NCBI GenBank assembly: GCA_012838395.1
Contig: DUPI01000008.1
Coordinates: 1 to 32,817 of the forward strand
Reading direction: 5' to 3'
Length of the DNA: 32,817 bases
From: Mollicutes bacterium
Lineage (GTDB): Bacteria > Bacillota_I > Bacilli_A > RF39 > UBA660
Positions 1 through 32,817 of this stretch are shown here, piece by piece. A model generated the notes under the pieces. It made no database searches and was not told the DNA's origin. It saw nothing but the letters and a program-made list of their open reading frames with translations. The position numbers and the translations under genes were made by a program. Positions within the stretch are counted from its first letter, which is position 1; the number at the start of each line of letters is the position of its first letter.

Positions 1-47
1 ATTGTTCCACGTGAAACATTAGATTGTCAGAAAAATATTAAAAAATA

Positions 48-76
48 TTGCTTTTTTATGAAAAATGTTATATTAT
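48..76 (+). promoter_or_regulatory. sigma-A-type promoter for the SRP RNA gene
   Basis: TTGCTT (48-53), 17-nt spacer, TATTAT (71-76). The -10 ends about 7 nt before the first base of the SRP RNA helix. Confidence 0.5.
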
Positions 77-82
77 TTAAAC

Positions 83-158
83 GACACAACATATATAATC
101 GAAGCAGGTCAGGATTGGAAGATAGCAGCCTTAAGATTCCCTATATGTGTGTGTCTTT
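83..158 (+). ncRNA. ffs: Signal recognition particle RNA, minimal 4.5S-like form (domain IV hairpin only)
   Basis: AGGTCAGG-ATT-GGAA-GAT-AGCAGCC (106-130) matches the E. coli 4.5S core AGGUCAGG-UCC-GGAA-GGA-AGCAGCC, including the GGAA tetraloop. GACACAACATATATAATC (83-100) pairs with GATTCCCTATATGTGTGTGTC (135-155). A T7 run follows (156-162). Confidence 0.8.
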
Positions 159-187
159 TTTTATGATAATAAATAAGGAGTGCTATT

Positions 188-625
188 ATGGAAAAAAAAT
201 ATATGGAAGTGGCGTTACATGAAGCTCAAAAATCATATAAAATTGGTGATGTTCCTGTTGGAGCTGTTATTGTTAAAAACGGAAAAATAATTTCGAGAGC
301 TCATAATAAAAAGGAAAAAACACAAATAGTAACCCATCACGCTGAAATAATAGCTATGCAAAAGGCTTGTGCAAAATTAAAAAGTTGGAGATTAGATGAT
401 TGTATATTATATGTAACATTAGAACCTTGTTTAATGTGTTATGGAGCAATATTGCAATCTCGGATATCAAAAGTAGTATATGCTACAACATCTCAAAAAT
501 ATGGTTTTACAAAAATTATTAATAACTCTAGTAAAAATAATAAGAATGTAGTTTTATTAAAAGGAATTTGTGAGAAAAAATCACAAAAATTATTAAAGGA
601 TTTTTTTAAAGATAAAAGGTATTAA
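188..625 (+). CDS. tadA: tRNA-specific adenosine(34) deaminase
   Basis: CMP/dCMP deaminase zinc motifs HAEIIA and PCLMCYGAI. AAGGAG sits 7 nt upstream of the ATG. Position next to dnaX matches Bacillus synteny. Confidence 0.9.
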   Translation: MEKKYMEVALHEAQKSYKIGDVPVGAVIVKNGKIISRAHNKKEKTQIVTHHAEIIAMQKACAKLKSWRLDDCILYVTLEPCLMCYGAILQSRISKVVYATTSQKYGFTKIINNSSKNNKNVVLLKGICEKKSQKLLKDFFKDKRY

Positions 626-647
626 CGTTTAAATTCAATAATAAAAA

Positions 648-656
648 TGTTATAAT
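648..656 (+). promoter_or_regulatory. Extended -10 promoter element upstream of dnaX
   Basis: TGtTATAAT at 648-656, about 20 nt upstream of the dnaX ATG. No good -35 was seen. Confidence 0.35.
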
Positions 657-675
657 GAAATAGCGAGGTGGTAGA

Positions 676-2418
676 ATGCATCAGTCTTTATACAGAAAAT
701 ATAGGCCTCAAACATTTGATGATGTTGTAGGTCAAAAAGTTATAATAAAAAGTTTGAAAAATGTAATTTTGAAAAATAAAATTAGTCATGCTTATTTATT
801 TACAGGACCAAGAGGAACTGGTAAAACAAGTGTAGCAAAAATTTTAGCAAAAACGGTAAATTGTGTTAACTTGACAGATACTTCACCATGTAATGAGTGT
901 GTAAGTTGTACGCAAATAAATCAAAAACAAACGGTTGATGTTATTGAAATAGATGCGGCATCTAATAATGGTGTTGATGAAATCAGGGAATTGAAAAGTA
1001 AAGTTTCATTAGTACCCACAGTAGGAAAATATAAAATATATATTATTGATGAAGTACATATGTTAACAATAGGTGCTTTTAATGCATTGTTAAAAACATT
1101 AGAAGAACCACCAGCACACATAATATTTATTTTAGCTACTACAGAGCCACACAAGATACCAGAAACTATTTTGTCTCGCTGTCAAAAATTTGATTTTAAA
1201 AGAATAGATGACAAAAGTATGGATAAACGTTTAAAATATATATGCAAATCAGAAAAAATAGATATAGAAGATCAAGCATTAGAAGAAATTATTAGATTTT
1301 CTTCTGGTGGTATGCGAGATTCAATTAGTTTGTTGGAACAAGCACAAGTTTATAGTGATTCAATAATAAAATTAGATGATGTACACGAAATAAACGGAAC
1401 ACTTCCCCAAAGTCAATTAAAAGAATTAATTGAAAATATAATTGACAAAAATCTTGTGGAGGTATTTAAATTACTGGAAAAGTATGATGAACAAGGAAAA
1501 AATTTAATAAAACTCGTAGAGGAAATAATATTATTTTTTAAAAACATAGTTATTCTAAAAAATACCAATAGCTACATAGCTGAAAATATTTCCCGGGAAA
1601 TATATAATGATATAATAACTAAGATATCTATTGAGGAAGCATTTCAAAATATATCTAAAATATATAATTACCTGAATAAAATGAAAAATTATAGTAACCC
1701 TAAATTAGTTTTTGAATTATTGATGATTTCTTTAGTTTCAAATGAAGGTGAGGAAAATAATAATTATAAAAATAATGATTCAAATATAGAAAGAAAAATG
1801 ACTGTAATCAATAACCAAACTAATGACGATAATCAGATTTTAAAAGAACCAATTAAAAAGGAAAAAACAGATATAATAAACAATGACAATATACATTTAA
1901 CAACTGATACTCAAAGTGTCCAAAATCAAGAGTTAATAAACAAAATAAAACATATAAGAGTAAATAATACTTTTACAAACGCGAGTAGAGCTATTTTAAA
2001 TCAAATAAAAACAGATGTAGAATTATCAAGAAAATACATATTGGATGCTAATTTTGGTAAAATAGCTTCATTGTTAATAGATGCTGAAATAACAGCTGCT
2101 AGTGACAAAAATATTGTTTTTGTCTATACACGTAATAGTATGACAATAAATTTTAATAGTAATATCTTGAAAATCGAATCGTTTATACCAAAAATATTTG
2201 ATAAAGAATACAATGTTATTGCATTAAACAAAGATGAATGGAGTAAGTATCGCAAGGAATATAAAAGTAAAACCAAAAAGTATACTTACATTGATGAAGA
2301 TAAATCTATAAAAGATTTTCTACAAGATCAAATAAAAGGAAAAGTTATAAAAGATGAAATTCATAATTTATTTGGTGATGTAATTGAATATAATACAAAG
2401 AAAGAAGGAATAAAATGA
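676..2418 (+). CDS. dnaX: DNA polymerase III subunit gamma/tau
   Basis: N-terminus YRPQTFDDVVGQ, Walker A GPRGTGKTS, zinc module CVNLTDTSPCNECVSC, and the SRC motif (ILSRCQKF). The C-terminal half carries a low-complexity N/D/Q-rich linker. Confidence 0.95.
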   Translation: MHQSLYRKYRPQTFDDVVGQKVIIKSLKNVILKNKISHAYLFTGPRGTGKTSVAKILAKTVNCVNLTDTSPCNECVSCTQINQKQTVDVIEIDAASNNGVDEIRELKSKVSLVPTVGKYKIYIIDEVHMLTIGAFNALLKTLEEPPAHIIFILATTEPHKIPETILSRCQKFDFKRIDDKSMDKRLKYICKSEKIDIEDQALEEIIRFSSGGMRDSISLLEQAQVYSDSIIKLDDVHEINGTLPQSQLKELIENIIDKNLVEVFKLLEKYDEQGKNLIKLVEEIILFFKNIVILKNTNSYIAENISREIYNDIITKISIEEAFQNISKIYNYLNKMKNYSNPKLVFELLMISLVSNEGEENNNYKNNDSNIERKMTVINNQTNDDNQILKEPIKKEKTDIINNDNIHLTTDTQSVQNQELINKIKHIRVNNTFTNASRAILNQIKTDVELSRKYILDANFGKIASLLIDAEITAASDKNIVFVYTRNSMTINFNSNILKIESFIPKIFDKEYNVIALNKDEWSKYRKEYKSKTKKYTYIDEDKSIKDFLQDQIKGKVIKDEIHNLFGDVIEYNTKKEGIK

Positions 2419-2711
2419 ATATCCAAAATATGATGAAACAAGTTCAAAAAATACAAAAAGAAATGATGGTTGAAAAATCAAAAATTGATGAAACGGTATT
2501 TACTTCAACATCTTCAATTGTAAGTGTTCAAATGAAAGGTAATAAAGAACTAATAGATGTTAAAATAATGTCAGATGAAATTACCAAAGATGATATCGAG
2601 TTATTAGAAGATATGATTTTAGTTGCGGTTAATGATGTAATAAAACAAATAGAAAATGAAACAGAAAATAAATTAGGTAAATATACACAGGGAATGCCAG
2701 GTATTTTTTAA
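2415..2711 (+). CDS. ybaB: Nucleoid-associated protein YbaB/EbfC family
   Basis: 98 aa. The MNIQNMMKQVQKIQKEM start and C-terminal GMPG are typical of the family. ATGA overlaps the dnaX stop. Conserved dnaX-ybaB-recR order. Confidence 0.9.
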   Translation: MNIQNMMKQVQKIQKEMMVEKSKIDETVFTSTSSIVSVQMKGNKELIDVKIMSDEITKDDIELLEDMILVAVNDVIKQIENETENKLGKYTQGMPGIF

Positions 2712-3310
2712 TGAATTATCCTCCTACAATTAAAAATCTAATAGAATGTTTTAAAAAATTACCTGGAATAGGTGAAAAAACCGCAGAACGTTTATCACTA
2801 TTTACATTAAAATTAGATAATGAAGTTATTGAGTTATTTTCTAAATCTTTAACTGATGTTAAAAGCAAAATTAAAAAATGTAAAATTTGTAATAATCTTA
2901 CAGAGAACGACAAGTGTGATATTTGTCTAGATGAAAACCGAAATTCTAAAATAATATGTATTGTTCAAGAAGCTAAAAATATTATTATGATGGAAAAATC
3001 AAATGTGTATAATGGACAATATCATGTTATTGAAAATTTAATTTCACCATTGGATGGTGTAAATCCTTCAGATATAAACATTTCAACACTCGAATCTAGG
3101 ATAAAAGAAAACGGTGTAGAAGAAATTATAATTGTTTTAAAACAGAGTATAGAAGGGGAAACAACGACCTTGTATATAACTAAAATATTAGAAAAAACAA
3201 ATGTAAAGATCACTAAAATTGCACAAGGAATTCCTCATGGTGCTGATATGGATTATATCGATTATTTAACTTTAGAAAAAGCAATAGAAGATAGAAAAGA
3301 AGTTTCATAA
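2711..3310 (+). CDS. recR: Recombination protein RecR
   Basis: Helix-hairpin-helix KLPGIGEKTAERL, zinc finger CKICNNLTENDKCDIC, and a Toprim region. 1-nt overlap with the ybaB stop. Confidence 0.95.
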   Translation: MNYPPTIKNLIECFKKLPGIGEKTAERLSLFTLKLDNEVIELFSKSLTDVKSKIKKCKICNNLTENDKCDICLDENRNSKIICIVQEAKNIIMMEKSNVYNGQYHVIENLISPLDGVNPSDINISTLESRIKENGVEEIIIVLKQSIEGETTTLYITKILEKTNVKITKIAQGIPHGADMDYIDYLTLEKAIEDRKEVS

Positions 3311-3348
3311 CCTTAAAATATCCTCATAAAATGTTTTAGGAGGATATT

Positions 3349-3537
3349 ATGTTAAAAAAAATTTTTTCAATCATTAAAAAAGTAATATATAGTTTCTTTC
3401 TAATTTATGGATATAACGTATTAGCTTCTCCATTAAATTTGATAATTCCAATAAATATTATAACTGTGGCATTAGTTATGTTATTTGGATTTCCAACATT
3501 GATTTCATTAATAATAATTTATTTACTTATTTTTTAG
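3349..3537 (+). CDS. bofA: Small membrane protein, BofA-like (pro-sigma-K processing inhibitor family)
   Basis: 62 aa with two hydrophobic segments. The segment SPLNLIIPINIITVALVMLFGFPTLISL resembles B. subtilis BofA GIHVPINLVTTAISGILGIPGIAAL (from memory). AGGAGG RBS. Position after recR matches Bacillus. Confidence 0.6.
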   Translation: MLKKIFSIIKKVIYSFFLIYGYNVLASPLNLIIPINIITVALVMLFGFPTLISLIIIYLLIF

Positions 3538-3546
3538 GAGGTAGAT

Positions 3547-4512
3547 ATGCTTAATAAATATATGATAGATCAACCAGTTGCTTGTAAAATATTAGAAAAC
3601 ACCATTAGAAGAGAAAAAGTTTCTCACGCATATCTATTTATTTCTAACCAGTATTCTAAAACAATGGATTTAGTAATTGATTTTGCTAAAAAAGTATTAA
3701 CATATAATATTGAAAATGAAAAATTAAAAACTAAAATTATTAATGAAATAGACAATGGAAGTTATAGTGACTTAATTATTGTTGAAACAGACGGTTTGTG
3801 GATAAAAAAAGAATCGATTGACAATCTTCAAAAAGAATTTAGTAAAAAATCAATCATTGGTAATAAAAGAGTATATATAATAAATAATGCTCATAAATTG
3901 AATTTATCGTCTTCCAATTCAATTTTAAAATTTTTAGAAGAACCAGAAAAAGATATAATTGCAATTTTAATCACCGACAATAAATACCAATTGTTGGATA
4001 CGATTATATCAAGGTGTGTAAATATTAACCTTAATAAAGATAAAATCAAAACATTTAATAAAGAGATCTCTTTAAAAGAAAAAATAGCTAATAATATTTT
4101 TAATAATGAAAAAGAAAAAAATGCTTTTTTAGAACACGAGAATTCTGAAGATTTTATAAAAAATATTGTGAATTTTATAATCTTTTATGAAAAAAACACA
4201 CACCAAACAATTCTATATTTAAATAAATTGTGGCACGAAAAAGTTAAAGAAAAAAAGGATATAATAATAGCTTTTGATCTAATGATAATGTTTTATAAAG
4301 ATCTGTTAAATAGACTATTTAATCGTAATATTGAAAATTTTACTGATTATAAAAACGAAATCGAAGAAATGTGTGATAAAAACACAATAGAAGAAGTTTG
4401 TGACAAAATAAACATAATAATTAAAATGAGAGAAAAAATAAAATATAATGTTAATAATAAATTATTAATGGACAAGCTCATTGTTAAATTAGGGAGTGAT
4501 AATTGTGGTTAA
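3547..4512 (+). CDS. holB: DNA polymerase III subunit delta'
   Basis: VSHAYLF motif, LKFLEEP, and SRC (ISRCVNI). 321 aa. GGAGG RBS. Confidence 0.85.
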   Translation: MLNKYMIDQPVACKILENTIRREKVSHAYLFISNQYSKTMDLVIDFAKKVLTYNIENEKLKTKIINEIDNGSYSDLIIVETDGLWIKKESIDNLQKEFSKKSIIGNKRVYIINNAHKLNLSSSNSILKFLEEPEKDIIAILITDNKYQLLDTIISRCVNINLNKDKIKTFNKEISLKEKIANNIFNNEKEKNAFLEHENSEDFIKNIVNFIIFYEKNTHQTILYLNKLWHEKVKEKKDIIIAFDLMIMFYKDLLNRLFNRNIENFTDYKNEIEEMCDKNTIEEVCDKINIIIKMREKIKYNVNNKLLMDKLIVKLGSDNCG

Positions 4513-5302
4513 GGTAGTCGGAATTACATTAAAAGAAGGTGGAAAAATTTATTATTTTTCTCCCAATAATTTTCAATTAAAAAAAAATATGACAGTGATA
4601 GTAGAAACTGAAAGAGGATTACAATTTGGACGTCTTGAAACTGGCGTTATTGAAATCGAAGAGTCGAAAATAAAATCCCCGTTAAACAATGTTATTAGAA
4701 TGGCATCAAAACAAGATTATTTAAAACATAAAAAAAATATTAAAGATGCACATATAGCGATTACTGTTTGTAAAGACTTAATTGAAGACTTGAATTTAAA
4801 AATGAAGATAATAAGTGCTAATTTTACTTTTGACCGTAGTCAACTTCAGTTTCATTTTTTAGCAGATAAAAGAGTGGATTTTAGAGAATTAGTTAAAGAA
4901 TTAGCAGCAATATATAAAACAAGAATTGAATTAAGGCAAATTGGTGCTAGAGATAAAGCTAGAGAAATAGGTGGAATCGGACAATGTGGACGTATGATGT
5001 GTTGTGAAAAGTTTTTAAACAATCTTGATAACATAACAATCAACATGGCAAAAAATCAAAATCTTTCATTGAATCCATCTAAAATAAATGGTTCTTGTGG
5101 AAGATTGTTGTGTTGTTTGAAGTTTGAAGAAGACAATTATAAAAAATGCAACAAATGTTTTCCTAAAATTGGATCAAAAATAAAAACAAAAAAAGGTGAA
5201 GGAATAGTAAAATCTGTAGACGTTTTAATTGGCAAATACAAAGTAGATATTCCTGATATTGGAATAATTGAAGTGGAAGCGAAAAAAAATGCATGTTGTT
5301 AA
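4505..5302 (+). CDS. ricT: PSP1-domain regulatory protein YaaT/RicT (stage 0 sporulation protein YaaT family)
   Basis: Close colinear similarity to B. subtilis YaaT: KIYYF, RVDFRELVKELAAIYKTRIELRQIG, CGRMMCC, NLSLNPSKINGSCGRLLCCLKFE. I prefer the GTG at 4505 (GGGAGTGA RBS 5 nt upstream) over the track's GTG at 4496, which lies inside the RBS. Confidence 0.85.
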   Translation: MVKVVGITLKEGGKIYYFSPNNFQLKKNMTVIVETERGLQFGRLETGVIEIEESKIKSPLNNVIRMASKQDYLKHKKNIKDAHIAITVCKDLIEDLNLKMKIISANFTFDRSQLQFHFLADKRVDFRELVKELAAIYKTRIELRQIGARDKAREIGGIGQCGRMMCCEKFLNNLDNITINMAKNQNLSLNPSKINGSCGRLLCCLKFEEDNYKKCNKCFPKIGSKIKTKKGEGIVKSVDVLIGKYKVDIPDIGIIEVEAKKNACC

Positions 5303-6008
5303 TTATTTGTTAGGATACAAAAATTTGAAAATTTATCAAAATAGAGATATGTTTAATTTTTCATTAGACTCTGTCTTATTACCAAATTTTGTTACAATTA
5401 ATTCTAAAGCAAAAAAAATATTGGATATTGGTTGTGGTAACGCACCGATATCTTTGATATTAACTACCAAAACAAAAGCACACATTATAGGTGTAGAAAT
5501 TCAAAAGGATGTTTTTGAGTTAGCTGAAAAATCTGTTGAAATTAACAATTTAAATAATCAAATTTCATTAATAAATGATGATATTAATAGATTAGCTAAA
5601 GAGTGGGAAAGTGATATGTTTGACATAATTGTATGTAATCCTCCCTTTTTTAAATTAAATAATAATTCTAGGTTAAATGAAAATGATTATAAAACAATTG
5701 CGAGACATGAAGTAAGTTTAAATCTTGATAAATTAATGAAAATAAGTCGCAAATTACTGAAAAACAACGGAATTATTTCAATTGTTCACCGACCAGAAAG
5801 AATGATTGAGATAATTGAAGTAATGAGAAAAAATAATATTGAACCTAAAAAAATACAAATAATATATCCAAAAAAAGAAGAACAAGCCAATATTCTGTTA
5901 ATCGAAGGTCGTAAAAATGGTAAGAGTGGTTTAACAATTCTCTCACCGATATTTACACATAAAGAAAATGGAGAGTATACTGAAACAATAAAAAAATATT
6001 TTGAATAG
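5289..6008 (+). CDS. SAM-dependent methyltransferase, YabB/TrmN6-like tRNA (adenine-N6)-methyltransferase
   Basis: SAM-binding ILDIGCGNA and N6-adenine catalytic motif NPPF (VCNPPFF). Position yaaT-yabB-rsmI matches Bacillus. The start is assigned to the ATG at 5289 (MHVVNYLLGY...). The track's 5268 start lies deeper inside ricT. Confidence 0.75.
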   Translation: MHVVNYLLGYKNLKIYQNRDMFNFSLDSVLLPNFVTINSKAKKILDIGCGNAPISLILTTKTKAHIIGVEIQKDVFELAEKSVEINNLNNQISLINDDINRLAKEWESDMFDIIVCNPPFFKLNNNSRLNENDYKTIARHEVSLNLDKLMKISRKLLKNNGIISIVHRPERMIEIIEVMRKNNIEPKKIQIIYPKKEEQANILLIEGRKNGKSGLTILSPIFTHKENGEYTETIKKYFE

Positions 6009-6017
6009 AGGGATAAT

Positions 6018-6857
6018 ATGTCTCAAAAAAGTTATGATAATACAGCATCATTATATTTAATCCCAACCCCGATAGGGAATCTAGAAGATATAACTTTAAG
6101 GGCTGTAAAAACATTAGAAAATGTTGATGTTATTTTTGCGGAAGATACAAGAGTAACAGGTCAATTGTTAAAGCACTTAAATATTAACAAGAAGATAATA
6201 TCAAATTATGATTTTAATGAACTAGAAAATTTAAATAAATTACTTGATTATTTGAAAAAAGGTTATAATGTGGGTTTGGTATCTGATAGAGGGACTCCTG
6301 TAATCAGTGATCCAGGATTTGGATTAGTACAGATGGCGATTAATAATAATTATCATGTTATTGCATTACCTGGACCAACCGCATTAATTCCAGCATTAAT
6401 TGTTTCCGGAATCGAACCTTCACCTTTTTTATTTTATGGTTTTTTAAATAGCAAAGAAGGAGTTCGTAAAAAGGAATTAGAAAAATTAAAATTTTTAGAG
6501 TTTACAATTATTTTTTATGAATCTCCACATCGCATCGTAAAAACATTAAATAATATGCTTGAAGTGTTGGGAAATAGGAAAATTAGTATTTCCCGGGAAA
6601 TAAGTAAGAAATTTGAAGAAGTTTATCGAGGTAATATAAAAGATATAATTAATGAAGTTAATAACATAAAAGGTGAATTAGTGATAGTTGTTGAAAAAAA
6701 TAAGGAAGAAAATAGTTATAGTAATTTAAGTATTGTTGAACATGTTAATTTATATATAAAAGAAGGTTTAGAAAGTAAAGAAGCTATAAAAAAAGTCGCA
6801 CAAGATCGTAAAGTTGCAAAAAAGGAAATTTATAATGATTATCATAACATTAAGTAA
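6018..6857 (+). CDS. rsmI: 16S rRNA (cytidine1402-2'-O)-methyltransferase
   Basis: N-terminus LYLIPTPIGNLEDITLRA and VIFAEDTR, plus tetrapyrrole-methylase-fold motifs GTPVISDPG and FYESPHR. Confidence 0.9.
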   Translation: MSQKSYDNTASLYLIPTPIGNLEDITLRAVKTLENVDVIFAEDTRVTGQLLKHLNINKKIISNYDFNELENLNKLLDYLKKGYNVGLVSDRGTPVISDPGFGLVQMAINNNYHVIALPGPTALIPALIVSGIEPSPFLFYGFLNSKEGVRKKELEKLKFLEFTIIFYESPHRIVKTLNNMLEVLGNRKISISREISKKFEEVYRGNIKDIINEVNNIKGELVIVVEKNKEENSYSNLSIVEHVNLYIKEGLESKEAIKKVAQDRKVAKKEIYNDYHNIK

Positions 6858-6869
6858 AGTGGGTGTTTT

Positions 6870-7436
6870 ATGAAATTAATAGTAGGGTTAGGGAACCCAG
6901 GAAAAGAGTATGAGAAAACTCGTCATAATATAGGATTTGTTATGATAGATGCATTAGCTAAACATAATAGCGTTAATCTAAGTAAAGAAAAATTTAATGG
7001 TATTTATGGAGAATATTTACATAATAATGAAAAAATTATTCTTTTGAAACCGTGCAAATTTATTAATCTGTCAGGTGAAGTTATTAAGAAATTTGTTGAT
7101 TATTTTAAAATAGATATTGAAGATATACTAATAATTTGTGATGATTTAAATATTAATGTTGGTAATATTAAATTAAAATGTACAGGAACATCGGGTGGAC
7201 ATAACGGTTTGAAAAATATAGAAATGCATTTAGGAACAAAAAATTATAAGAGATTAAAAATAGGTATTTCACATAATAATTTAAATGATGTACGTGATTA
7301 TGTTTTAGGAAAATTTGATCAAAAAGATTGCAAACAAATAGAAAGTATAATTAATCAAATTCCATTAATAATAAAAGATTATTTAGAATTATCGTTTGAT
7401 GTACTTATGAATAAATATAATAAAAAACAAAAGTAA
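6870..7436 (+). CDS. pth: Peptidyl-tRNA hydrolase
   Basis: MKLIVGLGNPGKEYEKTRHNIGF, DDLNINVG, GGHNGLKNI. Confidence 0.95.
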   Translation: MKLIVGLGNPGKEYEKTRHNIGFVMIDALAKHNSVNLSKEKFNGIYGEYLHNNEKIILLKPCKFINLSGEVIKKFVDYFKIDIEDILIICDDLNINVGNIKLKCTGTSGGHNGLKNIEMHLGTKNYKRLKIGISHNNLNDVRDYVLGKFDQKDCKQIESIINQIPLIIKDYLELSFDVLMNKYNKKQK

Positions 7437-7446
7437 CGGTGATAAA

Positions 7447-10400
7447 ATGGAAAATATTTTCGAAATCAAGCCCGAAACTGAGTTGATTATAGGATTAAAT
7501 AAGGAATTAAAATGTTTATACACTTATAATAGATTTATTAAGACAGACGAATCTATTGTTTTTTTGGTGAATACATTATACGAAGCAACGAATATGTACC
7601 AAATTTTATTACATTATACTAATGATGTATTGCTTTTTCCTATGGATGATTTTTTAACTAGTGAAGCTTTAGCAATGAGTCCAGAATTAATGGTAACACG
7701 ATTAGAAACAATTCAATCAATTATAAGAAACGAAAAAAAAATTATTGTTACAAATTTAATGGGTTATCTTCGTTTTTTACCACCTAAAAAATTATTTATT
7801 GATAACGTACTCGAGATTCAAATAAATGATGAACGAAAAATAGCTGATATTTTAAAAAGTTGTAATAAAATGGGCTACAAAAGAGAAACTCTTGTTAATA
7901 AAACCGGCGAGTTTGCAGTTCGTGGATTTGTGTTTGATATTTTTCCTATAAATGAAAAAAACCCAATCAGATTAGAATTCTGGGGTGATGTGGTAGAATC
8001 TATTCGTGTTTTTGATGTTGATACTCAAAAAACAATCAAGTCACTTAATAGAATTGAAATTTATTCAAATACTGAATTTTTGATTAATGATGAAATCGAT
8101 GTTAATGAAGTGACTCAAAAAGATATACACAAGTATTTAAAACCGGTTAACATTTGCAATTATTTTAATAAATGTAAAGTAATAGTTGACAATTACAATG
8201 ATATAGAAGTAAGTTACAAATTTCTTCAAGAGGAGATTTTTAATTATCAGCAGAGTTTAAATTTAAAAGATGTTAAATATATGCATGATTTTTATGATTT
8301 ATCCGACGATTTTTTATGTTTAACAGATTTTGATAATGGACTTATTAAAACAAAAAACAAGATAATTTATAACTCGAAAGATATAGAACCATTTGGTAAT
8401 AGCAAAGAATTAATTAATAAACAATTGAATAATTACTTTTCTAAAAATAAAAAGATAATTATTTGCATGTCTAATAGAGAAAATGTTAATAAACTAATAG
8501 AAGAATTAGAAAATCCAAATCTTGTTTTTACATCAATTAATGAAATAATTGCAACAAAAATTAATGTTATTGTAAAAAAAATAAAAAGTGGTTTTGAACT
8601 TCCTGAAATTGTTGTAATTAGTGAAAATGAAATTTTTAATAAAAAAAATATTAAACCAAAATACAAATCTCGTTTTAAAATTGGAACTAAAATTAGTGAT
8701 GTAACTAAAATAAATGTCGGAGATTATATTGTCCATGAAATTCATGGTATTGCTAGATATACTGGTATTAAGAAAATTAAAAAAAATAATTTATACAAAG
8801 ATTATTTAACATTAGAATATCGTGGAAAAGATAAAGTATATGTCCCGGTCGAAAAGATAGAAACAATAAAAAAATATTCCAGCAATAGTAGTGTTATACC
8901 TAAATTAACAAAATTAGGAAGTTCAGAGTGGGCAAAAGCTAAATTACGTGTAAAACAAAAAGTTGAAGATATTGCTTTTTCTTTACTTAAATTATATGCG
9001 GAACGTGAGGCGACTAAAGGTTTTTCCTTTGCTAAAGATAGTGTGGAACAATTAGAATTTGAAAAAGAATTTAAATATACTGATACCATTGATCAAATAA
9101 AAGCAACCGAAGAAATAAAAGAGGATATGGAAAAACCATATCCTATGGATAGACTTTTGTGTGGCGATGTTGGATTTGGAAAAACAGAAGTGGCATTTCG
9201 CGCAATGTTCAAAGCTATTTTATCTAATAAACAAGTTGCTTTACTGTGTCCTACAACAATCTTATCTAGTCAACATTATAATAATGCTCTTGAAAGATTT
9301 AAATCGTTTGCTGTTAATATCGTTTTGCTAAATAGATTTGTTCCAAGTGCGAAAGTAAAGAAAATAGTTAGTGATATCAAAGAAGGAAATGTAGATATTG
9401 TAATTGGTACACATAGAATATTAAGTGATGATATTGTGTTTAAAGACTTAGGACTTTTGGTAGTCGATGAAGAACAACGTTTTGGAGTAAAACATAAGGA
9501 AAAAATTAAGAATTATAAAACAAATATAGATGTATTGACTTTGACAGCAACTCCAATCCCTCGAACTTTACAAATGACCTTTACAGGAATTCGTAGTTTA
9601 TCTTTGATTCAAACGCCCCCAGTTAATAGATACCCTATTCAAACTTATGTAATGGCGTATAACAATCAAATTATTAAAGATGCTATTTATAAGGAAAAAT
9701 CAAGAAATGGTCAAGTTTTTATTTTATATAATGATATCGAGAATATGTATTTGAAGGAATTAGAAATAAAAAAATTGTTGCCTGATCTTCGTATTACGTC
9801 AGCACATGGTAAAATGTCTAAAGGTGAATTAGAAAAAATAATGATGGATTTTTATGATCATAAGTATGATGTTTTACTGTGTACAACCATTATTGAAACC
9901 GGAATTGATATTCCAAGGGTAAATACATTAATAATTATTGATTCTGATCGTTTCGGATTGTCTCAGTTATATCAAATAAGAGGTAGAGTAGGTAGAAGCA
10001 ATAAAATAGCTTACTGTTACTTGATGTATGATAATCGAAAAATTTTATCTGAAGTTGCTACTAAAAGATTGAAAGTAATAAAAGATTTTACTGAATTAGG
10101 AAGTGGTTTTTCTATTGCAATGCGTGATCTATCGATTCGCGGAGCTGGTGATATTCTTGGGAGTGAACAAGCTGGTTTTGTTGATACCGTTGGTATTGAA
10201 ATGTTTTTAAAGATGTTAAACAATGAAATAAAAAGATTAAAAGGCGAGAAAGTTGAAGAAGAAGTAGAAATTGAAACTCCACCGTTGTTAGAGGTTGACA
10301 CTTCTATAAGAGATGAATATGTATTAGAAGAAGAATTAAAAATTGAAATTCACACTAAAATTAATACAATTGATTCATATGAAAAATTATACGAGGTCAA

Positions 10401-10734
10401 AACGGAAATAGAAGATAGGTTTGGTCCAGTTAATCAAAATCTTTTGATTTACATGTATGAAGAATGGTTTGAGAAATTAGCTAAAAAGTTAAATATTACA
10501 AAAGTAAAACAAACCAAAAACTTCATTGAAATAGAAATGCCAGAAGAATTAACAAATAAGATAAGTATTCAAAAAATATTTGTAGATGCAAGTAATATCA
10601 CGAGAATGTTTCGTTTTGGAATTAAAAGGAATAAGTTGTTAATAACTTTAGATACTCCAAAATTAGATAAGCACTTTATATTTTATTTAATTGAATTGTT
10701 AGAGTTAATTGAAAAAGATTATATCAAAAATTGA
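7447..10734 (+). CDS. mfd: Transcription-repair coupling factor
   Basis: 1095 aa. CarD/RID segment [15 protein letters not shown], helicase motifs [27 protein letters not shown], and [12 protein letters not shown], followed by a TRCF C-terminal domain. Confidence 0.95.
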
Positions 10735-10743
10735 TATAATCTT

Positions 10744-11716
10744 TTATTTTAATTTGATAACGTTCATAATATTAGGAACACTTTGTTCAACCTCGTTATG
10801 ATCAACAAGTATAACCTTTTTTAGGGTTTTTATATGATAAATCAGATAAATGTATAACCCCTAAGCATTGTTTTTGTTTATTTAAAACAGGATAGTTGCT
10901 ATATTTTGTTTTGTTCGTTATTCGCATAAAGTTTTCGACTGTATCAAGTTCATTAAAATATATAATATTGATATCATTATTTATTGTGTGTACATAATTA
11001 CATAAGTGAACTAATTTTGAAACTTTGAAGGTATCGTAAGGTGTTCTAATAATATTGACTCTATTTTTTTTGCTATATCCAAGTGTTTATCTTTTATAAT
11101 TGAATTATTAGTTAAAATAATTAATTTAGCTTTGTTTTTTTGTTGCGTATTCGTGAATGCTATGTCGGTCACCGATTATTAATATAGAATCATTATCGAT
11201 AGTTATGTTGTTGATAAACGTTGTACTTCCGTAAGAAGCAACAAGTATATTTCCTGAAACTTCATTATCAAATTTAAGAATTTCCTTACCATCTAACACC
11301 TGAATGATATTTTCGTAAAAAGAACGCAAATGATAAAAATCTCCCTCGATATGATCTTTAGTGATATCTTTCATTGAAATCATGTCTTTAAAAACTTTTT
11401 GTTCATCTACAATAGGTAGAGTACTAATATAATTATTATTCATATAATTATAAGCTGTAAGTATTGATTCATTCGTATGTATGAAATAGTTTTTTTGATA
11501 ATTAATATCTTTAATTTGTAGTTTCACATCATTTAAATACTCAGGTTGAGGGAAACCAAAATAATTTAAAACAAAATTTGTTTCAGAATTAATGTCTCCC
11601 AAAACTCTTGGAGAAGCATTTAATCCCTGTTTGTTTTTTAAATTAGCTAGTGTGATTGCAGCAGTAACACTAGCTGTATCTGGGACCCTATGTCCAAAAA
11701 CATAAATTTTTTCCAT
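10744..11716 (-). pseudogene. ppaC: Decayed, 3'-truncated CBS-domain family II inorganic pyrophosphatase (DHH-CBS-DRTGG-CBS architecture)
   Basis: The intact 196-codon ORF (11126..11716) encodes the DHH N-terminus (VFGHRVPDTAS), CBS1 and the DRTGG start (ILIIGDR). The reading continues in another frame after an A7 run (T7 on + at 11135-11141) as KLIILTNNSIIKDKHLDIAKKNRVNIIRTPYDTF...YPVLNKQKQCLGVI. After an A6 run (10817-10822) it continues in a third frame as KKVILVDHNEVEQSV. It stops about 10 nt from the mfd stop codon, so the rest of DHH and all of DHHA2 are absent. Confidence 0.75.
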
Positions 11717-11822
11717 AAATAACCTCCCTTAATGAACATTTTTAATTATATCATATTTAAAATTCTAAACAGTATAAAATAGTCATAAATAGACAAAATA
11801 TTATATAGAGAGTGAGGTAAAA

Positions 11823-12356
11823 ATGAAAAGTATAGGTATTGTAAGAAGAATAGATGAGATGGGCCGTATAGTTATCTCAAAGGAAATACGAAAAACCTTA
11901 AGAATAAATAGTAATGATAGTATTGAAATATATATAGAAGGTGAAGAAAAAATTATATTAAAAAAATATTCATTACTTAAAAAAATTGATGATTTTGCCC
12001 AAAAATTTGTTGATTCAATGTATAATTTTATTAAGTATAATATTATTATAACTGATACTAAGGATATTATAGCAGCGGCAGGACCTAATAAAAAAGACTA
12101 CTTGAATCAACCAATAAGTGAAGGTTTGGAAAATTCGATATTAAGGCGTGAAAATATATTGGAAAAGTATCAAAAGGATTATGAATTAATAAAAGGTAAA
12201 AAAGAAAATGGAACTTACGCAATTAGTACCATAATTACTAATGGTGATGCAGTTGGCTTATTAATAATTTCTTCAAGTGGGGAAGAAATAACTAAAACTG
12301 AAGAAAAAATTGTCAAAATAGCTTCGCAATTTTTAGGAAAATATCTTGAACAATAA
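11823..12356 (+). CDS. spoVT: AbrB/SpoVT-family transcriptional regulator, SpoVT-like (SpoVT-AbrB N-domain plus GAF-like C-domain)
   Basis: N-terminus GIVRRIDEMGRIVISKEIRKTLRI is the swapped-hairpin AbrB fold. The 177-aa length with a C-terminal domain fits SpoVT rather than the ~95-aa AbrB. Position directly after mfd matches B. subtilis. Confidence 0.8.
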   Translation: MKSIGIVRRIDEMGRIVISKEIRKTLRINSNDSIEIYIEGEEKIILKKYSLLKKIDDFAQKFVDSMYNFIKYNIIITDTKDIIAAAGPNKKDYLNQPISEGLENSILRRENILEKYQKDYELIKGKKENGTYAISTIITNGDAVGLLIISSSGEEITKTEEKIVKIASQFLGKYLEQ

Positions 12357-12374
12357 CCATGAATGTGTTATAAT
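12346..12374 (+). promoter_or_regulatory. sigma-A-type promoter of the T-box leader
   Basis: TTGAAC (12346-12351), 17-nt spacer, TATAAT (12369-12374), with an upstream TG (12366-12367). Overlaps the spoVT stop codon. Confidence 0.6.
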
Positions 12375-12380
12375 ATTATT

Positions 12381-12606
12381 GATTATTAGTTAAAGATTAT
12401 GAAGGAAAGAGAAATACAAATGTTTTTATAGAGACTTTGTGTATGGTGGAAGCAAAGAAAATATAGTATTTTAAATGGTTCTGGAATTGTTTAATCGATA
12501 CGTAGGTTAAACCGTATTAATGCGTTAAATATTTGAGAGTATAACATTAGTTATAAATTAAGGTGGTACCGCGTCATCACGTCCTTAACTGGATGTGATT
12601 TTTTTT
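12381..12606 (+). promoter_or_regulatory. T-box riboswitch leader (probable Met/AUG specifier) with intrinsic terminator
   Basis: Canonical T-box sequence AATTAAGGTGGTACCGCG at 12556-12573. Terminator stem ATCACGTCC (12576-12584) / GGATGTGAT (12591-12599) is followed by a T7 run, and its 5' arm is adjacent to the T-box as expected for an antiterminator/terminator switch. Stem I elements are AGAGA (12431-12435) and GGTGGAA (12445-12451). The candidate specifier AUG at 12475-12477 lies on the 3' side of stem I and is followed by a purine. Confidence 0.8.
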
Positions 12607-12621
12607 ATAGGGGGGAAGTAT

Positions 12622-13098
12622 ATGAATAGAGGTTTTGAAAAAGTTAGTTTTCCACAATTTAGAATGGATATTGTTGATAATAAAGAATTATATGATGAAT
12701 ATAATTTACCAGTAAGGAAAACAAAGAACAGCGCAGGTTATGATTTTTATGCAATTGAAGATATTGTTCTAAAACCTGGTGAAACAAAAAAAATACCAAC
12801 AGGCGTTAAAACTTATATGAATAATGATGAAGTATTAATGCTAGTTGTTAGAAGTAGTATGGGTTTTAAATATAATATTCGTCTTTGTAATCAGGTGGGA
12901 ATAATAGATGGTGATTATTATAATAATGAATCTAATGAAGGACACATTTGGGTAAGGTTACAAAATCATGGTGATGAAGAGGTTGTTATCCCACAAGGTA
13001 ATGCCTTTGTTCAAGGAATATTTACAAAATTTTTAATAGTGGATAATGAAGAAAAAATAGAAAAAGAAAGGACTGGAGGCTTTGGGAGCACCAGTTAG
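12622..13098 (+). CDS. dut: dUTP diphosphatase (trimeric dUTPase)
   Basis: Motifs SAGYDFYA, VVRSSMG, GIIDGDYY and C-terminal RTGGFGST. The ATG at 12622 is preceded by GGGGGAAG. The track's GTG at 12595 lies inside the T-box terminator stem and is rejected. Confidence 0.9.
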   Translation: MNRGFEKVSFPQFRMDIVDNKELYDEYNLPVRKTKNSAGYDFYAIEDIVLKPGETKKIPTGVKTYMNNDEVLMLVVRSSMGFKYNIRLCNQVGIIDGDYYNNESNEGHIWVRLQNHGDEEVVIPQGNAFVQGIFTKFLIVDNEEKIEKERTGGFGSTS

Positions 13099-13106
13099 GT
13101 GATAAA

Positions 13107-14684
13107 ATGAATGAAAATTTCAATATATATACAGCGATTGCGTATACATCGGGAAAACCACATATAGGTAATACCTATGAAGTTGTTCTAGCTGATGCTA
13201 TAGCACGTTATAAACGTTTGTTGGGTTATGATGTGTATTTTCAAACTGGTACTGATGAACATGGTCAAAAAATTGCTGAAAAAGCTTTTATAAATAACAA
13301 AAATAATCAAGAATTTGTTGATGAGGTTTCTCTCGAAGTAAGACGAATATGGGATGTTATGAATACGAGTTATGATAAATTCGTTAGAACAACAAATTCA
13401 ATGCATAAAGAAAAGGTTTCAAAAATTTTTGAAAAATTATATAAACAAGGTGATATATATAAAGGTTTTTATGAGGGGTTATACTGTACACCATGTGAAT
13501 CTTTTTTTACTGAATCACAATTAAATAATGGAAAGTGCCCAGATTGTTCACGTGAAGTTACATCTACAAAAGAAGAAGCTTATTTTTTTAAATTAAGTAA
13601 TTACGCTGAACAATTAGAACAGCACATAAACAATAATCCTGATTTTATAAAACCAGAAAGCCGCAAAAATGAAATTGTAAATAACTTTATAAAACCAGGA
13701 CTACAAGACCTTTGTGTATCTAGAACGTCATTTGATTGGGGGGTTCCTGTTACCTTTGATGAAAAGCATGTTATTTATGTTTGGATTGATGCTTTAAGTA
13801 ATTATATTACCTTTATTGGATATGATCCTGAAGGTCAGCATGAACCAATATTTTCTAATTTGTGGCCTGCCGATGTGCATATAATCGGAAAAGATATTTT
13901 AAGGTTTCATGTTATATATTGGCCAATAATGTTAATGGCATTAGATATACCGTTACCAAAACAAATTTTGGGTCATCCGTGGCTTTTATCAGGCGAAGAA
14001 AAAATGAGTAAGTCAAAAGGAAATATTGTTTATGCAGATGATTTAGTTAAATTATTTGATGTAGATTCTGTAAGACATTATATGTTAAGTCAAATGCCAT
14101 ATGCTAATGATGGAATATTTACTTACGAATTGATAATTGATAAAATCAATGCTGATTTAGTTAATAATTTAGGGAATTTACTGAATAGAACAATAAGCAT
14201 GGCCTATAAATATTTTGATGGTATTGTTCCCGAGCCTAAATCTTTAGAGGAAGTTGACAATTCATTAATTGATTGCGTAACAAACACACGAAAGGCAATT
14301 AATAATAAAATGGATGAATATAAAGTTTCTGAATCTATCAATTTGGTATTTGATATATTTAACCGAACAAATAAATATATTGATGAAACAATGCCTTGGG
14401 CATTGGCTAAAGATGTAGATAAACGTGATCGTTTAGCTACGGTAATATATAATCTTTTAGAAACAATTAGAATAGGTGCTGTTTTACTTCAACCATTCTT
14501 ACCAGAAACATCAGATAAAATCTTTTATCAATTAAATACATTAAATAAAAATTATGATTCAATAACAGGATTTGATGGCATGGATGTAGGAATAAAATTA
14601 AATCAACCAGAACCATTATTTTTAAGAATTGATAAAAATAAACGATTAGAAGAAATAGAAAACTATTATAAAAATAAACGGTAA
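13107..14684 (+). CDS. metG: Methionine--tRNA ligase (short form, no C-terminal Trbp111 domain)
   Basis: HIGN (GKPHIGNTYE), KMSKS (EKMSKSKGN), and zinc knuckle CTPCESF...CPDC. 525 aa. Confidence 0.95.
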   Translation: MNENFNIYTAIAYTSGKPHIGNTYEVVLADAIARYKRLLGYDVYFQTGTDEHGQKIAEKAFINNKNNQEFVDEVSLEVRRIWDVMNTSYDKFVRTTNSMHKEKVSKIFEKLYKQGDIYKGFYEGLYCTPCESFFTESQLNNGKCPDCSREVTSTKEEAYFFKLSNYAEQLEQHINNNPDFIKPESRKNEIVNNFIKPGLQDLCVSRTSFDWGVPVTFDEKHVIYVWIDALSNYITFIGYDPEGQHEPIFSNLWPADVHIIGKDILRFHVIYWPIMLMALDIPLPKQILGHPWLLSGEEKMSKSKGNIVYADDLVKLFDVDSVRHYMLSQMPYANDGIFTYELIIDKINADLVNNLGNLLNRTISMAYKYFDGIVPEPKSLEEVDNSLIDCVTNTRKAINNKMDEYKVSESINLVFDIFNRTNKYIDETMPWALAKDVDKRDRLATVIYNLLETIRIGAVLLQPFLPETSDKIFYQLNTLNKNYDSITGFDGMDVGIKLNQPEPLFLRIDKNKRLEEIENYYKNKR

Positions 14685-14788
14685 TGTAAAGTGTTGTAAA
14701 ATGTCTAAAAAAACAGATTGAAAAGTTTTGTAATCTTCAATTTGATATGTTATATTGGTAGTGTTGATAACGATAGAGAAAGGAAAAC

Positions 14789-14959
14789 ATGATTACTAAG
14801 GAGAATAAAGAGGTTAGAAGTGTAGCAGTTTGTTTAATTGTTATATTGTTGCTCAACTTAGGAAGTATTCTTCTCGAATTTGATACAGTAAATTTTATAT
14901 ATTTTATATTTGTTGTCTATGTATATCAAAAATATAAATATATAAATAAAATTGAATAA
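14789..14959 (+). CDS. Hypothetical small membrane protein (56 aa), not in the ORF track
   Basis: ATG preceded by AAAGGAAAAC. Translation is MITKENKEVRSVAVCLIVILLLNLGSILLEFDTVNFIYFIFVVYVYQKYKYINKIE, with two hydrophobic stretches. An extended -10 TGtTATATT lies at 14748-14756. No homolog recognised. Confidence 0.3.
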   Translation: MITKENKEVRSVAVCLIVILLLNLGSILLEFDTVNFIYFIFVVYVYQKYKYINKIE

Positions 14960-15002
14960 GAATTATACCACTTGTGGTATAATTTTCTTGTGGGGTGATA
15001 TT

Positions 15003-15767
15003 TTGATTATTGATACTCATTGTCATTTGTTTGATGAATATTATAGTAATTTAGACTTAATCATTAATAATATGAAAAGTAATATAATAGTAGTAAGTGG
15101 GTCCAACATAAAGACAAATCAAGAAGTAATTAAATTGTGTAACAAGTATGGCAATGTTTTTGGTACATTAGGTTTTCATCCGTCAGAATTAGATAACTTT
15201 GATAACAAGGACTTGGAGTTTATTGAAGAAAACATTAATAATCCGAAGATTATAGGAATAGGTGAGATTGGACTTGATTACTATTGGCAAACCGATAATA
15301 AAATTATTCAACAGACTGTATTTAAAAAACAATTAGATATTGCTTTAAAACATAACAAAGCTGTAGTGGTACACAGTCGCGAAGCTTTAACAGATACATA
15401 TAATATATTAAAACAAAAAAAATATAGAAATATGAAAATTGTTTTACATTGTTATAGTTATGATTTGGAAATGGCGAAAAAATTTACCAAATTAGGATTT
15501 ATGTTAGGTATTGGAGGAATAATAACCTTCAAAAATTCTGGAACTTTGCGTTCAGTAGTTAAAAATATAGATTTAAAGTATTTATTATTAGAAACTGATA
15601 GCCCTTATTTAGCTCCGACACCGTATAGAGGTAAAGTTAATGAACCCAAAAACGTTAAATTAGTAGCTGAAAAAATTGCTGAAATAAAAAATATTGATAT
15701 TGATGAGGTTTATAAAGTAACAACTAATAATGCTATCTGCCAATTTGACTTAAAAGATAAATTATGA
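15003..15767 (+). CDS. tatD: TatD-family metal-dependent DNase/hydrolase (YabD-like)
   Basis: IIDTHCHL at the N-terminus, GEIGLDYYW, HSREA, and LLETDSPYL. I prefer the TTG at 15003 (GGGGTGA RBS 5 nt upstream). The track's 14952 start adds 17 non-conserved residues and overlaps the upstream small ORF. Confidence 0.85.
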   Translation: MIIDTHCHLFDEYYSNLDLIINNMKSNIIVVSGSNIKTNQEVIKLCNKYGNVFGTLGFHPSELDNFDNKDLEFIEENINNPKIIGIGEIGLDYYWQTDNKIIQQTVFKKQLDIALKHNKAVVVHSREALTDTYNILKQKKYRNMKIVLHCYSYDLEMAKKFTKLGFMLGIGGIITFKNSGTLRSVVKNIDLKYLLLETDSPYLAPTPYRGKVNEPKNVKLVAEKIAEIKNIDIDEVYKVTTNNAICQFDLKDKL

Positions 15768-15804
15768 TAGAATTTTATTGTTAGATTTATATGAGGTGAA
15801 ATTT

Positions 15805-16506
15805 ATGAATTCTTATTTACTACAGTTTGTTGGTAAATGGATAAGTTTTTTAGTAGTTTCTATGACTTCTTTATTTGGCACGTACAATTTAAAGAGTGTA
15901 GAAATTATAAATACTAACGATAATTCAAATAAAAGTATGAATGTCACTCATAAAATCGTTGAGTATGAAACGATTGTGAATAGGACATCAAAGTTACCTT
16001 TGAATACAAAACGTATTGTAAAGAAAGGTAAAAATGGACTTGTTTATGAAAATAATGAAACAAAAACAGTTGAAGTAATTAAAAAAGCTGTTAATGAAGT
16101 AATTGAATTAGGAACTGGTCCAGCAGGTCAATTTCATGGTAGATTAACTGCCTATGGTGCAGACTGTAAAGGTTGTAGCGGAACAGTCGCTTATCGAACC
16201 AAAGAAAATAAAAATCATAATCTTTTAAGAGATGGTGTTATATATAATGATGAAGATTATGGTGAAATAAGAATCTTAGCAGCACCAAATGATGTATTTC
16301 AAAGAGGAACAATAATAGAAATAACACGTGAATCAGACGAACCATTTATTGGAGTTGTCTTAGATACCGGTGGTGCATTAAATAGCGCTTGGCGCAATGA
16401 TCAAAGGATTATCATTGATTTAGCGTTTGAAACTGAAAAAGACCCGGAAGTTTATAAAACTACAAGTAATAATGTAAAATACAAAGTTTTACGTTGGGGT
16501 TGGTAA
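15805..16506 (+). CDS. yabE: YabE-like secreted/cell-wall protein with G5 and 3D (RlpA-like double-psi beta-barrel) domains
   Basis: N-terminal TM/signal segment; G5-like segment VNRTSKLPLNTKRIVKKGKNGLV...EVIELGT; 3D-domain signature LTAYGADCKGCSG...VLDTGGA. Position after tatD matches B. subtilis. ATG at 15805 with a GAGGTGA RBS. Confidence 0.75.
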   Translation: MNSYLLQFVGKWISFLVVSMTSLFGTYNLKSVEIINTNDNSNKSMNVTHKIVEYETIVNRTSKLPLNTKRIVKKGKNGLVYENNETKTVEVIKKAVNEVIELGTGPAGQFHGRLTAYGADCKGCSGTVAYRTKENKNHNLLRDGVIYNDEDYGEIRILAAPNDVFQRGTIIEITRESDEPFIGVVLDTGGALNSAWRNDQRIIIDLAFETEKDPEVYKTTSNNVKYKVLRWGW

Positions 16507-16531
16507 GAAGACGGTAAGTCTTCTTTTTTTA
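16505..16531 (+). terminator. Rho-independent terminator after yabE
   Basis: AAGAAGAC (16505-16512) / GTCTTCTT (16518-16525) with a 5-nt loop, followed by a T-run. Confidence 0.75.
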
Positions 16532-16549
16532 TTAAATAAGGAGGAAAAA

Positions 16550-17383
16550 ATGAATTACTCATTTAAAAACATGAAATTAATGTTAGAACAAAAAAGGTTT
16601 GTTTTCAAAAAAAAGTACGGTCAAAATTTTATAATAGATGAAAATATTATTAATGCTATTATTAATAAAAGTGCTATTGACAAAGAAACTTTAGTAATTG
16701 AAATTGGTCCTGGTAGTGGGGCTTTGACCATCAAATTAGCAGAAACGGCTAAAAATGTTTTATGTTATGAAATAGATACAAGTTTACGAGAAATATTAAG
16801 TGATGTATTAAAAGATTGTAAAAATGTTGAAATTATTTATGATGATTTTTTAAAACGCAATGTTTTATTAGATATAAAAAAATATAAATATAATAGTCTT
16901 TATGTGGTTGCTAACTTACCATATTACATAACAACCCCGATAATTGTAAAATTAATTGAGGATAATATTGATGTTAAGAAAATTGTGGTTATGGTCCAAA
17001 AAGAAGTTGGAAATCGTTTCCGAGCTAAACCTGGAAGTCGAGATTATAATTCATTATCTGTTTTTCTTAATTATTTTTATGATGTTAAGAAAATTATGGA
17101 TGTTAGTAAAAATGTCTTTATGCCTAAGCCAAATGTTGATAGTATAGTAGTTGAGTTTAATAAAAAAGAAAAGAATTTATCAATAAAAAATAAGGAATTA
17201 TTTTTTAAGTTAATTAGAGATAGCTTTCGTCAAAAAAGAAAAACTATCAAAAATAATTTAAAAGGATATGATCTTGAAAAAGTTGAAAAAATTCTAAAAA
17301 AGCATAATTTAAGTTTATCTTCCCGTGCTGAACGAATCTCTACTGAAATCTTTGCTGAAATAGCTAATTATCTGGCTATTTGA
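16550..17383 (+). CDS. rsmA: 16S rRNA (adenine1518/1519-N6)-dimethyltransferase
   Basis: KKYGQNFIIDENI, EIGPGSGALT, NLPYYITTPI. AAGGAGG RBS. Confidence 0.95.
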   Translation: MNYSFKNMKLMLEQKRFVFKKKYGQNFIIDENIINAIINKSAIDKETLVIEIGPGSGALTIKLAETAKNVLCYEIDTSLREILSDVLKDCKNVEIIYDDFLKRNVLLDIKKYKYNSLYVVANLPYYITTPIIVKLIEDNIDVKKIVVMVQKEVGNRFRAKPGSRDYNSLSVFLNYFYDVKKIMDVSKNVFMPKPNVDSIVVEFNKKEKNLSIKNKELFFKLIRDSFRQKRKTIKNNLKGYDLEKVEKILKKHNLSLSSRAERISTEIFAEIANYLAI

Positions 17384-17392
17384 TAAAAATAT

Positions 17393-18052
17393 ATGATTAA
17401 TATAACAAATAATAAATGGGATGATATTTTGCAAGAAGAATATAAAAAAGACTATTTTCAACAACTACTTTCTTTTATAAAAACAGAATATAAAACTAAA
17501 AGAATATTTCCTAAATTTTACAACATTTTTAACGCTTTAATCATTACTGATTATGATGATGTTAAGGTTTTAATTTTAGGGCAAGATCCCTATCACCAAG
17601 TTAATCAAGCACACGGACTATCTTTTTCAGTTTATAATGAACAAAAAAGACCGCCATCTTTAAGAAATATTTTTAAAGAATTAAAAAATGATTTAGGAAT
17701 AGAACGCACCAATAATAATTTAAGTGATTGGGCAAAACAAGGTGTTTTATTATTAAATTCTATTTTAACTGTAGAAGAAGGTAAACCTTTGTCCCACAAA
17801 AATATTGGTTGGGAAAGATTTACTGATACTATTATTAAAAAAGTTAACTCTAGGAAAGAAACGGTTATTTTTGTTTTGTGGGGAAATTACGCAAAAGAAA
17901 AAAAGCGTTTAATTACAAATGAAAAGCATATAATAATTGAGGGAGTTCATCCTTCACCATTATCAGCAAGTCGTGGTTTTTTTGAAAGTAAGCCATTTTC
18001 ACAAATAAATATGATTTTAGAAAGAAGGGGCAATGTACCAATAAAATGGTAA
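17393..18052 (+). CDS. ung: Uracil-DNA glycosylase (family 1)
   Basis: Catalytic GQDPYH, LLLNSILTV, and HPSPLS motifs. Confidence 0.95.
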   Translation: MINITNNKWDDILQEEYKKDYFQQLLSFIKTEYKTKRIFPKFYNIFNALIITDYDDVKVLILGQDPYHQVNQAHGLSFSVYNEQKRPPSLRNIFKELKNDLGIERTNNNLSDWAKQGVLLLNSILTVEEGKPLSHKNIGWERFTDTIIKKVNSRKETVIFVLWGNYAKEKKRLITNEKHIIIEGVHPSPLSASRGFFESKPFSQINMILERRGNVPIKW

Positions 18053-18105
18053 AATAACTTGCTATCATCTTTTAAATATAATAAAATTAACATAGAGGTG
18101 TTAAA

Positions 18106-19431
18106 ATGGACAATGCATATAATTATTTAGTAGAAGAAGTAGGAATAAAATATGGCGATTCAATCGTTGTTGGTGTTTCTGGTGGACCTGATTCTATGGC
18201 ACTTTTGCATCTTTTAAGTAGAATAAAAAAAAGTTTAGACATTCAAATAATATGTGCCCATGTTCATCATAACCTGCGAAAAGAAAGTGATGAAGAAAAA
18301 GCGTTTGTAGAACACTTTTGTGCCAATTATGGTATTATCTTCGAATGGTATAAAATTAAAGATTATGGTGATGACAATTTTCATAACGAGGCTAGAAGTA
18401 TTAGATATAATTATTTTTCAAAAATTGTAAAAAAATATAATGCAAAGTATCTTTTTACCGCCCATCATGGTGACGATTTAATTGAAACCATTTTAATGCG
18501 TATAGTTAGAGGGTCAACTTTGCGTGGTTATAGTGGTTTTTCAAAAGTTGTTAATATGAAGGATTACGTTATTATTAGACCACTTATCAACGTTACTAAA
18601 GATGAAATCTATGATTATATTAAAAGACACAAAATTAAATATATAACAGATAATTCAAACGTAATGGATGTTTATACACGGAATCGTTTTCGCAAATATA
18701 TTGTTCCAGCTTTTAAAAAGGAAGAAGAAAAGGTTCACGAAAAATTTTATAAATTTAGTAAAACTTTGTTAGAATACAACAATTATATTGATAAAGAGGT
18801 TCAAAAAAAATTAAAAAAAATATATCCCCAAAATGTGTTAAATATTGAGGAGTTCAATAAAGAAGAATATGTTATACAAATGAAAATAATTTATTATATT
18901 TTGGAACAAATATATCAGGATGATTTAATGTTAATTACTGATCAACATGCTAAACTTGTATATAATTTAATCAAGTCCAAACGAGCTAATGTTAAAATTT
19001 ATTTACCAAACAACGTTAGGGCAATCAAATCGTATGATACTTTCGTTGTGGTTCAAGATAAAATGATTGATAATAAATATGAAATAGAATTAATTAATTA
19101 TATGAATTTACCTAATGGTCGTAACATAGAAGTTATATCTTCTTCTGAAATGACTAATAATTACTACTGTCGTTTAGATACAAGCGAAGTGATGATGCCA
19201 TTGCACGTTCGTACTAGGCAAAATGGCGATAAAATGTACGTTAAAGGTTTATTAGGGAGAAAAAAAATTAATGATATTTTTATTGATGAAAAAATATCAA
19301 CTATAGAAAGAGATTTGTGGCCTGTAGTTGTCGATTCAGCTGGCATTATTGTTTGGTTACCTGGTTTAAAAAAATCTAAATTTGATAAGTCAAAAAATGA
19401 AAAGTATGATATAATACTAAAATACTACTAA
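18106..19431 (+). CDS. tilS: tRNA(Ile)-lysidine synthase
   Basis: PP-loop SGGPDS, TAHHGDDLIETILMR, and a C-terminal substrate-binding domain (GDKMYVKGL...KKINDIFID). Confidence 0.9.
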   Translation: MDNAYNYLVEEVGIKYGDSIVVGVSGGPDSMALLHLLSRIKKSLDIQIICAHVHHNLRKESDEEKAFVEHFCANYGIIFEWYKIKDYGDDNFHNEARSIRYNYFSKIVKKYNAKYLFTAHHGDDLIETILMRIVRGSTLRGYSGFSKVVNMKDYVIIRPLINVTKDEIYDYIKRHKIKYITDNSNVMDVYTRNRFRKYIVPAFKKEEEKVHEKFYKFSKTLLEYNNYIDKEVQKKLKKIYPQNVLNIEEFNKEEYVIQMKIIYYILEQIYQDDLMLITDQHAKLVYNLIKSKRANVKIYLPNNVRAIKSYDTFVVVQDKMIDNKYEIELINYMNLPNGRNIEVISSSEMTNNYYCRLDTSEVMMPLHVRTRQNGDKMYVKGLLGRKKINDIFIDEKISTIERDLWPVVVDSAGIIVWLPGLKKSKFDKSKNEKYDIILKYY

Positions 19432-19445
19432 GGGAGGAGAATATA

Positions 19446-21425
19446 ATGAATAAAAAAACATTAAAAAAGGGCTTATACCCATATTTAATATTATTTTTAA
19501 TAATGATATCAATTATGTATATATTAGGTAAAGCTAATATCAAAGTGCATAAGTTAACATATGATTCTTTTATGGAGTATGTTAATAATGGAGAGGTTAA
19601 TGAAATTGCAATAGTACCTAGAAGTAGAGCGGGTATCTATGAAATAAAAGGAACATTAAAAAATTATGAAGAAAGTGAATCGTTTATTTTAAAAGTTCCA
19701 CTTTCAAATGAAGTGGTTTCTAAAATATTTAATGCAGAAGAAAAATATAACTTTAAGGTCGATACACAAGTCGACCCAGAATCCGGAACTTTTCTATTGT
19801 TTGTAATTAATATATTACCAATGTTATTATTAATTGGTTTTGCCTTTGCTTTTATTAGAAAACAAGTTGGCACTGCTAATAGTTCAATGGATTTTGGAAA
19901 AAGTCGCGCTAAATTAAATCCTGATTCAAATAAGATTAATTTTGATAATGTGGCAGGATTAACTGAAGAAAAAGAAGAAGTATCAGAATTAATTGATTTT
20001 TTAAAAAATCCAAAAAAATTCCAAAGATTAGGTGCCAGAATACCCAAAGGGGTTTTATTAGTTGGGCCACCGGGAACTGGTAAGACGTTATTAGCTAGAG
20101 CGGTTGCTGGTGAGGCTAGTGTGCCTTTCTACTATATAAGTGGTTCAGATTTTGTAGAATTATTTGTTGGTGTTGGTGCAAGTCGAGTTAGAGATATGTT
20201 TAAACAGGCTAAACACAACGCACCTTGTTTGATATTTATTGATGAAATAGATGCAGTGGGCCGTCAGCGTGGAGCTGGTTTAGGGGGCGGTCACGATGAA
20301 AGGGAACAAACCTTAAATCAATTACTAACAGAAATGGATGGTTTTGGTGCTAATGAAGGAATTATAATTATTGCGGCTACAAATCGTCCTGATGTTTTGG
20401 ATCCTGCTTTATTAAGACCTGGTCGCTTTGATCGTCAGGTTACAGTAAATTTACCTGATGCTAAAGGTAGAGAAGAAATACTGGGAGTTCATGCGCGTGG
20501 GAAAACATTTGCCAAAGGCGTGAAACTTTCTAATATAGCAAAAAGAACAGTTGGTTTTAGTGGTGCTGATCTTGAAAATTTATTGAATGAAGCTGCATTA
20601 TTGGCAGTACGTCGTGATAAAGAATTTATTACAATGGAAGAAATTGATGAAGCTCACGATCGTGTACTGATGGGACCTGCTAAAAAATCCAAAAAATATA
20701 CAGAAAATGAAAAAAAATTGGTTGCATACCATGAAGCTGGACATGTAGTTTTAGGCTTGAAATTAAATGATGCTAATATTGTTCAAAAGGTAACTATTAT
20801 TCCGAGAAGTTATGCTGGGGGATATGCGTTAATGTTACCCAAAGAAGAAAGATACACAGCTACTAAAAAGGAATTACTTGAACGAATTGCTGGATTACTT
20901 GGCGGACGTGTGTCAGAAGAAATAGTATTTAATGAAATAACAACTGGGGCTCATAATGATTTCGAACAAGCAACTAAAATAGCGCGTGCAATGGTTACGG
21001 AATATGGTATGAGTAGTTTGGGTCCAGTTCAATTTGAACATCAAGAGTCAAGTGTTTTCTTAGGAAGAGATTATAATAAAAGTCGTAATTTTTCAAGCCA
21101 AGTAGCATACCAAATAGATGAGGAAGTAAGAAAGATTATTAGTGAGCAATATGAAGTTGCCAAAAATATTATAAAAGAAAATATTGATTTACTTGAATTA
21201 ATTGCTGAAACACTAATTGAAAGAGAAACCTTAACAAAAGAACAAATTGAGTATTTGGTAGAACATGGTGTAATGGATGATGAAACAGAAAATAGCGATG
21301 AAAATTTAGAAAATTTAACTGTTGTTGAATTAAAAGAATTAGCAAAAGAAAAAAACATAACAGGTTATACAAAACTAAATAAACAAGAATTAATTGATGT
21401 TTTAAATGGTGCTAATGAAGAGTGA
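19446..21425 (+). CDS. ftsH: ATP-dependent zinc metalloprotease FtsH with a C-terminal HeH/Rho_N-like extension
   Basis: Walker A GPPGTGKT, Walker B IFIDEID, SRH ([18 protein letters not shown]), and zinc site HEAGH. The extra tail is [30 protein letters not shown]. Confidence 0.95.
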
Positions 21426-21470
21426 TTATCAATCTTTTTTTAGATATTATATTAAAACTATCAAAAATAA

Positions 21471-21499
21471 TTGCAAATATTGATTTATTTGGTTATAAT
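21471..21499 (+). promoter_or_regulatory. sigma-A-type promoter
   Basis: TTGCAA (21471-21476), 17-nt spacer, TATAAT (21494-21499). Lies upstream of the AGGAGG RBS and the ATG at 21528. Confidence 0.6.
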
Positions 21500-21527
21500 A
21501 AGTATAAAGAATAAAAGGAGGAATAAA

Positions 21528-22259
21528 ATGGAAAACGTAAATGTAGTTAATATTAATAATGAATTGTTAAATATTAATGTTATTCGTTATTTTGAAATGG
21601 ATAATGATAGATATCTAATTTATTCATTAAATGAAATTGATGAACAAAATTATGTGAAGCTATATGCTATAAAAGTTGAAGATAGAGATGGTAATCTAGT
21701 TGGTTTTAAAATTGAGGATGAAAACACCTGGGCATCTATAAAAGAACTAATCAAAGTTATTGTTAGAGGAAATAAAAATGGAATTGCTGAAGTTTCTGAT
21801 TTAAATTATAAAGAGTTAGAAGCGTTAAGACTAAGTGACAGTCGTGTTTTTAAATTATCTAATCCACTAGCTGAGTTATTATCTGCTAATAAAAAGACTT
21901 TTTTAGAGTCTCAAGTAGAGATGGAATCTCAAATAGAAATAGAACCTCAAATAGAAATAGAAGCTCAAAAAGAAATAGAACCTCAAATAGAAATAGAAGC
22001 TCAAGTAGAAATAGAACCTCAAGTAGAACTTGAGCCACTGGTTGTCGGACCAACTCCTGAGCTTAATGTCGAACCAGAATCACTGGTTACACAAGAAAAT
22101 GAGGAACCGAGCTTAGAAGCAACCCCTGAGGATACAACGCCAGAAGTTTCTCAATCAAATGCCGAAGTTGATTATTATAAAAATTTATATCAACAAGAAA
22201 AAACTAAAAACGAAGAATTAAGTAACAAGTTAAACGAAATTAAAAAACTTTTAGATTAA
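21528..22259 (+). CDS. Hypothetical acidic repeat protein (DUF1292-like N-terminal region, xQ[IV]E[IM]E hexapeptide repeats, coiled-coil tail)
   Basis: AAAAGGAGG RBS before the ATG at 21528; the track's TTG at 21471 coincides with the promoter -35. The N-terminal pattern DRYLIYSLNEIDEQNYVKLYAIKVEDRDGNLVGFKIEDENTWASIKELI loosely resembles the YrzB/DUF1292 family (from memory; weak). Confidence 0.6.
   Translation: MENVNVVNINNELLNINVIRYFEMDNDRYLIYSLNEIDEQNYVKLYAIKVEDRDGNLVGFKIEDENTWASIKELIKVIVRGNKNGIAEVSDLNYKELEALRLSDSRVFKLSNPLAELLSANKKTFLESQVEMESQIEIEPQIEIEAQKEIEPQIEIEAQVEIEPQVELEPLVVGPTPELNVEPESLVTQENEEPSLEATPEDTTPEVSQSNAEVDYYKNLYQQEKTKNEELSNKLNEIKKLLD
21909..22034 (+). repeat. In-frame tandem repeat, 18 nt x 7 (36-nt super-unit)
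   Basis: The units are TCTCAAGTAGAGATGGAA, TCTCAAATAGAAATAGAA, CCTCAAATAGAAATAGAA, GCTCAAAAAGAAATAGAA, CCTCAAATAGAAATAGAA, GCTCAAGTAGAAATAGAA and CCTCAAGTAGAACTTGAG. They encode SQVEME SQIEIE PQIEIE AQKEIE PQIEIE AQVEIE PQVELE. Confidence 0.9.
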
Positions 22260-22261
22260 AT

Positions 22262-22294
22262 AAAAAAATAGAATTGTTAATCAATTCTATTTTT
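22262..22294. terminator. Bidirectional intrinsic terminator between convergent genes
   Basis: Stem AATAGAATTG (22267-22276) / CAATTCTATT (22282-22291), 5-nt loop, A-run on the left and T-run on the right. The loop and 3' arm overlap the last codons of the - strand gene. Confidence 0.65.
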
Positions 22295-22762
22295 GTGTGC
22301 TAATCTACTTGCAGCCGAGGACGAAATCGCACAGATTATATCGTCTAGAAAGGTATGGCATTGTTTGTTATCTTTGCCTAATTTATCTAATTTTCCAATA
22401 ATACCTGGCTTGGTTTTGTCTAGGTGACCAAAGTTGGTAAATGCTATTGAACCATAAATATTAACAATACTAAGTGGCAGAATTTCATCAATACCATATA
22501 AAGAATCATCAACTTTGATTATACTGTTTATAGGCTCACTTAATAAATTTTTTTCGACAGCTTCGTCAATAGCAATGCCAGTTAAAACAGCATGTATTAC
22601 TTCCCTTTTTTCGATTATACTATCAATTGTGTTAATGCAATCATCCACAGTTAGATCTTGGATGTGTTTTTTTTGTAGTTCAAAAACAATGTCAGCGATA
22701 TCGGTAATTTCTACACCTCGCTCTTTTAGTTTTTGAATTGCTAATTCTTTTAATTTCATCAT
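22277..22762 (-). CDS. yutG: Phosphatidylglycerophosphatase A family protein (YutG-like)
   Basis: MMKLKELAIQKLKERGVEITDIADIV...REVIHAVLTGIAIDEAVEKNLLSEPINSII...YGIDEILPLSIVNIYGSIAFTNFG...CHTFLDDIICAISSSAASRLAH is colinear with B. subtilis YutG as I recall it. GGAGG lies 6 nt upstream of the ATG at 22762. The track's 22873 start adds 37 residues that run through the divergent promoter region. Confidence 0.75.
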   Translation of the reverse strand: MMKLKELAIQKLKERGVEITDIADIVFELQKKHIQDLTVDDCINTIDSIIEKREVIHAVLTGIAIDEAVEKNLLSEPINSIIKVDDSLYGIDEILPLSIVNIYGSIAFTNFGHLDKTKPGIIGKLDKLGKDNKQCHTFLDDIICAISSSAASRLAHKNRID

Positions 22763-22819
22763 TTTAATCCTCCAATCATAAAATAACAAAAAAATCATAA
22801 AATTAGGTGAGGTGAATAT

Positions 22820-23725
22820 ATGAAAAATATAATTAGTTATTTTTATAATCTTGAACCAAATAATATTCACCAATATGAAAAGAAATTGAAATTTAGTGTT
22901 GATAATAATAATTATGTATTTTTACCATGTTATCACACGGAAAAAGAAATAAAAGATTTGCAATCGTTATCTACAACTTTATTATCTAAAGGTGTATATT
23001 GTCATCAATTTATCCTTAATGTGAACTCAACAATAATAACTATGGTGAACAATGTTCCATATGTATTGTTATTGGTGTATATTAATGATAATCGTCTTAT
23101 ATCTTTTGATGATTTAATATGGTTTACTAATATTGATAATTTGCCAGTTGTTGAAAGTTTAAAAAGGGATAATTGGTTTTCCTTGTGGACTGAAAAAATT
23201 GATTATTTTGAATATCAGGTTAGTCAGTTCGGAAAAAAATTCCCTTTATTACGTGAAAGTTTTAGTTATTTTGTAGGAATGGCAGAAACCAGTATAAGTT
23301 TTTTAAAAAACATCAATACTAATTATAATCCTACCTTATCATTATAGCATGGTAGAATGAAAAAAAATCATACCCTATTTGACTTGTATAATCCATTAAA
23401 TTTTATTGTGGATAGTAAAATCAGGAATATTTGCGAGTATTTTAAAGATTGTTTTTTTAAAGATAATGATTTAACTATAGACCTGTTTAATTATATTTCA
23501 TATAATAACTTAACGACCTCTGATTCCTTATCGTTATATGCAAGAATGCTTTTTCCTACTTTTTATTTTGACATATATGAATTAATTGTTCACGGAAATT
23601 TAGAGGAAAAGGAAGTTCTTAAGATAATTCAAAAAACAAATGATTATCAGTTGTTTTTAAAACAATTACATAATTATTTAAAGCAATATATTGCAATTCC
23701 AAATATTGAGTGGATAAATAAATAA
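22820..23725 (+). pseudogene. yutH: CotS/YutH-like (kinase-fold spore-coat family) gene interrupted by a single in-frame TAG
   Basis: ORFs 22820..23347 and 23357..23725 are in the same frame and separated only by TAG (23345-23347) plus three sense codons: ...NYNPTLSL*HGRMKKNHTLFDLYNPLNFIVDS... Divergent pairing with yutG matches B. subtilis yutG/yutH. The expected HxDxxxxN catalytic loop reads HGRMKKNH. Confidence 0.5.
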
Positions 23726-23727
23726 AA

Positions 23728-23958
23728 TTAATTAATGTTTACAACTTCGTTTATTTCAGGAATTTCATTTTTAATTGCAGTTTCAATTACTTCCTTTAAA
23801 GTAATATCTACCATTTGACAAGTTGAACAAGCACCTAATAGTTTGATATAAACAATATTATTTTCAAGTTTAATAAATTTAATATCGCCACCATCACTTA
23901 TTAAAAAAGGTCTTAACTCATCAATTATATTAATAATTTTATTTTCAATTTCAGTCAT
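23728..23958 (-). CDS. NifU C-terminal-domain (Nfu-type) iron-sulfur cluster scaffold/carrier protein
   Basis: ELRPFLISDGGDIKFIKLENNIVYIKLLGACSTCQMVDITLKEVIE carries the CxxC motif. The ATG at 23958 has an AGGAGG 5 nt upstream. The track's GTG at 23964 sits inside the RBS. Confidence 0.8.
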   Translation of the reverse strand: MTEIENKIINIIDELRPFLISDGGDIKFIKLENNIVYIKLLGACSTCQMVDITLKEVIETAIKNEIPEINEVVNIN

Positions 23959-24055
23959 GTGCACCTCCTAATTCATTATATATTATTCTTTAGGTATAGT
24001 AAATAGTTTTCTAATTAATAAATTTTTATGCTATAATTAAATTAGAGGTGTAATA

Positions 24056-24424
24056 ATGACGAAATATAAGAAAGGGAAAATAGTAAAAGGTACTGTAACG
24101 GGAATTGAATCATATGGTATATTTGTGTCATTGGATGAATTTTACAGTGGTTTGATACATATTTCTGAAATATCCCATAATTATGTAAAAAACATTACCG
24201 ATTTTGTGAATATTAGTGATATAATATATGTAGAGATTCTTGATGTTGATGAAAAATTATCCCAACTAAAACTTAGTATTAAAAATATTAATTATAAAAA
24301 AAATATTAATTATAAAAAGGCCAAAATAAGAGAAACTAGTTCAGGGTTTGAGACATTAAAAATAAAGCTTCCAGGTTGGATAAAAGAAAATATAAGAAAA
24401 AGGCCCAAAAATATTGACAAATAA
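24056..24424 (+). CDS. S1-domain RNA-binding protein (YabR / general stress protein 13-like)
   Basis: KGKIVKGTVTGIESYGIFVSLDEFYSGLIHISEISHNYVKNITDFVNISDIIYVEILDVDEKLSQLKLSIK is a canonical S1 OB-fold. An extended -10 TGcTATAAT lies at 24029-24037. Confidence 0.8.
   Translation: MTKYKKGKIVKGTVTGIESYGIFVSLDEFYSGLIHISEISHNYVKNITDFVNISDIIYVEILDVDEKLSQLKLSIKNINYKKNINYKKAKIRETSSGFETLKIKLPGWIKENIRKRPKNIDK
24284..24319 (+). repeat. 18-nt tandem duplication inside the S1-domain gene
   Basis: AATATTAATTATAAAAAA followed by AATATTAATTATAAAAAG (17/18 identical). It is in frame and gives NINYKK-NINYKK. Confidence 0.85.
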
Positions 24425-24442
24425 ATATATAAATGATATATT
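24414..24442 (+). promoter_or_regulatory. sigma-A-type promoter of the tRNA array
   Basis: TTGACA (24414-24419), 17-nt spacer, TATATT (24437-24442), about 20 nt upstream of tRNA-Val. The -35 lies in the last codons of the S1-domain gene. Confidence 0.6.
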
Positions 24443-24462
24443 AAATTACGTCCAGAGGTTTT

Positions 24463-24539
24463 GGGTGATTAGCTCAGTTGGTTAGAGCACCTGCCTTACA
24501 AGCAGGGGGTCGTAGGTTCGAGTCCTACATCGCCCACCA
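24463..24539 (+). tRNA. tRNA-Val (anticodon TAC)
   Basis: Cloverleaf by eye. Acceptor GGGTGAT/ATCGCCC, anticodon loop CT-TAC-AA, T-arm GGTTCGAGTCC, encoded CCA. Confidence 0.9.
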
Positions 24540-24540
24540 T

Positions 24541-24617
<77 letters not shown>

Positions 24618-24620
24618 TGT

Positions 24621-24704
24621 GGAGGGATAGCGAAGTGGTCAAACGCGGCAGACTGTAAATCTGTTCCTTCGGGTTCGATGGTTCAAATCCATCTCTCTCC
24701 ACCA
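24621..24704 (+). tRNA. tRNA-Tyr (anticodon GTA)
   Basis: Acceptor GGAGGGA/TCTCTCC, loop CT-GTA-AA, long variable arm (class II), encoded CCA. Confidence 0.9.
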
Positions 24705-24719
24705 TTAAAATTGTTACCT

Positions 24720-24794
24720 TGCCTCGTAGCCAAGTGGTAAGGCACCACACTTTGACTGTGGCATGCGCTAGTTCGAATCTAGCCGAGGCAGCCA
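24720..24794 (+). tRNA. tRNA-Gln (anticodon TTG)
   Basis: U1:A72 acceptor TGCCTCG/CGAGGCA, anticodon stem CCACA/TGTGG with loop CT-TTG-AC, encoded CCA. Confidence 0.9.
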
Positions 24795-24801
24795 TTTTTA
24801 T

Positions 24802-24877
24802 GTCCCGTTAGCTCAGTCGGTAGAGCATTTGACTTTTAATCAAAGGGTCACAAGTTCGATTCTTGTACGGGACACCA
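24802..24877 (+). tRNA. tRNA-Lys (anticodon TTT)
   Basis: Acceptor GTCCCGT/ACGGGAC, anticodon stem TTTGA/TCAAA with loop CT-TTT-AA, encoded CCA. Confidence 0.9.
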
Positions 24878-24885
24878 TCTTATTT

Positions 24886-24974
24886 GCCTGAGTGGCGGAA
24901 TAGGTAGACGCACAGGACTTAAAATCCTGCGAGATTCAACTCTCGTGCCGGTTCAATTCCGGCCTTAGGCACCA
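24886..24974 (+). tRNA. tRNA-Leu (anticodon TAA)
   Basis: Acceptor GCCTGAG/CTTAGGC, anticodon stem CAGGA/TCCTG with loop CT-TAA-AA, long variable arm, encoded CCA. Confidence 0.9.
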
Positions 24975-25002
24975 TTTAAATATTTGCTAAATTTAAAATT
25001 AC

Positions 25003-25093
25003 GGAGAAATACCCAAGTCTGGTTGAAGGGACCGGTCTTGAAAACCGGGAGGTCGGAAACGGCGCGGGGGTTCGAATCCCTCTTTCTCCGCCA
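25003..25093 (+). tRNA. tRNA-Ser (anticodon TGA)
   Basis: Acceptor GGAGAAA/TTTCTCC, anticodon stem CCGGT/ACCGG with loop CT-TGA-AA, long variable arm, encoded CCA. Confidence 0.9.
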
Positions 25094-25110
25094 TTTAAAA
25101 TTTAAAACAT

Positions 25111-25187
<77 letters not shown>

Positions 25188-25188
25188 T

Positions 25189-25264
25189 GGTCCCGTGGTG
25201 TAGCGGTTAACATGTCTGCCTGTCACGCAGAAGATCGCGAGTTCGATTCTCGTCGGGACCGCCA
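25189..25264 (+). tRNA. tRNA-Asp (anticodon GTC)
   Basis: Acceptor GGTCCCG/CGGGACC, loop CT-GTC-AC, encoded CCA. Confidence 0.9.
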
Positions 25265-25267
25265 TGT

Positions 25268-25343
<76 letters not shown>

Positions 25344-25369
25344 TTTTATTTTATTATGAAGATGAATCC

Positions 25370-25446
25370 GCGCCCGTAGATCAATTGGATAGATCGTTTG
25401 ACTACGGATCAAAAGGTTATGGGTTCGACTCCTATCGGGCGCGCCA
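25370..25446 (+). tRNA. tRNA-Arg (anticodon ACG; the substrate class of TadA)
   Basis: Acceptor GCGCCCG/CGGGCGC, anticodon stem TTTGA/TCAAA with loop CT-ACG-GA, encoded CCA. Confidence 0.9.
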
Positions 25447-25449
25447 TAC

Positions 25450-25526
25450 CGGGAAATAGCACAACTTGGTAGTGCACTTGGTTTGGGACCAAGGGGTTGC
25501 AGGTTCAAATCCTGTTTTCCCGACCA
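25450..25526 (+). tRNA. tRNA-Pro (anticodon TGG)
   Basis: Acceptor CGGGAAA/TTTCCCG, anticodon stem CTTGG/CCAAG with loop TT-TGG-GA, encoded CCA. Confidence 0.9.
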
Positions 25527-25531
25527 TTTAT

Positions 25532-25608
25532 GGGGAATTAGCTCAGTTGGCTAGAGCACCTGCCTTGCACGCAGGGGGTCAAGGGTTCGAGTCCCTTATT
25601 CTCCACCA
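25532..25608 (+). tRNA. tRNA-Ala (anticodon TGC)
   Basis: Acceptor GGGGAAT/ATTCTCC with the G3:U70 alanine identity pair, loop CT-TGC-AC, encoded CCA. Confidence 0.9.
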
Positions 25609-25667
25609 TAATTAAAAATTAAAGGTTTTTTATCAAAGTTTGCTAACTTGATAAGGATACTGTTTAA

Positions 25668-25695
25668 AAAGGATGATTAATATCATCCTTTTATA
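25668..25695 (+). terminator. Probable terminator of the tRNA array
   Basis: AAAGGATGA (25668-25676) / TCATCCTTT (25683-25691) with loop TTAATA. The U-tail is short (TTTTATAAT). Confidence 0.5.
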
Positions 25696-25793
25696 ATGCC
25701 TTAATATATTTTTCTTACCTATGAGCTAGCAACTTTCTTGTTTATAGTAATCGAATAGTATTCAATCATCGTGCCTCTCTATATAAAAATCAT

Positions 25794-25822
25794 TTGACAA
25801 AAAACGGTTGGTGCGATAATAT
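25794..25822 (+). promoter_or_regulatory. Near-consensus sigma-A promoter with no annotated gene downstream
   Basis: TTGACA (25794-25799), 17-nt spacer, TAATAT (25817-25822). An alternative reading is TGcGATAAT as an extended -10. Confidence 0.5.
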
Positions 25823-25957
25823 AAATAACTACAAAAAGGTGATTTATATGAGTGAGTATACTAAAATTAAGTGATTTTTATTGGACAATAGTTCAAAAGG
25901 CTGCGCATCAGAGTCAAAAATTTGAGTTCTTTGTTCTCCGCTATAATCAGAAATTTT

Positions 25958-25997
25958 AAACTTAAAGTATTACATAATTTACTTTAAGTTTTTTTTA
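25958..25997 (+). terminator. Strong intrinsic terminator closing the orphan unit
   Basis: 12-bp stem AAACTTAAAGTA (25958-25969) / TACTTTAAGTTT (25980-25991), 10-nt loop, then a T-run to 25996. Confidence 0.7.
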
Positions 25998-26100
25998 TAC
26001 AAAAAAATGTATTATAGTGTTAAACAACTTTATAAATATAATATATATTATGATTTTATTGTTTAAAATATAACTTGCTATGATAAATTTAAAAAAACAG

Positions 26101-26129
26101 TTGATTTTCAGCGCACGTTGTGGTAGTAT
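26101..26129 (+). promoter_or_regulatory. Candidate promoter of the agrA-agrC-like operon
   Basis: TTGATT (26101-26106), 17-nt spacer, TAGTAT (26124-26129). The LytTR-consensus nonamer ACAGTTGAT (26097-26105) overlaps the -35. Confidence 0.4.
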
Positions 26130-26169
26130 AAAAATGTAGTTTACGATAGGCAAACGCAAGGGTGATTAT

Positions 26170-26871
26170 ATGATTAATTTTATTTTGTGTGATGATAATA
26201 AAGAAATAGTTGATAAGGTTAGCCAAATTATAGATGAAGAAATGATGAAAAACAAAAATGAATATAAAAAGAATGTTTTTAATGATTACGATGCTAAATT
26301 TATAAAATTAGTGAAATCAAAATTACCTTGCAAAATATATATTTTAGATATAGAAACTCCGACTCATTCTGGAATAGATATAGCTCGTATGATTAGGGAA
26401 CATGATATGGAAAGTGTTATAATTTTTTTGACATCACACGACGAACTGGGTTATATAGTTTTGAAAAACGAATTTTTATTTTTATCTTTTATAAATAAGT
26501 ATGATGATTATCAAAACAGTTTGAAAAAATCAATTCGTAAGGCTTTGGAGATTATTGGTAAAAAACGAATCATTAGATTTGAAGATCGAGGTGCGATATA
26601 TACAATACCTATTAATGATATTTTATATATTACTCGTGATAATGTTGAGAGAAAGGTTGTTATAACTACTGATTACTCTAAATATAAGGTTAATAAAACT
26701 TTAATTGAAATGTTAGACTTGTTAGGTGATGTTTTTAAACAATCACATCGCTCGTGTATAGTGAACACTAATAGAGTTGCGGTTGTTAATGTGCCAAAGA
26801 AAAAAATAGTATTTGATAACGGTGTTGAAATCGATTGGTTAAGCTCTAAATACAAAAATGAGGTAATTTAA
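26170..26871 (+). CDS. agrA: LytTR-family response regulator (AgrA-like)
   Basis: Receiver domain with ILCDDN acidic pocket and the phospho-acceptor context YILDIETP. C-terminal LytTR domain (IPINDILYITRDNVERKVVITTD...FKQSHRSCIVNTNRV). AGGGTGA RBS. Confidence 0.85.
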   Translation: MINFILCDDNKEIVDKVSQIIDEEMMKNKNEYKKNVFNDYDAKFIKLVKSKLPCKIYILDIETPTHSGIDIARMIREHDMESVIIFLTSHDELGYIVLKNEFLFLSFINKYDDYQNSLKKSIRKALEIIGKKRIIRFEDRGAIYTIPINDILYITRDNVERKVVITTDYSKYKVNKTLIEMLDLLGDVFKQSHRSCIVNTNRVAVVNVPKKKIVFDNGVEIDWLSSKYKNEVI

Positions 26872-26873
26872 AA

Positions 26874-28157
26874 GTGATATTTTTTATAAATAGTTTTATT
26901 TTGTCAATTGCTTGTTTTTATGTTAGTGGTAGGTTTTTGAAATTATCAATTAATTATAAGAGAGCTAAGTATTGGCTAATTATTATTCTGAATTCAGTTC
27001 TTATAATTGCTTCGTTTATTTGTACTACTCATTTTCTTAAGGTGGTTTTTAATTATGTGGTTTTAGTTATACTTAACAAGATATATTTTGAGCAAAAACT
27101 AATTGATACAATTATGGCCAGCTTTTTTGTTTTTGTACTAATAGCTATCGGGGAAATATTGAGTGCAATAGTTTTAGTTACTTTATTAGGTTTTGATCCA
27201 TTAAAAATGTATGTTGGTCAATTTTGGATAAATCTTTTTGTATCGGTTTTTATGGTAAGTATAATTAATTATAAAAAAACAATTTCATTTTTTTTTATAA
27301 TTTCTGAACGAGGAAAACATAAAATTATAAAAGAAATATTACCGCTAGTGATAATTATTGTTTTTATTTATCCAGCTTACTTTTATTATTTATATTTTGA
27401 AAGTAATCTCTTAAACACAATGGTTTTAAGTATTACGTTGATAGTAATTATTAATGTTTTAGTTATTAGTATATTAAGAGAGAGAAGTTACAGTGCTAAT
27501 TTAAAAACTGAGTATGATGAACTAATTAACAACTTAAATGAATATGAAAAAGTTCTAGAAAAATATAGATTGGCTAATCATGAAAATAAAAATAATTTTA
27601 TTGTTTTAAAAGGCTTATTAAAAGATGATAAAGACAATGTTGTAGAATATATCGATGAAATTATCAATAATAAACAAGTAGATGATGAAGAAGTTCTAAT
27701 TAAAACTAAAAAATTACCTATGGGTGGATTACAAGGGTTAGTATATCAAAAATTACTGGTTATGAAGGAAAAATTAATTGTCTATAATATTGAAATTAGT
27801 CGTGATGTTGACGTAACTTTGTTTAGTGGCTTTGATTTCACATTAATCAAAAATTTCTGTACAATTATTGGGATATTGATTGATAATTCAATTGAAGCTG
27901 TGGAAAACCTTGATAATAAAATGATTGGTATATACATATATAAAGAAAATGATACATTTGTTTTTTCAATTGCTAATACTTTTTTTGGAATAATTGATTT
28001 AGATAAAATAGATAAAATTGGTTATTCTAGCAAAGGTAAAGGTCGTGGATATGGCCTTAATTTAGCAAAAAAAATTGTTGAAAAAGATAAACGAATTGTC
28101 ATTGAACGGGAAATAGTTAGAGATGTATTTAAACAAAAAGTGAAAATAAAAATGTAG
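26874..28157 (+). CDS. agrC: AgrC-like (HPK10 family) membrane histidine kinase
   Basis: About 190 aa of multiple TM helices. H-box-like LANHENKNNFIVLKGLL, N-box ILIDNSIEAV, and G-box SSKGKGRGYGLNL. GTG start 2 nt after the agrA stop, with GAGGT upstream. Confidence 0.8.
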   Translation: MIFFINSFILSIACFYVSGRFLKLSINYKRAKYWLIIILNSVLIIASFICTTHFLKVVFNYVVLVILNKIYFEQKLIDTIMASFFVFVLIAIGEILSAIVLVTLLGFDPLKMYVGQFWINLFVSVFMVSIINYKKTISFFFIISERGKHKIIKEILPLVIIIVFIYPAYFYYLYFESNLLNTMVLSITLIVIINVLVISILRERSYSANLKTEYDELINNLNEYEKVLEKYRLANHENKNNFIVLKGLLKDDKDNVVEYIDEIINNKQVDDEEVLIKTKKLPMGGLQGLVYQKLLVMKEKLIVYNIEISRDVDVTLFSGFDFTLIKNFCTIIGILIDNSIEAVENLDNKMIGIYIYKENDTFVFSIANTFFGIIDLDKIDKIGYSSKGKGRGYGLNLAKKIVEKDKRIVIEREIVRDVFKQKVKIKM

Positions 28158-28176
28158 ATAATCTACATTTTTATTT
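28148..28176. terminator. Bidirectional hairpin between convergent agrC and agrD
   Basis: Palindrome AAAAATGTAG-ATAAT-CTACATTTTT (28148-28172) flanked by A- and T-runs. Contains the agrC TAG stop and abuts the agrD TAA. The stem is AT-rich, with only two G-C pairs. Confidence 0.5.
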
Positions 28177-28293
28177 AATTAAACATTCGGGTGTTTCTGG
28201 TTCATCTAACCAAAAGAACATACAAGCTGTACTGAATCCATTTGCTGCAACAAATCCAATAACGCTTAAAGCAACGGCAACTATTTTGCGCAT
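28171..28293 (-). CDS. agrD: AgrD-like autoinducing peptide precursor (40 aa), absent from the ORF track
   Basis: The reverse complement reads GGAGG-tattag-ATG and translates to MRKIVAVALSVIGFVAANGFSTACMFFWLDEPETPECLIK*. It has a hydrophobic/amphipathic leader and Cys24 followed by four hydrophobic residues (CMFFW). An acidic Pro-containing tail (LDEPETPE) follows, as in known AgrD peptides. The ATG overlaps the agrB stop by 13 nt. Confidence 0.8.
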   Translation of the reverse strand: MRKIVAVALSVIGFVAANGFSTACMFFWLDEPETPECLIK

Positions 28294-28898
28294 CTAATAC
28301 CTCCTTCCCAATATAAGAAATTATTATAAGTTTGCTTAAATAAAGAATAGCAAAACGGAGAAATTAAAAAGGATTGAAAAATCATAGATAAAAGTATAGT
28401 GTTATTTAAAAAATTGTGCTTAGATAAAAATAAAATAAAAGTATATATAATAATAATTAAAGTAGAAAATAATTTATATTTCAAACGTTTTTTTTGGTTA
28501 ATGATTGGTCTTTTTTTAGTATCTGCTGGTGAATATTTTATAAAAGTTATAATTGATATAGCAGAAACTATTATTTTTATAAATAAAGGGGTATTAATAA
28601 ATTGACATACGTAAGTAGCACCAATAAAAATTATTGTAGATGCTATTAAGCAATTAGAACTATTATTGGCATGTAAACCAAAGGAGAAAGCTCTTAAAAG
28701 ATTATAAATTAGAACAAGGATTAATAATTTTTGAAAAATGTTTAAAAATATAGCAATGCTGAATATAACAATTGTTTTAGTGATAGTTATATAGATGCCC
28801 TCAAGTCCGTACCGTATTTTTATTAATTCTGTTTGGGTATAATTTGGAAAAACGCTTTCTATTAAATTTATTGATTTATTTAAAATATAATTTTTCAT
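28281..28898 (-). CDS. agrB: AgrB-like membrane endopeptidase (AIP-processing enzyme)
   Basis: Polytopic membrane protein. The motif RAFSFGLHANNSSNC places His and Cys 7 residues apart, as in S. aureus AgrB HGAHAPSSFWC. YSPADTKKRPI matches the conserved AgrB PADT..(K/N)P segment. The ATG at 28898 (MKNYILNK...) is preferred over the GTG at 28907; the RBS is weak. Confidence 0.8.
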   Translation of the reverse strand: MKNYILNKSINLIESVFPNYTQTELIKIRYGLEGIYITITKTIVIFSIAIFLNIFQKLLILVLIYNLLRAFSFGLHANNSSNCLIASTIIFIGATYVCQFINTPLFIKIIVSAISIITFIKYSPADTKKRPIINQKKRLKYKLFSTLIIIIYTFILFLSKHNFLNNTILLSMIFQSFLISPFCYSLFKQTYNNFLYWEGGIRCAK

Positions 28899-28950
28899 AA
28901 ATACCACAACCTATTGTAATTATATAATAAAAAGGGAGTTAATTATGTTA

Positions 28951-28980
28951 ATTGTTCCGAAAGTATTTTTTATTGTTCGA
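28951..28980. promoter_or_regulatory. Direct repeats with 21-bp phasing upstream of agrB (candidate LytTR/AgrA-like binding site)
   Basis: TTAATTGTTCCGAAA (28948-28962) and TTTATTGTTC-GAAA (28969-28982). The ATTGTTC cores start at 28951 and 28972, i.e. nonamer + 12-nt spacer geometry. They lie about 40-70 nt upstream of a - strand TATAAT (28924..28919) that has no recognisable -35. Confidence 0.4.
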
Positions 28981-29228
28981 AATAGAAAAAAATGTTTTTT
29001 TTTTAATAAAAAGTTATATTTTATACACTGTAAGACAGCTTTTAGCCAAAAAAAGTGTGTTTTTTTTAAAATCTAGTAAAATAATAATTGCAATATTTTC
29101 TGGAAAAAAGTTTAGAAAAGAGGTATAAATTAAATAAATTGTCGGATTTTGACTATCTGATTTCATTGATTATCAGATTAATAACAGGTATATTTAAAGT
29201 GTAAAGAAAGTAGAAGGGAGAGGTGTTT

Positions 29229-29441
29229 GTGAGAGGTAAGGTTAAGTGGTTTAATAATGATAAAGGTTTTGGTTTTATCGAGTATAAAGATGGAGAAGAT
29301 ATCTTTGTTCATTATTCAGCTATTTTATCAGCAGGCTACAAAACTTTAATAGAAGGACAGTATGTTGAGTTTGAATTAGTCCGAACTGATAAAGGATTAC
29401 AGGCTAAAAATGTTATTGAAATAAAAACTGCTCTTGTTTAG
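29229..29441 (+). CDS. csp: Cold-shock protein (CspA family)
   Basis: [15 protein letters not shown] (RNP1) and DIFVHYSAI (RNP2). The GTG at 29229 lies 5 nt after GGGAGAGG and gives MRGKVKWF. The track's GTG at 29223 overlaps the RBS. Confidence 0.9.
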
Positions 29442-29456
29442 TAGTTTTTTGTTTTT
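29424..29456 (+). terminator. Probable terminator after csp
   Basis: AAAACTGCT (29424-29432) / AGTAGTTTT (29440-29448) with one G-U pair, followed by TTGTTTTT. Overlaps the TAG stop. Confidence 0.45.
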
Positions 29457-29557
29457 ATAAAAAGGTTATTATTTTATTAGTGATTGAACTTTTGTTAAAA
29501 TTTATTCTTTATATCCCAATTTAGTTATGTTATAATTATTATAGGAGGATTGATATA

Positions 29558-30091
29558 ATGAAATTTAATATACGAGGAAATAAAATTAAAATAACACCCG
29601 CTATAAATGATTATATTATTTCGAAAATTGGTAAGTTGGATAAATACTTAGAAAATCCTGATAATATAACGGCTACTGTTCTTGTAAAAGTGCGCGGTAT
29701 TGACCAAATTGTGGAAGTGACAATTAATTTAAATAAAGTTATCCTAAGAGCTGAAGAAGAAAATAAAGATTTGTATGCTGCTATTGATTTGGTTAGTGAA
29801 AAGTTAGAAAGACAAATTAGAAAAAACAAGACAAGAATGAATAAAAAATCTAACCGAGATGTAGCAAAAGATTTTATTACAGATTTTACTATAAATAAAA
29901 CAGAGAAAGAAGAAAATAAAATTGTTAGACGTAAAGAAATAGAAATGAAACCAATGAGTGAAGAAGAAGCTATTTTACAATTAAATTTAATTGATCATGA
30001 CTTTTTTGTGTATAAAGACGCTCACACTAATAAAATTTGTATAGTATATAAACGTAAAGATAATAATTATGGAATTATAACAACACATTAA
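29558..30091 (+). CDS. hpf: Ribosome hibernation-promoting factor, long form (YvyD-like)
   Basis: MKFNIRGNKIKITPAINDYI..KLDKY N-domain plus a C-terminal dimerisation domain (MKPMSEEEAILQLNLIDHDFFVYKD...IVYKRKDNNYGII). AGGAGG RBS. An extended -10 TGtTATAAT lies at 29528-29536. hpf-secA order matches Bacillus. Confidence 0.9.
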   Translation: MKFNIRGNKIKITPAINDYIISKIGKLDKYLENPDNITATVLVKVRGIDQIVEVTINLNKVILRAEEENKDLYAAIDLVSEKLERQIRKNKTRMNKKSNRDVAKDFITDFTINKTEKEENKIVRRKEIEMKPMSEEEAILQLNLIDHDFFVYKDAHTNKICIVYKRKDNNYGIITTH

Positions 30092-30110
30092 GGCTATCAA
30101 GCCTTTTTTA
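30090..30110 (+). terminator. Rho-independent terminator after hpf
   Basis: AAGGCT (30090-30095) - ATCA - AGCCTT (30100-30105), followed by TTTT. Confidence 0.6.
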
Positions 30111-30193
30111 TTTAAATATCTATAAAATTAAGTTTTACTGTTAATTTTTATCTTTTTTTGATAAAATAGATATAAGAAAGAAAGGAAGATAAA

Positions 30194-32686
30194 ATGAAGT
30201 TTTTAAAACGGATATTTGATCATGAATATAAAGAAGTTGAAAAATTTAAAAAAATAGCTGATGAAATAGATAAACTCGATCAATCGATGAGTAAACTTAC
30301 AGATGAAGAACTAAAAAATAAAACTAACTTGTTTAAAAAACGAATTGAAAATGGTGAAACGTTAGAAGATATATTAATTGAAGCGTTTGCTGTTGTTCGT
30401 GAAGCGGCATTTCGAGTAATTGGTGAAAAACCTTACTATGTACAATTGGTAGGTGGATTGGCCATACATTACGGTAATATAGCTGAAATGAAAACTGGTG
30501 AAGGGAAAACCCTAACATCGACAATGCCGGCTTATGTAAATGCCTTAACCGGTGAAGGTGTTCATATTATTACTGTTAATGAGTATTTAGCAGAACGTGA
30601 TGCTAATTGGATGGGTAATATTTATCGCTTCTTAGGGTTAACGGTTGCTGTTAATCATCGAGAATTAACGCCGAATGAAAAAAAGGAAGCTTATTCTTCG
30701 GATATTCTTTATTCGACTAATAATGAAATTGGTTTTGACTATTTACGTGATAATATGGTCGTTAAAGCTGAAAATAGAGTTCAACGACCATTAAATTTTG
30801 TAATTATTGATGAAGTGGATTCAGTTTTAATAGATGAAGCTAGAACACCGTTAATTATTTCTGGCGGGTTATTACAATCTGCCAATTTATATGTGCAGGC
30901 CGATCGATTCGTAAAAACACTTAAAGAAAATAAAGGTTACATTTATGATGAAAAGACTAAGTCAGTAGCACTTGATCCTAGTGGAATTGAGGCTGCGGAA
31001 AAGGAGTTTAAACTTAACAATTTATTTGATTTAAATAATACGACATTATTTCACTATATCAACCAAGCGTTGCGTGCTAACTATACAATGAAAGTTGATT
31101 TTGATTATGTTGTTGAAAACGGACAAATTATTATTGTTGATCAATTTACTGGTCGTTTAATGCATGGACGTAATTACTCTGATGGTTTGCATCAAGCAAT
31201 TGAAGCCAAAGAAGGCGTTGAAATTAGCGAAGAAACAAAAACTTTAGCAACAATAACATTCCAAAATTTATTTAGAATGTATAAAAAAATATCTGGAATG
31301 ACTGGTACTGCTAAAACGGAAGAAGAAGAGTTTCGTGAAATTTATAATATGTATGTTATAAGCATCCCGACAAATGTTCCGGTAATTCGTGAAGATTTTG
31401 GCGATTTGATTTTCTCTACAGCAGAAGGAAAATTTAAGGCTATTGTATCTGAGATTAAAGAAAAGTATAAAAAAGGACAACCGGTTCTTGTGGGAACGAT
31501 AGCTGTTGAAACTAGTGAGTATGTAAGTTCATTATTAAAAAAAGAAAGAATTCCCCATGAAATACTAAATGCGAAGAATCATGCTAGAGAAGCTGAAATT
31601 ATTGCTAACGCCGGTCAAAAAGGTGCAATTACAATTGCTACTAACATGGCTGGAAGAGGTACAGACATCAAGTTAAGTGATGAAGTTAAAGCCTTGGGCG
31701 GTCTTTGTGTCATCGGCACAGAAAGACACGAATCAAGAAGAATTGATAACCAATTAAGAGGACGTTCGGGTCGTCAAGGGGATCCGGGTATGTCACAATT
31801 TTGTGTTTCATTTGAAGATGACTTGATGGTTCGTTTCGGTACAGAAAGAGCAAAATCGATGCTTCAAAAGGTTGGCTTTGATGGTGAACAATCACTTCGA
31901 AGTCCTATGTTTGCTAAAATGATCGAATCTGCACAACGCCGTGTAGAAGGAAATAACTTTGATGTTCGTAAGCAATTATTACAATATGATGACGTAATCA
32001 ATAATCAGCGAACAATAATTTATGAGAAAAGAAATGAAATATTAGATGCAGAGTCGATATATGATACAATTTTAAATAATTTTTTAGATTATGTTGAAGA
32101 ATTAGTTATGAGTCATTTGATTGAAACTGATGAATTGAGTGATTTGGATTTATCTGAAATATTAGAAACAGTTAATACTAAATTGTTAAAAGCATCAATC
32201 ACAATTGATGAAATAAAAGGAAAAAGTGAAGATGATATTATTGATTATATTTCACATAAAATAATTAATGAATATGAAACTAAGATAAAAAGCGTACCCG
32301 AAGAAATTCGAAATGAATTTGAAAAGGCAATAGCTCTAAGAGTTATCGATACTCATTGGATGGAACATATTAATACTATGTCTCATTTAAAAGAAGGTAT
32401 TTATTTGAGGCAGTATGCTCAAGAAGACCCGCTTCGTGCATATACAAAAGAAGGGTATGACTTGTTTGATAACTTATTGAATACTATTGATAGGGAAGTT
32501 ACATTATATTTATTAAATTCAGAAATTCGACAAAATATTGAGAGAAAAAAGGTTGTAGAAAACGAAATTGCTAATGATGGTGGTAAGCCAACTAAAAAAA
32601 ATCCTAAAAAGGTTCAAAAAATAGGTAGAAATGAACCGTGCCATTGTGGCTCAGGTCGCAAGTATAAGCAGTGTTGTGGGAAGTAA
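30194..32686 (+). CDS. secA: Preprotein translocase ATPase SecA
   Basis: 830 aa. Walker A MKTGEGKT, DEAD-like IIDEVDSVLIDEARTPLIISG, TNMAGRGTDI, and the C-terminal zinc-binding tail CHCGSGRKYKQCCG. Confidence 0.97.
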   Translation: MKFLKRIFDHEYKEVEKFKKIADEIDKLDQSMSKLTDEELKNKTNLFKKRIENGETLEDILIEAFAVVREAAFRVIGEKPYYVQLVGGLAIHYGNIAEMKTGEGKTLTSTMPAYVNALTGEGVHIITVNEYLAERDANWMGNIYRFLGLTVAVNHRELTPNEKKEAYSSDILYSTNNEIGFDYLRDNMVVKAENRVQRPLNFVIIDEVDSVLIDEARTPLIISGGLLQSANLYVQADRFVKTLKENKGYIYDEKTKSVALDPSGIEAAEKEFKLNNLFDLNNTTLFHYINQALRANYTMKVDFDYVVENGQIIIVDQFTGRLMHGRNYSDGLHQAIEAKEGVEISEETKTLATITFQNLFRMYKKISGMTGTAKTEEEEFREIYNMYVISIPTNVPVIREDFGDLIFSTAEGKFKAIVSEIKEKYKKGQPVLVGTIAVETSEYVSSLLKKERIPHEILNAKNHAREAEIIANAGQKGAITIATNMAGRGTDIKLSDEVKALGGLCVIGTERHESRRIDNQLRGRSGRQGDPGMSQFCVSFEDDLMVRFGTERAKSMLQKVGFDGEQSLRSPMFAKMIESAQRRVEGNNFDVRKQLLQYDDVINNQRTIIYEKRNEILDAESIYDTILNNFLDYVEELVMSHLIETDELSDLDLSEILETVNTKLLKASITIDEIKGKSEDDIIDYISHKIINEYETKIKSVPEEIRNEFEKAIALRVIDTHWMEHINTMSHLKEGIYLRQYAQEDPLRAYTKEGYDLFDNLLNTIDREVTLYLLNSEIRQNIERKKVVENEIANDGGKPTKKNPKKVQKIGRNEPCHCGSGRKYKQCCGK

Positions 32687-32809
32687 GGAAATATAAGGGT
32701 TTGCGAGGATTTAATAATTTAAAAGAGGGATAAAAAGGGAATTAGATACCTTTTAGATACCCTGAAATGTTATAACTCAGTTATAATTTGAGTAGTAAGG
32801 AGATATAAA

Positions 32810-32817
32810 ATGTATAA
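32810..32817 (+). CDS. 5' end of a CDS truncated by the window edge (prfB would be expected here by Bacillus synteny)
   Basis: AAGGAG lies 8 nt upstream of the ATG at 32810. Only 2.7 codons are visible, so the product call rests on synteny alone. Confidence 0.3.

Follow-up and report, generated by a model that had tools for sequence, protein, structure and literature searches.

A 40-codon reading frame beside agrB in an uncultured Bacilli bacterium is almost certainly an agrD gene, with a predicted six-residue signal core

What is encoded between agrB and agrC in this uncultured Bacilli bacterium, and which peptide would be released if the interval holds a signal precursor? In our window, the 32,817-nucleotide stretch of DNA that was analysed, the interval carries a minus-strand open reading frame (28171–28293) of 40 codons plus a TAA stop, which starts with ATG and has the product MRKIVAVALSVIGFVAANGFSTACMFFWLDEPETPECLIK. 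A Shine-Dalgarno GGAGG (28300–28304, minus strand) lies within the 3′ end of agrB and is followed by a 6-nt spacer, TATTAG, and then by the ATG at 28293–28291; with the agrB stop codon (TAG) at 28283–28281, the two genes overlap by 13 nt. The reading frame, its GGAGG 6 nt upstream and the 13-nt overlap had all been described in an earlier note on this DNA, and each was re-found in the sequence. The translational coupling that the note read from the overlap fares less well: the overlap is real, but it is no feature of the family, as the spacing of agrB and agrD in relatives ranges from overlap to ~90 nt. Similarly, the gene is unannotated only with respect to a track of open reading frames of 60 residues or more, since the identical peptide is already present in NCBI nr, JGI and ENA (at least 39 contigs). 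The reading frame is called as a gene on all eight of the species' contigs among those listed. The gene itself is not new, but one more ordinary representative of a known, already deposited family. Taken as a whole, the best explanation of the locus, to which we assign a probability of roughly 70%, is the agrD of an agr module, with processing of its product, sensing of the released peptide and feedback through AgrA. We consider it almost certain that the reading frame is a genuine agrD encoding the precursor of a cyclic quorum-sensing peptide.

A profile comparison of the kind the earlier note had proposed gave a split result. The peptide passes NCBIfam TIGR04223, scoring 28.5 bits where the cut-off is 19 (E = 1.2e-6), as do 43 of 44 homologues from the clade, and misses Pfam PF05931 (AgrD), where it scores 17.8 bits against a gathering score of 22.7. 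The Pfam model is centred on staphylococci, and we take the sub-threshold score to reflect a limit of that model and not to count against membership in the AgrD family. A word-indexed homology search with the 40-residue peptide returned only the peptide itself and one 70%-identical relative, while phmmer, run exhaustively against 1.84 billion representatives, gave five matches, namely two real AgrDs and three long repetitive proteins. Because so short a peptide is easier to follow through its partner, homologues were traced through AgrB; of 80 related genomes from uncultured Bacilli, 73 have an agrD homologue at the same position. The note had singled out loss of the reading frame or of its Cys context in close relatives as a reason for doubt; the frame is kept in these 73 genomes and the Cys in 71 of 71 aligned members. 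The precursor of the sister species is 70% identical to that of the window and has the same core. The two genes differ by 10–11 synonymous and 10–12 non-synonymous codon changes, and within codons 16–32 by six synonymous changes and no non-synonymous one. To judge from its codons, agrD is under purifying selection. The TIGR04223 score, the gene calls on the species' contigs and the synonymous-only divergence of codons 16–32 together place the reading frame above chance. The opposing explanation would be a chance frame in a spacer that serves only as a terminator, with the substrate of AgrB encoded elsewhere. A hairpin does overlap the 3′ end of the frame and, as noted, the Pfam score is below threshold. 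This hairpin, a predicted bidirectional terminator (28144–28176, both strands), has a 15-bp AT-rich stem, a 3-nt loop and A/T-run flanks, and takes in the stop codons of the two convergent genes, agrD and agrC. Its folding energy is −13.1 kcal/mol on one strand and −13.6 kcal/mol on the other (z = −6.8 and −6.4, respectively), and none of 200 shuffles folds as well. A consensus terminator scan, which needs at least three G-C pairs, found none here because the stem is too poor in such pairs. Against a chance frame stand the TIGR04223 score above its cut-off, the homologous frame at the corresponding position of 73 out of 80 species, the synonymous-only divergence across the core and a strong Shine-Dalgarno sequence at the right distance; the comparative data effectively refute this explanation, and we regard it as extremely improbable.

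The neighbouring genes place the reading frame, a small same-strand frame directly downstream of agrB as is typical of the AgrD family, in a complete agr-type quorum-sensing module on the chromosome of an uncultured Bacilli bacterium of 27.7% GC. The agrB gene (28281–28898, minus strand, ATG at 28898) encodes a 205-residue protein of a membrane Cys-endopeptidase family, which is predicted to cleave and cyclise AgrD. It matches PF04647 (1.3e-31, 109.9 bits), has six hydrophobic segments and carries R69, G74, H76 and C83, which are invariant in 25 homologues and correspond to R70, G75, H77 and C84 of S. aureus AgrB, all required for activity (PMC10196373). Convergent with agrD lies an agrC-like gene (26874–28157, plus strand) for a sensor histidine kinase of 427 residues, with six hydrophobic segments in residues 1–201 and a HATPase_c_5 match at 3.6e-12. 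It is accompanied by an agrA-like response regulator gene (26170–26871, plus strand), whose product combines a receiver (Response_reg, 6e-8) with a LytTR domain (2e-13). The pair thus has the polytopic sensor, HATPase_c_5, receiver and LytTR domains of an HPK10 kinase and its LytTR regulator. Because AgrC and AgrA score far under the cut-offs of the staphylococcal equivalog models, with a weak match for AgrC, we treat them as family members and not as orthologues of the S. aureus proteins. The gene order, with csp divergent from agrB-agrD and agrC-agrA convergent with it, is kept in all 66 related loci with enough flanking sequence. One flank of the cluster has an array of 13 tRNAs and a gene with an S1 domain; the opposite flank carries csp, hpf and secA. 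By homology, the extracellular peptide would be sensed by AgrC, which it would activate. PDB sequence searches with AgrB and with an AgrD profile found nothing relevant.

The profile match, the family alignment and the genomic context support the earlier proposal of an AgrD-type precursor downstream of agrB that consists of a leader, a Cys core and an acidic, Pro-containing follower. The leader (residues 1–23; 28225–28293, minus strand) is signal-peptide-like, with R2 and K3 as n-region, a hydrophobic core from I4 to A17 within a hydrophobic segment spanning residues 4–18, and S21-T22-A23 before Cys24, so that small residues occupy −3 and −1. All family members have S or T at position −3, and 67 of 71 have A or G at −1. 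The predicted core, C24-M-F-F-W-L29 (28207–28224, minus strand), would form a six-residue ring and coincides with a hypervariable block between the invariant Cys and the D-E motif. The follower, D30-EPETPECLIK40 (28174–28206, minus strand), is the predicted AgrB recognition part that AgrB would remove; its consensus in the family is DEP[EK]xP[KE]SLIK. Conservation is concentrated at the Cys (71/71 aligned members), the D (70/71), the E (71/71) and a Pro at follower position +6 (64/71), and the membrane-targeting leader, Cys core and acidic follower with D-E and Pro give the three-part layout of AgrD. The suggestion that the core might define a new AIP specificity group is weak, as the sister species has the same core, close relatives have cores one residue off (CMFLWL and CMLFWL) and 68 distinct cores occur among 74 loci. 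This variation is the normal hypervariability of agr systems. In the nearest relatives an Asn takes the place of the second Cys (C37), which had also been highlighted and which no other family member has. A role for C37 in a disulfide or a second ring was considered and rejected on these grounds.

The size of the ring depends on where AgrB cuts. The earlier note took the Cys to be followed by exactly four residues before the cleavage position, giving a CMFFW ring and an LDEPETPE tail. This was an assumption, as five residues (MFFWL) separate Cys24 from the conserved D30-E31 in the window; judged by sequence register only, the peptide departs from the canonical five-membered register, in which four residues lie between the Cys and a D/E-E (or x-E/Q-P) motif. 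Among 73 related loci this spacing is five in 70, six in three and four in none, and in the family alignment the entropy is 2.4–3.1 bits at positions +1 to +5 and falls to 0.11 at D and 0.00 at E. S. aureus AgrB cuts M32|D33, and both D33 and E34 are essential (PMC10196373). In C. acetobutylicum, GKCVLVTL|YEPKMPEELLK yields a six-membered, tail-less AIP confirmed by mass spectrometry (MS), and MAFFT aligns C24MFFWL|DEPETPECLIK of the window column for column with CVLVTL|YEPKMPEELLK. The AgrD of C. thermocellum is cut at F29|Y30, with a conserved Pro at position 35, i.e. +6, and a cut before D30 in the window peptide likewise places P35 at +6. Given the five-residue spacing, the S. aureus cut before D-E, the Pro at +6 and the C. 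acetobutylicum alignment, a six-residue CMFFWL ring with the follower DEPETPECLIK is the likely product as far as sequence can tell. Were AgrB instead to cut W28|L29, the product would be the five-residue thiolactone CMFFW, maybe with a tail from ...NGFSTA, and LDEPETPE... would be the recognition tail. Trp indeed occurs at +4 more often than any other residue in the family (29/71), W28 would be acceptable as the C-terminal residue of a ring, and the L. plantarum AIP, CVGIW, reportedly ends in Trp. Most characterised AIPs are five-membered, the cited literature places the canonical Cys at i−4 from the C-terminus, and AgrB might conceivably take its distance from the Cys instead of the D-E motif. 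Such a cut would nevertheless put a hypervariable residue (+5, 2.43 bits) at P1′, the D-E motif at P2′–P3′ and the conserved Pro at +7, whereas the mapped precursors that we checked (S. aureus, C. acetobutylicum and C. thermocellum) are cut before D/Y-E with Pro at +6, and the four-residue spacing that it implies occurs at no locus of the clade. We therefore consider a five-residue ring unlikely. The distinction matters in practice, as it decides which peptide is to be synthesised or sought by MS (m/z 828.357 for cyclo-CMFFWL rather than 715.273 for cyclo-CMFFW), and wrongly assuming a five-membered ring would yield an inactive or even inhibitory analogue, as with the 6-R peptide in C. perfringens.

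Returning to the six-residue ring, its maturation can be outlined from homologous systems. AgrB would cut L29|D30, removing the 11-residue follower DEPETPECLIK, and would join the carboxyl group of L29 to the thiol of Cys24 to give the macrocycle C-M-F-F-W-L. The signal-peptide-like leader would then be removed, most likely directly before Cys24 at S-T-A|C, and the resulting tail-less thiolactone would rearrange spontaneously by an S-to-N acyl shift to a homodetic cyclic hexapeptide. A tail-less form is favoured by the near-invariant S/T at −3 and A/G at −1, by C. thermocellum, in which MS confirmed the cut that SignalP predicts immediately ahead of the ring residue, and by the S-to-N rearrangement documented for clostridial and listerial tail-less AIPs. 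On these analogies, we would give a tail-less mature signal about even odds. Somewhat less probable is a six-residue ring that keeps a short N-terminal tail (e.g. A-, TA- or STA-CMFFWL) and persists as a stable thiolactone, as in staphylococci, whose AIPs have tails of 2–4 residues cut by MroQ or SpsB. The calculated [M+H]+ values for the A-, TA- and STA- forms are 899.394, 1000.442 and 1087.474. The conserved G-[ST]-x-A before the Cys would also fit a conserved tail. Weighing on the other side, the clostridial AIPs detected by Molloy et al. are all tail-less, the C. thermocellum precursor is cut at the SignalP site, which immediately precedes the ring residue, and S-T-A|C would fit the −3/−1 rule of signal peptidase I.

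The region upstream of agrB bears on how the module may be controlled. LytTR-type direct repeats, TTTCGAACA-N12-TTCGGAACA (28953–28982, minus strand), form the site proposed for AgrA binding in the agrBD promoter. They match TTYNRRACA-N12-TTYNRRACA at 16 of 16 positions, the only perfect match in the window, where 0.28 matches with up to one mismatch are expected by chance, and the position of the pair is conserved in orthologous promoters across species. The proposed −10 hexamer, TATAAT (28919–28924, minus strand), lies 28 nt after the proximal repeat and forms an invariant block in the alignment; across loci, the −10 offset from the repeat pair clusters at 27–30 nt. Two imperfect 9-bp repeats 12 bp apart, followed by a promoter with a weak −35, are the arrangement of LytTR-activated promoters, with AgrA binding here putative. 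Phosphorylated AgrA would bind these repeats and so close a positive feedback loop. A second LytTR-type pair, TTTTATACA-N12-TTTTAGCCA (29019–29048, plus strand), points from agrB towards the divergent gene csp (29223–29441, plus strand), which encodes a cold-shock-domain protein (PF00313 is reported for orthologues). In 69 of 76 loci, a divergent csp is separated from agrB by no more than 700 bp. A conserved −10, TAGTAAAAT (29077–29082, plus strand), sits 28 nt after the proximal repeat, is invariant in the alignment and marks the proposed divergent promoter. The window's own csp-ward pair is weak (14/16), and such pairs occur elsewhere in the window by chance. Across the clade, 34 of 78 loci have a csp-ward pair at −150 to −180 that reaches the threshold, where shuffled sequences give 2.5 on average, and TAnAAT follows the pair by 28–31 nt in 32 of 40 loci; the forward pair, directed at agrBD, reaches the threshold in only 20 of 78 loci. 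AgrA would probably also bind the oppositely oriented pair, at a promoter reading into csp. These sequence patterns make csp a tentative candidate for a direct target of AgrA, with the odds slightly against such control. As a side observation, the two divergent LytTR box pairs suggest that AgrA drives both agrBD and csp. No LytTR pair was found upstream of agrA in the window, no RNA family was reported by Rfam at E ≤ 1 in the agr-csp region, and a literature search found no paper on a link between csp and agr.

Several characterised agr systems share parts of this design. Close in layout is that of C. acetobutylicum (AgrD CA_C0079; AIP R6T0 = cyclo-CVLVTL), with which the window has in common the pattern Cys-x5-[Y/D]-E-P-x-x-P-x-x-L-[IL]-K and the separation of agrBD and agrCA into two transcription units. 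However, the leader of the window AgrD is short (23 residues) and signal-peptide-like whereas that of C. acetobutylicum is long and charged, the gene order of the window, agrA-agrC convergent with agrBD, is different, and the host is an uncultured member of the Bacilli with a reduced genome instead of a Clostridium. The window peptide has the Cys-x5 and [YD]-E-P-x-x-P signature of this clostridial subgroup, but a homologue of the LanM-like effector CA_C0082 is absent next to the agr cluster, which no large reading frame adjoins; because this effector gene has no adjoining copy, the locus resembles the six-ring subgroup without being a member of it. The agrBDCA system of S. aureus has the same AgrB catalytic residues, D-E right after the scissile bond and Pro at +6. 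It also has a LytTR regulator and two opposed pairs of 9-bp repeats in one intergenic region, AgrA binding direct repeats that lie in pairs ahead of P2 and P3, an arrangement repeated in the window with binding predicted. The two systems differ in that S. aureus has its agrBDCA genes in one operon and makes a five-membered ring that carries an exocyclic tail, while in the window agrAC is convergent and lacks an upstream LytTR pair, and the ring is predicted to be six-membered. Moreover, P3 of S. aureus drives RNAIII, whereas the divergent gene in the window encodes a cold-shock-domain protein and no RNAIII-like RNA was found. Cores that are hydrophobic or aromatic, like that of the window, also occur in the tail-less AIPs of Listeria monocytogenes, C. 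perfringens, C. thermocellum and Ruminiclostridium cellulolyticum; there the cut falls immediately ahead of the ring residue and a spontaneous S-to-N acyl shift gives homodetic cyclopeptides, as is predicted here. Rc-AIP1 of R. cellulolyticum (cyclo-CWFWSY) is likewise a six-residue, aromatic-rich ring, whereas the rings of Listeria, C. perfringens and C. thermocellum have five residues, unlike the predicted CMFFWL. The core CMFFWL itself was not found among the AIPs of the literature compared.

For the agrD gene alone little changes, as it is a routine AgrD that is recognised by the NCBI family model and already deposited. The wider setting is of more interest, with at least 570 AgrB-encoding stretches of the clade in the GTDB species set and no paper on agr in these uncultured Bacilli lineages found in a literature search. 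It is tempting to speculate, at less than even odds, that an order-level group of uncultured, reduced-genome Bacilli (metagenome-assembled genomes, or MAGs, labelled Bacilli, Mollicutes or Tenericutes) shares a fixed module in which csp diverges from agrBD and agrCA converges on it. All signals in this group might be tail-less rings of six, occasionally seven, residues, and AgrA might drive two divergent promoters in the manner of P2 and P3, with a csp RNA chaperone replacing RNAIII as direct effector. If true, this would represent a new agr output logic and would make the group the largest natural source of six-membered AIPs. NCBI taxonomy lists named relatives only as Bacillota incertae sedis. 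The agr system is kept almost universally in this large uncultured lineage of gut and biogas Bacilli, with genomes of 1.2–1.4 Mb, and its conserved architecture, together with csp as a candidate target, provides a concrete starting point for testing how these never-cultured organisms behave socially.

The 40-codon ORF on the - strand (ATG 28293-28291, TAA 28173-28171; product MRKIVAVALSVIGFVAANGFSTACMFFWLDEPETPECLIK) is, on sequence grounds, a real gene. Its Shine-Dalgarno GGAGG (28304-28300, -), which lies 6 nt (TATTAG) ahead of the ATG, and the 13 nt that it shares with the agrB frame (stop TAG, 28283-28281) are all present as the earlier note described. This overlap is not kept across the clade. 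The peptide scores 28.5 bits on the NCBIfam model TIGR04223 ('AgrD family cyclic lactone autoinducer peptide'), against a curated cut-off of 19 bits; this is the AgrD profile match that the earlier note had sought, and with the conserved core and the agrB-adjacent homologues it bears out an AgrD-like identity. The staphylococcus-based Pfam AgrD model gives 17.8 bits, under its gathering score of 22.7. The gene had been thought unannotated because the ORF track listed no frames below 60 aa. However, the identical peptide is deposited on at least 39 contigs (NCBI, NCBI nr, JGI/IMG, ENA and Logan), and strain variants carry V11L or E36K; it is called as a gene on 8/8 contigs inspected, most of these from biogas-type metagenomes. 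In the sister species (L009-L014) the precursor is 70% identical, with AANGFSTACMFFWLDEP.TPE.LIK retained and the leader diverged. Between the window and L009, the agrD codons differ by 11 synonymous and 12 non-synonymous changes, and codons 16-32 by 6 synonymous and 0 non-synonymous changes, a synonymous-only pattern of the kind that marks a core under constraint and in translation.

What chiefly needs correcting in the earlier finding is the ring register of the predicted autoinducing peptide (AIP). The five-residue ring originally proposed, CMFFW, places four residues between the ring Cys (C24) and the cut. In the AgrD family, the spacing from Cys to the D-E motif is five residues in 70 of 73 members, six in three and four in none. 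Among 71 aligned members, column entropy at +1 to +5 after the Cys is 3.11, 2.88, 2.64, 2.36 and 2.43 bits, and falls to 0.11 and 0.00 bits at the D and E of the follower, the proposed AgrB recognition peptide, which continues P (60/71), x, x, P (64/71), x, x, L/M, I, K. Because entropy is high through +5 and drops at D-E, residue +5 behaves as specificity-determining core, unlike the recognition follower. Both the absent four-residue spacing and the hypervariability of +5 argue against CMFFW, which we consider unlikely.

Experimentally mapped precedents point to the same register, as in S. aureus, C. thermocellum and C. acetobutylicum the AgrB cut always lies immediately N-terminal to the D/Y-E motif. 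S. aureus AgrD1 is cut at M32|D33, with D33 and E34 essential (PMC10196373), and C. thermocellum AgrD at F29|Y30, with a conserved Pro at position 35 (+6); a cut before D30 in the window likewise places P35 at +6. The C. acetobutylicum precursor (...GKCVLVTLYEPKMPEELLKENIDK) yields a tail-less AIP with a six-membered macrocycle, a structure (R6T0) that was first predicted and that HRMS then confirmed, and in a MAFFT alignment its C-VLVT-L|Y-EPKMPEELLK matches C24-MFFW-L29|D30-EPETPECLIK of the window column for column. Given the clade spacing, the entropy profile, the mapped cuts and the C. acetobutylicum register, we predict that the AIP ring is CMFFWL, with a probability of about 0.7. Like the predicted ring, Rc-AIP1 of R. 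cellulolyticum (Cys + WFWSY) has six residues and is rich in aromatics. The [M+H]+ masses of CMFFWL and CMFFW rings, 828.357 and 715.273, differ by one Leu.

Not all rings of the clade may be of one size. Three related precursors (L066, L089 and L092) have six residues between Cys and D-E (e.g. GCVWFWLADEP), and therefore seven-residue rings or a shifted cut are predicted for them. In another (L045:4646-4765, +; MHLFSSILAGFAGLFANATVTGSWIFWWDEPKCPKSLIK), Ser replaces the ring Cys of all others (S-x5-DEP), making its AIP a candidate lactone rather than a thiolactone.

The sister species also encodes CMFFWL, close relatives encode CMFLWL, CMLFWL and CVILWL, and 68 distinct cores occur among 74 loci. 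This is the usual agr hypervariability, and the suggestion of a new AIP specificity group is weak. The second Cys (C37), singled out earlier as notable, is a singleton with no sign of function: the nearest relatives have Asn there, and no other family member has Cys at that position. Separately, a follower Cys at +10 after the ring Cys (DEP[EK]-C-P) occurs in 31 of 71 precursors (homologues L023-L093), the others having mainly Met (26) or Thr (9); the window has Thr at +10, and its unique Cys sits three residues further on.

AgrD residues 1-23 are signal-peptide-like (R2-K3, hydrophobic 4-18, S21-T22-A23). In the family alignment, position -3 before the Cys is S/T in all members and -1 is A/G in 67/71, which fits the -3/-1 rule of signal peptidase I. 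A signal peptidase I-type cut at S-T-A|C would remove the leader and leave the ring without a tail. For C. thermocellum, MS confirmed that the leader is cut where SignalP places the site, immediately ahead of the ring residue, and Molloy et al. detected no tail on any clostridial AIP. Because tail-less thiolactones rapidly rearrange to homodetic cyclopeptides by an S-to-N acyl shift (half-life of 1.3 min for the Listeria peptide), the form that persists outside the cell may be a lactam, cyclo(CMFFWL), instead of a thiolactone.

The locus is an AgrD, AgrB, AgrC and AgrA family member by all sequence criteria tested. AgrB (205 aa, ATG 28898, -; PF04647, E = 1.3e-31), encoded upstream of agrD, carries R69, G74, H76 and C83, invariant in 25 homologues and the counterparts of S. 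aureus R70, G75, H77 and C84, which are needed for peptidase activity (PMC10196373). An agrA-like regulator gene (26170-26871, +; receiver and LytTR) and an agrC-like kinase gene (26874-28157, +; GHKL HATPase_c_5 core, six N-terminal hydrophobic segments) are convergent with agrBD. In most assemblies the kinase starts at GTG 26874 and has 427 aa, but an NCBI version on a contig of 32,817 bp, as long as the window, has 366 aa; the deposited annotation may therefore use a later start that drops the first transmembrane segments. An AT-rich hairpin (28144-28176, both strands) with a 15-bp stem flanked by A and T runs folds at -13.1 / -13.6 kcal/mol (z = -6.8 / -6.4); it covers the agrD stop codon as well as that of the kinase gene, and hence is plausibly a bidirectional terminator. 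The remaining genes of the window (GC 27.7%) are housekeeping: dnaX, holB, mfd, metG, tilS, ftsH, pgpA, csp, hpf, secA and a 13-tRNA array (Val, Thr, Tyr, Gln, Lys, Leu, Ser, Met, Asp, Phe, Arg, Pro, Ala; 24463-25608, +), which is followed by ~560 bp without a convincing ORF and then agrA.

A pattern scan found at least 570 AgrB-encoding stretches in GTDB species genomes. The AgrB homologues come from gut and digester MAGs labelled Bacilli, Mollicutes or Tenericutes, some of them circular genomes of 1.2-1.36 Mb. An AgrD-like ORF lies directly 3' of agrB in 73 of the best 80 loci, and the convergent agrC-agrA pair is kept in 66/66 loci with sufficient flank. Nine low-GC Bacilli-type agr contigs (L014, L017, L020, L023, L030, L032, L061, L073 and L093) are titled 'uncultured Muribaculaceae' or 'Bacteroidaceae' MAGs, which look like wrong taxonomic labels of deposited bins. 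On a same-species contig (L008:2825-3551) the called agrB has 177 aa and ends 70 nt short of agrD, and at L030:4560-4700 the agrD frame terminates directly after the Cys (…GSQACFT); possible explanations are a frameshift, an error of assembly or a variant that is naturally agr-defective.

In the way it works, the locus appears closest to the systems of C. acetobutylicum and its relatives that make six-membered rings. It falls outside that clostridial subgroup, however, as it lacks the adjoining LanM-like effector gene and differs in leader and gene order.

Upstream of agrB lie LytTR-type direct repeats TTTCGAACA-N12-TTCGGAACA (28982-28953, -), the one site in the window that fits TTYNRRACA-N12-TTYNRRACA perfectly, and 28 nt downstream of them is the proposed agrBD -10 box TATAAT (28919-28924, -); repeats and -10 are kept in orthologous agrB promoters. 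A second pair (29019-29048, +) faces csp, the divergent cold-shock-domain gene (start 29223), with a -10 at 29077-29082 (+). Each pair in the intergenic region (28899-29222) has a -10 box 28-29 nt downstream, and the two proposed promoters match in geometry. The second pair alone is weak (14/16), with equal-quality pairs elsewhere in the window by chance; its weight comes from its conserved position across loci. Among 78 upstream regions, an agrB-directed pair occurs in 20, always at -75 to -100 (shuffle mean 2.3, maximum 8), and an opposite-orientation pair in 34, always at -150 to -180 (shuffle mean 2.5, maximum 7). TAnAAT follows the second pair by 28-31 nt in 32/40 loci bearing the pair, usually inside TAGTAAAAT. 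Dozens of species (L015-L093) keep the two pairs at these positions, and the divergent neighbour is a cold-shock-domain gene in 69/76 loci (median intergenic distance 315 bp). The arrangement resembles S. aureus P2/P3, two divergent promoters with paired direct repeats upstream to which AgrA binds; csp would take the RNAIII position. The agrB-csp region matches no Rfam family, and a literature search found no publication linking csp and agr. The window scan found no LytTR pair upstream of agrA, and expression of agrAC therefore probably does not depend on AgrA. Upstream of csp, in what is presumably its 5' UTR, a block near-invariant in 8 species (29130-29190, +; agrB-strand reading ...ATAATCAAT.AAAT....GTCAAATTCCGACAT...), likewise without an Rfam match, may be a csp leader element.

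The agrD gene is uncharacterised and of a known kind, and published work already mines microbiome genomes for predicted AIPs and synthesises these on a large scale (PMC11953309). The most interesting by-product of this analysis is the csp-agr divergent promoter module, conserved across a large uncultured lineage.
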